Below are positions 1 to 53,733 of a DNA stretch of 53,733 nt, piece after piece. The notes under the pieces are model-generated. The model was not told the DNA's origin. It did no database searches and worked only from the letters and a program-made list of their open reading frames with translations. Position 1 is the first letter of the stretch. Each line of letters opens with the position of its first letter. The translations under genes and the position numbers were made by a program. The stretch is from a virus (lineage: Duplodnaviria > Caudoviricetes), in IMG/VR virus record IMGVR_UViG_3300025600_000023, positions 1-53,733 of that record. One strand, written 5' to 3'.

Positions 1-462
1 AGCCTTCGGCGTGCCGATGAAAATGGCATCACCCCCGGTATCGGCAAGCGTTGGGCGCAGGACTCGCGTCCATGTCTCTTCGCTGATGTCCTGGAATTCG
101 TCCAGCACCACGAAATCGATACCGACGCCGCGCAGGGAGTCCGGCTTATCGGCGCCTTTCAGCTCGATCCGGCTCTTATTGATGAGCGTGATCGACATCG
201 TGGTTTCATTGACCTTGGCGATCCACTTCTTCGGGATCGCTTCGAGCAGGTCCAGCCACATGATCTGCTTGGCCATGCGGTAGGTTGGCGCCACGTACCA
301 GATCTTCTGGCGAGGTTTTTGGGCCTTTCGAATCATCAGTACCCGCGACAAAGCCGACTTACCCCAGCGACGGCCGGCTACAACTACTCGAAAGCGAGCT
401 TCCGACTTGTAGACTTCCATCTGCTTCGGGTGAAGACTGAGCTTTGCCGTGATTGCGGCCAT
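1..462 (-). CDS. terL: Terminase large subunit, N-terminal ATPase part (runs off the left edge; not in ORF track)
   Basis: Manual translation from ATG at 462 (TAATG overlap with upstream stop): MAAITAKLSLHPKQMEVY...RFRVVVAGRRWGKS (Walker A)...YVAPTYRMAK...LRGVGIDFVVLDEFQD (Walker B)...FIGTPKA. Confidence 0.93.
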   Translation of the reverse strand, partial: MAAITAKLSLHPKQMEVYKSEARFRVVVAGRRWGKSALSRVLMIRKAQKPRQKIWYVAPTYRMAKQIMWLDLLEAIPKKWIAKVNETTMSITLINKSRIELKGADKPDSLRGVGIDFVVLDEFQDISEETWTRVLRPTLADTGGDAIFIGTPKA

Positions 463-1103
463 TACGACTCTTCGATCACGTCGTCTTCATCGTCGGCGCC
501 GTCCAGGTCGGGCAGTTTCAGATCCGACATGTCGAGACCATCTTCTTCCTGGCGGTTGCGGATCTCCTCAATCTGGTCTGCCGTCAGCTCCGTGATGATC
601 AGTTCCGTCAAGGAGTCAGGGTCTGCCGAGTCGTCGCGATCCAGACCAAGCACGGCGTAACGCTCGTTGCGGGCCTTGGCTAGCACATTCATGGCCGCAT
701 CGAGCGCCTTCAGATTGTTGATGGCGGTGGAGATCGGTCGAGCTTCAATCTTGGCGTTAAGAATCTCCTTCCAGGTCAGCTTGGCCAGACCCATCGCCAT
801 CTTGTAATGCTCTTCCTTGGTTTCCCGAATGCGCGTGGCCGTGATTGTCGCCGTGTCGAAGGCGGCTTTCTTGACCTCTTCCGCGACTTCTTTCTTATGC
901 TCTTCCTTGGCCGAACCCTTCTTCAGTCCGATCTTCTGAAAGTGCTTGACGAAGGTCTCCCGGTGCCGACCAAATTTCGTCGCAAGACCTTCAAGCGTGA
1001 TTTCTCCCGCCGCGTAGAGCGTTTCCGCTTCCGCAAGCTGTCTTGAAGTGAGTCGCTTGAACTTCGTTGCCGACTTTTCCGGTACTTCCGTTTTCTCAGT
1101 CAT
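462..1103 (-). CDS. terS: Probable terminase small subunit
   Basis: N-terminal HTH-like segment, helical middle, acidic tail; translationally coupled to terL. Confidence 0.7.
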   Translation of the reverse strand: MTEKTEVPEKSATKFKRLTSRQLAEAETLYAAGEITLEGLATKFGRHRETFVKHFQKIGLKKGSAKEEHKKEVAEEVKKAAFDTATITATRIRETKEEHYKMAMGLAKLTWKEILNAKIEARPISTAINNLKALDAAMNVLAKARNERYAVLGLDRDDSADPDSLTELIITELTADQIEEIRNRQEEDGLDMSDLKLPDLDGADDEDDVIEES

Positions 1104-1110
1104 GTTTTTC

Positions 1111-1140
1111 AAAAAAATGGGCGCTTCTGTGCGCCCAAAA
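1111..1140 (-). terminator. Terminator-like hairpin just upstream of terS
   Basis: Minus strand TGGGCGC-ACAGAA-GCGCCCA followed by T7. Confidence 0.6.
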
Positions 1141-1349
1141 CCGAAAGGAGATGAGCGGTCATATTACCAAAAACTGATGGAAAAGTCCAGTCAGTCCTGA
1201 CTTAGCATTCATAGGATGAATATTTCTCGAAACTTCCTCATCGGGCGTAAAATATATGTACTAGAATAAGACTGTTTTAAGTTAGTCGTTACTTACTATA
1301 AGAATACTAAATAAGTAAATAACTAGGCCGGACGTGGCGAGTTTCACGC

Positions 1350-1697
1350 CTACAAATCCTCAAACCCAAGCTCAATAATGTCGTTCTCGGCATCCAGTGT
1401 GTTTGTCGTCGGTTTAGGCCCCAGACCAACCATCGCGACACCCAACTCGGTCGCCTTCAGCAGTACCCGTCGCGCACAACGTCGCTTCTCCATCCCTGCC
1501 TTCTCAATCAGCTCCCTGCTCACCAAGGAGCGAATGCAGAACTGAATGGACGCCTTGCTGGTTTCGAAGTTGATTCGGTCAAGCACCTGATCCAGATCGA
1601 CTAGCGACCCGTCAGTGTTCTTTTTTGCGATGTTCAGCAGTACGTCGATTTGTTTTTCGGTCAGGAACATGGTTTGCGAGCGCTTCAGTGAATCCAA
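1350..1697 (-). CDS. Winged-helix DNA-binding protein (putative regulator)
   Basis: LTEKQIDVL...SKASIQFCIRSLVSRELIEK...LLKATELG matches a MarR/LexA-type wHTH pattern. Confidence 0.6.
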   Translation of the reverse strand: MDSLKRSQTMFLTEKQIDVLLNIAKKNTDGSLVDLDQVLDRINFETSKASIQFCIRSLVSRELIEKAGMEKRRCARRVLLKATELGVAMVGLGPKPTTNTLDAENDIIELGFEDL

Positions 1698-2581
1698 TCG
1701 AGCTTCAACTGCTCGTCGGTCGTCTGGTTGTCAAAGGCGAGCAGCGGGATGCGCGGCGGGAGTTCCCGATTGTGGTCGGGGTTCAGGTAGATGCCGAATA
1801 GCGGACTGGCCAGCGTCAGTTGTTGCAGTGAGCTGACAAGGTAGCCAACCTCCATGCCATCGACCCGCGACGTGCCGTTCATGCGGTTGTCGCCACTCTT
1901 TTCCATTGCCGAGCAGCGGTAGTAGAGACCGCGCATCTCAGCGATGCACTTCTCGCGGATCGCCGGCGCGAAGGCGCCTAGCTCCGACATTACGCCAACG
2001 TGGTCAGAAGGCGCCGAGCGGAACCAGCGACGGAAGAACTCCACACCCTTGTCGTAGTTCGCCTGGCGCTTCGGCTTCGTGAAGAGGATGCCGGCACGGG
2101 CCGCGAATGGGTTGTACTTGCTCATGGACGACTGAAACTCGACGAAGCGGCAGCCGGTCATCCGCATCATGATGTTCTGCATGCGGTAGGCAATGCCGGC
2201 GCCGCGATACATGGTGTCCAGGACCAGACGGGCATTGACGCAGGAGTTATCGTTTTGCCAATTGACCCTGTGCTGGTTGATCATCCGGGTATCCATGCCG
2301 TTCTGATTCGGCTTCAGATGCTTGAAAATCTGGTTGCGGCCGGCACTCAGAATGCGCGGCACGGTCATCACACCAACGCCAATGGTCTCGCCCTTCATGG
2401 TGGCGCGGTAGATGACCGGCCCGATGCCGGTGTTGGTCGCCTTGTAATGCAGCTCGTGGAGCAGGTTCCAGTCATCGATGGTGCCGCGCTCGACATAGAC
2501 TTCCGAGAGCAGCGACAGGCGATGCTTCGGGTTAAGGTCATGACGGGCGACGTAGATGTCCTGGTTGTCAGCGAGGATCAT
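1685..2581 (-). CDS. GNAT-fold acyltransferase, putative DNA-modifying (Mom-like) enzyme
   Basis: LHY motif, ARLVLDTMYRGAGIA acetyl-CoA motif A, SSMSKYNPFAARAG motif B; likely start MILADNQ at 2581. Confidence 0.7.
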   Translation of the reverse strand: MILADNQDIYVARHDLNPKHRLSLLSEVYVERGTIDDWNLLHELHYKATNTGIGPVIYRATMKGETIGVGVMTVPRILSAGRNQIFKHLKPNQNGMDTRMINQHRVNWQNDNSCVNARLVLDTMYRGAGIAYRMQNIMMRMTGCRFVEFQSSMSKYNPFAARAGILFTKPKRQANYDKGVEFFRRWFRSAPSDHVGVMSELGAFAPAIREKCIAEMRGLYYRCSAMEKSGDNRMNGTSRVDGMEVGYLVSSLQQLTLASPLFGIYLNPDHNRELPPRIPLLAFDNQTTDEQLKLDWIH

Positions 2582-2846
2582 GGGTTGCTTTCGGGTGCAG
2601 TACGTTGTCGGAGAACCAGATGGCGCCGGCGATACCCATGCAGCCACCTGCGGCAGAAAATGCAAAGACGATGTAGTCGCCGGTCGCCGCGTAGTGAACG
2701 AACAGGAAGTTGGCGCAAGAGATCAGAAAGCTCGTCACAATGGCGATGAAGTAGCGGCTCTGCTGCACGTTGCGCGACTGAATGCCGAGCAGGAACACCA
2801 CACTGAACGTGCAGAGAAACACAAGGGCGTAGTCGGTGGCGCTCAA
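2568..2846 (-). CDS. Small membrane protein (about 3 TM segments)
   Basis: Three hydrophobic stretches in 92 aa. Confidence 0.6.
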   Translation of the reverse strand: MSATDYALVFLCTFSVVFLLGIQSRNVQQSRYFIAIVTSFLISCANFLFVHYAATGDYIVFAFSAAGGCMGIAGAIWFSDNVLHPKATHDPR

Positions 2847-2934
2847 TGCTGCCCCGCAGGCCCATCGTCGTCGTGGTCGTCACAGGCGAGGATAAGCAGC
2901 ACAAAAGCGATGATGATCATGGATAGCGAGATGT

Positions 2935-3588
2935 TCATCTCGCTGCCTCTTCGTTTCTGACGCGAATGTCGATCTTTTCCCGGTAGCGTTTGATGATTTC
3001 GACGTTCGGCATCAGGTCCGGCACCATGTCGGTGTGCGTGGTGGCCACGATCAGGGTGGCGCCGACCTTGCGGGCGACCCGCTGCATGTTGAAGGCGACG
3101 ATTTTGGCGGTGTCGCGGTCCAGCACGGCAAGAAACTCGTCGGCGGTCCAGACTTCGGCACCCGAGGCGATCAGCAGTGCCAGGCGCAGGCGGTAACGTT
3201 GGCCGTCGGACAGAACGCTGGCCGGCTGCAGGAACAGATTGGCGTCGCTGATCCCCACTTGCGCGAGGTAGCCGGTCGCCTCGTTGAGATCCTTGCCGAG
3301 CAGCTCGATGATCGGGCGCTGGCCGAAAACGATCTTGTCGATGTCGGCGACTTTCAGGCCCTCTTCGGTCATCTGCTTACTGAGTTCACGCAGCAGCACG
3401 GACTTGCCACCACCGCTCTGGCCGGTGATATAGACGACATCGCCGCGCTTGATCTCAAGCTGCTGATTGTCGAAGACGACGAATTCCTTTTTGTCCAATC
3501 CCAAACCGAAGGCTTCAGCAACCTCCAGTACCCGCGCTGTGCGCTCTACCTCGATGGTGAAACGCTTGTCAATGGTATAGATGGTCAT
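2935..3588 (-). CDS. Stand-alone ABC-family ATPase
   Basis: Walker A GQSGGGKS, signature LSDGQ, Walker B WTADEF, H-loop ATTH. Confidence 0.88.
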   Translation of the reverse strand: MTIYTIDKRFTIEVERTARVLEVAEAFGLGLDKKEFVVFDNQQLEIKRGDVVYITGQSGGGKSVLLRELSKQMTEEGLKVADIDKIVFGQRPIIELLGKDLNEATGYLAQVGISDANLFLQPASVLSDGQRYRLRLALLIASGAEVWTADEFLAVLDRDTAKIVAFNMQRVARKVGATLIVATTHTDMVPDLMPNVEIIKRYREKIDIRVRNEEAAR

Positions 3589-3830
3589 CAGAATGTCGTC
3601 GGTTGTGCGATGCCGCGAATCACAGCCATGAAGCCGCGCTGCAGGTCGGTGGCGCCGATGCTGATCTAGCGCTGATCCAGGTGCGGGGCATCGTCATTGC
3701 AGCGATGCAGACGCAACTTCTCGATGTAGGCGCCGCACTGTTCGGCCAGGGCCTTGCCTTCGTTCATCAGGTCGATCTCGTCTTGAGACAGATCGCGGTA
3801 GCCCTTGATGTGCTTGTGCTGGTTGTCCAT
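3588..3830 (-). pseudogene. acb2: Anti-CBASS cyclic-nucleotide sponge Acb2/Vs.4 homolog with an in-frame TAG at 3666-3668
   Basis: MDNQHKHIKGYRDLSQDEIDLMN...LDQR*ISIGATDLQRGFMAVIRGIAQPTTF matches the Acb2 pattern as recalled; the stop falls where the family has Trp; both ends overlap neighbouring genes. Confidence 0.85.
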
Positions 3831-4186
3831 TACACCTCCAGCGCCAGGTTGCGCTGCCACCACTTGATCGCGGCAGGGTTGTCCTGGACGAACGCGCACA
3901 AGCCGTTGGCGGCGAGCATCGTGTATTCCTCTTCAGTCGGCTGCGGCTCTTCGTCGCCTTTGAACAGCCCGTAGGTCCAGTGAATTGCGTGGATGACCTC
4001 GTGAATGAAAGTGTTGGCCGCTTGGGTGGCGCACATACCGGGACGCAAACTGATCCGCTTCTGGAACGAATTCATGTGCCCGTAGGTGCCCTCCTCTTCG
4101 TGGTTCTCGTAGGTGCCAACCACGACATCAAAAAGATGGCAGCCAATACGGACCTTCGCTGGCAAGCCTTTGTATACGTCAGTCAT
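3830..4186 (-). CDS. HExxH zinc metallopeptidase-like phage protein
   Basis: NTFIHEVIHAI followed by an EE motif. Confidence 0.65.
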   Translation of the reverse strand: MTDVYKGLPAKVRIGCHLFDVVVGTYENHEEEGTYGHMNSFQKRISLRPGMCATQAANTFIHEVIHAIHWTYGLFKGDEEPQPTEEEYTMLAANGLCAFVQDNPAAIKWWQRNLALEV

Positions 4187-4189
4187 GAC

Positions 4190-4834
4190 TTATCCTTCAA
4201 TATAATCAGAAACAAACTTGATGAAGGCATCGGCCCCCGCAAGGCCGGTTTCGCCTTCGATCTGCGCCATGAAGATGGCCACGGCGCGTTCGTCGCGCCC
4301 CTTAATGCTTTTGAAGCCGAACACCTTGTCGAGTTTTACGTCGCGGTCGTCCGTCTCGTCGATCTTGGTTAAGGTCTCGGCAGCCTGCTTGCGAACCTCT
4401 TCGTCCAGGTCCGGCACAAAGGCGTCAAAATCCACCTCACCCAGATCAGCGACGACGAAGTTCAGTTCCTTCTCTTCGAAGATGCCCTTCAGGTCGAAAC
4501 TGAGCGAGGCCAGTTCCTTCTGCAGCAGGTCGGTGTCGATGTCCGAAATAGCGACACGGTTATCGGACAGACGAGCGGCACGAACCTGATCCGGCGTCAG
4601 GTCGTCGCGTACCAGTACCGGCACCTGGGCCATACCAAGCGAGATGGCAGCGAGGCGCCGACCGTGGCCTTTGATGATCGAGCCATCCTTGTCGACCACG
4701 ATGGGTTGGTCCCAGCCAAACTCGGTAATCGACTTGGCGATCTTTTGAACCTGCTTGGGGTCGTGCTTTTTGACGTTCAGTTCGTATGGCAGAACACGCT
4801 CGATGTCCCACAGCTCTAGTTTCAACGCCTTCAT
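4190..4834 (-). CDS. ParB/Srx N-terminal domain protein
   Basis: PYELNVKKH...IAKSITEFGWDQPIVV...IIKGHGRRLAA...LSDNR. Confidence 0.88.
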   Translation of the reverse strand: MKALKLELWDIERVLPYELNVKKHDPKQVQKIAKSITEFGWDQPIVVDKDGSIIKGHGRRLAAISLGMAQVPVLVRDDLTPDQVRAARLSDNRVAISDIDTDLLQKELASLSFDLKGIFEEKELNFVVADLGEVDFDAFVPDLDEEVRKQAAETLTKIDETDDRDVKLDKVFGFKSIKGRDERAVAIFMAQIEGETGLAGADAFIKFVSDYIEG

Positions 4835-5136
4835 TTCATCGCCTCGTACTCAAGTTCGAAAGCATCTGGCGAGCGCACCAGGAGCATGCCGTGTTCGTCG
4901 CGAATGATCCAGTCCCCCTCAGAGGCAAGACAGTTGCGCTCGCGGCTTGGCACCAGCACGTAAATGGCGTTCTGATTCACCGCGACGCTCGGGAAGCGGA
5001 TCGACACCTCGGATGGCGTCAGACCACGCAGCAGCCTACCGCCGACGCTGATTTCCGCCAGCTCACAGATTCCGCTCCAGTTGCTCCACAGCAGTTGCTC
5101 GGCCTGAACCTCGATGCTCTTTCTGAGAAACCTCAT
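4831..5136 (-). CDS. Hypothetical phage protein
   Basis: ATGA-coupled ORF; ASEGDWIIR...PDAFELEYE tail common in phage proteins. Confidence 0.55.
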   Translation of the reverse strand: MRFLRKSIEVQAEQLLWSNWSGICELAEISVGGRLLRGLTPSEVSIRFPSVAVNQNAIYVLVPSRERNCLASEGDWIIRDEHGMLLVRSPDAFELEYEAMK

Positions 5137-5330
5137 GCCGCTTGCTCGGGAGACGGCACGATGACCAGCGGGCGAGGCCGAGTAGTGACGCAAGCCAGCA
5201 CACGCACTACCTTGTCGCCGAAATATTGGATGACGCCCTGACGGGCATCTTCGTGGGTTTCGATGTCGTCAATGCGAAACGACTGCTTCTCGCCACCCTT
5301 CAGTTGAACAGCCGCGTAAAAATCACTCAT
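5133..5330 (-). CDS. Hypothetical protein
   Basis: Coupled ORF within the operon. Confidence 0.55.
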   Translation of the reverse strand: MSDFYAAVQLKGGEKQSFRIDDIETHEDARQGVIQYFGDKVVRVLACVTTRPRPLVIVPSPEQAA

Positions 5331-5505
5331 CTTGTTCTCTCATCATGTTCAGCAATTCATGAACGGTCAGCGCGTCCATGTCATCTTCCGATTCGTAGTT
5401 GCCTCCCGCCGCACAGTTTTCGCATTTGAAGGGGTCGAACTCGCGGTTGATGCAGGAGTTGCACTCGGGCCAGCCCTTCGGCCCGCGAATTTTGGAAAAT
5501 GGCAT
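5323..5505 (-). CDS. Small CxxC-CxxC zinc-finger protein
   Basis: CNSC...CENC. Confidence 0.55.
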   Translation of the reverse strand: MPFSKIRGPKGWPECNSCINREFDPFKCENCAAGGNYESEDDMDALTVHELLNMMREQDE

Positions 5506-6158
5506 CAGATTTCGCTCCGTTTTGCCAAAATCACCAGCGCATGACCGGCGTTGGTTAGCGAATCATCATCCTTGAGGCCGTTTTCCTTCTGAATTCGCTC
5601 GATTAGCTTGCTGATGTCGCCCATATCCTCGATTGGCACGCGAAAACGCATCATTGCGTGTGTCTGTTCGGGTTTTTCCTTCGGTTTTTGTGTCGGCAGA
5701 TCGTCATCGACACCTAGATCCAGATCGTCGAGCGCTATATTCACGCTTGAGAAGATAGATGCCAGATCGGTATCGGAGAACGGCATGAAAGAAGCGAGTT
5801 CAGACACATCGCCCAGACCATCGAGGACTTCTGCGAGACGCAGACTGTCGTCGGTGCCGTATCGCCCGTTATCCAGCAATGAAATCTCTTTGGCTCGGTT
5901 GTCGTCGAGACGGCCAAGGTTGATGACCGGCACCTGTTCGCCGCGACGCCTGGCGATTTCCCAGCGGTGTTCGCCGCCGAGCAGCTCAAGCACGCCACCA
6001 TCTATCTCGCGAACCAGCAGCGGCTTGAACATGCCCAGGCGGTCCATCGAGGCTTCGAGTTTTTGTTCATTCTCGGGAGACATCACGTTTGGATTCCATG
6101 CGTTCGGAACGAGGGTCTCCGGGTCGCGCATCTCCAGCTTTAGCTTCTTATCGTTCAT
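5505..6158 (-). CDS. Second ParB/Srx N-terminal domain protein
   Basis: PNAWNPNVM...GMFKPLLVR...LLGGEHRW. Confidence 0.85.
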   Translation of the reverse strand: MNDKKLKLEMRDPETLVPNAWNPNVMSPENEQKLEASMDRLGMFKPLLVREIDGGVLELLGGEHRWEIARRRGEQVPVINLGRLDDNRAKEISLLDNGRYGTDDSLRLAEVLDGLGDVSELASFMPFSDTDLASIFSSVNIALDDLDLGVDDDLPTQKPKEKPEQTHAMMRFRVPIEDMGDISKLIERIQKENGLKDDDSLTNAGHALVILAKRSEI

Positions 6159-6170
6159 TTCCTCAATCTA

Positions 6171-6199
6171 TTGCGTGTCAGTCAGTTGTGACTTACACT
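6171..6199 (+). promoter_or_regulatory. Sigma70-like promoter of the helicase, with the repeat motif in the spacer
   Basis: TTGCGT-17 bp-TACACT; motif at 6182-6195. Confidence 0.6.
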
Positions 6200-6218
6200 C
6201 TACGCCTTCAAAACCTCA

Positions 6219-7793
6219 ATGGCAACCCCTGTGAGCAAAAATATCATCACGATTGCGAACAACGCCGTCACCGCCAAACTGATCGACCCTGACCGCGATA
6301 CAAAGCTCGTTGTTCAATCCATTCTGTCTTATGCGGTGTCTGGGTGCGAACACGCGACGGCGTTCAAGCAGGGGCGCTGGGATGGGCGTAGCAGCTTCTT
6401 AGACTTCAAGCTCGGCACCTTCCCGGCTGGGTTCGTGCATCTGGTGACAGCGCACCTCCAACGTCGCGGCTTCCAGGTGCGCCGCGTGCAGAAGCCGCTT
6501 CCCGCACCGCTCGGCGTCGTCAATCCGGTCGTCGACAAGTTCTCTGAAGATCCACGCTACGATTACCAGCGCGACACTGTGGCCAAGCTCCTCAAGCACG
6601 GTCAGATCATCGCCCAGGTCGCTACAGGCGGCGGCAAGAGTCGAATCGCCAAGATCGCCTTTGCCCGTATCAACCGCCCTACCCTCTTCCTAACCACCCG
6701 CTCGATTCTCATGTACCAAATGAAGAAATCGTTTGAGCAAGACCTTGGCATCGAGGTCGGCGTGCTGGGTGACGGTCAGTTCGGCAAGGTCATCAAGAGT
6801 GCCGACGGCAGCGAGCAGCGCGTGATCAAGAAAATGAACGTCGGCATGGTGCAGACCCTCGTTTCACGCCTTGCTGAACCGTGTCCAGATGATGATGTGG
6901 AGGTTCGCAACCACCAGGCCGCCATTCGTCATCAGACGATCAACCTGCTATCCAAATTCGAGTTCATTGTGCTGGAAGAAGCCCACGAGGCGGCCGGCAA
7001 TGGCTACTACGAGATCCTGCGTCACTGCAAGAACGCCCACTACCGCCTGGCCCTGACCGCCACCCCGTTCATGAAGGACGACGAGGAAGCGAACATGCGG
7101 CTGATGGCCAGCTCGGGTCCGATCGGCATCAAGATCACCGAGAAGCTGCTGATTGATCGCGGCATTCTGGCCAGACCCTACTTCAAGACGATTCTGCTAA
7201 AGAACAGACCAAAGAACCTGTATCGCTCTACCCCGTGGCAATCTGCAGTTCGGCTTGGCATCGTCGATAACGAAGAGCGTAACGCCGTCATCCTTGCCGA
7301 GTGCAGCCGCGCCACCAGGGTTGGCTTGTCGGTCATGCTCCTGGTGCAACAGGTGGCCCACGGTCGCAACCTGAAAGACCAGCTCGACGCTGCCGGCGTC
7401 CGCTGTGCCCTGATCATGGGTGAGAACGATCAGAAGGAACGCGAGATCGCCATTGGCCAGCTAAAGGACGGCAAGATTGACGTACTGATCGGCTCCACCA
7501 TTCTTGATGTGGGCGTCGATGTGCCAGCGGTCGGGATGATCATCCTCGCCGGTGGCGGCAAGGCCGAGGTTGCGATGCGCCAGCGCATCGGTCGCGGGCT
7601 GCGGGCCAAGAAGAATGGTCCGAACGTCGCCCTGATCGTGGATTTCGACGACCCCTTCAACAATCACCTGAAGAAGCACGCCTTACAACGTCAAGCCTAC
7701 ATCGCCGAAACGGAAGGCTTCAACGAAAACATCCTGGCGCCGGGTGCTGACTTCGACATGATTGCGCTCGGCATCGTTAAAAAAGCAGCGTGA
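6219..7793 (+). CDS. Superfamily 2 (UvsW/SSL2-like) helicase
   Basis: ATGGGKS, LEEAH, LTAT, DVGVDVP, QRIGRGLR. Confidence 0.92.
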   Translation: MATPVSKNIITIANNAVTAKLIDPDRDTKLVVQSILSYAVSGCEHATAFKQGRWDGRSSFLDFKLGTFPAGFVHLVTAHLQRRGFQVRRVQKPLPAPLGVVNPVVDKFSEDPRYDYQRDTVAKLLKHGQIIAQVATGGGKSRIAKIAFARINRPTLFLTTRSILMYQMKKSFEQDLGIEVGVLGDGQFGKVIKSADGSEQRVIKKMNVGMVQTLVSRLAEPCPDDDVEVRNHQAAIRHQTINLLSKFEFIVLEEAHEAAGNGYYEILRHCKNAHYRLALTATPFMKDDEEANMRLMASSGPIGIKITEKLLIDRGILARPYFKTILLKNRPKNLYRSTPWQSAVRLGIVDNEERNAVILAECSRATRVGLSVMLLVQQVAHGRNLKDQLDAAGVRCALIMGENDQKEREIAIGQLKDGKIDVLIGSTILDVGVDVPAVGMIILAGGGKAEVAMRQRIGRGLRAKKNGPNVALIVDFDDPFNNHLKKHALQRQAYIAETEGFNENILAPGADFDMIALGIVKKAA

Positions 7794-7877
7794 ATGTTTC
7801 GCCAGGGCTATACTGTGACTGTCACTCACCCGTGACTTATCACCCACAAGAACACCTCCTCGTTATGTGACGAACCT

Positions 7878-7904
7878 AGCCCTACTCTCCTGGGGCTTTT
7901 TTTT
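7878..7904 (+). terminator. Intrinsic terminator
   Basis: AGCCC...GGGCT stem followed by T8. Confidence 0.7.
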
Positions 7905-7983
7905 GCGTGTCATTCGCATATTGCACTATACTGAATAGCATGCAACATTCGTAGTATGACAACTATAATGCAAGGAGATTACA

Positions 7984-8310
7984 GTGCCCATAATCCAAAA
8001 GGCTAGATATACCGTCATTGTTTCACCGGAATACCAGAAGACTCTTGTCACCTTAGCCAAGAACTACGGCGTATCGCAAGGCATGATGATCGAGTGTTTG
8101 ATCGATATGGCGGGACGTTTTGATGCGGAAGCGCTTTGCAAACTTCAGGCGTTGGTCGCCTACCGCAAATCAGCCAAGGTCGATGGTCGCAAGACCAATG
8201 CGGAGCTGGCAAAGAAGCTCAGTAAGCTCTCTCCAGCTCAGATTCAGGCCATTCTCGCCGAGATTGACACCAAGATTGAAGGCGTCAAGACAGTCAAAGG
8301 GGAACTCTGA
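7984..8310 (+). CDS. Small basic protein, possibly ribbon-helix-helix regulator
   Basis: RBS AAGGAG, GTG start, upstream TATAAT; RYTVIVS strand followed by two helices. Confidence 0.5.
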   Translation: MPIIQKARYTVIVSPEYQKTLVTLAKNYGVSQGMMIECLIDMAGRFDAEALCKLQALVAYRKSAKVDGRKTNAELAKKLSKLSPAQIQAILAEIDTKIEGVKTVKGEL

Positions 8311-8762
8311 TGGCGAGCGACTATAAGGCCCCCAAACGCATCATCACGCTGAAGGATGTTGAAGAGGTCATCTGGCTTAACAGCGGCTTCGATACCTACC
8401 TGACGCTCAAAAACTCGACCGATGTCTACTTGTTCAGACGCGATCAGAACACTGGGGCAATTAAGCTCGGCTTCAGAAGTGAAATGCTGAAGGCGATGAG
8501 GGACGACAGATACGCATCAACGCCGCCTTCCGGGTTGAAAAGAACCGAAGACGATCTCGGTAACTGCCACATCATTCACGAGAAGCTGAAGTACGGCATC
8601 TCGCTGCCCGCCTCCTCTTGGGACATTCTGAAGGTAGAAAAAGGTCAGGTTTCCGCCGACGATCTGGAGTCCGCAGAGCGCGAATACGAGAAAGCCTCCA
8701 TTGTTATTGCCGAAGAACGCAGCCAGGAATCTCGCGAGAAGGCCGGGTGGGGATCATGGTGA
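8310..8762 (+). CDS. Hypothetical protein (ends GWGSW)
   Basis: TGATG-coupled ORF. Confidence 0.65.
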   Translation: MASDYKAPKRIITLKDVEEVIWLNSGFDTYLTLKNSTDVYLFRRDQNTGAIKLGFRSEMLKAMRDDRYASTPPSGLKRTEDDLGNCHIIHEKLKYGISLPASSWDILKVEKGQVSADDLESAEREYEKASIVIAEERSQESREKAGWGSW

Positions 8763-9265
8763 ATCCGCTAGACGGCTACAAGTTCGAGGCTGTCGAATCC
8801 GCCAACCCCGGTCGGTCCGACCCCATTGTTCTGGTGCTGGGTCGCAAAGGAGACCAAGGAATAAAGGTGCCGGGTGTGTCCGTCCTGAAACAGCAAGCCT
8901 GGTCCCAATCCGGTAGGCACTTTCACATCTTCGACACGCACGTTGAAGAGATCAGTCCAGGCGATTTCGGTCGATACGTCTCTTTCGGTGAGACAAAAAA
9001 TGGCCTTAGTGACTGGGGCGCGAGCCGCCCGCTCGTTTTGCCAAACTATGACGTGATCCAGCCCATCGCCTGCGAGCAATCCCGGCGCAACTACGAGGAA
9101 TACTGCCTCTTGCGCATCGAGTGCGGCTTCGACGAATCGCCAGGAATGACATCCGCCGTCTGGTGCAATTGCTCACTTGAATCGCAGGCAGACATGTTGG
9201 AACAGATGCGTGTCGGCGCTGCCGCGCATGGCAAGTACGTCAAGACGCACGGCGAGGTTTGGTGA
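8756..9265 (+). CDS. Hypothetical protein (ends HGEVW)
   Basis: Start overlaps the previous stop. Confidence 0.55.
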   Translation: MVNPLDGYKFEAVESANPGRSDPIVLVLGRKGDQGIKVPGVSVLKQQAWSQSGRHFHIFDTHVEEISPGDFGRYVSFGETKNGLSDWGASRPLVLPNYDVIQPIACEQSRRNYEEYCLLRIECGFDESPGMTSAVWCNCSLESQADMLEQMRVGAAAHGKYVKTHGEVW

Positions 9266-9643
9266 CGACAAAAAAAGTCAGCCTTTACCGACGACTATCA
9301 GGAGTATCTGTGGTTGGGAGCCGGAGTATAAGAGGTCCGCTGCCGAGGTCTGGCCTGGAAATATAAGAGGTGTTGTCGGAGGGTCGGAAGTAGGAAGGCA
9401 GGGCCTCCGAGCATTCGGTGTGGTTCTAAGACTATTACCTTTAGCGCAAACGATATAAACGGTTTATCACATTCGAGCGCGACACGTTAGCGCGATATGC
9501 GCTAACACTATGCGACGAGACGAAACGCACATAAGCAACGCTAGAGGGCTTTAAATCGTTTGGGTGATATGATGGTATAGGTTAGCATCATTCAACGCAG
9601 CATAGCGCGATTCTGTACGCTGCATGCTCAAACGACGCACGTT

Positions 9644-9666
9644 AAAAAGCCCGCTTTCGCGGGCTT
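9644..9666 (-). terminator. Intrinsic terminator
   Basis: AAGCCCGC-GAAA-GCGGGCTT plus T-run on minus strand. Confidence 0.8.
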
Positions 9667-9689
9667 GTCGTTTAAACGATGTAAATCGT

Positions 9690-10355
9690 TTATTCTGTTT
9701 CTACCTCTTCGTCGGTCTGCTCGTTCGCATCAAGCTTGAACAGTTCGCGAAGCTGCGCGACCTTAGCAGCATCAAGGGTTAGCGTCTGATTACGTGCGCC
9801 CTTGATCAGATCAGCGAGACCGAGAATGCGAGCAAGTTCTGACGTGCTAGACTTTTGCGTCAGAGCAGTGCTAAGGGCAACCCCAGCGCGTGACTTCATG
9901 ACTTCGTTTGTATTCAGATCAACACGACGCGATAAGCTTGCTAACTGACCATCGCGTGATAGCGCGTTATTATTATAGAGCGCATTGTTGATAATCGAAG
10001 CGGTATAAGGGTCGATTTTTGCGAGACCGTTCAAGTCGCGCTGTGCAAGGGCTTGAATCATTTTGATGATTTTGTCTGCTGCATACACTGCAACAAAATT
10101 CGACTTAGCTGCTTTGTCGCAATTCGCTGCAATTGCTGCAAATTGATCAACAGAAACTACGCTTTTAACCGCGTCAATTGCTACCGCATAATTAGCGGTT
10201 TCGACCGTTTTTGCATAGCGCGTGAAACGCTCTACCTGACCTTGCTCGGGATACCCTGCGGTAACACGTTCTGCGCAGAATGCAGCGCGAGTTTTGAATG
10301 CAGCAACAAGGGAAGCTTGAAGGGAAAGGGCAATTTTCGAAATACGCTTAGACAT
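9690..10355 (-). CDS. Hypothetical early protein inside the motif-depleted zone
   Basis: RBS GGGAG, own promoter and terminator, atypical codon usage, no Trp. Confidence 0.75.
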   Translation of the reverse strand: MSKRISKIALSLQASLVAAFKTRAAFCAERVTAGYPEQGQVERFTRYAKTVETANYAVAIDAVKSVVSVDQFAAIAANCDKAAKSNFVAVYAADKIIKMIQALAQRDLNGLAKIDPYTASIINNALYNNNALSRDGQLASLSRRVDLNTNEVMKSRAGVALSTALTQKSSTSELARILGLADLIKGARNQTLTLDAAKVAQLRELFKLDANEQTDEEVETE

Positions 10356-10423
10356 GGTAAAACTCCCAAAGGGCGCAGTCATATGACCGCTAGTCGCTGC
10401 ACCGAACCCGATGCAGTAACGCT

Positions 10424-10452
10424 ATATTAAGTCACCGGCGACTTATTAGCAA
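10424..10452 (-). promoter_or_regulatory. Sigma70-like promoter with the repeat motif in the spacer
   Basis: TTGCTA-17 bp-TAATAT; motif at 10432-10445. Confidence 0.65.
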
Positions 10453-11069
10453 GGTATGACTAGATAAAATGTGATGAATCTTTTATTACAGTCGATATAG
10501 TTCTTTTGTACTACGTCGGGCGCAGAATCGTTTATACGATATAAACGAAATACCCGAATGCCCTGCCCGGTCCTATCTCGGTCCATGGCATCAACCTGGA
10601 CAACTCCACGATCCGAGATTCCACGGCTTGGAGAGGAAAATCCATGAAAATAATGCAGCCAAAGACGCCGAAAACTTTCCAATAAAGTGCCGTCTTGGTT
10701 GCCGAGCGGAGAATCCACGGCAAAGGTGCAGCCTGCGACGGCGCCGCTGTTCTGGCGCTAGGCTTGTTCAGGCAACTACAGGAGATCCGGGATGCTGGCG
10801 CGTCTTCTGGCCACGTTGATACGACGCACCCGCTCCTGCTCGCGACACAGCTCTCCGAAGCGTTCCAACTCCTTCAATGCTTCGTCCTGCTCGTCGAGTT
10901 CAGCGAGGTCCGCACGCTCGATGGTGGGTTCCAGTGCGTGTGGGCAATGCGTGACGCCCGAGGGTTGTTTGGATGCGGTGTGAAGCGTTTGCGTAGCGTG
11001 CATGATGGTTCCTATGAGGTGGGTTTGCATTGGGTGAAGCAGTGAATACTTCCTCACCCGTGACTGATG

Positions 11070-11192
11070 CTAATGGATGAAGCGATCCCAGACCAATCCG
11101 ATGCGCTGAAATTCAAAGTAGTGAGGCGTACCGTCGCACAGACTGACGAAATCGCGATCCTTACAGGTGTTGATCTGATCTTGAATGAACAT
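11070..11192 (-). CDS. Microprotein paralog B (40 aa)
   Basis: RBS AAGGA; MFIQDQINTCKDRDFVSLCDGTPHYFEFQRIGLVWDRFIH. Confidence 0.65.
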   Translation of the reverse strand: MFIQDQINTCKDRDFVSLCDGTPHYFEFQRIGLVWDRFIH

Positions 11193-11202
11193 GATGATTT
11201 CC

Positions 11203-11334
11203 TTAGTGGGTCCAGCGGGTCCAGAGGTGCGCCCACATCGCTCGCGGAAGCTTGGATAGGTCATCGCACTCGTTGAGCCAATCCCGGTGACAGGATTCGT
11301 TGATCTGGTCTTGGATGAACATCGGGTTAAACAC
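11203..11334 (-). CDS. Microprotein paralog A (39-43 aa)
   Basis: RBS AAGGAG; (MFNP)MFIQDQINESCHRDWLNECDDLSKLPRAMWAHLWTRWTH. Confidence 0.65.
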   Translation of the reverse strand: MFNPMFIQDQINESCHRDWLNECDDLSKLPRAMWAHLWTRWTH

Positions 11335-11555
11335 TTGAATCTCCTTCGGTTGTTCGTTGCACATGCAACAGAACCGATATTACCGAGCGCGACCAGGCAC
11401 CGAGCTGGACAACAAGGTTTGTCCATGGCCTCAAGGTGGAGCTTTAAGGCGGCCTGTAGGCGATGATGTTGCCTTGGCCTGATGTGGATGATGTTGGCTG
11501 TTCCGTGGCCGGTGTTGAATGCTTTTAAGACAGGCTCGAAGCCTGTCTTGGGTGC

Positions 11556-12020
11556 TTAGATCGACGATTCAAGTCCTTCTTCGTCGATGTAGCGCAGTCC
11601 GGTTACATCACCAAAATATACAGACTGTCCGAATACAGTGTGGTAGTGCATATATTCTTCGTCGTAGTCAAGATTCTCCTGAGAAATCGCTTCTTCGACA
11701 ATGTAGCGCGGGTTATAGTGATTTCCTATCGCTACGACCAGATCGCTATGCTCTTTATTGAAAGCGGGATCAACTCCTTCACTTTCAACAACGTTCGTAT
11801 TTCTATTGACGGATCGGTAAAATAATGTTGTTTCCGAACCTGATTTGCAAATTTCATACGTGCATATATCATCTCGTACATAACAACATTCGAAGAGCGG
11901 AGTTACTTTCAAGGACTTGGTTGCTTGTTCTCTGCTAAACACGACATTCCCCTTGGTGAATTGTTTGTCGAACTCGACAAATTCATTTTGACGATCTGAA
12001 GAAGGCACTTTACTGGACAA
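11556..12020 (-). CDS. AT-rich hypothetical protein
   Basis: 154-aa ORF in a low-GC patch; start uncertain. Confidence 0.45.
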   Translation of the reverse strand: MSSKVPSSDRQNEFVEFDKQFTKGNVVFSREQATKSLKVTPLFECCYVRDDICTYEICKSGSETTLFYRSVNRNTNVVESEGVDPAFNKEHSDLVVAIGNHYNPRYIVEEAISQENLDYDEEYMHYHTVFGQSVYFGDVTGLRYIDEEGLESSI

Positions 12021-12120
12021 CTTAATTATCCTGCGAAGTTCATAATCTAGGCATTCATTCGTTGTCCAGTGAAGCGCCTATTACTACAGGTAATAATGAA
12101 TTTCACTAAACGAGGTCATC

Positions 12121-12276
12121 ATGAAAACCTACTTAATTTATATGCGTCGCGGTAACTCCACCGATGTCACGGATTTTAAGAAAGTTACCATTCAAGGAAA
12201 AGACCGCAGTAAAGCAATAAGAATCGCAGAAGCGATGAACCCAGGATTTAAGGCAGAATCCGCAATAGGCATTTAA
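12121..12276 (+). CDS. 51-aa basic protein in the AT-rich patch
   Basis: RBS GAGGT; MKTYLIYMRRGNSTDVTDFKKVTIQGKDRSKAIRIAEAMNPGFKAESAIGI. Confidence 0.6.
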   Translation: MKTYLIYMRRGNSTDVTDFKKVTIQGKDRSKAIRIAEAMNPGFKAESAIGI

Positions 12277-13024
12277 CTCAAACCGAAGTTATTGCCTGTC
12301 TGAAATTCTCACTTTGCGATCCGACAAGTCAGGTTAATCACTTTGCTAATCATTAAAAGCCATGGACGTTTCACTCGCCAGAAGGAGGCAGGAATCTGCC
12401 TCGTGGATCTGACCTAGAAGCCTTCGTTGATCCTGATCACCCGGTCAGGCATACGGCGTTGCGCGGCGCGATTTTTCCTGCTCTTCCTGCTCTCGCGAAA
12501 ATCCAGGTAATCCATGCCGGCAAGGATGGCGAATGTTCCAGCGCCGACCATCCCGACATAGGCGAAGTAAAGGATCATGATGTTCATTTGGCTTCCTTCG
12601 GAGTGGTTGGCTTCAGGTTGCGCTGGATGGCCCGCTTGATGGCCGCGACCGGATCGTAGGTGGCGTTCATTCGGCGACCTCGCCCTGGAGGATCAGCTTG
12701 ATGAACTTGTTGGCGTGGGTGTAAGTGCGGAACACGCCAACCCAATTCGAGTTCTCGTCAAAGACGGTGCAACCGTCTGCGCCACATTGAATGGTGTATT
12801 TCATGGCTAAACCCTCGTAGGAAGACGGTCAAAGACGGCGGCATAGGCGCAGACGAACGGCACCTTTTTCTTCTTGGCGTTGCGCAGCGCGGCGTACCAG
12901 CCCCAGCAATGAATATTCCTTCGCAACTGTCTGACGAGATCCATCTCTTGCTCCCGGTAATCACTGCGAACATGCAGTGACTTCATTATTCAGTACTGAC
13001 TGAGGCATTTTTGCGTGTACACAC

Positions 13025-13322
13025 GGAAAAGAGGGTTTGTCCTGCTGCCCGCTCCCGTAAAGTTAGGCGTGACCACCCCTACCCTTCAGCCAAGAAGGTG
13101 GGACGGATTGCGTTAGGCCCCGAAGGGAGTTCCTGACTTGCATGAAGGGAGCCTATCCCCTCCTGCCCTCGACCCCAGGAATCACACACGGTCGCCAAAG
13201 TTTTACGGAGTTGCACCGCCTTGCATCACGAGCCAAGGAGTTTGGTAGGACATTTCTTTCCGACGACCATCCTGGGTCTCATAGGCTTAAGGCGGGAAGT
13301 GCCTGCACCCGAAGGTGCAAGC
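13025..13322 (-). ncRNA. Candidate ~300-nt structured ncRNA
   Basis: Promoter TTGCAC-18-TATAAT (13325-13354); 5' UUCG hairpin, nested stems, possible pseudoknot; no credible ORF. Confidence 0.55.
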
Positions 13323-13331
13323 GAATTATAG

Positions 13332-13580
13332 TCAGGAGTGAGTTATCTGTGCAAGCGAATTAACGTGGCGATCACAGTCGGCCCAGGCTTCACCGATGGT
13401 GTCTGAGGTTCCCCAATCCTGGAAGTCGTCGGAGTGACGGTGCATCCAGCGATACTGACCTTCAAACTCAGGCCCGTGGGTGTCACCCATGTTCTGGACG
13501 TAATACCCGAGGGCGACGAGTTCAGGGATGCGCTTGGCGGCAGCGATGCGTGCATTGAGAAGGGCTGTAGCGATGCTCAT
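13332..13580 (-). CDS. Hypothetical protein
   Basis: RBS AAGGA, start MSIATALL. Confidence 0.6.
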   Translation of the reverse strand: MSIATALLNARIAAAKRIPELVALGYYVQNMGDTHGPEFEGQYRWMHRHSDDFQDWGTSDTIGEAWADCDRHVNSLAQITHS

Positions 13581-13714
13581 GATGCTTTCCTTGTGGTGGT
13601 TGAGGTGACGAGTCATCATACCCAGCCGGGTGTGGCGGTGAGGTGGAGAACAGCGCCGCGCCACGGACATTCCGAGGCTGTGCCGTGGCTTCTCCTGTGC
13701 CTGTGTTTCGCCTG

Positions 13715-13810
13715 AAGTGGGGAATTGCTACCAAATTCCACGGCTTTTCCGTGGCAAAGTGGGGAATGGCTTCAACTGACCCTCGGGCCAATAAAGCCAA
13801 AGTGGGGAAT
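13715..13810. repeat. Three phased direct repeats AAGTGGGGAAT
   Basis: Exact copies at 13715, 13757 and 13800 (spacing 42 and 43 bp). Confidence 0.8.
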
Positions 13811-14236
13811 CCACACCAAATACCGCCATGTGGCGATCAGAACGATCAGCCGGTGTCCGAGCTATACTCCAAGCATGAATCCCGTGTGCGCGAAAAACTT
13901 GGAAAGCAATGCGGCCAGCCGTGGCGTTTCCTGCTTTGGCCACGGAGTTTGGTGTGCGCGTGTGAAGGTCTCCGCGTCCGCTGTGTCAGTGGTGGCAAGG
14001 AATGTGGCGACAGGAGTGGTTGTAGGCGCTGTGGTTGATGTCCTGGTCGGTGGGCTGCCGGGAATGTAAGGAATGGTTGGGAAGTGTGGCGCGAAAGGGG
14101 TAGCCAATACATTCGGGCCAAAACTCTTATACCTTCCACAGTCATACAGTCTCGCGGTTACACCTCCCACAGCACACCGCTCTACGCCATACCTTTCTCA
14201 GTCACGCCGCCCTACCCTCCACAACCATACCTGACG

Positions 14237-14470
14237 TCACCAGTCGCCTCCTTTCGTCACAGGCTTGTCGTTGCCCTTTCCGTTCATCGTCACGAGCAAT
14301 CCGATCATCTGTGACTCTTCCGCGATAACCTCCTCATTCTCGCCGTTGGGACTTGCTGCGATCCGCTCATCCAGGAAAGTTACTGCTCCGCTGCCTGGGC
14401 CGAAGAAGACTGTGGCCAGCTTCCTGTAGTTACCCAGCGTCGAATCATCGCCTGTACTCAGTTTCATCAT
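14237..14470 (-). CDS. Hypothetical protein (ends GGDW)
   Basis: ORF with RBS AAGGA. Confidence 0.6.
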   Translation of the reverse strand: MMKLSTGDDSTLGNYRKLATVFFGPGSGAVTFLDERIAASPNGENEEVIAEESQMIGLLVTMNGKGNDKPVTKGGDW

Positions 14471-14624
14471 GTCGCTTATCCTTATCTATTCACGTTGCGG
14501 TGACATCCATTGCCGGTACTGACGTTTGAGCGTTTCCATCTATTCACGAATCTATTCACCACCTTCCACAACATGCGACTTCAGTCTCTACAGCCGTATC
14601 CTTCCCTGCTCTCCTGTCAGCCTT

Positions 14625-14846
14625 CTACCACACCACCTCCTCTATGGTTGTCGGAATGTCTTGGCTTGTTGGTGACGATTCCAGTCTGCAATACCTATTT
14701 TCGTCCGATGGTCTGACCGCAAAGCCTTCCCCGACCGTTTTCGACCATGTTCCGTCACCACCCTGAAACTGATCGTCCCAGCGTAGCTTCTCGCCTGCGT
14801 ATAGCCTGCGATACCCGTTCGGTAGTGTGCCGATCTTTGTTTTCAC
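14625..14846 (-). CDS. Hypothetical protein (ends EEVVW)
   Basis: GTGA-coupled ORF. Confidence 0.5.
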   Translation of the reverse strand: MKTKIGTLPNGYRRLYAGEKLRWDDQFQGGDGTWSKTVGEGFAVRPSDENRYCRLESSPTSQDIPTTIEEVVW

Positions 14847-15510
14847 CGGCGCCGCTCCATAATCTCTTTGGCGAGTTTGAGGGCTTCCGTGCGGGTCATA
14901 AGCGGGAAATGCTCCTGAAGGCTCTTGGCGAACCTGGACTCTTCGTTGGCGTTGTGCGCAGCAATCTTGTCCTGAAGATTGCGAAAGTTTTCGGTCGTCA
15001 TTTGTAGGGCCTTTTCGTGGTTTCCCAATCCTCTTTGCTGAACTCGCGGAAGCCCGGAATGAATGGGTCGTTCGGCTCGTCCTCGATCATGGTTTGGTCG
15101 ATCTGAATGCTGAAATAATCCATCCTTGAGTCGGGCTGGTGCGCGGTATGGCTTGGTGAAAACCTCGGAGCGGCGGTTATCATTTCTTGGTCCTGTGATT
15201 GTTCATCTATGACTTATTCTGACAGTCTGAGCTAGGCGCGGTGTGGTCGCTTACTGGAAAACGCTGCAATCGCGTTTTAAGCGTCGGAAAGCTGTTTCTG
15301 AGGTACGGGTATCGGTGCGGTCGTTTTAACGCAGGCCAGCGCTGTTCTGTGCGCTTCCTGATGGGTTTCGGGGTGTCGATTCTTGCGGGTTGCATGGGCG
15401 ACGTACGCGGAATAATGGCGACATAGACGCATGCTGGTTTTCGGATCGGCAAAAGGCGTTTATTTGCCTTTATAATCAGTGTGTTATCCATGGCGGCTTA
15501 AAGGATGAAT

Positions 15511-15536
15511 AAAAGGACGCGAAATTACGTCCTTTT
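15511..15536. terminator. Bidirectional intrinsic terminator
   Basis: AAAAGGACG...CGTCCTTTT. Confidence 0.7.
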
Positions 15537-15546
15537 GTAACGAAAT

Positions 15547-15954
15547 TCAGGCTTCGGCTTCGAGCTTGGCGCAGTACGGATCGACCTGCTCGGTCATGAC
15601 CTTCTCGAAGTCGTCCATCGTGTGCGTGCTTCCGCAACTGTGGTCACAGATGGCGTCCCAACCGTCATTACCCAGGACGATGAAAACCCAGTGCATCTTG
15701 CCTTTGCTGCCACAATTCTTGCGGAAGTAGATGCGGGCCTCATCGACCGCGAACACCGCGTCCATTGCCTCAGTTTCGTTCGGATTGAGCGTGTCCTTAT
15801 CGCACTCGCCGCCATCATCAATAAGAACGACAATCCAGCCAGCCTTCTTCATTTCGCGGATCAGGTGGCGAACCACCTTGCGCTCGACTTCTTGGCGTTT
15901 TTCAAGATCAGTCACAGTGGCCACCTTCCGAATCGTAGCTGGCGATATGGGCAA
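15547..15954 (-). CDS. Hypothetical phage protein
   Basis: Host-like codon usage; true start may be slightly downstream. Confidence 0.65.
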   Translation of the reverse strand: MPISPATIRKVATVTDLEKRQEVERKVVRHLIREMKKAGWIVVLIDDGGECDKDTLNPNETEAMDAVFAVDEARIYFRKNCGSKGKMHWVFIVLGNDGWDAICDHSCGSTHTMDDFEKVMTEQVDPYCAKLEAEA

Positions 15955-16130
15955 TCTCTTTGCGCGTCATGTAGGAGCGCTCGCCGTTGCCCTTGTCGCC
16001 GCGACCGGGGTTATTGGCGGCGACTTCGAGAACTTTTTCGACTGACATTCCAGTACAGTTGTCTTCCGCTGATTTGATCATTTTGACATTGACTGCCTGC
16101 TTGATAGCGTTGCTCATGTCTTTCTCCTTG

Positions 16131-16397
16131 TTAGAACGCGTCGTAAAACCGCTCGTATTCGGACTCGCTCAGGATGTAGTTGCGAGCGTACGTCATCATT
16201 TCCTGATACGTCTGGTAGCGTTCGTGGTTGAGCCAGTCGGGCAGGTGCCCGAGTTCCAAGTGCCGCCGGTTGATTCTGGCAAAGCGCCCTGCAAGGTCGT
16301 CCAGCCCGAGACCTTGCGCTGCGGCGAGGTAGGCTGCGCCGTGATCGTTAATCGCGGTCAGCTCCGCGCAATGTTTCGTCAGCGCTTCGACATTCAT
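16131..16397 (-). CDS. Hypothetical protein
   Basis: Start MNVEAL, ATGA overlap. Confidence 0.6.
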   Translation of the reverse strand: MNVEALTKHCAELTAINDHGAAYLAAAQGLGLDDLAGRFARINRRHLELGHLPDWLNHERYQTYQEMMTYARNYILSESEYERFYDAF

Positions 16398-16768
16398 GCT
16401 GCCTCCTTGAAGTAGCCATAGGGAAGGTCGTTCTGGTAGCAGAAGAACTCCCAATCGCCATTGCAGTCCGACGCTTGCATGATCCAGCGCAGCGCGGTGG
16501 CACGATCCTTCGCACCCGCTGCGATCACGGCATCGACACCATGTTCGAAGGCGATGATGCCCTCGCGCTGAGTTTCCGCTTCGCGCTCGTTCGCGAGCTG
16601 GATCACGGCGCTGCAACCCTCGATCTGGGCCTGCAGCCACTCCACCGAATTCCACTGCTCGGTACTCATCCACCGAGGGCGAAACCCATACGCATCCTTG
16701 TGAGCGTCCGAGAAGGTGCTTTGCAGTTGCTCGACCTCGGACAGTTGATCCCATGTGCGGAACGTCAT
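16394..16768 (-). CDS. Conserved phage hypothetical protein
   Basis: SDAHKDAYGFRPR motif; RBS GGGAG. Confidence 0.7.
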   Translation of the reverse strand: MTFRTWDQLSEVEQLQSTFSDAHKDAYGFRPRWMSTEQWNSVEWLQAQIEGCSAVIQLANEREAETQREGIIAFEHGVDAVIAAGAKDRATALRWIMQASDCNGDWEFFCYQNDLPYGYFKEAA

Positions 16769-16856
16769 TTACTTCTCCCGTTGCGTTGTTTGATGAATTC
16801 ATTGTAAAGGTCTGATCGTGGAAACTCACTGCTGACTTAGGCGAACAGCGAAACGC

Positions 16857-17225
16857 CTACCAAGAATCAGGACGGTCGCGGAGGGTCTTTTTTAGCTCCG
16901 CGACCTCGCCTTGCAGCTTCTTGATCGCCTCCGTGAAAGTCTCTCGCCGCTGCACGCACAGCGCTTCGAAGTTCTTGTTCTTCCGCTCCAGCTCTGCAAC
17001 GAGGTCTTCCGAAATCTTCAGCTTGGTGGCCAGCTCGGGCGAATCCCCTTCCCTGAATCGCTCAATCTCCTCGTCGCGCTGCTCGACTTCCGCAATCGTC
17101 TGTTCTAGCCGCACCCAAAGCTCCAACAGCAGCGCATTGTCTGGTGCCGCCTGATAGACGAGCAGTTCCAGCTCCGCGTCCGAGCGACCGGGGTCTTGGC
17201 AGTTATCACTTCGCACACGAATCAT
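16857..17225 (-). CDS. Coiled-coil hypothetical protein (ends PDSW)
   Basis: TGATG-coupled ORF. Confidence 0.55.
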   Translation of the reverse strand: MIRVRSDNCQDPGRSDAELELLVYQAAPDNALLLELWVRLEQTIAEVEQRDEEIERFREGDSPELATKLKISEDLVAELERKNKNFEALCVQRRETFTEAIKKLQGEVAELKKTLRDRPDSW

Positions 17226-17786
17226 CACCAGTCTCCGCAGGTGGTTTTGGGTCGGTCCAGCGCCCTGATCCGACGAAACTCGCAGCGAGTCTTCCACTGT
17301 TCGCGCACCCAATCACGGTGCCACCGCAGGGCGAATTGCTCCTGGTATTCGCGCAGTTTCTTGGCTTTGCGAATGGCTGCAGATTCCGCCAGCGTCTTGA
17401 GGTGCTTGGCGCGGGCTTTGGCTTGACGACGGTTCATAGCGGAAGTCCCATAACGGCGCTCTGGTAGTTGGCGCAGCGGTCATTGAAGCACTTGCGTCTG
17501 TTTGAGTAGCTGTACTCAGACATGAGGCACAAGCAGCGTGGGCAGGCGTAGCGTCCGCGATAGAACCTCACGACGCCGCACCTTTCGCGATCCAGTCAGC
17601 TTGCTGCTGGTCGTGGATCTTCCGCAGCTCGTTCTCGCGCTTGGTGAAAGGCTTGCGCTTGCGGTCGGCTTCCGCCGCTGTCTTGCCTGAGCAGTTCGAC
17701 GCCGCGTTGTCCAGGTCGCGCAGAACCTTGCACTGTGCTGGCCAACCAAGCGCCGCGAACTCCTCGTTGGTGATGGTCGTCATGGC

Positions 17787-18080
17787 TTACCTGTAGAAAG
17801 TGGCGTGTTTGAAGGAATCTCGCACTTGGGCCTTCGCCTCTTCCCTCGACCGGGCGCGAATCCACATCTCGTTCTTCCACAGTGGGCCATCGCCCCAGGC
17901 TGCCCACATGGGATGTGATTGCCATTTTCCCCAATAGGCGCCGCCAGAATCGTAGCCGCCCTTGTCGATGCGGAGCTGAACCAGGTGGAACTTGATCGCC
18001 GCGTCAGGTTCCATGATCGAGTCGCGACGGCCCATACTGGACCCACGACTGTCGAAGGCTTTCGGGAGGCTGGGTTTCAT
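17787..18080 (-). CDS. Conserved phage hypothetical protein
   Basis: GSSMGR and GGYDSGGAYWG motifs. Confidence 0.65.
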   Translation of the reverse strand: MKPSLPKAFDSRGSSMGRRDSIMEPDAAIKFHLVQLRIDKGGYDSGGAYWGKWQSHPMWAAWGDGPLWKNEMWIRARSREEAKAQVRDSFKHATFYR

Positions 18081-18189
18081 TTCTTTTCCTTCGTCGCCAA
18101 AGGGAGCGGGATGCCAAACGGGAGCTTCTTTGGCCCGATCTGCAAATGCGACGGAATCGCCGCCTTCGTCTTCGCGTTGAGCAGACCCA

Positions 18190-18729
18190 TCACGCCACCT
18201 TCTGACTGTGGCGTGCGATCAGCGCGGCTTCGACTTGCTGGAGGTACTCGGTCGAATCGACACCCACCTCCACGACCTCGCGCTCATCCAGACAAGCGCG
18301 GTGGTTGGCGTGCTTCATGATCCACTTGATGCCTACCGCCTTGATGATTCGCTGCGCAAACTGCGCGTAGGTCGTCGGACGCCCGTAATCGGTTTCCATC
18401 TTTTCGAGCTTGGCATTGACCCGCTTCAAGAGCTTCGTGGCCCACTCCATTTCAGGCAGCTCCATCGCACCATAGGAGACCGAGTACCCGAACTTCAGGC
18501 AGTAGGGCTTCGGATCGTCCTTGTGACTTTCGCCACCGATCTGACAGGTGATCAGGAACTCGCCCTCGGGACGGAACCAGTATTTGCTCCGGTCGTGCAG
18601 GTTGCGAAAGCGGACGTTGATGTGACCGAAACCACCCTGCGTCCATTCCTCGACGTGAACATAGGCGTAGGGCAGATCGTCCTTGAAAATCTCTTTGGCG
18701 TTCATGACATTCTCCGTTGGCTGCAGCAA
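18190..18729 (-). CDS. Hypothetical protein
   Basis: ORF; probable start MNAKEIF after GGAG. Confidence 0.65.
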   Translation of the reverse strand: MLQPTENVMNAKEIFKDDLPYAYVHVEEWTQGGFGHINVRFRNLHDRSKYWFRPEGEFLITCQIGGESHKDDPKPYCLKFGYSVSYGAMELPEMEWATKLLKRVNAKLEKMETDYGRPTTYAQFAQRIIKAVGIKWIMKHANHRACLDEREVVEVGVDSTEYLQQVEAALIARHSQKVA

Positions 18730-18793
18730 ACGCGCTGCGATGTAGTGATTGTGCCCGCCGTTAGCAGGAACAAATACTCACTACTGACTTATC

Positions 18794-19252
18794 CTACCAG
18801 TTATCCGAATGCGCCAGTTCCGATTTCATCTCGGCGTAACCGACCGCGTTACCGTAGGCGACATCGGGATGCACGCCACGGGCGACCTGACAGCCAGGAC
18901 ACAGCATCTCGCCGTCGTAGTCCTCACAGGTGCATTCGTGCGCAGCTTCGATCACCGGCTTCACCGCCGCTTTTGCATTGGCGACCTCGCAGAGCTGGCG
19001 ATGGTAGCGCTTGATCTTGTTGCGTCCGATGACAAGCTGACGATCACTGAGTCCGCGACCGTTCTTGATCTGCAACGCCAGCGAAGTCATGAACTCGGCG
19101 TCGAACGCGCCGAAGCCGACGCCATTCCTGTTCTTGGTGGTGTGCGAGTGTTTCTCGTCCTCGGTCTGACGCTCGTAGATCGTCACGATGGCTCGCATGA
19201 CGGCTTTCGGGTTGGCATCAAGCAGCTCCTTGATGCGCGTTTCGTTCCACAT
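18794..19252 (-). CDS. Conserved phage hypothetical protein (ends SDNW)
   Basis: IYERQTEDEK...NGVGF...DAEFMTSLA. Confidence 0.7.
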   Translation of the reverse strand: MWNETRIKELLDANPKAVMRAIVTIYERQTEDEKHSHTTKNRNGVGFGAFDAEFMTSLALQIKNGRGLSDRQLVIGRNKIKRYHRQLCEVANAKAAVKPVIEAAHECTCEDYDGEMLCPGCQVARGVHPDVAYGNAVGYAEMKSELAHSDNW

Positions 19253-19836
19253 GGTCCTTCTCCCGGTTGATGCAGCGATGCGCTGCGACAACTGCATTAT
19301 TCAGCACTGACTGAGGCGCATACGCGCAACTCAGTGGATTGCGATCTTTGTCCTGCCGATGCTTTCAACCAGGCTGATGCCTTCGAAGTAACGGGCGCCG
19401 GCGATGTCGCCAGCGACAAACATTTCCTTGACGAGTTTCCAGCTTTCCCGCGTGACTGCCGTCTCTGCGGTATGAACCGACAGCGTGTTGTTGGGCCACA
19501 CGACTTGAATGTTGCCTTGCTGAATCATGATGCTTCCTCTCGTTCGTTTGACTGACTTCAGTCTATCGCTTCAGGTCAGGAAATAGCGCGGACAACCCGC
19601 TTTGCCTAACCGCCCTGCCCGCCATTACATTTCGCCCTTGTCGCGACCCGAACCACCCGGTTTGGCGACGCACGGCAGCCCGTTGGCCTCGCGCTTAAAA
19701 TCCCGGTTGATAGTCGGGTATCACCTTGCCCACACTCGCGAGGCCAAGCGTTGCTGAATTTCCGTCTCCGTGACACCTATCGGGCACCAAGAAAACCAGG
19801 AGTTTAGCGCCTGGTTATTGGTCAGTCAAGGCTGAC

Positions 19837-20199
19837 TTACCAACTATCGCCAACAGCGACGGTAGTAGGCATGTGTGGCGCGACGTACTTGGTGGGCTGT
19901 CGCTTGGCGACAGGCGTCATCTTGATCTGCGATATGCCAACGCGCCAATTCTTGCCAGGCTCAATCGAGTCGCCGACCTCAACAACGGACGCGGTTTTCT
20001 GGTTGATCTTCGTGATCTGGACTTTCCGCCAAATGCCTACCGGGTGCTGAAACTCGCCATAGCGACCGACGATAACCCGAGTGTCCAGACGGTCAGCGAG
20101 GACCGCTTCGACGCCGTTCTTCAGACTCATGAGCGCCTCGGTTGTGAGGGCTTCCAGCTTTGCACGCGGAATCATGTTTGCTCCTGGTTGTTTGTTCAA
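19837..20199 (-). CDS. Hypothetical protein (ends GDSW)
   Basis: ORF; RBS AGGAG before MIPRAK. Confidence 0.6.
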   Translation of the reverse strand: MNKQPGANMIPRAKLEALTTEALMSLKNGVEAVLADRLDTRVIVGRYGEFQHPVGIWRKVQITKINQKTASVVEVGDSIEPGKNWRVGISQIKMTPVAKRQPTKYVAPHMPTTVAVGDSW

Positions 20200-20327
20200 A
20201 GGTTAGCGCAGTGACTTCTGCCTATTCCGCAAGACAACCTCGGAACGCCCCAAGTCCTGCGCCCTAGTTGTTGCAGCCTGTCACCGCGCTAACCTTTGAA
20301 GAGGGCCGAAGCCCTCCCCTTGGTGCC

Positions 20328-21206
20328 TTACTGCAGACCGAGCATGCCCTTGACCTTGGCGAGAATCAGCGAGTCAGGGTTGGCAACGAACTTGCCCTTC
20401 TCGGACTTGGTGACGATCTCCAGCGCCTGGAACAGCCCGAACATCTGGTTGGCTTGCGACCGCGCAGTCCCGATGGAATACGGCTTCTTCAGCAGGTCTT
20501 GCTGGAGATTGCCCTTGTCGCCCGAGGTCAGTTCGCCTTCGTTGATCAGCAGGGTGAAAGCGCGGCGCATGACCTCGTTGAGTTGGCCGCCCTTCTTCAA
20601 GTAGCCGAACAGCATGACCGCCTTCTCCTTCTCTTTCTGGGCGAGCTTCCAGGTCTTGGGATTCTTGTCGTCGAGCATCGCCGCGATGCTGGCCTGACGT
20701 TCGACCAACGCTTCGCCTTCGAGCATCGCGTCGTCCATGTTGAGCAGCAGGTACTCGCCCTTGGCGTCGCCCAAGTGGGCAGCCACCTTCTGCGACGGTG
20801 TGGCGAAGTGGTCGCGCAGAGCGCTGCGTTCCTTCGGCTCTTTGGGGGCCTTCGGCTCTTTCGCTTTCTTTTCCTTCTTCTGCTTGGCAGGCTTCTCGTC
20901 GGGGGCATCCACCTTGATTTCAGCACCACCCTCGTCGCCGTGTTCCAGACCACCGTCGGCGAGCGCGGCTTCGAGAACGGCTTCGAGCGCGTCGTCATCA
21001 CCGACCGGAACCAACAGACCCTCGCCGGAGTTCATCGCCATGTCCAGCATGTTATCGCCGTCCAGTTCCGAGAGCAGTTCGCTGAGTGCGGCGGCATCAG
21101 CGGCAGCGCTATTGTCGATGGTCGTATCCACCGAGACGATCATGTTTGCCTTCAGTTCGGTTTTGACATCGGCGACCGGGGTGGTTTTGCGGGTTTTCTT
21201 AGCCAT
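20328..21206 (-). CDS. Hypothetical protein with acidic/Lys-rich N-terminus and possible DNA-binding C-terminus
   Basis: RBS AAGGAG; strongly host-optimised codons. Confidence 0.75.
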   Translation of the reverse strand: MAKKTRKTTPVADVKTELKANMIVSVDTTIDNSAAADAAALSELLSELDGDNMLDMAMNSGEGLLVPVGDDDALEAVLEAALADGGLEHGDEGGAEIKVDAPDEKPAKQKKEKKAKEPKAPKEPKERSALRDHFATPSQKVAAHLGDAKGEYLLLNMDDAMLEGEALVERQASIAAMLDDKNPKTWKLAQKEKEKAVMLFGYLKKGGQLNEVMRRAFTLLINEGELTSGDKGNLQQDLLKKPYSIGTARSQANQMFGLFQALEIVTKSEKGKFVANPDSLILAKVKGMLGLQ

Positions 21207-21702
21207 TTGAAGCTCCTTGAAGAAAGTTGGTTTGGCGATCTCGCCCTTGCTGCGTTTCGTTTCGACAGATTCATTGTATCGACTGCTTTGTGGCGTCACT
21301 GCTGAGTTATGCGGACAACCTGATGTTTCCTTCTTGTTGCTCTTGTTCGGTGTTTCGCGTTGCGACAGAACGAACTTTACCGACCGCATCTAGGCGAAAC
21401 CGCCGACAACCAGGACAACAGCCGAGGTCCGTGGATTGAGGGCCGTCTCGCATACCTTCAACAGACGCACGCGTGATAGCGACCGCCAGGTGGAGAGTCA
21501 AGCGCTGGGCGAGGACAACATGGGTGGATTGATGGACGAGGGATCAAGCGCGATGGCCAGGTTCAATGATTCTGGAGAACGCCGCAACCGTCAGACGTGT
21601 CAGCTAATAAGGCGACTATGCTTAATATAGCAGGCGTCGCGCACGCTAAAAAACTTCAAAACAGTGCAGGCATGGTCGGCGATTTATTTTCCAGACCAAA
21701 AG

Positions 21703-21724
21703 AAAAGGCGACCGAAGTCGCCTT
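21703..21724 (-). terminator. Intrinsic terminator
   Basis: AAGGCGAC-TTCG-GTCGCCTTTT on minus strand. Confidence 0.75.
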
Positions 21725-21740
21725 GTGGAAGCGCAGAGAA

Positions 21741-22184
21741 TTACCAGGCGCCAACCTCGTCATCCGTCTCGGTAACGGGCACGTTTAGGTCTGGTGGCGG
21801 CGGCGGTGTGAGTACATTTCCCTCCTCGACAAAGGTCTTCTCGCCAAACTGGTCTTCCTCCATCCGGCAGCCGGCGTACCGAGTCAGAAACTCTTCGTAG
21901 TAGGCAAGCGCATCCCGCTCGTTGGCGAAGGTCTTGCCGCTATCGACTGGATCTTGACGCGGCACCTTGTTGCCATCGTAATTCCAAACCTGCATCTCGA
22001 AGACCGGATAGCAGTAGTCGAACAGGTTTTGGCAGTTGCGGATCTCCCCTATCCACTCCAGGGTCACGTTGCAAAAGCCGTTGTCGAATTCCTTGACGAT
22101 CTTGTAAGCGGGATCGCCACGCTTCTCAAGCCACTCGCTCTTGGTAATCTCCCGGCCCATCCGGTCGAGGTGCTTAGTTGCCAT
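21741..22184 (-). CDS. Hypothetical protein (ends EVGAW)
   Basis: ORF followed by terminator. Confidence 0.7.
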   Translation of the reverse strand: MATKHLDRMGREITKSEWLEKRGDPAYKIVKEFDNGFCNVTLEWIGEIRNCQNLFDYCYPVFEMQVWNYDGNKVPRQDPVDSGKTFANERDALAYYEEFLTRYAGCRMEEDQFGEKTFVEEGNVLTPPPPPDLNVPVTETDDEVGAW

Positions 22185-22680
22185 ATTTGCTCCAGTCGAT
22201 GTCGTTCATGTCACCAACGATCATACCGACGCGACGTTGGATTGGGATCAGTCCTTCAAGGCGTTCAATCGCTTGTCCGTAGCGCTTGCCGATCCACTCA
22301 TATTCCTTGGGCAGTGCGGCGACACGACCAGGCGCCGTGTTGTCGTAGAGGTCAGCCAGCTTTACCTGCATGGCCTCGCCGTGCTTCGAGGCAATCAGGC
22401 GGTCGATGAAGGCGCCATAGGATTCGCCTGGCCTGCGACTGAGCAGCTCCACGATGGTTAGCGTGATGTGCGAGTAGCCGGCCTGGTGAATATCACTTAG
22501 GGTAACGCCGCAGTCTTCCACGACATCATGCAGCAGCGCGGCCTCTCGAATGTACTGGTGCGCTTTTGGCCCGAGACGCAGCATGACTCGCACGGGATGA
22601 CGCCAATAGGGCTGACCGCCCTTGTCGTACTGTCCGTCATGGAGCTGCCGGATGCGGAGAATGGTTTCTTGGATTCTCAT
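22174..22680 (-). CDS. HD-domain hydrolase (SpoT/Mesh1-like)
   Basis: HDGQYDKGGQPYWRHP, AALLHDVVED, VKLADLYDN. Confidence 0.85.
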   Translation of the reverse strand: MRIQETILRIRQLHDGQYDKGGQPYWRHPVRVMLRLGPKAHQYIREAALLHDVVEDCGVTLSDIHQAGYSHITLTIVELLSRRPGESYGAFIDRLIASKHGEAMQVKLADLYDNTAPGRVAALPKEYEWIGKRYGQAIERLEGLIPIQRRVGMIVGDMNDIDWSKYGN

Positions 22681-22858
22681 GGAATGTGTTGGTCTTCGAA
22701 CGACTTATTGGCCCAACCGCACATTATGTCGTAGTGGATGGTCGCTGGGCCAAATTCAAGTCGATCAGCGTAGCGCCGGCAGGTCTCACGGCGATTACAG
22801 ACTTCGGCCGGGTTGTTGGGTTTCTCGCCATAACACCTGGCGATGTCGTAGGGTAGGC

Positions 22859-23080
22859 TCATGACGGCTCTTCCTCGACCGGGACAAAGGAGATCGCCAC
22901 GATCTTGTCGAAAGGAATAGCGAACGCGCCGGCGTCATTCTTGACGATAGCGTAATCCACATAGACCTCTGAGATTGTGCCGATTACGTTGCCGCTAATC
23001 AGACAGACATTCAGCAACGTCGCGTCATGCTTCGCTCGAAACAGAAAATGCTGGAAGCGTTGCGGGTAACTGTTAGCCAT
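22859..23080 (-). CDS. Possible Sm/Hfq-like fold protein
   Basis: Helix then LNVCLISG...GTI...DYAIVKN...IPFDKIVAI; pattern-level resemblance only. Confidence 0.4.
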   Translation of the reverse strand: MANSYPQRFQHFLFRAKHDATLLNVCLISGNVIGTISEVYVDYAIVKNDAGAFAIPFDKIVAISFVPVEEEPS

Positions 23081-23081
23081 C

Positions 23082-23678
23082 TCAGATCCTCATGATCATG
23101 CTGTTGGTGGCGACGGGATCAGAAAAGACAATATCGCCTGTTCCTGGTCGCATCATGAAGTTGCCGGGGTGAAAGTCAGGCACGCAGTCGCCGTAATCGA
23201 AACAGAAGGTTTGGATGCCTTCAAGCGCCTCGCGCATCGATTCTGGAAGCCAATCTTCTTGCGCAACCGTCCAGAGCGCATCAACCCTTGCATCATGCAT
23301 GCGTTTCCAACCGTTCTTGACGTAGTGGTTTTCTGTAGCCGATTCCGTGCAGTCGACGATTTTCTTGATCAGCCGTCGCTCCACCGCTCCCCTCGGGAAC
23401 TTGACCAGCTTTTCGATTTCCACAAGGTAAATCCCCGTGTCTCGGTACTCACCCACCATGCCAAAATCATTGACCAAGGTCGGGAAATGCACGCCCTTTG
23501 GCGCCCAATAGTCGCGATTCAGGTAGTAGGATTTCTCGCATGCGGTCAGCTTCAGCACCGTGTCGCCGCCGTCGTAGACCGCCGCAAATAGCCCACGCCC
23601 GAGCAGCTTCTTGCCACATAGACCGTTCTCGCGCCTGATCTGTCTCATGCGCCAGTGATGTAAATTGAAAAACGCCAT
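23082..23678 (-). CDS. Protein kinase-like enzyme
   Basis: LGRGLFAAVY Gly-rich loop, VLK, DFHPGNFM catalytic loop, FSDP. Confidence 0.75.
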   Translation of the reverse strand: MAFFNLHHWRMRQIRRENGLCGKKLLGRGLFAAVYDGGDTVLKLTACEKSYYLNRDYWAPKGVHFPTLVNDFGMVGEYRDTGIYLVEIEKLVKFPRGAVERRLIKKIVDCTESATENHYVKNGWKRMHDARVDALWTVAQEDWLPESMREALEGIQTFCFDYGDCVPDFHPGNFMMRPGTGDIVFSDPVATNSMIMRI

Positions 23679-23770
23679 TTGCTTCTCCCTTGCATCAATT
23701 CGATAGGTCTATTTGACCAGTTCAAGCTAGGCGTAACAGTCAGTGATGACTTATGCCTATGGACAGCAGA

Positions 23771-24067
23771 TTAGACCGGCTTCTTGGTGTTTGCGGTGTC
23801 ATCCACAACCAGCTCAATCCCCGCCGCGTAGCCAAGCAGCCCGGTAATGAATGAGCGCAGCGTGAAGCCAATGATGACGACCAGGCCCTTGATCAGCGGA
23901 AGCAGGCACATGGCCCACACCATGCGGGGCAGACACAGAATCGGCGTCACCAAGCCAACGAAGAGCGAGTTCAGATAGCTATCGTTGCGGATAGTGATTA
24001 GCATTCTCGGCGCTGGAAACCAGACGCGCTTCACCTTGAGGGCGAGGGTTATTTTGGACTCAGCCAT
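23771..24067 (-). CDS. Membrane protein
   Basis: Long hydrophobic stretches; start MAESK. Confidence 0.55.
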   Translation of the reverse strand: MAESKITLALKVKRVWFPAPRMLITIRNDSYLNSLFVGLVTPILCLPRMVWAMCLLPLIKGLVVIIGFTLRSFITGLLGYAAGIELVVDDTANTKKPV

Positions 24068-24978
24068 GTCTTTTCTCCGTTCTTTCCGTTCAGTCAGCGT
24101 AAGGATGGTTGTTGGCTTCGCGGTAGGCACGCTTGAACTCAGGCCAGTACCGCGACGGAATGGCAGGGGGAGGCGTGTCATCAAACCGGCCTTCTGCGCA
24201 GTCATGCTGACCGAGGTCAGCGCCACACATCCGCGCTTGATCGGCTTCGGGTTCTTGACGCTCCAAGATGCTCGCCATTCTCAATATCCTTTCCGTTACC
24301 AATCGCCGCCATCGTTTTCGATGTCGATTTGTGCGACGCTAAATTGTTGATCAACCACGCCACCGCGCCCATCAATCGCTCGCTGACCGCTTGGCGTCTT
24401 TTTCATTACCCAGAGTGTTCCGCTGGCCGAGAACAGCCATAGCGATTTCGGCCACGTTTTTGCCAATCTTTTCAGTTCGGCAATGGCGACTTGCTCTGGT
24501 TTGGTCAGATTTGCAGTCACGGATATCTTTCCGGTCAGTCATCTTCGGCAGCAATATCGAAGGGCATACCATCAGCGTCATCGATAATCCACGTTTCATT
24601 CTCATAGGCGCCCGAACCGACACCACCCAAAACAACATCTCGGCCAGCAGCGATAGCAATTGCCTCTTCAAGCGACTTGGCCTCAACCTCCGTTGCCGCA
24701 CTGACCGTAACCTTGCAACTCAGCCTGAATTTCATGCCATTTTCCTTTCCGTCTTGTTCGACGCTGAAATCGTTCCAGTCGCCGCGTTATTTGTGTAAAT
24801 TCCTGGATGGCAATACATCACCAAAGCGGCCCATTATCATCCAGCTCAAAATCCTCTCAAATCACGCATCGTGAACCTATTTCCGAGACATCACGGAAAG
24901 ACGAATGTTCACCATCCGCTCTTCTTCAAGCCCGTAGAGGGACTTGTGTTTGTAGGAATTAGACTGTAGATCACGGCG

Positions 24979-25263
24979 TCACACGAACATGCAAAGGCAA
25001 TCGAATTCGCTGTCAAGGCGAACGCCACAGCGAATCAGTTCGACAATCTGCGCTTCAGTGGCTACCGCAGCCAGGTCTTCGATGCCAACATCAAGCCAAA
25101 TCTCTTCGTGGTCGGCAGCAGAAACCATATCCTGATCGCCGGGGAGCAGAGCGTCGAGCAACATGAAGGCGTGAAGATCAGCCCGCTGACTCAGCTTATT
25201 CTGGACATTGCCGAATTTCAGGAACTCGGCGTTGTTTTTCTCGAAAATCTCTTTAACGTTCAT
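24979..25263 (-). CDS. Conserved phage hypothetical protein
   Basis: RADLHAFMLLD...SAADHEEIWL...LIRCGV. Confidence 0.65.
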   Translation of the reverse strand: MNVKEIFEKNNAEFLKFGNVQNKLSQRADLHAFMLLDALLPGDQDMVSAADHEEIWLDVGIEDLAAVATEAQIVELIRCGVRLDSEFDCLCMFV

Positions 25264-25597
25264 GCTTCCTCCCGCAAGTAAGAGCCGATGTCGGCGGCGT
25301 GCTGGTCGTCAAGATTCATATTCAGGCTGCCGGTCAGCTTCGCCAGCGTGAGAAGGTGCTGAACCCTGCCCGCCTGACGACCACAGTGAAAGTGCGCCGT
25401 GTTGTAGCGGTTAATGAAGTCGGAGCGAAGACTGTCGATTGCCTCCTCGCGAGTCTTCTTTCGCTGCCAAAACCAGCGACGAGCGTTCATTTCGTCGGCG
25501 ATGGCGGACTCCCGGATCTCCTCGATGTTCTCCTCGCGCTCCTCAAGGTAGCGCTCACAGGCCCTGATGACGAGCGCTGCTGAAATTTCAATGTGGC

Positions 25598-25972
25598 TCA
25601 TGCTGTTCCCCTTTGCTTCCAGCAAACCTCGGTAACGCGCTTGCAGGTTTCAATGTCGAACATGCCGATATGGCAGTCGCTCTTGTTGATTTCGAGTCGT
25701 TTCGCGAGCCACTCGTAGGCCACGCCACGCTTCATTCTTCCTGTCTTCCAGATTGGGTCGAATGCCGCATGCGCTGCCATCTTTGCTCTGCGAAGCTCGG
25801 CGTTCGCCAGGCGTCCGAGTGGATTCGTCGTACCTGGATGACAGCCAACGTAGGCATGACACGGATTGCAGCGATAGAAGCTCTTACCGTGAAGATCAGA
25901 GCGACGCGGATAGATAGCGGCACCCGTAACCAACTCAGCCGGCTTGCCGCAGTACGGGCAGACGACGCTCAT
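25598..25972 (-). CDS. DUF3268-like zinc-finger protein
   Basis: CPYCG...CNPCHAYVGCH...LGRLANAELR...CHIGMFD. Confidence 0.8.
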   Translation of the reverse strand: MSVVCPYCGKPAELVTGAAIYPRRSDLHGKSFYRCNPCHAYVGCHPGTTNPLGRLANAELRRAKMAAHAAFDPIWKTGRMKRGVAYEWLAKRLEINKSDCHIGMFDIETCKRVTEVCWKQRGTA

Positions 25973-26517
25973 GCTGCCTCCCGGTAGGTCGGAACGAAGA
26001 AGCCACGATCAACGCCGCGAAAGAAGCACTCAGCCATGACCTGAACGTCGTACTCGGCGCCGTGAGCCTTGCTCGGGTCGTAATCGACGCCAAGGGCGAA
26101 GCAGAGTTCACGCAGGTTTGGCAGCTTGCCGTCGGGGGTTGCCCAACGTCCGTTCTCGCAGGTACAGAACGACGGCACGCTCGGCAGCGGGGCGCCAACG
26201 CGATGCAACTCCATCCCGATGAAGGGCACGTCGAAGGCGGCGTTGTGGGCAACCACCAGCGCGGTGGCGTCGATCTTCGTGGAGATGGTGTTGGCCACGT
26301 CCTTCATCTTCGGCTCACCCGCCAGCGACTCGTAGCTGATGCCATGCACCGCCTGGGCCTTTGCTTCAATGGCACGCTCAGGATCGATGCGCTGCACGTA
26401 GGAATCAACCAGCTTTCGGCTGCCTGAGTCATAGGTGAGGATCGCGATTTCGATGATGCGCTGATCCTCCGCGAAGAGTCCGGTGGTTTCGGTGTCCAGA
26501 AAGGCGATCTTGGGCAT
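25969..26517 (-). CDS. DEDDh 3'-5' exonuclease (DnaQ-like)
   Basis: FLDTETTG, AHNAAFD, AHGAEYDV. Confidence 0.92.
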   Translation of the reverse strand: MPKIAFLDTETTGLFAEDQRIIEIAILTYDSGSRKLVDSYVQRIDPERAIEAKAQAVHGISYESLAGEPKMKDVANTISTKIDATALVVAHNAAFDVPFIGMELHRVGAPLPSVPSFCTCENGRWATPDGKLPNLRELCFALGVDYDPSKAHGAEYDVQVMAECFFRGVDRGFFVPTYREAA

Positions 26518-26565
26518 GGTGCTTTCCTTTGTCGTGTCAGTGATGACTTATTGTAACCCGTGCAA

Positions 26566-27105
26566 CTAGGACGGTTCGACGGCTGCGGTCGCATCCATCT
26601 TCATTGCCGCTTGCACCGTCTTGATGATTCGGCACAGGTATTCGTAACCGGGGTTTGGCTTCTTTGGCGTGCAACACCACCACTCGTCGCCGAGAACGTC
26701 GTAAAGCAGATCGCTGTGGGCGCTAGGATTGCTGGCTTCAACACACTTTGTGCGATCCCAAAGGTCACGCGCCTGATTTTTGTTGAAGGAGTCATCCTTG
26801 CGCCCCTCGATGATTTTGACCTTGAGCAGTTTTTCCAGAGCCTCGTCGTCGTCATCGTCAATCTTGGAATTGATGCCGCTCTTCAGCTTCTTGGCTAGGT
26901 AGTGTTCGTCGCAGCCGCAGAAGAAGTCAGCCAGCTTATTGTCTTCGCCCATGTGGCTCCAGTAATGGCTCCAGGCGTCACCAAAACAGGTGATCGTGAT
27001 CTTGCCTTGTCCTGGGCCGAAGTCTTCAACGATGACGGCAACCGGATCGAGGTTCTCAACGCCGGTGATGGTTAGCTTCTCGGCGGTCGATTTCTGGATT
27101 TTCAT
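26566..27105 (-). CDS. Conserved phage hypothetical protein
   Basis: 179-aa ORF with RBS. Confidence 0.7.
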   Translation of the reverse strand: MKIQKSTAEKLTITGVENLDPVAVIVEDFGPGQGKITITCFGDAWSHYWSHMGEDNKLADFFCGCDEHYLAKKLKSGINSKIDDDDDEALEKLLKVKIIEGRKDDSFNKNQARDLWDRTKCVEASNPSAHSDLLYDVLGDEWWCCTPKKPNPGYEYLCRIIKTVQAAMKMDATAAVEPS

Positions 27106-27613
27106 GTCTTCCCCTTGCTTGTCTCAGTGATGACTTAGCATAACCCATACAGCTTGGACAGCGACAGGTTACGCGAGTAGTCCTCGATCTTCATGATGTA
27201 GCGATTGGTGAAGCGGTAGCGGAATCCAGCGTCGTCGTGCAGCCACTCACCACACGGCGAAGGAACCGCACGACGCCAGCCTCGATTGCGAACATGCACC
27301 CAAATACCGCCGCGCAGGCGACGGTAGGGTTTCAGGAGGCGAAGCGGGGTCATTTAAGGACGCAGAACGCGTCAATGCGACTGCCGGCGAGTATACCTTT
27401 GATATAGCCTGCGGCGGTATCACAGGCTGTCTGCGAGTCGAACACCTGCATGGCGATGGCCGGCGAACTGATCTGGTTCTTGGTTCGCTCGGTTCCGGTT
27501 ATTACCGTCGAGGACATGACCCAAATTACAATCAGGACGTACATTGTGCTTCTCCCTTAAAAGTCGCGGCAACACTTGTCACCGCTGACTGACGCCACAA
27601 TACGCGATACTGC

Positions 27614-28138
27614 TTACCGATTCATGACACGCTGCGCCGGACCGCCAGGACGCACGGTGGTCGGCGTCGGCGCATCCTTCTCATCCTTCTCGACCACCGC
27701 ACGCGGCACATCGGCGTGAAGACCGTCGCCAACCACTTCCAGACGGTTGTGGTCGATCCAGCTCGGCGACGGCACTTCGTTGATCAGACCGTCTTCGCGC
27801 ATCTTCGGCACCACCGAGTAGCCCGTACAGCCGTTGATGTAGATCGCACGCTGGGTGGCGATGCCTTCGAAGCCGGTGGCGCGATCACGCACACGCTGGC
27901 CAAGCTCGATCATGGTTTCTTCCGGCTCGATCATGTTGGCGCTGACACCTTCGTCGATCACGGCAAGCGTGTGATGGTCGATGAACATCGCCTCGGGATA
28001 GGCGGTGGCGCCCTCTGCTATCTTCGGCTGGATGGCGATCTGCACGTTGCCGTTCAGTTGCTCCAGGCGTTGAATAGCGATGCCGGTGAAGCCGGAAATG
28101 AGGTCTTTGACGGTGCTGCCGAGTTTGATTTCGTTCAT
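27614..28138 (-). CDS. Protein with a tandem-duplicated ~65-aa domain
   Basis: IKLGSTVKDLISGFTGIAIQR vs IELGQRVRDRATGFEGIATQR. Confidence 0.75.
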   Translation of the reverse strand: MNEIKLGSTVKDLISGFTGIAIQRLEQLNGNVQIAIQPKIAEGATAYPEAMFIDHHTLAVIDEGVSANMIEPEETMIELGQRVRDRATGFEGIATQRAIYINGCTGYSVVPKMREDGLINEVPSPSWIDHNRLEVVGDGLHADVPRAVVEKDEKDAPTPTTVRPGGPAQRVMNR

Positions 28139-28333
28139 GGTGTTTCTCCTGGTTGTTCAGAGTAGGCGCGAAATGATGTCGCCTCGTGTTATTTGCTCCG
28201 CTCTCGCGGCTCCCCTGCACGCATCCCACTGGATCGAGGTCGTGAGACCGGCACCACAGGCGCTTTTCAGGGCAACCTGCAGCCGACCCAGAGGGCCTCG
28301 ACCAGCAGAGCCGTGCAGGCTCTCTGGAATTCG

Positions 28334-28921
28334 TTAAGCCGCAGTCAGCATTGGTACACCAAGGGCCTTCGCCAGCAGCGCATTCAAACCGGAAACGCAG
28401 ACCGCAGGCAGGTTGGTGTTCTTGACAACGTTCTTGGCCCAGTCCGGGATGAACGGATCGGACTCGGGCCAGACTTCAAGCAGCTTGGCGACCGTCGTTG
28501 CCGAGTAGAGAACTTGATTGATGCTCGACTTCAGTTCCTCTTCGCTTGCTTCGATGGCGTCCTTGCGGTCTTCCAGCTTGCGAAATTCAGCGTGGAGCTT
28601 CGCATCGACAACCGCTTCGCCGCGACGGTATTGCCAGCTTTGCGGGAACGCCATGTCTTTATCGAACTTCAGCGTCAGACGGTCGTGTGCCTTGACGTTC
28701 GGCGCGATCAACGCTTCCTTTGAGGAAGTGCGCCAAAACAATTCACGAGGCAGTTGCTCGATCAGCGCCTGATCCTTCTTGGCGACGATCTTGTCATAGA
28801 CCTTCAGCGAAAACGCCTTCCAGTCAGCTTCGAGTTGTGCCTTTTCTGCCGCGAAGGCGTTCTTCATCGCCGCGTCGTGAATCTGCTGGCGAAGGATGTT
28901 CGTGATACGGGCTGTGGCCAT
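28334..28921 (-). CDS. Nmad5 (nucleotide-modification-associated domain 5)-like protein
   Basis: RITNILRQQI N-terminus; TTVAKLLEVWPE...NLPAV...LN C-terminus. Confidence 0.7.
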   Translation of the reverse strand: MATARITNILRQQIHDAAMKNAFAAEKAQLEADWKAFSLKVYDKIVAKKDQALIEQLPRELFWRTSSKEALIAPNVKAHDRLTLKFDKDMAFPQSWQYRRGEAVVDAKLHAEFRKLEDRKDAIEASEEELKSSINQVLYSATTVAKLLEVWPESDPFIPDWAKNVVKNTNLPAVCVSGLNALLAKALGVPMLTAA

Positions 28922-28999
28922 GATGTTTCTCCTGTGTTTTGGTTCAACGCCGACACTCGTCAGCGCTGAGTTACTTCATGATACCAGATGAAAGCTGGA

Positions 29000-29359
29000 T
29001 TAAGCGTACTCGGTTGCGTTTTCCGTCTTGAGCAAAGTGTCAAGACGTGCGAGACCTTTGTTCAGCTTTCGCTCAATAGCGTCCTGCAGCTCGCCGGCTG
29101 TGGCGCCTACAAAAGCACCCTGCGCCGTCGCCACAATCAGCACATCAGCAATCTCGTCAATCAAGTCCTGCCGCGTTCCCTTGATTGTCGCTTGCGAAAG
29201 CTCGCCAACCTCCTCGAATAGCTTGATGATGTTCGTTTTGTGATCCGAGAAGCCGCCACTGCAGAATCCTTCAACGAGATTTTGTGCGGCGTCATTAAGG
29301 TCGCGAATTGATGTGATCCGCAAACCTTCAAAGATAACAGTCGGGCTGGAGGTCATCAT
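29000..29359 (-). CDS. MazG-like NTP pyrophosphohydrolase
   Basis: KLFEEVGEL...DEIADVL. Confidence 0.8.
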   Translation of the reverse strand: MMTSSPTVIFEGLRITSIRDLNDAAQNLVEGFCSGGFSDHKTNIIKLFEEVGELSQATIKGTRQDLIDEIADVLIVATAQGAFVGATAGELQDAIERKLNKGLARLDTLLKTENATEYA

Positions 29360-30551
29360 GCGTACTCAGTTGCGTTTTCCGTCTTGCGAAGCAGATACGC
29401 CTCACTGACGCTCTTGGCGATCTTGCGACCGAAATGTGGATGGCGAGTTTCATTGAGGGACTTCACAACCACGCCTTCGCGGATGTGCGCCTTGTTGCTG
29501 ACCGGGAGCAGCGTCGTCGGGCCATCGGTATGCTTCAGGACGACCTCTTTGAGTACGGGCCGATGAACAATGCCGGCACGCGATAGATGCCCATCATTTC
29601 ACAGGCGACACTGAAGCTCATCCAGTCGAAATACTCTTCGCTGCCGCGATTGCCGACGCAGATGTCGAAGGCGCGGAAATCAAGCGGCTCATCGGTGTAG
29701 GTCAAATCCTGCACGATGCCGCCGCCCATTGTTCTGCCGAAGACCTCGCCGCACAGGAAGACGGGCTTGTCGTGTGAGTCAGCGAGCAGACCGCCCATCT
29801 CCAGCACCTTGTCGAGCAGACCATGCTTCTTGGCGCACTGCGCGTAGAGGTTGCCCTCGTCGTTGTGATCCAGCACAAAGCCCTTGGCGCCCATCCCCTT
29901 GCTGGAGATGGTGACGCGACCGCCGTAGTATTTCTCGTTGGCGTCTTTGGTTGGCACGACGCCGATGGCCAGGAAGGTGCCGTGAATCTTTTCGGTGATG
30001 ACCACATGCTCGCCGTCGTCGAACATCGAAGGCATTTTCTTCAGGTTGTCGAAGTCGTATTTATGCGTGGCCGAGAGGTCTGCACCGATGATGCGACCAG
30101 CCATGTGTGCCGGGATTGCTGGCTCGTACTTGACGACACCCAGGAACTCAGCCGCGTCGTCGCCTTCTTTGAGGCCGACGCCATACGGCAAACCAAGTAC
30201 GTCGCGCCCGGTCGTCAGAAGAACTTCGACCTCTTCGTCTTCCACAAACTGCTCGCCGCCATACACGATGCCCTGCGACAGCACGCCGCGCAGCTTGATT
30301 GCTTTGATGCGATTGCCGGTAGCGCCGTGCAGTCCGCCTTTCTGGCGTTCTTCGTCCCAAAAGCCCATCTCGACCAGCAGCCACTTCGGGATGATTGCCT
30401 GCTCGGGCAGATAGACCGCCAGTTCGCCGTTGCAGAACTGGCCTTTCTTGACGATGGATTGGTAATCGCCAACCTTGGCGATCTCGATTGCATCGGCGTT
30501 CGGATGCGGGATGATCTCGACGCGGACGACTTCGCACTTGAATTCGCTCAT
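29356..30551 (-). CDS. ATP-dependent RNA ligase, DRB0094/Rnl5 family, frameshifted near 29549
   Basis: N-terminal OB domain HPNADAIE; TEKIHGT (motif I), GEVFG (III), FRAFDI (IIIa); after a -1 shift REGVVVK (IV) and IAKSVS (V). Confidence 0.88.
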
Positions 30552-30629
30552 TGCTCTCTCCTGGTTGTTGGTGGTCTTGTGGAAGAGGCCCATCACTCGA
30601 CGGGCCGCTTGGGCAAGACGGCGGTGTTG

Positions 30630-30992
30630 TTAGGCGAAATCGACGAGCAGTTCGTCCAGTTCGTCGTCGATTGGTGCGCCCGTCACGGGCTGGTCAGGCT
30701 CGACGTTCTCCGAAACGGCGGGAGCAGGCGCAATCTGCTGCGTTTCAATCTTTTCTTCCGGCGCCTGGATCTTGCCGGCCAGCACGTTGAGCAGATCGCC
30801 GCTGTTCTCGATCAGGAAGTCGGTCACGGCGTCGCGCACAGCTTCGCTTGTCGGCAGCGCATCATCGAACTTGCTCTCGACCAGGCTGCGCGAGGCGAAG
30901 AGGATGTTCAGGTTGGTCTGGTGGGCCTTGCAAAGCGCTTTGTCGCCGAAGATCGTGCCGTCGGTGGATTGGTAGCCAAGAACTCGTCTCAT
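30630..30992 (-). CDS. Hypothetical protein with acidic tail
   Basis: YQSTDGTIF motif; RBS AGGAG. Confidence 0.65.
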   Translation of the reverse strand: MRRVLGYQSTDGTIFGDKALCKAHQTNLNILFASRSLVESKFDDALPTSEAVRDAVTDFLIENSGDLLNVLAGKIQAPEEKIETQQIAPAPAVSENVEPDQPVTGAPIDDELDELLVDFA

Positions 30993-31260
30993 AGTGAATC
31001 TCCTGTGATGGTTGGGTTGTTTTGTACTTACAGTATAGTCAGGTATGACTGATGCTGTGTTGGAAAATTAAGCGTTTCCAGCACCCTTGAATTCATTCCA
31101 CAACGGTACGGTCGTGCCGGTGATGCCCATGACGGCACCTAGAACCGCACCGATAACCACGCCGAAAGCCAAAAGAGGAAGGTAGATTGCGGCAACGTAA
31201 AGGCGACGAAATAGTTTTTTCATGATGTCTCACTTGTGACTGATTGATAATGGCGCGATA

Positions 31261-31575
31261 TTACCACGTCGGATCGGGTGTGGTGGTTTTTGGCGTGTGA
31301 ATGTGCCTGTCGAAAAGCAGATCGCAAAAGTCCTTACTTTCCTTGAGACCGCTGCCTGTCTCTTGACGATGCAGCTTGATCGCCTCAACTTTTTTGCCGA
31401 CGGTGTAAAAGTCGATGATCTTCCGCTCAAGCTCCGTTTGTTTCGCCTGAATCGGATCAATGCCGACCACCTGGCAGAACTCCTTCGGGTAACGCTTGGC
31501 AAAGGCGATACACATCGCCTTGTGATCGATCTCGCCGGTCAGAATGTCGATCACTCGCTCGTAGGCTTCACGCAT
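31261..31575 (-). CDS. Protein with ribosomal L7/L12 C-terminal-like domain
   Basis: KKVEAIKLHRQETGSGLKESKDFCD. Confidence 0.65.
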   Translation of the reverse strand: MREAYERVIDILTGEIDHKAMCIAFAKRYPKEFCQVVGIDPIQAKQTELERKIIDFYTVGKKVEAIKLHRQETGSGLKESKDFCDLLFDRHIHTPKTTTPDPTW

Positions 31576-31656
31576 TGTTCAGTCCCTTTTCTTGTTTCGA
31601 TATCGTCAGTTTAGCGACAGAGCGTTGGAGCAGTCAGCGGAACTCTCGCTTGCCGA

Positions 31657-32076
31657 TCATTTTGTGAGGACACGTTTCAGCTCCTTGTAAAGTGCATCTT
31701 TGGCAGAGTGCAGATCAGACGACGCCTTGACGATCTTGGCTGCCGCGATCATGCCTCTGAGGTACGGGTTCATTTTCGTCGTCGCTACGACGACAGGAAC
31801 AGACGACGCATACCTGATGTCACGCATGACCTTTTGGCGTCGCCCTGACTCGCCCGGTCGCGTGTCACCAGCGCGGAAGATCATCGCTTTCTCTTCAAGC
31901 GCAGAGAACCGCGCTGTGACGGATGAGTAGGAGAGGCTTGGGAACAAGTCGCGAACCTGATCGGAGATACATCCCTCGATGCCAAATGACGCGATGGCGC
32001 GGCAGACAAGCTCTTCCAGGTCCGTGACCGGGAGTGCGTGATAGGCGGCGAGGGACGTACTGGCGACGGAGGTCAC
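31657..32076 (-). CDS. Putative winged-helix protein
   Basis: YSSVTARFSALEEK...RPGESGRRQKV. Confidence 0.55.
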   Translation of the reverse strand: MTSVASTSLAAYHALPVTDLEELVCRAIASFGIEGCISDQVRDLFPSLSYSSVTARFSALEEKAMIFRAGDTRPGESGRRQKVMRDIRYASSVPVVVATTKMNPYLRGMIAAAKIVKASSDLHSAKDALYKELKRVLTK

Positions 32077-32561
32077 GCGAACTCTCCCCAGCCTGGCGTA
32101 GCTTCAGCAGCCGGCACGTAGCTCGTAGCTTGAGGCGACGAATCTCTCACATTGACCGCCATCGCCTCTGGGTGAAACGCGCCAACGAACGACGGGCAGT
32201 AGTCGTCCGAGCTATGGGTGCCGATCTCCAACACGGTTTTGCCCGTTATTTTGTCCTTGAATAAGGCGACATCATTTGTCCCATAGTCGTCATCCGGCAT
32301 ATATTCCACGAAAACCGCGCACGACGGGAATGTGTTGGCAACCACCGCGTCCGTTACGCGAATCTCATGCATGCTCGACCGATAGCCGTCATCTGGGTTT
32401 TCGATAGCCGAGTAAGTGATGCCGTCGAGGATGAAATTTACCGCCTGACAACTCTTGAAGTCATCTCCCCATGTCTTCATGGAGATTGCGCCTGTTGTGT
32501 CTACGCCAGTAAGGTTGAACTTCCTGCCAATGAACCAGGAGAGATCCACAGGGCTGGCCAT
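32073..32561 (-). CDS. Conserved phage hypothetical protein
   Basis: ENPDDGYRSSM, GTHSSDDYCPSFV. Confidence 0.65.
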   Translation of the reverse strand: MASPVDLSWFIGRKFNLTGVDTTGAISMKTWGDDFKSCQAVNFILDGITYSAIENPDDGYRSSMHEIRVTDAVVANTFPSCAVFVEYMPDDDYGTNDVALFKDKITGKTVLEIGTHSSDDYCPSFVGAFHPEAMAVNVRDSSPQATSYVPAAEATPGWGEFA

Positions 32562-32899
32562 TATTTCAACACTTTCCCGCCAGCCGCTTGAATTGCCGCC
32601 TTCACCGCGTCAAGTTTTGATATGTCGCACTCGACCGGGAATGAGGCCGTCGTCTGCGCCCTCTTCCAGCGCTTGAAGAACGTCTCAAACGAAGGTTCGC
32701 CGGCAACGCCATACACAACACCGTCTGAGATCGTTACGGCGGCTCCGTCGGGAAAGTTTTCGTCGGCCAAGTCTTCTTGGACAACTCCATTTACGGTAAC
32801 GACATCATCGTCATGCCAAATTGCGCCAGGGCTTTCGCCCCAAATAGCCTTGTCGCTGTAAAAGCGCTTGAACTCAGCGCCTGTGGTTTTGGTTGCCAT
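32561..32899 (-). CDS. Hypothetical protein
   Basis: Coupled ORF with RBS. Confidence 0.65.
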   Translation of the reverse strand: MATKTTGAEFKRFYSDKAIWGESPGAIWHDDDVVTVNGVVQEDLADENFPDGAAVTISDGVVYGVAGEPSFETFFKRWKRAQTTASFPVECDISKLDAVKAAIQAAGGKVLK

Positions 32900-32953
32900 G
32901 CTCTTCTCCCCGATGTCAGATAGGGCGCCAACTCATGCCGACGCCCTGCGTGA

Positions 32954-33748
32954 TTAAGCCGCGAGAGCCAGCGGCCCGCGCATTTCGCTGCGCAAAACAT
33001 CACGGACCCAGGAATAGTTCGTGTCGGGGTCTTTGATGATGATCTTGACGTTGTTTTTCCGCGCCGAATCGAACACGGTCACGCCACGGGCCACGGTGTC
33101 GCGCAGGTCGTTTGTGTGAAGGGTGTTTTTCAGGAACTGCGTGGTCAGCGCGACGCCGCTTGGCGACATAGAGGAAAGGTCCGAGAGAACAAGCGAGCGG
33201 TAGGTTTCCAGCACGTACCGCTCATCGGAGCCAGCAAGTATGTGAGCCACAGCAGAAACCTTCATGGCGGCACACGAGAAATACTTCACCGACGTAGGGC
33301 AGAAGGCGATCAGATCGGCGAGTGTGTCGCCAATGTGACCATCAACCTCGATCAGATCGGTGGGGGTTGGCTCGCGACCGAAGATCATACGGCAGGCGAA
33401 ACGAATGGCTTCGGAGTGGTTCTTGTCCTTGCCAAGACGATCTGCTGAGTTGCGAATGGCGCCGTCGTCGATGAAGGCGAACACGTCGCGACTCACATCG
33501 AAACACACCAGCATTTCCACGGTGGCGCCCGACTGCACAATGGCTTCAAGGCGATGCTGACCGTCAAGAAGACGATTATCCTCATCAAAGGCGATCCCCT
33601 GATGTGTGAGCTTCCATGCGCCGTCACGCATGGCACGGGCGTACTTCTTTACCGTGCTGGGGCGCTTTTTGCGATTGTTTGTGTTCATCTTGAGCCACTC
33701 TTCAGCAAGGGCCGGCGAGACGGACATAACCATATGTTTCATTGACAT
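32954..33748 (-). CDS. ParB/Srx-like (DGQHR) domain protein
   Basis: SPALAEEWL..NTNNR...YARAM...LLDGQHRL. Confidence 0.7.
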   Translation of the reverse strand: MSMKHMVMSVSPALAEEWLKMNTNNRKKRPSTVKKYARAMRDGAWKLTHQGIAFDEDNRLLDGQHRLEAIVQSGATVEMLVCFDVSRDVFAFIDDGAIRNSADRLGKDKNHSEAIRFACRMIFGREPTPTDLIEVDGHIGDTLADLIAFCPTSVKYFSCAAMKVSAVAHILAGSDERYVLETYRSLVLSDLSSMSPSGVALTTQFLKNTLHTNDLRDTVARGVTVFDSARKNNVKIIIKDPDTNYSWVRDVLRSEMRGPLALAA

Positions 33749-33801
33749 TATTTTCTCCTGATGTTTGGTTTGGCGCCGACCACGCCGGCGCCCTGCCTTG
33801 T

Positions 33802-34904
33802 TTAGAACTCGTCGTAATTGAAAGTCAGCGGACGCACAACCTGGCGCTTAAAGTGCATCTCGGTGTCGGGCCGTTTGGTGCCGAAGACGAACGTACCCGC
33901 AGCCGGATCGACCTTGATCAGCTTTTCCACGTCGATCTGGTAAGTCTCATCCTCGGTGATCTCGTTAGGCTTGCGTTCGCCCGTGAAATCGTCGTCGTAC
34001 TCGGTGGCGTAGAGGTTAATTCCCCAGCCCTTCGCCGACAGCGGGCTGCGGGGATCGTGGTGCCGTCGTCACTGCCGTACACCACCGGTTTGCCGTCACG
34101 CATGATGGTGCAGACGAAAGTGCCGCCCTCGTCGTTTTGCGGCTTCATGTTGAGAATCTGCATCGCCTCGGTCGCCGTCTCGTTGTAGCGGTTCATTTCC
34201 TCGACCAGCGCCTTCAGCATGTCGAAGCTGAATTCGTTGAAGAACGCCGACGCGATAACGACGCCGTTGAGGTTGTCCAGGTTCTTCAGGTTGTCCTGGC
34301 AGTATTCGGTGATGAAGTCCTTGTCGAGACCGCCGTATTCCAGCGAGTAATAGATGCGACCGGGCCGGTTCTGCATGTAGTTGTCGATGCGGAAGCGGTC
34401 GTTACAGGTCAGCAGGAACAGCTTCTTGGACGAGTAGGTGCCATCGAAGATCGTCAGAAGGAGCTGCTGCGCTTCGCGGTCATAGACCTTTTCGAATTCG
34501 TCGAACAGGATGATCGCCGGCTGCTCGATGCTTTGGATGAAGGAGTTGAACTCTTCGCCACGCAGCGGCTGGTTGATGACGATAGTGATGACGCCAAGGT
34601 CATCCATTGCCTTCTGCGAGATGCGTTTGGTCAGCATCGTCTTGCCGGAACCCGATTTGCCGGACAGCAGAACACCGGTGCCAGCGGGGCGATCCTGGAA
34701 GGTGCTGAGAATGCGGTCAGTCTTCTTCTCCACGTCGCCGTAGAGTTTGCTCGGCAGCGTAAAGTCACCAATCTTTTCAAGATGAAAGCCAGCCGGCGTG
34801 CAGCCAACGGTGTAGGTGCCAAACGGGAGCGTCTGTTGGATGTTCAGCGAGTCGGGGTCGGCGGGACGGAAGGTGCGGCCATTTTGCAGATAAACGTGTT
34901 TCAT
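33802..34904 (-). CDS. AAA+ ATPase, frameshifted near 34050
   Basis: GKSGSGKT, ILFDEFEK, NRPGRIYY; after a -1 shift at a C4 run, a codon-optimal frame continues to TAA at 33802. Confidence 0.85.
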
Positions 34905-34994
34905 TGGTGATCTCCTTGATTAGTCACGATTGACTTAGTACAAAAGCGATGATAAAGCACCGGGATTGGCCCGATGCTGGAAACTCTTGTTTGC

Positions 34995-36098
34995 CTACCC
35001 CTTGATGTTGATGATCGGCTTGATGTGATGGACGACCTCAACCAGATCGGTCTGCATCGCCATCACATCAAAAATCGACTTGTAAGCCAGCGGTGACTCA
35101 TCGACGGTATCGAAGCCTACCTTCGCCTGAACACCCGATGCTTCCATCTGCTCGACGAACGTCGCGACCGACAGAGTACTCTTCGCCTCGGTTCGGCTCA
35201 TGACACGCCCAGCTCCATGCGAGCTGGAGAACAGCGAGTCGGGATTGCCCTTGCCACGAACGATGAACGATCCGTCACGCATGTTGCCGGGGATCACACC
35301 CATCATGCCGTCTTCGGCGTGTGTGGCTCCCTTGCGGTGAATCCACCGGTCATCTTTGAGTTCGGCGTGGTTGTGGTTGCGGTTGATAAGGTCAAGCCAC
35401 AGAAGTGCACCGCCGCAGCCGACATGATGAATGGCCCACGAAATGCGATTCAGCATCGTCTTGCGGTTGTCCAGCGCGAACTGCAGGCCGAACGCCAGGT
35501 CGTTGATGTAGTTCTTGCCATCGGGCGAACTCACGTCAAGCCCGTAATGCCACTCTTTCGCCTTGTCCGACTTGGACGCGAGCTTCATGTAGTGCGTGGC
35601 GAGTTTGTGACCGACGCCACGCGAACCTGAGTGAATTACGATCCAGACAGTATCCCGCTCGTCGTAGCCGATCTCGATGAAGTGGTTCCCCGAACCGAGT
35701 GATCCGATCTGCTTTTCGCACGCGCCACTAGCGTAAAGTTTGGCGGCGAAATCAGAAATGCGGCCTTCGTAGCTCCAATCGACGGGCTTTGAGTTGTGGT
35801 TGAAGCCAACCGGCACGTCGCGGTAAATCTGGTCGAAGATCGCCTTCTTATTCGTCTCCACCTCTTCGCGCTTGAACAAGGTCGGGATCGCGCACATGCC
35901 GCAGCCGATGTCGTAACCGACCCAGGCTGGCACAACTACCCCGTCTGTCGCCACGACCGCACCAATGGGCAGCGCGTAGCCTGCATGGGCGTCCGGCATC
36001 AGTGCGCCCTGCACCGCAAAGCCCATCGACATTGCGTCATGGAACTGAGCGAGGGCCTTGCCTTCAATGGCGTCGCTGAAAATCTTGACAGGTTTCAT
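34995..36098 (-). CDS. rtcB: RtcB RNA ligase
   Basis: MPDAHAGY, VGYDIGCGM, GSGNHFIE, HSGSRG, NHN, HRKGAT, SHGAGR, DESPLAYK. Confidence 0.95.
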   Translation of the reverse strand: MKPVKIFSDAIEGKALAQFHDAMSMGFAVQGALMPDAHAGYALPIGAVVATDGVVVPAWVGYDIGCGMCAIPTLFKREEVETNKKAIFDQIYRDVPVGFNHNSKPVDWSYEGRISDFAAKLYASGACEKQIGSLGSGNHFIEIGYDERDTVWIVIHSGSRGVGHKLATHYMKLASKSDKAKEWHYGLDVSSPDGKNYINDLAFGLQFALDNRKTMLNRISWAIHHVGCGGALLWLDLINRNHNHAELKDDRWIHRKGATHAEDGMMGVIPGNMRDGSFIVRGKGNPDSLFSSSHGAGRVMSRTEAKSTLSVATFVEQMEASGVQAKVGFDTVDESPLAYKSIFDVMAMQTDLVEVVHHIKPIINIKG

Positions 36099-36309
36099 TG
36101 CCTCTCCTTGAAATTGAACTCGCGAACCCAAATGAACAGGGTGTCGTCGGGGTGCATCCAAACCACATGCGTTCTCATGGGTCTATCTCCTACCGGCCAG
36201 CGCACGAGCGCCCAATCGGGACGAGGATCAAACTTCACCAGCCCGATCCGCAGAACCTCCGCGATGACCGACTTCGCCGGCGACAGTTGTATCTTCGCGA
36301 TCAGCATGC

Positions 36310-37119
36310 CTACGCCTTCTCCGGTGTGTCGCAATAAACGCAGCGGCGCGGATACTCCTGATTCATCGACCTGCTGAACGTATGCTCGCCGCGTTCGCAG
36401 GGTGTTCCCGCACTTGCCGGCTTGTTTTCCAACTGCGCGAGCTGGCTGATGTGCTTCAGCCCGATGCGCTGGGCCGACATTGCGATGTAGGACTCAACCT
36501 CGATCTTGGCGTCGCTTGTTGCCTTCTCAAGCGCCTCTTCCGCCGACTTAACGACGAACTCCATCGTGCCTGGCAAATACGAGGCTTCCCGATGAAGCTC
36601 CTTGTGAAGCTCGCGCAGTTGAGACTTCGGAAGCTTGCCGGACTCGATCAAATCGCCAAGTTCATCGACCTTGCGTTTGATGGCTTCAAGTCGCTTTCTA
36701 CTGGCGTCGGCGATTTCGCGCCGAAAGGTTTCGTGTTTTGTTTCGATATTCTTGATACCTGGCATTTCGCGAATTGACGTGCCGCGTTCCGGCGCTTGAC
36801 GCAACGTGCAGGGCGTGCCGCTGCCGTTGCCTTGCGACGTGATGAACTGGGCGAACTGCGCGTGGCTCATTTCAAACTCAACCATCGGGCGACAATCGCC
36901 GTGAATCCAATCGCGATTCAAGTTGCGTTTGCGTTCTGCGCGTTGGACTTTGATGCAGACGCGATCACCGTGCCCGAGGTCGGACCCAAACAACGTGCTG
37001 TCGCCGCCGCGTGTAACCGTCATCGTCACGGTGCCGAAAGCGTCGTGATTGAAGACTTCATGCGGATCGCACTGACCTGTTCGTTCTTGCGTGACGGTTG
37101 GTTCCTTGATTTCGTTCAT
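36310..37119 (-). CDS. Conserved phage hypothetical protein
   Basis: 269-aa ORF, LFGSD motif, C-terminal Cys/His finger. Confidence 0.7.
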   Translation of the reverse strand: MNEIKEPTVTQERTGQCDPHEVFNHDAFGTVTMTVTRGGDSTLFGSDLGHGDRVCIKVQRAERKRNLNRDWIHGDCRPMVEFEMSHAQFAQFITSQGNGSGTPCTLRQAPERGTSIREMPGIKNIETKHETFRREIADASRKRLEAIKRKVDELGDLIESGKLPKSQLRELHKELHREASYLPGTMEFVVKSAEEALEKATSDAKIEVESYIAMSAQRIGLKHISQLAQLENKPASAGTPCERGEHTFSRSMNQEYPRRCVYCDTPEKA

Positions 37120-37128
37120 GCTGGTCTC

Positions 37129-37641
37129 CTAGAGTTCATCCATGCCACGATTAACAAGACGGGCGCACAGGGCTTCCATCTTCTCTTTCGCTTGCTTGGG
37201 TGTGCCGCACTGAATGGCTTTGCCCTCGATGATCGCAGACCCTCTGCGCTTGAGGATGGTGAAGGTGTCTTCGCCCATAACCCGCTTGACGGTCAGCGTG
37301 ATGTTGTCGGACTCGTCGGCGAAGATCCGACGCTCTTGCTTGCTTTCGGTGGAGACGCTCGTCGTGATCGCCTTCGCCAGATCGTCACCCACCAGGCCCG
37401 AAGCAACCATCCAGATGATGTCGCAGCCGAACGATACGTCAGCCTCGCTGATGTAGCCCGCGAGGAAGCGATCCGAGAGGTGGTTCAGGGTTTCGTAGGT
37501 CTTGCGCTCCAGCTCTTCACGAACTGTCGGCATGTCATTGACGTGCGCCAATACGTCTTTCGCTATCTCAATTTGCAATACTGCTGCCATATTCTGTTCT
37601 CCCGGTTCTTTCGCACTCGCGACAAACCTATGATATAACAA
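37129..37641 (-). CDS. Hypothetical protein
   Basis: ORF; probable start MAAVLQ. Confidence 0.6.
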   Translation of the reverse strand: MLYHRFVASAKEPGEQNMAAVLQIEIAKDVLAHVNDMPTVREELERKTYETLNHLSDRFLAGYISEADVSFGCDIIWMVASGLVGDDLAKAITTSVSTESKQERRIFADESDNITLTVKRVMGEDTFTILKRRGSAIIEGKAIQCGTPKQAKEKMEALCARLVNRGMDEL

Positions 37642-37688
37642 ACAGTCAGGAAAGTCGCTTCACTTGTGACTTATCCTGACTGCTTTGC

Positions 37689-38321
37689 TTAATGCCGAAC
37701 TATCCTGCCGTCTTCAACCGCTTCGATGTAGTCCTGCTCTGCCCGACGCCGCACCCGAATATTGGAATTCTTCAGGGCGATGATTCGGTCATCCAGGTCC
37801 AGCATGCGACGCGGCAGGTAGAAGTGCGGAACCCGCAACCGCTCATCCACCGACAAGCCAAGAATGATCGCGTTCAAATGCTCGATGTAAGCCTTGTTCA
37901 GTGCTGCCTTGCCCTCTTCCGCTACCAGCTCGATGCCAGGCTGAATGATCATCAACAGAAAGAACCGCTTATTGAAGACATCAAAGCAGTCCTGCATGTA
38001 TGTAGCCAATTTCACCTGTTCCTCTTCGCTGACCGCATCACCGACACATTCCGCCAGCGTGTAGGCCATCAAGTCCAACGGTGTTCGGTCGGTGACAGCA
38101 ACCTTGCCGGCGTACTGCGCGTAAATGCCGTCGAACTCTTTGAGGATCTCCCGCTGCACCATCAACCGCGTACCGAAGTCCATTGGTGCAGCAGGATCAA
38201 GTCCCAGGCGCTTGAAAACGCCGACCGCCGTGGTCGGGACGTAATCAATCTTGGCGCTCTCAGCGTAAGCCTTCGCAAGCGTTGACTTGCCTACTCGATG
38301 GGCGCCTGAAATGCCGATCAT
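37689..38321 (-). CDS. P-loop nucleotide kinase-like protein (AAA_28/NadR-like)
   Basis: IGISGAHRVGKST, TDRTPLD. Confidence 0.75.
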   Translation of the reverse strand: MIGISGAHRVGKSTLAKAYAESAKIDYVPTTAVGVFKRLGLDPAAPMDFGTRLMVQREILKEFDGIYAQYAGKVAVTDRTPLDLMAYTLAECVGDAVSEEEQVKLATYMQDCFDVFNKRFFLLMIIQPGIELVAEEGKAALNKAYIEHLNAIILGLSVDERLRVPHFYLPRRMLDLDDRIIALKNSNIRVRRRAEQDYIEAVEDGRIVRH

Positions 38322-38998
38322 TACGCGGTAATCTCTTCGCCAAGCGAACCACGCGGCACCACGTCGGACGCATGATGGGATTCGAGAACCGCACGCTCGG
38401 CATCGGTGTCGCGATTGATGGCCAGGGCTGCGTCGAACTTTTCGGGGAAACGCGCCTTCAGCTTGGCAATGTTGGCTTCGAGCAGCTTGTCCATATCCAG
38501 ACCGAGCGTATCAACGGCGATGGCTTGATACCAGGCGACATCGGCGATCTCTTCGCCGAAGCCAACTTCGTCGATGTGTTGCACGCCGTTCTCGTAGGCA
38601 GCAAAGACGTGTTCGAGAATCTCGCCGGACTCAGTGAAGATGCCGAATCCCGCGTGCAGCAGACGGATGTCGATGTTGTCCTTGTCGAGCGTAAGCAGTT
38701 CGGGCGGCAGCGAGACCTTGCCCTCCATCTTCATTTCGAAGACGGACTTCTGCAGATCGCCCTGCTTGGCCGCCGCGCTGATGAAAGCGAACAGACCCGA
38801 AATCGAATCGGCGACCGCAGCAACGGCGGCGCTGTCAAGATCCTTGCCGTAGAAAATGGTGCGCTTGAAGTCGTTGGCGAGCTGCGTGGTGGCAATCATC
38901 GAGACCAGCAACGCATGCAACGGAATTTCGCCAACGTTGATCTTGGCCGGAACCGACTCGGTGCGGACTGCTGCCGCTTGGTATTCTTTGTGGTTCAT
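38321..38998 (-). CDS. MazG-like NTP pyrophosphohydrolase
   Basis: LLHAGFGIFTESGE, EEIADVAWY, NIAKLKARFP. Confidence 0.82.
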   Translation of the reverse strand: MNHKEYQAAAVRTESVPAKINVGEIPLHALLVSMIATTQLANDFKRTIFYGKDLDSAAVAAVADSISGLFAFISAAAKQGDLQKSVFEMKMEGKVSLPPELLTLDKDNIDIRLLHAGFGIFTESGEILEHVFAAYENGVQHIDEVGFGEEIADVAWYQAIAVDTLGLDMDKLLEANIAKLKARFPEKFDAALAINRDTDAERAVLESHHASDVVPRGSLGEEITA

Positions 38999-38999
38999 G

Positions 39000-39620
39000 T
39001 TATTGACCTTTCGTGTTGTGGAGAAAGCCAGCGAACGCGGAAAGCGTTTGCAGCGCACCGCAGAGGCGGGTCACGGTGCCGGAGTCGAAGACGACCGAGT
39101 TGCCGCCATCGTCACCGATGCGAATAGCGAGACCGCCCGAGTTCGGATGACGCTCAAGCACGACCGCAGCGCTGGATTCGCAAGCGTCGTCGCCGTCGAA
39201 CACGATGGCGCCAGGTACGGAGATGATCGCTTCGTCGGTCACTTCGCCGTCCGGCATGTTGGAGATCAGACGATCCGAGTAGGCGGGAGCAAAGGCTTCG
39301 TCCAGCAGGCTTGCGACCTTGGTTTCGCCCAACGGGGGAGCGACCTTGGTTTCACTTTCGGCTTCCGCCGCACGCGCTTCGGCTTGACGCATGGTGTCGC
39401 CGAAGATCGCCTTGATGAACTGTTCCCGCGTCAGGGTGGTTTCATGACTGCTGTCGAACGGGCCGAAGCTGGAGCCGACGCAGCCACCGTGCGGGAAATC
39501 GTCCATCAGGTGTTCGTTGGTTTTCGGAAATACGACAGACGCGCTCGCTGCGCCGCTCTTTCCGAACAGCAGTTCATGAAGCGGGCTGACGTTGGCATTG
39601 CTCTGGTTGGCTTGGGACAT
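39000..39620 (-). CDS. Hypothetical protein
   Basis: RBS AAGGAG. Confidence 0.6.
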   Translation of the reverse strand: MSQANQSNANVSPLHELLFGKSGAASASVVFPKTNEHLMDDFPHGGCVGSSFGPFDSSHETTLTREQFIKAIFGDTMRQAEARAAEAESETKVAPPLGETKVASLLDEAFAPAYSDRLISNMPDGEVTDEAIISVPGAIVFDGDDACESSAAVVLERHPNSGGLAIRIGDDGGNSVVFDSGTVTRLCGALQTLSAFAGFLHNTKGQ

Positions 39621-39650
39621 GATGACTCCTTTGGGCTGTGTGATATTGGG

Positions 39651-39908
39651 TTAGGCGGTGATCAGCGCGGCGACCTTGGCGGCCACGCTGCGGGCGCGGT
39701 TGGCTTCGGCGTAGGCGATGCTGGCGGCTTTTTCGGCCACCGCCTTCGCCTCGTTGTGCAGATCGGCAAGAGCCGTATGCTCGGCTTCAACCTTCTTCAG
39801 TTCATCGACCGCCTTGTAGAAGGTGGTCAATGCGTCGTCGGTGGTCTTCTTGCGGAGCAGCCCGATGGCAACAAGCAGGGATTGCAGAAGGTCTTTCATC
39901 TGTTTCAT
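39651..39908 (-). CDS. Ala-rich coiled-coil protein
   Basis: RBS GGAG. Confidence 0.6.
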   Translation of the reverse strand: MKQMKDLLQSLLVAIGLLRKKTTDDALTTFYKAVDELKKVEAEHTALADLHNEAKAVAEKAASIAYAEANRARSVAAKVAALITA

Positions 39909-39972
39909 GATGTATCTCCGGTTTGTATTGGTTCAGTGCTGACTTATCTAGTATAGCCCGAAAATATAAGGA

Positions 39973-40836
39973 CTAAACCGGAACGTGAAGAACTTCCTGT
40001 GCGGGCGCCGGATGTTCGGTATTACTTAATGTGGCTTTTCGTGCCAGCGCATACTTTGCATCCTTGTAAATGTAGTCATGAACGTCCTTTGCTCTGGAAC
40101 TGTAAACGAGGCGAAAAACGTTTCCGTGATTGGAAAAGGCGCCCTTGCAGCCAAGTGCGTAATCCATGTGCAACATCACTCCGTAGAGTAGGTCCATTGC
40201 GCCAACCAACGACAGACGCAGGTACTTACTTCGGTGTTTCGAACTCGGGATAGTGTTTTTTACTGACCCGTCGCCATCCCACAGGCCCCGAATAAAGTGC
40301 CGGTGCATGCCTTCCTTTAGGGTCGGGTACGTAAGAATGTGAGACTTATTCTCAACGCATCCATGATGCCGCAATCCGGTCACGAGTGACTTACTGCTGG
40401 CGACAAACTCATACCCCTGTCGGTGCGCGTCGCTATACACCTTCTTGGCAACTATTGGGTTAGTGGCGGAAAGAATGCTCTTGACCATTTCGACGATCTC
40501 ACGGTCAGTCGATCCGATACCCATTACATACTTACCGCCCTGCGCCGTCGTCACCCATCCGTCTGAATACATCAGCCCGAGCAAGTATGCTTTTTCCTCA
40601 GTGTCAATCTCGCCGTCGAACAGATGCTCATTTAGCGAGTGCTTTCTGGCATTTGCCAGCCCGGTCATCCCTTCGCTCTGCGTTCTGGTTTCAACTCCCA
40701 GTTGTCTGAGTATTTTCAGCACAGAAACATGGCTCTTGTACCCAAATTTTGCAGCAACTACAGAGAGGCTGTAGCCGGCCAAATACATACTGGCGATAGC
40801 GCCCTTTGTTTCGTCGGAAGGCTTAGCGTGTCCCAT
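39973..40836 (-). CDS. Free-standing double-motif LAGLIDADG homing endonuclease with N-terminal HTH
   Basis: YLLGLMYSDGW and FIRGLWDGDGS; lower GC than neighbours. Confidence 0.85.
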   Translation of the reverse strand: MGHAKPSDETKGAIASMYLAGYSLSVVAAKFGYKSHVSVLKILRQLGVETRTQSEGMTGLANARKHSLNEHLFDGEIDTEEKAYLLGLMYSDGWVTTAQGGKYVMGIGSTDREIVEMVKSILSATNPIVAKKVYSDAHRQGYEFVASSKSLVTGLRHHGCVENKSHILTYPTLKEGMHRHFIRGLWDGDGSVKNTIPSSKHRSKYLRLSLVGAMDLLYGVMLHMDYALGCKGAFSNHGNVFRLVYSSRAKDVHDYIYKDAKYALARKATLSNTEHPAPAQEVLHVPV

Positions 40837-40895
40837 AAGTACCTCGGTTTAGAAGGTGTCAATAGTAACAGCTAACATGCGCGATGTGAAGCACA

Positions 40896-41666
40896 TTAAC
40901 ACACTTGCCTTGCTTCATGTTCGGCAGGGAAATTACCATCAGCAATATGTCTCTCGGCAATGTCGGCGAACAGCACCGGCCAGCGCTTTGCAAATTCACG
41001 CAGCAGCGGGATCATGATTTGCCTGATCTGCGGGTGCGCCTCTCTGCTACAGCGAAGATTCAAAATATGTCTGAATTCCCGCACGTTGGCCGTCACCTGG
41101 ATCTCGGTCTTCAGCGAGTTCGGCAGCACCGAGCGGGCTTCTTGTGCGGAGCGCTTGAACTGCTGCGTCAAGGTGTTGTAGCCCCACTCCGTCCAGAGAC
41201 AGGTCAGAAACCACACATCGAAGGAATTCATCTGCACGCCCTCGCCGTCTTCGCCGCCCATCGCGAAGAGCTTCGGGCCACCGGAAACACTCATGAGCGC
41301 CGTCGGGATGATGACGTTTTGCGTCGGCTCGGCAGGGTCGAAGAAGAACGGATCAACCAAGCTGATCTCGTTGCCGTACTTGTCCTTGCTGTAGTTGCAG
41401 TATCGTGTTGACTCCTGCGAGAACGAGGCAACCCGATGCCGCACCAGCTCGTGCGTGACGCCACGATCGGTCAGAAACTTGACGGTGATGACGCCATGCT
41501 CCAGCACGCTCTCGTGCTTGAAGTTCTTGATCTTCTCGATGATCGCCACATCCGAGCCGGGACCGATCTTGTCTTCCGACTTGTAGCAGACCCTGGCGCC
41601 AAGCTCGATGTTGCGGAGCAGGTTGTTGTGGTCGATGATCTCGAAGGTTGGTTGGACGATTTTCAT
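40896..41666 (-). CDS. thyX: Flavin-dependent thymidylate synthase
   Basis: HESVLEH, THELVRHRVASFSQESTRY, ARSVLPN, AHPQIR. Confidence 0.95.
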   Translation of the reverse strand: MKIVQPTFEIIDHNNLLRNIELGARVCYKSEDKIGPGSDVAIIEKIKNFKHESVLEHGVITVKFLTDRGVTHELVRHRVASFSQESTRYCNYSKDKYGNEISLVDPFFFDPAEPTQNVIIPTALMSVSGGPKLFAMGGEDGEGVQMNSFDVWFLTCLWTEWGYNTLTQQFKRSAQEARSVLPNSLKTEIQVTANVREFRHILNLRCSREAHPQIRQIMIPLLREFAKRWPVLFADIAERHIADGNFPAEHEARQVC

Positions 41667-41690
41667 TGATGCTCCTTGTCGTGAAATGGA

Positions 41691-41888
41691 TTACTGCTTG
41701 TCCAGGGGATGAACCGGACTCGGCTTGTAGAAGCCCTCGCCCTTCAGGACAAAGCCGCCCTTGAACGAAACTTCCTTGCGTTCGGCGATTGCTCCGCACA
41801 GCGGACACTCGACATCGACCACTTCAGAGCGGACGATCTTTTCGAACTCGTTGCCGCAGTCGGCGCATTTATAATCGAAGATTGGCAT
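41691..41888 (-). CDS. FmdB-family zinc ribbon protein
   Basis: MPIFDYKCADCG...CPLCG...FVLKGEGFY. Confidence 0.85.
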   Translation of the reverse strand: MPIFDYKCADCGNEFEKIVRSEVVDVECPLCGAIAERKEVSFKGGFVLKGEGFYKPSPVHPLDKQ

Positions 41889-41909
41889 TGCTGTTCCCTC
41901 GTTAAGAAT

Positions 41910-42252
41910 TGGCGCCCACCTTCTGTTCTCAGGCACAGCCGAAGCTATGTGGTGGGCATCCCGGCTTGCCGGCTTTTAGGCGGCTTGCAGGTAAACGCTG
42001 TCGTTGGCGGTTACTGGTTTTGCGCTGATTAGGTCAGTCGCCTATCCGGTTGCCTTCTCCACTATCTCGCCCAATCGAAACCAATTCAGGCCCATAAGGG
42101 AGAAGACTGGCGAGCGTCGTTGCTTCACGCGAACACCGCCGCATACTTATCTGGTGGGTCTGGTAAGGACTCGGCCAGTCTTCTTTCTTGTGGACCTGGC
42201 GGGACTCGAACCCGCGTCTTGAACGTCTTCACTTCAAAGGAATTACAACCAT
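41910..42252 (-). ncRNA. ssrA: Circularly permuted two-piece tmRNA, tag (A)ANDSVYLQAA
   Basis: Acceptor piece first (T-arm GCGGGTTCGAGTCCCGC, 3' strand CAGGTCCA ending at 42191), hairpin intervening sequence, then coding piece GGGCCTGAATTGGTTTCGA from 42093; G3-U70 pair; tag ORF 42008-41976; outer ends approximate. Confidence 0.9.
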
Positions 42253-42371
42253 CATGGTCAGCTTCAACCATCCGAAAGGCACTGCGATACCCTTTGGATG
42301 GTTGGCGCGATGACGAGTCGCACCATCCCTCGGTCTTTCTCCGAGACCCAGCCTGGCTCTAGGGTACTGGT

Positions 42372-42488
42372 TTAGTAGCTGAACTTCTTCTTCCAGAGCT
42401 TGCGTGCCTTGTAGAGCAGCGTCAGTTCAAGACCCGCGCAGAGCAGCGTCCAGAAGAAGAACCAAAACGGGGTGAAGGTCAGCAGCAT
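42372..42488 (-). CDS. 38-aa membrane peptide
   Basis: MLLTFTPFWFFFWTLLCAGLELTLLYKARKLWKKKFSY. Confidence 0.5.
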   Translation of the reverse strand: MLLTFTPFWFFFWTLLCAGLELTLLYKARKLWKKKFSY

Positions 42489-42490
42489 GG

Positions 42491-42931
42491 CTACTTGAAC
42501 TTATCCAGGGCCGTGATGGCGGTGTTGCACTTGCCGTCTTCAGCCGCGTAGTCCTTGGTGGCGAAGGTCTTGTTCGGCATACATCCGAACGTTCCCTTGC
42601 CGCTGCCGTTGGTCTGACACTTCAGGGAGTCGATCTTGACGCCACGGTTGTCCATCAGATCGCCGGATGCCCAGCCGTCACCGAAGCGACAATCGGACTT
42701 CACCGAGCTGTCGGACTGCATGACGACGCGGGTGTCGGCGCCAGGATAGACTTCGGCGGCGTAGCGACGGGCGTTGAGGGTGGCGTTTTCACGGCTGATG
42801 GATTGGTTTTGATCGACGATGTTCATGTCGGCGGCAACCTTGGTCGGTGCGGAATTGCCACAGGCGGTGACGACGAGCGCAACCGAAATGATGGCGATCA
42901 ATGCGGCGAGGTCTTTCCAGTGCTTTTGCAT
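42491..42931 (-). CDS. Lipoprotein
   Basis: Signal peptide with lipobox VTAC; four more Cys. Confidence 0.75.
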   Translation of the reverse strand: MQKHWKDLAALIAIISVALVVTACGNSAPTKVAADMNIVDQNQSISRENATLNARRYAAEVYPGADTRVVMQSDSSVKSDCRFGDGWASGDLMDNRGVKIDSLKCQTNGSGKGTFGCMPNKTFATKDYAAEDGKCNTAITALDKFK

Positions 42932-42964
42932 GTGCTTCTCCTTGAGGTGGTGTGACGATGCCGA

Positions 42965-43387
42965 TTAGCGGCGGAAACTACGGGAACTGGTGGCAGGCGG
43001 GCGGTAGGCGTAGCTCTGCACGCGCTTGGGTGCGGCAATCTGTGTCGGCGCAGCCTGCACGTAGGTCTTGTTGATGACGGTCTTATTGACGACCGTGGTG
43101 GCGCCGGCACTTGGCGCAGAACCGCCAACGCCACGCGAACCACTGGAGCCGATCATGTGACCGATGACACCGCCGAGCAGCATGTCCTGCATGGCATTGT
43201 TCTGCTGCGGCGCAGCTTGAACAATCACCGGGGCCGGCGCGGTCTGGACAACCTGCGGCGGCTGCTGTTGGGCGTATTGCTGAGGCTGCGGCGCGTATTG
43301 CTGCGCCTGAGCAGCCTGCTGTTGGTCACTATGGCCACACGCAGTCAAAAGACCGGCGACCATCAATGCGACTGCGAGTTTTTTCAT
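42965..43387 (-). CDS. Gln/Pro/Gly-rich lipoprotein
   Basis: MKKLAVALMVAGLLTAC lipobox; low-complexity body. Confidence 0.75.
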   Translation of the reverse strand: MKKLAVALMVAGLLTACGHSDQQQAAQAQQYAPQPQQYAQQQPPQVVQTAPAPVIVQAAPQQNNAMQDMLLGGVIGHMIGSSGSRGVGGSAPSAGATTVVNKTVINKTYVQAAPTQIAAPKRVQSYAYRPPATSSRSFRR

Positions 43388-43519
43388 CGTGAATCTCCTG
43401 TTATCGGTCAATGAAACCGGGTAAAAGGCGAGGGAAACGTTATTGCTTCCCTCGCTTACTTCTAAATTTTGCTGCGTTACTTCAGAGACTTCATTATAGC
43501 TCAGTTGTGAGTGACTTTA

Positions 43520-45952
43520 TCAGGCAAACTTTTCTTTCCGAAAGTCGATTGGACAGGCGCCATTTGCGCACTCGACGTGTTCCATTCCGATGTCTTCGAC
43601 CGAGTTATCCTGAATGGCGTCGGCAATCATCTGGTATTCAGCCTTGGTCACTTGGGTTTCCGGCAAATATTCGTAAGCTGAGGTGTCGGAAGTAGGCATG
43701 ACCGAGCAGCAGCGAACCGTCGATTGGTTGTCCAAAAGCATCTTCTTGAACGCATCGAAGCTAACGACCTTTGGATCGAATTTAAGCGTGTAGGACACTT
43801 GGTTGCCGCGCTCTTCGCAGGGCGTCACGCCGTCAGCTTCAACGCCGGTGATCCAGTATTTCTCCAGCAAGCGCAGATATTCGAACTGCTCGTCGGGCGT
43901 CGCCTCGGGTGCCGTGACCAGCTCGTTGCCCATACCAAGCGAACAGATCACTGGCTGCGTCGGGAAGCCCACAATGGTCGTGCCGTTGTAAGTTGTCAGC
44001 TTACGCACCGGGTAGCCCTTGGCGCGATAGACCTCGACCAGCGGGTCGTCATTGCGGAACTGGACCCAGCGCAGAAACTCGCGCATCGACGGAAGGTGAG
44101 CGCCTTCAGTCAAGCCGAAGAGCTTCGCAATCGTGCCGTCCGGCTTCATCGTCCGCAGGGTGTGCGGATGTTCAAGCCCTACGATGTCGCTGAATTCGTC
44201 GGCAGCGGAGGTGACTGCGCGGGCGAACCGAGAAAGCATCAGCCACATGTCGAGCGACTTTTCCTCGCACACGATGTCCTTCCAGCCGTAGCCGAACCGC
44301 ACCCAGGCCCACTCGTGCAACGCGGTGATGCCGACGCCGATACGGTTGGTGCGCTTGACTTCCTTGGCGTAGAGACTGTCCATCATGTTCGTGCGAATCA
44401 AGGCGCGGGCGGCCACCCCGAAGGCATCTTCGGCGTCGTTGTCCCACGCTTTCATGTTTTCGGCGCTACGCAGAAAGCCTGTATGCGGCTTGTATCCGCC
44501 AGCATGAAATGGCACAACCGTGGCCAGCACGCAGTAGCCAGCCAGCGATGACAGCACGATCTCGCCACATGGATTGACGATGACCTTGTGCTTGGTCGCA
44601 CTCCAGGCGCCGGCAAGCTCCTTCGTCAGCTCCAGCGTTTCTTTATCCAGTTCGTAGCGACTTGACCCGATGAATGCGCCATCCTGCAGCTTGGAGAGGC
44701 CCGTCTCGTTCCACGTCAGCATATCGACGTTGATGAAGCCGGGTTCGCCGGTGCCGTCGTGGTAGGCGGCTTCGGTGATGGCTCTGAAGACTGCCTTGGC
44801 GTGCGCTGCGTCGTACTTCGTCATCCAGTCAGCGCCCTCGCCCACCTCCATCTTCACGTAGCGCCAGAACTCGGCATCGACCAGCACACTGTTGTTGGAC
44901 GACCACATGAAGCCACCGCGCTTGACCTGGATGAAGTCCAGCACGTTCTTGTCTTTCCAGAACTTCGCGGCCATACGAGCTGCACGACGGGCGCCACCTA
45001 CCAGCACGCACTCTGCCGCGTAGTGATCGGCGTACATGGTGCTGCGCCAGGGTTCCATGCCGGCATCACGCAGCTTGGCAATCTTGTTGATCGCTTCCAT
45101 CAGCGGGCCAGGGCCAGACGCGGGGCGGTTCTGCATGCCGCCAATCGGAGCGCCGCGCTCACGCACCTTGGAGAAGTCGAGGATCAGCACTTCACGGCGC
45201 TGTTCCAGAAAAGCCGCCAGCTCGATCTTCTCAAGCGCCTTGGCCCACCCTTCGCGGGAGTCCGGCACCTCAAATACCTTGATCGTGCGACCGGCGTACA
45301 GGTGTTTCGCGTTGCGAATATCCTGGGCGACGATTTCGCCGCTCTGCACATCCTTGTGATGCTGGTCGATGGTCGTAACCACAATCGGCATGTCGGCATA
45401 GTCGACAACCATCATTTCGTCGGAGTAGTCGCGACCGACGCCGGAGCCGTTCAACAGCAGGTAGAAGGTCAGGAAGTTCGCGGCAGCCGTGGAGCAGTTG
45501 GTAAAAACTTCCTGCGGGCGCGTCGGCTGTGTTTCGTCGCCGTGCTGCAAATGACGACCCGACATCAAGATGGATGCCTGGCGCAAGTGGTGATGCATCC
45601 TGTCGTACTCGCTCTTGGCTGACGGCGGGAAGAGCATGGTGTTGCCGAGGGCGACGCGGTGCGCCACATCTTCCCAAGTTTCGGCGACGATCTCGTCAGT
45701 GATATGGAGCTTGACGCGAACGATCAGCTCGTCGCCATGAAGGACTTCGTAATGCTCGGAGATGACGTTGTTGGACTTGCACCAGGCGGCCACCTCGGCA
45801 TCAAGGGCGGTGCCATCGACGCGGGGAAGCTCGATGGTTTCGTGGTAGAGCGGCACCGGCTGTTTGATCTTGCGAACGATCGTGCGCTCGGCCACCGCCT
45901 GTCCCATGCCTGGAAAGAAGGAATGGGCAGGCGTGAATGTTTTGTGAGTCAT
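43520..45952 (-). CDS. nrdJ: Class II (adenosylcobalamin-dependent) ribonucleotide reductase
   Basis: TNC, VPDSREGW, GGARRAAR, GEPGF, NPCGEI, RIGVG, C-terminal CANGACP; no beta subunit nearby. Confidence 0.9.
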   Translation of the reverse strand: MTHKTFTPAHSFFPGMGQAVAERTIVRKIKQPVPLYHETIELPRVDGTALDAEVAAWCKSNNVISEHYEVLHGDELIVRVKLHITDEIVAETWEDVAHRVALGNTMLFPPSAKSEYDRMHHHLRQASILMSGRHLQHGDETQPTRPQEVFTNCSTAAANFLTFYLLLNGSGVGRDYSDEMMVVDYADMPIVVTTIDQHHKDVQSGEIVAQDIRNAKHLYAGRTIKVFEVPDSREGWAKALEKIELAAFLEQRREVLILDFSKVRERGAPIGGMQNRPASGPGPLMEAINKIAKLRDAGMEPWRSTMYADHYAAECVLVGGARRAARMAAKFWKDKNVLDFIQVKRGGFMWSSNNSVLVDAEFWRYVKMEVGEGADWMTKYDAAHAKAVFRAITEAAYHDGTGEPGFINVDMLTWNETGLSKLQDGAFIGSSRYELDKETLELTKELAGAWSATKHKVIVNPCGEIVLSSLAGYCVLATVVPFHAGGYKPHTGFLRSAENMKAWDNDAEDAFGVAARALIRTNMMDSLYAKEVKRTNRIGVGITALHEWAWVRFGYGWKDIVCEEKSLDMWLMLSRFARAVTSAADEFSDIVGLEHPHTLRTMKPDGTIAKLFGLTEGAHLPSMREFLRWVQFRNDDPLVEVYRAKGYPVRKLTTYNGTTIVGFPTQPVICSLGMGNELVTAPEATPDEQFEYLRLLEKYWITGVEADGVTPCEERGNQVSYTLKFDPKVVSFDAFKKMLLDNQSTVRCCSVMPTSDTSAYEYLPETQVTKAEYQMIADAIQDNSVEDIGMEHVECANGACPIDFRKEKFA

Positions 45953-46021
45953 GTTTTCCTCGTGCGTTGTTTGAATGCGGCTGGTGATTCTACGTCAGTG
46001 GTGACTGATGCGTATAAGACG

Positions 46022-46303
46022 CTACCAATGATCTCCAAGGCTCACGGATGCATCTCTTGCGGTGCGGGGCGAATCGGAGAGCGGCATTATTTTCTTCGTC
46101 TCGTCTTCAGCGAAGTAGAGATTGATCAGATCGCCAGGATTAAAATGACGCGAGTCGGTCGCCGAATCAATCTCCAACGAAAACGTCACCACTGGACGCC
46201 CTACTACCACGCTAGACATGACACCATTGGATGAGCCGAAGGTTTTGGTTGGCGCTGGCGTGAGGCTCATACTGATTAGGCGGCCCTTGATATTCATCAC
46301 CAA
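46022..46303 (-). CDS. Hypothetical protein (ends GDHW)
   Basis: Coupled ORF. Confidence 0.45.
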   Translation of the reverse strand: MVMNIKGRLISMSLTPAPTKTFGSSNGVMSSVVVGRPVVTFSLEIDSATDSRHFNPGDLINLYFAEDETKKIMPLSDSPRTARDASVSLGDHW

Positions 46304-46677
46304 GCCTCCTCGGTTGTCTGCGGCACATCCCTACTGAGCTTCTTGGCAGCGGCTCGGTGTTCCCATTCGGGCGGCTCGAAATAACCTTCCGAGACCGGCA
46401 TATCGGAAATCAGATACTCGCCATCTGGACACTTAGCAAACCTGACGACCTCGCCATGCTCGGTGGAGGTGGTAACGACGGTGTTGCAGTAAGCCTGCAA
46501 AATCACACTGTCATTGAGAAGATGCTCGCACTTTTCAGTATGGATATTCGAGCAGCCGAGCTTGCCGCATTCCGAATCTCGCACAGTTTTGGCGAACCCC
46601 TTCTCCGCAAAGCCAGGCTCCTTAATCTTATTAAGTCGAGTCACCTCCACCTTCATGACGCCTTCACAGAGTCTCAT
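46297..46677 (-). CDS. Hypothetical protein (ends EEAW)
   Basis: Coupled ORF. Confidence 0.5.
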   Translation of the reverse strand: MRLCEGVMKVEVTRLNKIKEPGFAEKGFAKTVRDSECGKLGCSNIHTEKCEHLLNDSVILQAYCNTVVTTSTEHGEVVRFAKCPDGEYLISDMPVSEGYFEPPEWEHRAAAKKLSRDVPQTTEEAW

Positions 46678-46679
46678 GA

Positions 46680-47273
46680 TCAGGCCGCTTTCCGAAGGTG
46701 ACGCATCATGGCGAGGGTTTGCTTGAACTGCTCAGAGGCAAGGCCCGCCTTAATAGCGAAGATGGCGTCGGCGAGATGTTCGTTTTCATCCTTGACATCG
46801 CCCTTCTTGTAGGTTTTCCCGTTTTGCTTGTAAAGCAGCCACAAAGCTTCGGGGTGAGCCTTCATGGCAGCCTCGATCATTTCGTGCTTGGTGGCTGTCT
46901 TGATTCGGGTGCCGGCGAGCTTTACTTCAGTCGGCGTCACCTGAATCATCGGAATCGGACAGGCGGCCAGTACCCCAATGTTGATGCCATAACTCGCCAT
47001 TGCACGCGCAGACTGCGACCCGACCGGAACCTCGGCGAAGGCAAAGGACGCTCCATCGCACGCAGCAACAAAGCCGTCATGTAGTAGCGTGGCGCGGTTC
47101 AGGTCGTCAGAGTTCTTGCGAACCACCTTGGCGGTCTTGGCGTCGGTTGCTTCGGACTTCACCAGTTCCATACTGGTGACTTTGAAGGTCAGCGTGTCGA
47201 GATCCAGGTCGGCCTTGACGATGCCGAAGTTTCTAAGCGACGGATCACAACCAATAATTTTGATGGCGTTCAT
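46680..47273 (-). CDS. RuvC-like Holliday junction resolvase
   Basis: IIGCDPSLRNFG, FAE, TPTEVK, ATKHEM, EHLADA. Confidence 0.85.
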   Translation of the reverse strand: MNAIKIIGCDPSLRNFGIVKADLDLDTLTFKVTSMELVKSEATDAKTAKVVRKNSDDLNRATLLHDGFVAACDGASFAFAEVPVGSQSARAMASYGINIGVLAACPIPMIQVTPTEVKLAGTRIKTATKHEMIEAAMKAHPEALWLLYKQNGKTYKKGDVKDENEHLADAIFAIKAGLASEQFKQTLAMMRHLRKAA

Positions 47274-47716
47274 TATGCAAACTCCATCACGTAGAAGCTG
47301 CCGAAGTCCGCATAGACGCCCTCTTTTGCCGCAATATCAACGACACGCTTGGCGCTCGATTCTTCGTGACGGATTTCAACCAGATCATCCTGGAAGCGCT
47401 TCAGTGTCTTGTTGAATTCCGGCAGAATGAGCGGGATATTCCGCTCTTCAATCTCCATGAACTGATACGGCTCCGCAGCCATCGGGCGAAACACGAAAAC
47501 CATGCCCCTTTTGCCGGGGTAAGCAGACGACGCCTGAAACAATTCGCCGCCGATGTGTGGCTTCTTGGAGTATTTCTCGCCGGTTTTGACGGTCAGCGTA
47601 CAGGGCGCCGGCAAACTGACTCGCGGCGTTTCCTGATTGAAAAACTCCGTCATTTTCTCGGCGAGCATTCCCATCATTTCTTCCGCTTTACTGAAACTTC
47701 TGATCTCTGCTTTCAT
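47273..47716 (-). CDS. Hypothetical protein
   Basis: Coupled ORF. Confidence 0.6.
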   Translation of the reverse strand: MKAEIRSFSKAEEMMGMLAEKMTEFFNQETPRVSLPAPCTLTVKTGEKYSKKPHIGGELFQASSAYPGKRGMVFVFRPMAAEPYQFMEIEERNIPLILPEFNKTLKRFQDDLVEIRHEESSAKRVVDIAAKEGVYADFGSFYVMEFA

Positions 47717-47726
47717 GTTGTTCCTT

Positions 47727-49682
47727 CTACCAAGTTGAGGATGGACTGACGGCGCCAGAAACAGTGGCGCTGCCTTTTTCTTTTGTCACGGTGATCACGT
47801 TTGGAATCCAATCCGCGAGGGAGTTGTGGGAAATGACCAACACCGTGCCGCGTTCTTTGGCTTTCTTGTCGAGAACCGCCATCAGTCGCTCCAGACCCGG
47901 TTCGTCCAGCGCGTGATCCACTTCGTCAGCAACAAACAAATCGATTGGCTTAGTGGCCCGCGAAGCAACGAGGTCTTGAAGCGCCATCGCGGCAGAGATG
48001 CGAACCTTTCTCTTTTCGCCGCCTGACAGGCCCGAGAACGAATCACCGCCTTTGTCGTTGGTGACTTCGATGTTGAATTTTTCGCGAACCTCGCCTTTCG
48101 CCGTCGTACTGAGGGTGTTCCAGACTGCGTGAATGTTGCCGTCAGCCAGAGTGCCGAGGTAGTCGGTGGTGCGCTCGTTGAGGAAGGGCGTCACGGTATC
48201 GAGGATGTGCGCCCGAACACCAGCAGGGCCGAAGACCTTGACTGTACTGGCGAGCAGATCGACTTCAGTGGTCTTCTCGGCGATCTTGGTGTTCAGGTCA
48301 GCGATGGCGATGGCGTTGAATTTGATCTCGGACTCTTTCGAGTCGATGGCCTTGGTCCAGGGGTTTGCTTCGGTCAGCTTTGTGTTGGCGAAGCGCTTGA
48401 TGCTCTCCACATCCTTGCGATGTGAATCTACCTGACGCTTGGCAGCTTCGATTGCGTTCAGCAGGTTGCTCAGTTCGCGCTGTCGCGTCGCCACAGCGGT
48501 CACGTCGGTCATGGTTCCCTTGAACGTACTGGCGGCGTCAGCAGCAGCAGTTGCAGCGTCGATTGCATCCTTCAGCGCGAGAAGGTTTGGACGAAGATCG
48601 GCACGGGCTTTCACAATCGCTTCCTGCTGCGTTTTTGTCGCACCAGCAAGGTCATGCTCGCCGTAAGTCTTCCCGCACTCGCCACAGGGCTTGCCAATGT
48701 GGTTCTTGACCCCTTCAAGTTTTCGTTCCATCGCCTCGACGCTGCTCTTCGCGTTTTGGGCGATAGTTTTGAGCCGCGTGACTTCGCGGTCGGCAGCCGA
48801 GTGTTTCTTCAGCAGACCATCAAACGCCAATTGCTCGGCATTCAGTGAGTCGATCTTGACGCGACAGGTTTCCAGCTCGGCTTTCGTTGCTGGTTCATCC
48901 CATGCCTTCAGCGCCTCTTCCGACTCGGCGATCTTGACGTTGATGGGCAGAACTTTCGCCAGCTCGTCTTTGGCACGCTGTCGGCGACCGTCTTCGAAAA
49001 CCTTCGACTGTGCCTGGTGCGAAGCCAGCTCGGCATCGAGGCGAACCCTGTTGCTGGCGGTCGTCGCCGCAGCGTTGGTCAAGATGTCGAGGCCCGCCTT
49101 TGCGGTGTTGTGGCGAGTTCGGGCGATCTGGTAGGCGTCAGCTAGCAGTTCGACGCCGGCAGCCTCTTCGATCAGGAGCTTCAGTTGCTTGTCGGTCATA
49201 CCGGGCAGGTCGGGCATCTTCTCCTGGCCGCAATACACCGACGCCTGGAAGACCTCAAGGGAACAGCCGACAATCGCGTTGATGACGAGTTGCGTCTCCT
49301 TGTCAGTGCCCTTGGTCAGATCAGCGCCGATGCCGGTGAGCAGGTTGCGCTCTGAGATCGTGACCATGTTCTTGCCGGTGGCGTGCTTGCGATAGCGAAC
49401 GACGCGGAACTCCTGGTCGCCCTCGATCATGACGACTGCGTTCATGCAGTTCTTCTTGGCGGCGAGGTTGATGACCGCATCGCCCGACACGTCGCGGGCC
49501 GTGACGCCGAAGAGCGCCCAGCAGAGACCGTCGACAATGGAGGACTTCCCTGCCCCGTTTGATGATGCCGAGGGGTCGTCCTTGTTTTCGCCCTGTACGA
49601 GCAGCAAGCCGCGATCCGTGAGGTCGATCTTGGCTTCGCTGATCGACAGAAAGTTTTGAACTTCCAGTGATTTGAACTTCAT
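47727..49682 (-). CDS. SbcC/Rad50/gp46-like recombination ATPase
   Basis: NGAGKSS, coiled coil with CGEC hook, LSGGEK, FVADEV, ISH. Confidence 0.92.
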   Translation of the reverse strand: MKFKSLEVQNFLSISEAKIDLTDRGLLLVQGENKDDPSASSNGAGKSSIVDGLCWALFGVTARDVSGDAVINLAAKKNCMNAVVMIEGDQEFRVVRYRKHATGKNMVTISERNLLTGIGADLTKGTDKETQLVINAIVGCSLEVFQASVYCGQEKMPDLPGMTDKQLKLLIEEAAGVELLADAYQIARTRHNTAKAGLDILTNAAATTASNRVRLDAELASHQAQSKVFEDGRRQRAKDELAKVLPINVKIAESEEALKAWDEPATKAELETCRVKIDSLNAEQLAFDGLLKKHSAADREVTRLKTIAQNAKSSVEAMERKLEGVKNHIGKPCGECGKTYGEHDLAGATKTQQEAIVKARADLRPNLLALKDAIDAATAAADAASTFKGTMTDVTAVATRQRELSNLLNAIEAAKRQVDSHRKDVESIKRFANTKLTEANPWTKAIDSKESEIKFNAIAIADLNTKIAEKTTEVDLLASTVKVFGPAGVRAHILDTVTPFLNERTTDYLGTLADGNIHAVWNTLSTTAKGEVREKFNIEVTNDKGGDSFSGLSGGEKRKVRISAAMALQDLVASRATKPIDLFVADEVDHALDEPGLERLMAVLDKKAKERGTVLVISHNSLADWIPNVITVTKEKGSATVSGAVSPSSTW

Positions 49683-50119
49683 TGAATACCTCCTTCTGGT
49701 GTCCATTCGATAGTCACCTTGAAGGTGCCGAGAGAAAAGCCGTGTTCGTCGGACGGAATGACAGCAGCCGGTTCGTTAAATCGCGGGTCAAGCGCCTCGA
49801 AAATATCGCGACCGAGATCCACGATGCTTTCGCCGTCGTAGCTCTTTTGAAAAATTTGCGCCATATCAGCAGTCTCCATCCCAGCCGCTACCGGCCATTG
49901 CGTATCCGTAGTAAAGGCCCAGCACTTCGTACTCGGTGGCGAAGCCCTTCCCTTCGTTCGGATGCGGGTCGCGCTTCTTCGTAATCGGACTGATTGGGAA
50001 GTGGCCGGTCTTCCCGTCGCGAATGTGGAACGAGCGCGTGGTCACATAGACGGCAAGTTCATTGCCGTCGGTGTAGTAATAGTGGGCGACCTTCTTGGCG
50101 CTAAGCGGCAGAGCGGCCC

Positions 50120-51169
50120 TCATACGGAACCTCTTGCTTCCGCAATGATGTCGCCGCACAGAACAGCGAGTTGAGCTTCGTTCGGCACGCCCATCGCCTT
50201 CACGAAGTCGTGAATGCTGGTCTCCAGCGAGGCACCAGCCTTGATCGAGCTGGCAGCGCGAGAAACCACAGTGGCGTCACGTTGGGCGATGATGGTCACG
50301 CCCTTGGCACCGAGGCCCATCAGGTACTCGCGGGTCTCCTCGATGTCTTTCTGCTTGCAGTTGTTCAGTCTGGCGCGAACGAAGTTACCGTCGACAATCA
50401 GCGGCAGCTCCTCTTCGGGCGTCGCCGGCGAGACATCCACGAACTCGGGCGCGTGGGTCTTGAACCACTTGACGCCCGAGTCGCTGACGATCAGGAAGCC
50501 CGCCTTGGTGCCAACGTCGCTCCAGGTCTGGTGCGTCAGGGCGCCAATGGAATAGACCTCGCCTTCGAACGGAAAGTAATTGTGGTAGTGGCCACTGAGA
50601 ATGCGACGGTAGCCGAGATCCTTGAGGTACTCAGGCGACAGCCCGTGGTCGGGAATGCCAAGCAGCACGCCGTCGATGGGCGCATGCAGAATCAGGTCGG
50701 TGCGCGGACGGTCGGCGGGATCGGTCAGTTCGATGGCCGTCTTCAGCTTCTCGATGTTTGGCTGCCACGGGATCATGGCGAGGTCGTCGGTGACATCGTA
50801 GTTCGGCTGATTGATCACGCGACAGCCGACACCTTCGAGCGCCGTGATGGCGTTCGACATGCGATCCGACTCACGTCCTTCAAGGTCGTGATTACCAGCG
50901 AGAATCACCACCTGAATGCCGCTCTTGATGATCTCGGCGTAGATGTCGAGGGTCGGATTCAGCACAGATGGCGCCAGCTTTCCGCGAACGTGGAAGAGAT
51001 CACCCGCATGCACCAGCAAGTTGCCACCAGCCTTCTTGATTTCGTCGGCGCAGCGCTTGGTTTCATCCAGCGTCGTCTGAAGGCGACTGTTGATACCCGA
51101 TGGCAGGGTTTCGCTGAACGCCGAGAAGGCGTGGTTGTGGGAGTCACTCAAAACGCCATAGGGCTTCAT
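50120..51169 (-). CDS. SbcD/Mre11/gp47-like metallophosphoesterase nuclease
   Basis: SDSH, AGDLFH, GNHD, SGHYH. Confidence 0.92.
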   Translation of the reverse strand: MKPYGVLSDSHNHAFSAFSETLPSGINSRLQTTLDETKRCADEIKKAGGNLLVHAGDLFHVRGKLAPSVLNPTLDIYAEIIKSGIQVVILAGNHDLEGRESDRMSNAITALEGVGCRVINQPNYDVTDDLAMIPWQPNIEKLKTAIELTDPADRPRTDLILHAPIDGVLLGIPDHGLSPEYLKDLGYRRILSGHYHNYFPFEGEVYSIGALTHQTWSDVGTKAGFLIVSDSGVKWFKTHAPEFVDVSPATPEEELPLIVDGNFVRARLNNCKQKDIEETREYLMGLGAKGVTIIAQRDATVVSRAASSIKAGASLETSIHDFVKAMGVPNEAQLAVLCGDIIAEARGSV

Positions 51170-51542
51170 GGCAAAATCTCCGCATAGACGATGGGTGTTG
51201 TCTTGTGGACCCAGGAATCCGGCTCGGTAAAGTGGATTTCCGGGGTGTCGCCTTCAAAGCGCCAAACGATCCAGGCGAGCTTCATTGCGCTTCCCCCTTC
51301 GTCCAATAAACGCGACCGTCAATCGGGTCAATGATCGTGTCCTCGGTGACGACAACCTCGATCACGTCGTCCGGCACGTCGTCTTCGTGAATAATGCCCT
51401 CGGCAGCTTCCATCTCAGCTTCGAGACGGTCTTCGTAAATCACCGGCCTCCCGTCTTGGTCGCGCCAAGCAGCAACGCGGCCCTCAAGAACAGTATCAAT
51501 CGTAGTAATGAACGGCATATAGATCACTCCTGACTTATGTCA

Positions 51543-51962
51543 TTAGACGCGGTAAAATTTATGGTTGCCGATGACAGCAACCAGCTTGAAATCGTGGCGC
51601 CAGATCGGTGAAACTGACGTGGCGTGGTAGAACGTTGCGCCGTGCGTGAAGTCCTTGATCGTTCCGTTTGCTGCGTAATACGCAATCGAACGCGCAAGCA
51701 GCCACGCTTTTTCGTCCTTCGGCATGTACTTTTCAACTAGATTTGCCCGCTCCTGTTTGCTGGCGCGGGTCAGCGGATTAGTCCATGAGAACTGACCGGG
51801 CTTGAAGACCTCCCTGCAAATGTTCGCCGGATCGCGCCCTGCCCGGTTCATGATGACTTGCGCGACGGCGTGCTGGCCTTCAAACGACTCACCACGCGCT
51901 TCGTGGTAAATCGCCAAACCCAAGCACAATGCGGCGGTACTTAGCACCATAATTTCTCCCAT
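51543..51962 (-). CDS. Cell wall hydrolase (SleB/Hydrolase_2)
   Basis: CLGLAIYHEARGE, AVAQVIMNR, QFSW, GATFYH, IGNHKFY. Confidence 0.9.
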   Translation of the reverse strand: MGEIMVLSTAALCLGLAIYHEARGESFEGQHAVAQVIMNRAGRDPANICREVFKPGQFSWTNPLTRASKQERANLVEKYMPKDEKAWLLARSIAYYAANGTIKDFTHGATFYHATSVSPIWRHDFKLVAVIGNHKFYRV

Positions 51963-52004
51963 TTCGTTCGCATGTCTTATAGTAACAGCGTCAGTCAGGA
52001 CTGA

Positions 52005-52373
52005 CTAGCGGATATACATGCGTTTTTCGATTGTCCTGCTATTGGTCGCCGGATTCACAGGGAACAGCGAAAGCGGGAGACCGCGCTCGCGTCCTAGTTT
52101 TCCCCACTTCTCGAAGGAGCGTTCGGGGTCAAAGAAGTCGGACAGCGGGGTCATAAACAACCCGCCGTCCAATTTGTTGGTCAGAAAGACGCCGATCAAC
52201 TTGCAGCCCTGCGCCTGGGCCTTCTCAAGAATGCCCCGCTCAATCATCCAGGCATTACGTTCAAAATCCCGATCACGCTTGCGCCGGTTGGCTACGTACA
52301 GCACCTTGCCGCTGTCCAGGTAGTACCAGCACCCTCGCGATTTGCCATTGATGTTGTGCGGTTCAGTTTTCAT
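52005..52373 (-). CDS. Hypothetical protein
   Basis: Coupled ORF. Confidence 0.6.
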   Translation of the reverse strand: MKTEPHNINGKSRGCWYYLDSGKVLYVANRRKRDRDFERNAWMIERGILEKAQAQGCKLIGVFLTNKLDGGLFMTPLSDFFDPERSFEKWGKLGRERGLPLSLFPVNPATNSRTIEKRMYIR

Positions 52374-52723
52374 TCAATCCGTCGCAGGTAAATCGCTGTT
52401 GCCTTCTTATCGGGCTTGGCGATGTGGGGTCCGTAGATCCTGGTCAACAAGTGAAAGAGTCGTTCGGGCGCCGTGATGGCTTCCTGACCGATCTGCGTGT
52501 GATTCTTACTGCCATGCATCACGCAAAGCTCGTTCAGCGGGGCATTCTCAATCGACACGACAACCGCCCTGCCGAAGACCGCCTTCTCCTTCTCGTTCAT
52601 CAGGAACACCTGATCACCTTCCTTTAGACGCTTGGTGTAAGCGCTGCCCAGCCGAAAGGTGTTGAACTCACTCTCCACGCCGCTAATCGGCGGGATAAAT
52701 CCCAAAACGTAGGTCTTGTCCAT
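52370..52723 (-). CDS. Hypothetical protein, possibly ASCH/PUA-like
   Basis: NTFRLG...LKEGDQVFL...FGRAVVVSI. Confidence 0.45.
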   Translation of the reverse strand: MDKTYVLGFIPPISGVESEFNTFRLGSAYTKRLKEGDQVFLMNEKEKAVFGRAVVVSIENAPLNELCVMHGSKNHTQIGQEAITAPERLFHLLTRIYGPHIAKPDKKATAIYLRRIE

Positions 52724-52781
52724 ATCCGCTCCTATAATCAAACATGCAGTCTGATTATAGGTCGGAGATGAGTGACTCTCG

Positions 52782-53733
52782 TCAGGCGAACTCGGCAGCC
52801 TTAAGCAGCAAGGCGGCACGCACGCTCGACGGCGTGATCGGCGCCATGACCAGCTTCCGCAGTTCTTCTTGCAGCCCTTCCTTGTCGATCTTCTCGGCCA
52901 GAGCCTTGACGAAATACTGCTTGCCGTCAGTCCAGGTCACACGCGGCTTCGAGTACGCGAGAATCTCTTCCTTGATGCCGTAGCGGATCAGGGAAGTCGT
53001 GACATCGAAGAAGCCCGAGCCGTCTTCGCGGAAGCGGAATTCCCAGATCGCCTTCTGGAACGGGCGCGAGACCTTGTTCTTGATGCAGATGGCGGTGATG
53101 TCCTGGCCGATCATCTGCTTGTCCTTGCCTTCGCCCTCGGTCTGCTTTTGGGCGCCGAGCTGGATGCGAACCGAAGCGTAGTAACGCGGCGCTTCGCCAC
53201 CGGGCGTGGTTTCGGGCGGCCCATAGACGACGCCAGGCTTCAAACGCATCTGGTTCAGCACCAGCAGGAGCATGTTGAACTTCTCGCAATGCACTGCCAT
53301 CGCCGGGAAGGTTGCCGAGGTTGCTTTGGCCAGGGCCAGCGAATCGTTCATCCCTTGAGCGGAGATGTCCTTTTCCATCTTCGATTGCGGCACCATCGCG
53401 GCAAGCGAATCGAGAACGACGACAATCGGCGCTTCGTCGGGGATCGCCTTGCTTTCGCGGACTTCGCGAATGGTATTGACCACGTAGGTCAAGGACTGCT
53501 CGTAGGTGTCGGGGCGCTCGTAGAGGAAGTTGCCGTCGGCGTCCAAGCCGAGTTGTTCAGCCAGACGCTTGTCGAACGAACGCTCGTGATCCATGAACAT
53601 CGCGAGACCGCCCATCTTCTGAGCGCCGGCCATGACGTTGGTGGCGATGGCAGTTTTGCCGCAGGACGAAGGGCCGAACATTTCGACGATGCGGCCAACC
53701 GGCATGCCGCCGCCTTCACTCTTGCCGCTGATG
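52782..53733 (-). CDS. recA: RecA/UvsX recombinase (5' end beyond the window)
   Basis: GMPVGRIVEMFGPSSCGKT, VVLDSLAAM, NQMR, ETTPGG, KNKV; frame open to the window edge. Confidence 0.93.
   Translation of the reverse strand, partial: ISGKSEGGGMPVGRIVEMFGPSSCGKTAIATNVMAGAQKMGGLAMFMDHERSFDKRLAEQLGLDADGNFLYERPDTYEQSLTYVVNTIREVRESKAIPDEAPIVVVLDSLAAMVPQSKMEKDISAQGMNDSLALAKATSATFPAMAVHCEKFNMLLLVLNQMRLKPGVVYGPPETTPGGEAPRYYASVRIQLGAQKQTEGEGKDKQMIGQDITAICIKNKVSRPFQKAIWEFRFREDGSGFFDVTTSLIRYGIKEEILAYSKPRVTWTDGKQYFVKALAEKIDKEGLQEELRKLVMAPITPSSVRAALLLKAAEFA

What the first reader, a model, noticed from the sequence alone, without database searches (positions are those of the whole stretch)
9410..10435. 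A 1-kb zone with no HGGM/KCCD tetramers, flanked by inward-facing clusters of them
Seen: between 9410 and 10435, every GG I found is GGT or part of GGG, and every CC is ACC or part of CCC. AGGA, AGGC, CGGA, CGGC, TGGA, TGGC and their complements are absent, even inside the 9690-10355 gene. Base composition alone would predict a few tens. The AT-rich patch at 11556-12300 contains them, so low GC is not the cause. The left flank (9300-9400) is rich in HGGM on +, and the right flank (10560-10720) is rich in TCCA/TCCG/GCCG, the same motif on -. Inference: a protein-binding or base-modification motif is being excluded, for example at a genome terminus/pac site or first-injected segment. HGGM could be the target of the phage's own ParB-ABC-GNAT module.
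Basis: partly seen in the sequence, partly recalled or inferred. Interest (0 to 1): 0.85.

Follow-up and report, generated by a model that had tools for sequence, protein, structure and literature searches.

The report
HGGM-free regulator cassette in phage
One small, self-contained regulator gene unit of a soil phage is written without the four-letter DNA word HGGM on either strand, as are the matching units of related Rhizobium phages, which implies that an unidentified factor reads this short word on DNA and that this unit must escape it.

Summary
HGGM/KCCD occurs 3231 times in the 53,733-bp record, about once per 16.6 bp. None lies in 9410-10435. That gap is 1030 bp and the next largest are 135 bp (adjacent) and 96 bp. 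Dinucleotide shuffles of the zone give 34.6±4.3 sites. Permuting the gene's own synonymous codons gives 17.0±2.8, and never fewer than 7 in 20,000. Both orientations of the word and the non-coding parts are each void on their own.

The zone holds one unit: a weak promoter-like site, a 221-aa protein of an uncharacterised family that may bind DNA, a terminator hairpin and operator-like palindromes.

Four related Rhizobium phage-plasmids each have exactly one equivalent void, on the same side of the UvsW-like helicase. Each holds a homologous gene and starts at the same 9-mer, TCTAAGACT. Four other relatives have none.

In the Rhizobium phages almost all GG/CC is gone and the proteins lack Gly, Pro and Trp.

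This scan has noted GG/CC-free cassettes before on other DNA. My paper searches found no description.

The parts
9410..10435 (.). Zone with no HGGM/KCCD word on either strand (GC 0.48 against 0.56 for the window; rich in TA steps)
10436..10570 (.). Extension of the zone: a single word (CGGC at 10436-10439, in the spacer of the promoter-like site), then 131 bp without any
   Evidence: 0 observed against 4.0 in shuffles of 10440-10570
9690..10355 (-). Gene for a 221-aa protein (P0001; a longer frame starts at 10382). Uncharacterised family of about 78 representatives. All-helical N-terminal part, with a weak winged-helix-like C-terminal part. Codon score 0.049 per codon, against 0.2-0.45 for most genes.
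   Evidence: read
10424..10452 (-). Promoter-like site TTGCTA-17 nt-TAATAT (8 of 12 matches; my reading, below the scan tool's threshold of 9 and not listed by it)
9644..9664 (-). Terminator-like hairpin GCCCGC-GAAA-GCGGGC followed by TTTTT, 26 nt after the stop codon
   Evidence: hairpin in both the MFE and centroid folds; not listed by the consensus scan
10529..10547 (.). Perfect 19-bp palindrome CGTTTATA-TCG-TATAAACG upstream of the promoter-like site; operator-like
9668..9679 (.). Perfect 12-bp palindrome TCGTTTAAACGA just after the terminator. It is one of the AAACGAT sites: 5 of the 10 AAACGAT sites in the window lie in 9448-10533.
9455..9467 (.). Palindrome ATAAAC-G-GTTTAT, overlapping the direct repeat ACGATATAAACG (9450-9461, repeated at 10536-10547)
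9487..9507 (.). 21-bp inverted repeat GTTAGCGC-GATAT-GCGCTAAC
9425..9433 (+). TCTAAGACT, invariant 9-mer. It occurs once per genome, 0-40 nt inside the helicase-proximal edge of the void and in the helicase's orientation, in 5 of 5 void-bearing genomes.
9397..9415 (.). Left arm of an imperfect inverted repeat (19 nt, 79%) whose right arm is 10549-10567; the two arms bracket the zone
10549..10567 (.). Right arm of the bracketing inverted repeat

Best explanation
The zone is one conserved, self-contained regulatory gene unit of a phage-plasmid-type siphovirus. It corresponds to the GG/CC-free cassette of the Rhizobium phages RHEph10, RHph_N1_15, RHph_X66 and B1VFA.

The unit is kept free of the duplex word 5'-HGGM-3' by continuing selection on the DNA itself. 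My inference is that some factor reads a GG/CC-centred short word on double-stranded DNA, most likely an enzyme that cuts, nicks or chemically marks DNA. That factor would disable this unit at the time it has to work.

The rest of the genome, which carries the word every 16.6 bp, is presumably either protected later or not needed at that moment. This is the logic documented for the first-step-transfer DNA of T5-like phages, where only sites in the first-exposed DNA make the phage sensitive.

Shown: the purge, its DNA-level and two-strand nature, its sharp edges, its conservation in related phages, and the homology of the enclosed gene.

Inferred: that a reader exists, what it is, whose it is (host or phage), and when it acts.
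For: 1. The purge goes far beyond composition or codon usage. There are 0 sites against 34.6±4.3 in dinucleotide shuffles and 17.0±2.8 in permutations of the gene's own codons, with a minimum of 7 in 20,000. GCC and TCC codons are used only before a C, where they form the allowed CCC.

2. Both orientations are absent from the message strand independently. Three non-coding stretches, including 240 bp beyond the terminator, are also void. So the constraint sits on the duplex, not on the protein or on one RNA.

3. There is exactly one such void in each of 5 of the 9 related genomes scanned. Sizes are 1030 bp (window), 1404 (N1_15), 1073+167 (RHEph10), 842 (X66) and 881 (B1VFA), with next-largest gaps of 96-217. 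The other 4 genomes have maxima of 205-354.

4. The voids lie on the same side of the UvsW-like helicase, 1.6-5 kb from it. Each starts at the invariant TCTAAGACT.

5. The main void ORFs are homologous to each other. X66 scores E 2.6e-10 and B1VFA 1.7e-8 against the family profile. N1_15 matches B1VFA at 1.4e-8 by BLASTP. A profile of the four Rhizobium void proteins aligns to the family at 95.5% probability, E 1.4e-8. These proteins are only 14-27% alike between lineages, so the rule has been kept through long divergence.

6. In all five voids the surviving GG/CC are of the same two classes, GGT/ACC and GGG/CCC.

7. Precedent: in T5-like phages, restriction-modification systems restrict the phage only when their sites lie in the first-transferred DNA (passages of PMC10644984 read, which also cite the same for CRISPR-Cas and Ssp systems).
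Against: No reader was identified.
- No gene is shared only by the window and N1_15 and missing from the void-less BUCTxx99 and JGB6. The window is about half a genome (CheckV 51%).
- An A1-type nuclease homologue is present in only 2 of the 4 Rhizobium phages and not in the window.
- 50 ORFs were scanned in total, 30 against Pfam and 20 against PHROGs. None hit a DNA methyltransferase, transglycosylase or GNAT family. The only hint of modification is an Nmad5-domain protein at 28334-28921.

The timing of expression is unknown, and no RNA run is listed. Whether the zone enters the cell first is untested.

I know of no bacterial or phage enzyme with the specificity HGGM.

Confidence: 0.45

Rival explanations
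1. Self-exempt regulator. The encoded protein family is itself the reader. It binds the short word densely on DNA, as a genome-wide silencer or coating protein for host shut-off or for keeping the plasmid prophage quiet. Its own operon must lack the word to stay expressed.
For: The family is found in 5 of 5 void-bearing genomes and 0 of 4 void-less ones. The C-terminal part gives weak winged-helix matches to ArsR, MarR, TubR and F93. The rule differs between lineages (HGGM only here, nearly all GG/CC in the Rhizobium phages), as expected if protein and word co-evolve.
Against: The correlation is partly trivial, because the void gene is the family member. The DNA-binding fold is weakly supported: no PDB match at E<=0.001 and no Pfam family. 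The cassette carries classical operator-like palindromes (AAACGAT type), which suggests ordinary site-specific binding. The Rhizobium phages keep a second, normal paralogue full of the word outside the void. Silencing of a word-rich host genome would be lethal in lysogeny.
Confidence: 0.15
2. Escape from CRISPR-Cas. The word is a protospacer-adjacent motif (CC for type I-F, NGG for type II-A), and a cassette without it can neither be targeted nor sampled. This would be useful if the cassette encodes a counter-defence or its regulator.
For: GG/CC is the core of both well-known PAMs (recalled). In the Rhizobium phages nearly all GG/CC is gone, 6-11 per kb against 136-142. In T5, CRISPR-Cas works only on the first-transferred DNA (passage of PMC10644984).
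Against: In this window 59 GG/CC dinucleotides per kb remain in the zone, and ACC, GGT, GGG and CCC are at normal level (49 against 52.4). So CC and NGG PAMs are plentiful, and a four-letter PAM KCCD would be needed. One cut elsewhere in the genome would still kill the phage.
Confidence: 0.1
3. Structural DNA element. The zone is the tip of the packaged genome or a pac, ori or partition region, and the word is excluded because of packaging, ejection or replication mechanics rather than a sequence-reading enzyme.
For: The void starts at an invariant 9-mer in 5 of 5 genomes and keeps its position and orientation even though the enclosed gene is inverted here. Earlier notes of this scan place such cassettes at the tip of packaged DNA in relatives (untested here). 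In BUCTxx99 the syntenic DNA holds an iteron field.
Against: The zone is mostly a protein-coding gene under purifying selection. No skew turning point lies at the void. No record has it at an end. RepC and ParA lie elsewhere in the Rhizobium phages. Mechanics alone do not explain a four-letter rule. Being at the tip is compatible with the best explanation rather than opposed to it.
Confidence: 0.1
4. RNA-level reading. An RNA-modifying or RNA-cutting defence, or RNA structure or translation, selects against the words in the transcript.
For: An earlier scan note reports message-strand dinucleotide purges in jumbo-phage early genes (e1-5367541).
Against: Both HGGM and its complement are absent from the same strand, each significantly. 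The stretches outside the predicted transcript are void too: 240 bp past the terminator and the DNA upstream of the promoter-like site.
Confidence: 0.05
5. Passive origin. The zone is a recently acquired foreign island (a moron) whose donor happens to have this composition, or the result of a context-specific mutational process such as a deaminase, without selection in this phage.
For: GC is 0.48 against 0.56. TA-containing tetramers are 3-8 fold enriched. The codon score is low. The unit has its own promoter-like site and terminator.
Against: The own-codon permutation test removes codon usage as a cause. Ala codons are replaced by GCA (17), GCT (12) and GCG (8), not only by C-to-T products. 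The edges are sharp. The rule holds in five phages whose cassette proteins have diverged to 14-27% identity.
Confidence: 0.05

Closest known systems
First-step-transfer (pre-early) DNA of T5-like phages (T5, BF23)
   Same: A small, defined part of the genome must lack the recognition words of DNA-targeting systems, while the rest may carry them. PMC10644984 (passages read) shows that restriction-modification systems restrict these phages only when sites lie in that part.
   Different: There the words are ordinary 5-13 bp sites of particular host systems and their absence varies from phage to phage. Here a degenerate 4-bp word expected every 16.6 bp is absent over 1 kb, down to codon-pair choice. 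The T5 segment is about 10 kb in a terminal repeat and encodes A1 and A2. This zone is 1-1.2 kb, its position in the virion DNA is unknown, and no A1 homologue is in the window.
GG/CC-free cassettes of RHEph10-type phage-plasmids
   Same: One void per genome, on the same side of the helicase, with the same boundary 9-mer, a homologous gene, and the same surviving word classes GGT and GGG.
   Different: Those cassettes have lost nearly all GG/CC and their proteins have no Gly, Pro or Trp. Here GGT, ACC, GGG and CCC are at normal level and the protein keeps 7 Gly and 2 Pro. The gene is inverted relative to the backbone. Only one gene is present rather than two or three.
Restriction-site avoidance in phage genomes
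   Same: Selection removes a short DNA word because something in the cell reads it.
   Different: Classical avoidance is genome-wide, statistical rather than absolute, and mostly concerns palindromic 4-6 bp sites (own knowledge). This one is local, absolute and asymmetric.
Frequent-cutting nickase and methylase pairs of chloroviruses, such as CviPII recognising CCD (recalled, not checked here)
   Same: A virus-associated enzyme that reads a 3-letter CC-centred word (CC followed by A, G or T), close to KCCD.
   Different: Under a plain CCD rule, CCCD and ACCD would also be sites, yet both occur in the zone. No such enzyme or methylase was found in the window or named in the RHph_N1_15 annotation.
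Morons (autonomous promoter-gene-terminator units of deviant composition in phage genomes)
   Same: A stand-alone unit with its own promoter-like site and terminator, and a composition unlike its surroundings.
   Different: Morons are accessory and patchily distributed. This unit is conserved in position across distant relatives, and its composition follows a strict word rule.

Membership tests
GG/CC-free cassette of RHEph10-type phage-plasmids | Exactly one void per genome, many times longer than any other gap | tested here: met
   Window: 1030 bp against a next-largest 135 and 96. The four Rhizobium phages: 842-1404 bp against 133-217.
GG/CC-free cassette of RHEph10-type phage-plasmids | Same genomic neighbourhood (downstream of the UvsW-like helicase that diverges from the ParB-ParB-ATPase-terminase block) | tested here: met
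   The void starts 1.6 kb (window) and 4.3-5 kb (Rhizobium phages) after the helicase.
GG/CC-free cassette of RHEph10-type phage-plasmids | Encloses a gene of the same protein family | tested here: met
   hmmsearch gives X66 2.6e-10 and B1VFA 1.7e-8, but RHEph10 6e-4 and N1_15 0.029, which are weak on their own (33 ORFs tested). The link holds through BLASTP chains and hhalign at 95.5%, E 1.4e-8.
GG/CC-free cassette of RHEph10-type phage-plasmids | Boundary 9-mer TCTAAGACT at the helicase-proximal edge | tested here: met
   5 of 5 void genomes, once each. Also present in void-less BUCTxx99.
GG/CC-free cassette of RHEph10-type phage-plasmids | Near-total absence of GG/CC, and proteins without Gly, Pro or Trp | tested here: not met
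   59 GG/CC per kb in the zone against 6-11 in the Rhizobium voids. The protein has 7 Gly, 2 Pro and 0 Trp.
T5-type first-step-transfer DNA | Lies at the end of the virion DNA that enters first (in T5, within a long terminal repeat) | not testable with these tools
   Only contigs could be laid. The record is a fragment without end repeats.
T5-type first-step-transfer DNA | Encodes the pre-early takeover genes A1 and A2 | tested here: not met
   No A1 homologue in the window. In N1_15 and RHEph10, A1 lies far from the void. It is absent from X66 and B1VFA.
Genome-wide restriction-site avoidance | The word is depleted over the whole genome | tested here: not met
   3231 sites outside the zone; the 1-kb mean is 59.8±9.2.
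CRISPR PAM avoidance (CC or NGG) | All instances of the PAM are removed from the protected stretch | tested here: not met
   The zone holds 35 GG and 28 CC dinucleotides.
Moron | Own promoter and terminator, deviant composition | tested here: inconclusive
   Terminator hairpin present. The promoter-like site has 8 of 12 matches and is not listed by the scan. Composition is deviant.
Winged-helix transcription regulators (ArsR, MarR type) | Significant sequence or fold match to the family | tested here: not met
   No Pfam hit for P0001 or for 48 family members at useful E. No PDB sequence hit at E below 0.27. Foldseek gives 0 matches at E<=0.001, with partial wHTH hits at E 1.8-5. Atlas structure rows have TM 0.30-0.38.

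The most novel reading that the evidence does not exclude
A so far unknown DNA-reading activity with the four-letter specificity 5'-HGGM-3' (GG not preceded by G and followed by A or C) acts genome-wide in cells infected or lysogenised by this group of phage-plasmids. One conserved regulator cassette is the only stretch exempt from it.

Probability: 0.2. Interest if true: 0.9.

Novelty: new variant of a known kind. Interest (0 to 1): 0.78.

Why it matters
An absolute, local ban on a word expected about 60 times per kilobase is one of the strongest sequence constraints one can find in a genome. In relatives it is strong enough to remove three amino acids from the encoded proteins. It points to a DNA-reading factor that nobody has described.

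The constraint is conserved in culturable Rhizobium phages, so the question can be tested directly: add one silent site and see what breaks.

This window adds the most informative case so far. It also shows that the exempt domain is anchored at a conserved 9-mer, not at the gene, which is inverted here.

Tried and rejected
Relatives of the zone's DNA. blastn of 9300-10700 against GenBank phages found no match.

Relatives of the protein.
- tblastn against phages and against plasmids: none.
- Pattern scans of viral contigs, metagenome contigs and genome contigs with the protein, with the P0001+P0002 alignment, with P0081 and with P0004: no confirmed relative.
- The neighbouring 150-aa protein also brought nothing from viral contigs.
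- The DNA of the closest homologue P0002 (61% identity) was therefore never seen.

Sequencing runs. Two peat-metagenome runs hold the stretch, but only as contigs. They are identical to the window, with no joints, ends or variants in the zone. No RNA holder is listed. One contig junction lies at 6513-6531, away from the zone.

RNA and repeats.
- Rfam on 9000-11000 gave only a sub-threshold Trp-leader hit over the terminator (E 0.19).
- Folding 9400-9700 gave z -2.8.
- tRNA scans of the flanks found none next to the void.

Function of the protein.
- Pfam, PDB sequence profile and Foldseek PDB gave nothing significant.
- BFVD gave two uncharacterised phage proteins.
- The Atlas gave unnamed clusters.

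Ideas rejected.
- Partial voids in JGB6 (83.4-85.6 kb) and BUCTxx99 (23.5-24.5 kb) are iteron-like repeats with normal GG/CC content, not word voids.
- A C-to-T deaminase signature is not supported: Ala GCC is replaced mostly by GCA.
- A 7-deazaguanine pathway is not supported: no such product is named in RHph_N1_15 and there is no TGT-type hit in the window ORFs scanned.
- An origin or terminus by skew is not supported.
- Inverted repeats bracketing the Rhizobium cassettes look like operator pairs, not element ends.

Papers.
- Searches found no description of a GG/CC- or HGGM-free phage segment.
- PMC7969092 and PMC10783043 were seen only in the listing.
- For 10.64898/2026.04.02.716235 I read only the outline and abstract.
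- Supplementary files were not consulted. They, and subscription papers on the RHEph10 group that the library does not hold, may contain data on the termini.
Full report
WHAT THE RECORD IS. The window is the whole held record, 53,733 bp. It is a fragment, rated 51% complete and without end repeats. It carries UvsX-like recombinase, SbcCD-like nuclease, ribonucleotide reductase, ThyX, MazG-like, RtcB and RNA-ligase genes. It also has two ParB/Srx-like genes, ABC-type ATPases and a UvsW-like helicase.

By helicase similarity and gene order, its relatives are 103-122 kb siphoviruses of the SSU5/RHEph10 phage-plasmid group. The helicase is 52% identical to that of Xanthomonas phage JGB6, 51% to Stenotrophomonas phage BUCTxx99, 44-46% to the Rhizobium phages RHph_N1_15, RHEph10, RHph_X66 and B1VFA, and 44-45% to SSU5 and its enterobacterial kin. 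The runs that hold the sequence are labelled peat metagenome.

THE OBSERVATION. It is correct to the base. HGGM plus its complement KCCD occurs 3231 times. The interval between TCCG at 9406-9409 and CGGC at 10436-10439 has none. The gap of 1030 bp compares with 135 bp (directly adjacent, 10436 to 10571) and 96 bp for the next largest.

All 23 isolated GG inside the zone are GGT, and all other GG lie in runs of three or more. The allowed words are not depleted: ACC+GGT+GGG+CCC is 49 against 52.4 expected.

Several nulls were run:
- Dinucleotide-preserving shuffles of the zone give 34.6±4.3 sites, minimum 20 of 5000.
- With the protein fixed and codons drawn from the phage's usage, the gene would hold 42.3±4.7 sites.
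- With the gene's own codons merely permuted among synonymous positions, it would hold 17.0±2.8, never fewer than 7 in 20,000 trials. Codon order, not only codon choice, therefore avoids the word. For example, GCC and TCC are used only before a codon that starts with C.
- On the message strand, HGGM alone (mean 9.1) and KCCD alone (mean 8.0) were never absent in 10,000 permutations.
- The non-coding stretches 9410-9689, 10356-10435 and 10440-10570 are each void against 7.7, 3.6 and 4.0 expected.

Low GC is not the cause. The window starting at 11509 (GC 0.44) has 43 sites per kb.

The counts are high (top 0.9% and top 0.2% of windows), but the strand bias is reached by 4.7% and 14% of windows.

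ANATOMY. All strand statements here are on the minus strand.
- A promoter-like TTGCTA-17-TAATAT lies at 10452-10424. It has 8 of 12 matches. This is my reading; the scan tool does not list it.
- GGGAG lies 7 nt before the ATG at 10355.
- The gene encodes 221 aa and ends at 9690.
- The hairpin GCCCGC-GAAA-GCGGGC plus TTTTT lies at 9664-9644.
- Palindromes built on AAACGA/TCGTTT lie at both ends of the gene: 10529-10547, 9668-9679 and 9455-9467. Five of the ten AAACGAT sites in the window fall within 9448-10533.
- The zone is TA-rich. GCTA/TAGC occurs 19 times against 3.9 expected and CTAA/TTAG 13 times against 1.7. It has an atypical codon score of 0.049 per codon.

The protein belongs to an uncharacterised family with 78 representatives at E<=0.001, 21 of them at E<=1e-10. 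The family is found in Pseudomonadota and phages. The AlphaFold model is confident (pLDDT 93.3, pTM 0.89), but it has no PDB match at E<=0.001. Only weak partial hits of its C-terminal part to winged-helix regulators were seen. 'DNA-binding regulator' is therefore an inference.

RELATIVES. I scanned eight complete relatives. Each of the four Rhizobium phages has exactly one void of the same word:
- RHph_N1_15: 1404 bp, next gap 133.
- RHEph10: 1073 bp plus an adjacent 167.
- RHph_X66: 842 bp.
- B1VFA: 881 bp.

BUCTxx99, JGB6, SSU5 and Cyrano have none, with maxima of 286, 354, 253 and 205. The two largest of these are iteron-like repeats with normal GG/CC content.

In the Rhizobium phages the purge is broader. 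GG/CC falls to 6-11 per kb against 136-142 per kb. RHph_N1_15 has 1150 bp without a single GG or CC. The few survivors are GGG and GGT, the same classes that are freely used in this window. HGGM is thus the word forbidden in all five.

The voids lie on the same side of the helicase, 1.6 kb away here and 4.3-5 kb away in the Rhizobium phages. Each begins 0-40 nt before the invariant 9-mer TCTAAGACT. That 9-mer occurs once per genome and always in the helicase's orientation.

The main ORF of each void is homologous to the others:
- X66 and B1VFA match the family profile at 2.6e-10 and 1.7e-8 (per sequence, 33 ORFs tested).
- RHEph10 and N1_15 match weakly on their own (6e-4 and 0.029). They are 87% identical to each other and match B1VFA and X66 at 1e-8 and 2e-7.
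- A profile of the four aligns to the family at 95.5% probability, E 1.4e-8, over 176 columns.

Those four proteins have 0-1 Gly, 0 Pro and 0 Trp in 190-204 residues. The window's protein has 7 Gly, 2 Pro and 0 Trp.

The Rhizobium phages also keep a second, ordinary paralogue outside the void. None was found in this half-genome. By profile or by these tests, the family was found in 5 of 5 void-bearing and 0 of 4 void-less genomes.

In this window the gene is inverted relative to the backbone, while the 9-mer keeps its place. This explains why the void runs 240 bp past the terminator. The exempt domain is anchored on the DNA, not on the transcript.

WHAT IT MEANS. The rule is kept while the enclosed proteins diverged to 14-27% identity, so it is maintained by a continuing force acting on the duplex. 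The simplest reading is a factor that reads a GG/CC-centred word and a unit that must not be touched by it.

The documented precedent is the first-step-transfer DNA of T5-like phages. There, restriction-modification systems restrict the phage only when their sites lie in that segment (PMC10644984, passages).

- No GNAT, methyltransferase or transglycosylase family was hit in the 50 ORFs scanned, 30 against Pfam and 20 against PHROGs.
- The A1 homologue annotated in RHph_N1_15 is missing from X66 and B1VFA.
- No gene is shared only by the window and RHph_N1_15.
- An Nmad5-domain protein beside a MazG-like gene (28334-28921) is the only hint of nucleotide modification. It has no counterpart in the three relatives compared.

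The rivals are these: the family itself as a self-exempt word-binding protein, CRISPR PAM avoidance, a structural role at the DNA tip, RNA-level reading, and passive foreign or mutational origin. They are weighed in their own section. The last two are contradicted by the two-strand, non-coding and permutation tests. PAM avoidance is contradicted here by the 63 remaining GG/CC dinucleotides.

EARLIER NOTES AND PRINT. This scan has noted GG/CC-free cassettes before on other DNA: 20 notes in at least 15 genomes for one word query. Several notes place them at the tip of packaged DNA, which I could not test. I treated these notes as leads. The comparison with the GenBank Rhizobium phages above is my own.

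Four paper searches found no description of such a segment.

VERDICT. This is a real, extremely non-random and conserved feature. The mechanism is still open.

Noticed in passing
window 9425-9433; L005 10766-10774 (-); L023 about 15002; L037 about 7450-7458 (-); L046 about 3247-3255 (-); L012 about 5402-5410 (-): TCTAAGACT (mostly TCTAAGACTTCGAT) is invariant at the helicase-proximal edge of the void in all five void-bearing phages. It is also present once at the syntenic place in void-less BUCTxx99. Its function is unknown; it could be a boundary, a start site or an end of DNA.
   Followed up: partly
window 28334-28921 (-), next to 29000-29359 (-): A protein with an Nmad5 domain ('nucleotide modification associated domain 5', Pfam E 4e-19) lies beside a MazG-like gene and an RNA ligase. 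This is a possible nucleotide or DNA modification module. It has no counterpart in RHph_N1_15, BUCTxx99 or JGB6 by tblastn.
   Followed up: partly
window 39973-40836 (-) and 40896-41666 (-): A LAGLIDADG homing-endonuclease-like gene sits directly next to the ThyX thymidylate synthase gene.
   Followed up: no
window 41838-42280 (-): ARAGORN calls a permuted tmRNA here, with tag peptide AGKPGCPPHSFGCA.
   Followed up: no
L023 15258-15938 (RHEph10 gp148): The annotated gp148 (226 aa, Cys/Arg/Leu-rich) appears to be called on the wrong strand. The opposite strand (record 99195-99809, minus) encodes a 204-aa protein that is 87% identical to the RHph_N1_15 void protein.
   Followed up: partly
L003 19780-19860 (RHph_N1_15), just outside the void: An array of eight or more G3-G4 tracts with short spacers (G-quadruplex-like) lies directly upstream of the GG-free zone. 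RHEph10 has a similar array.
   Followed up: no
L003 19727-19749 and 20769-20791: A 23-nt inverted repeat (87%) brackets the void gene of RHph_N1_15. The left arm is itself palindromic. Like the AAACGAT palindromes here, it looks like paired operators at both ends of the gene.
   Followed up: no
L001 18606-18892 (BUCTxx99): A dense field of GCTGAAC/GGTTCAG iterons lies at the place syntenic to the void, next to a 199-aa gene with no detectable similarity to the family. It may be a plasmid-type origin or partition site.
   Followed up: no
window 10400-13700: About 3 kb next to the zone has weak coding scores, only small ORFs and lower GC (0.47-0.51). The word is at normal density there.
   Followed up: no
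family proteins P0048, P0056 (also P0040, P0070, P0078): 2 of the 81 family proteins fetched have no Gly, Pro or Trp at all, and several have only 2-3. GG/CC-free versions of this gene probably exist in further, unseen genomes.
   Followed up: no
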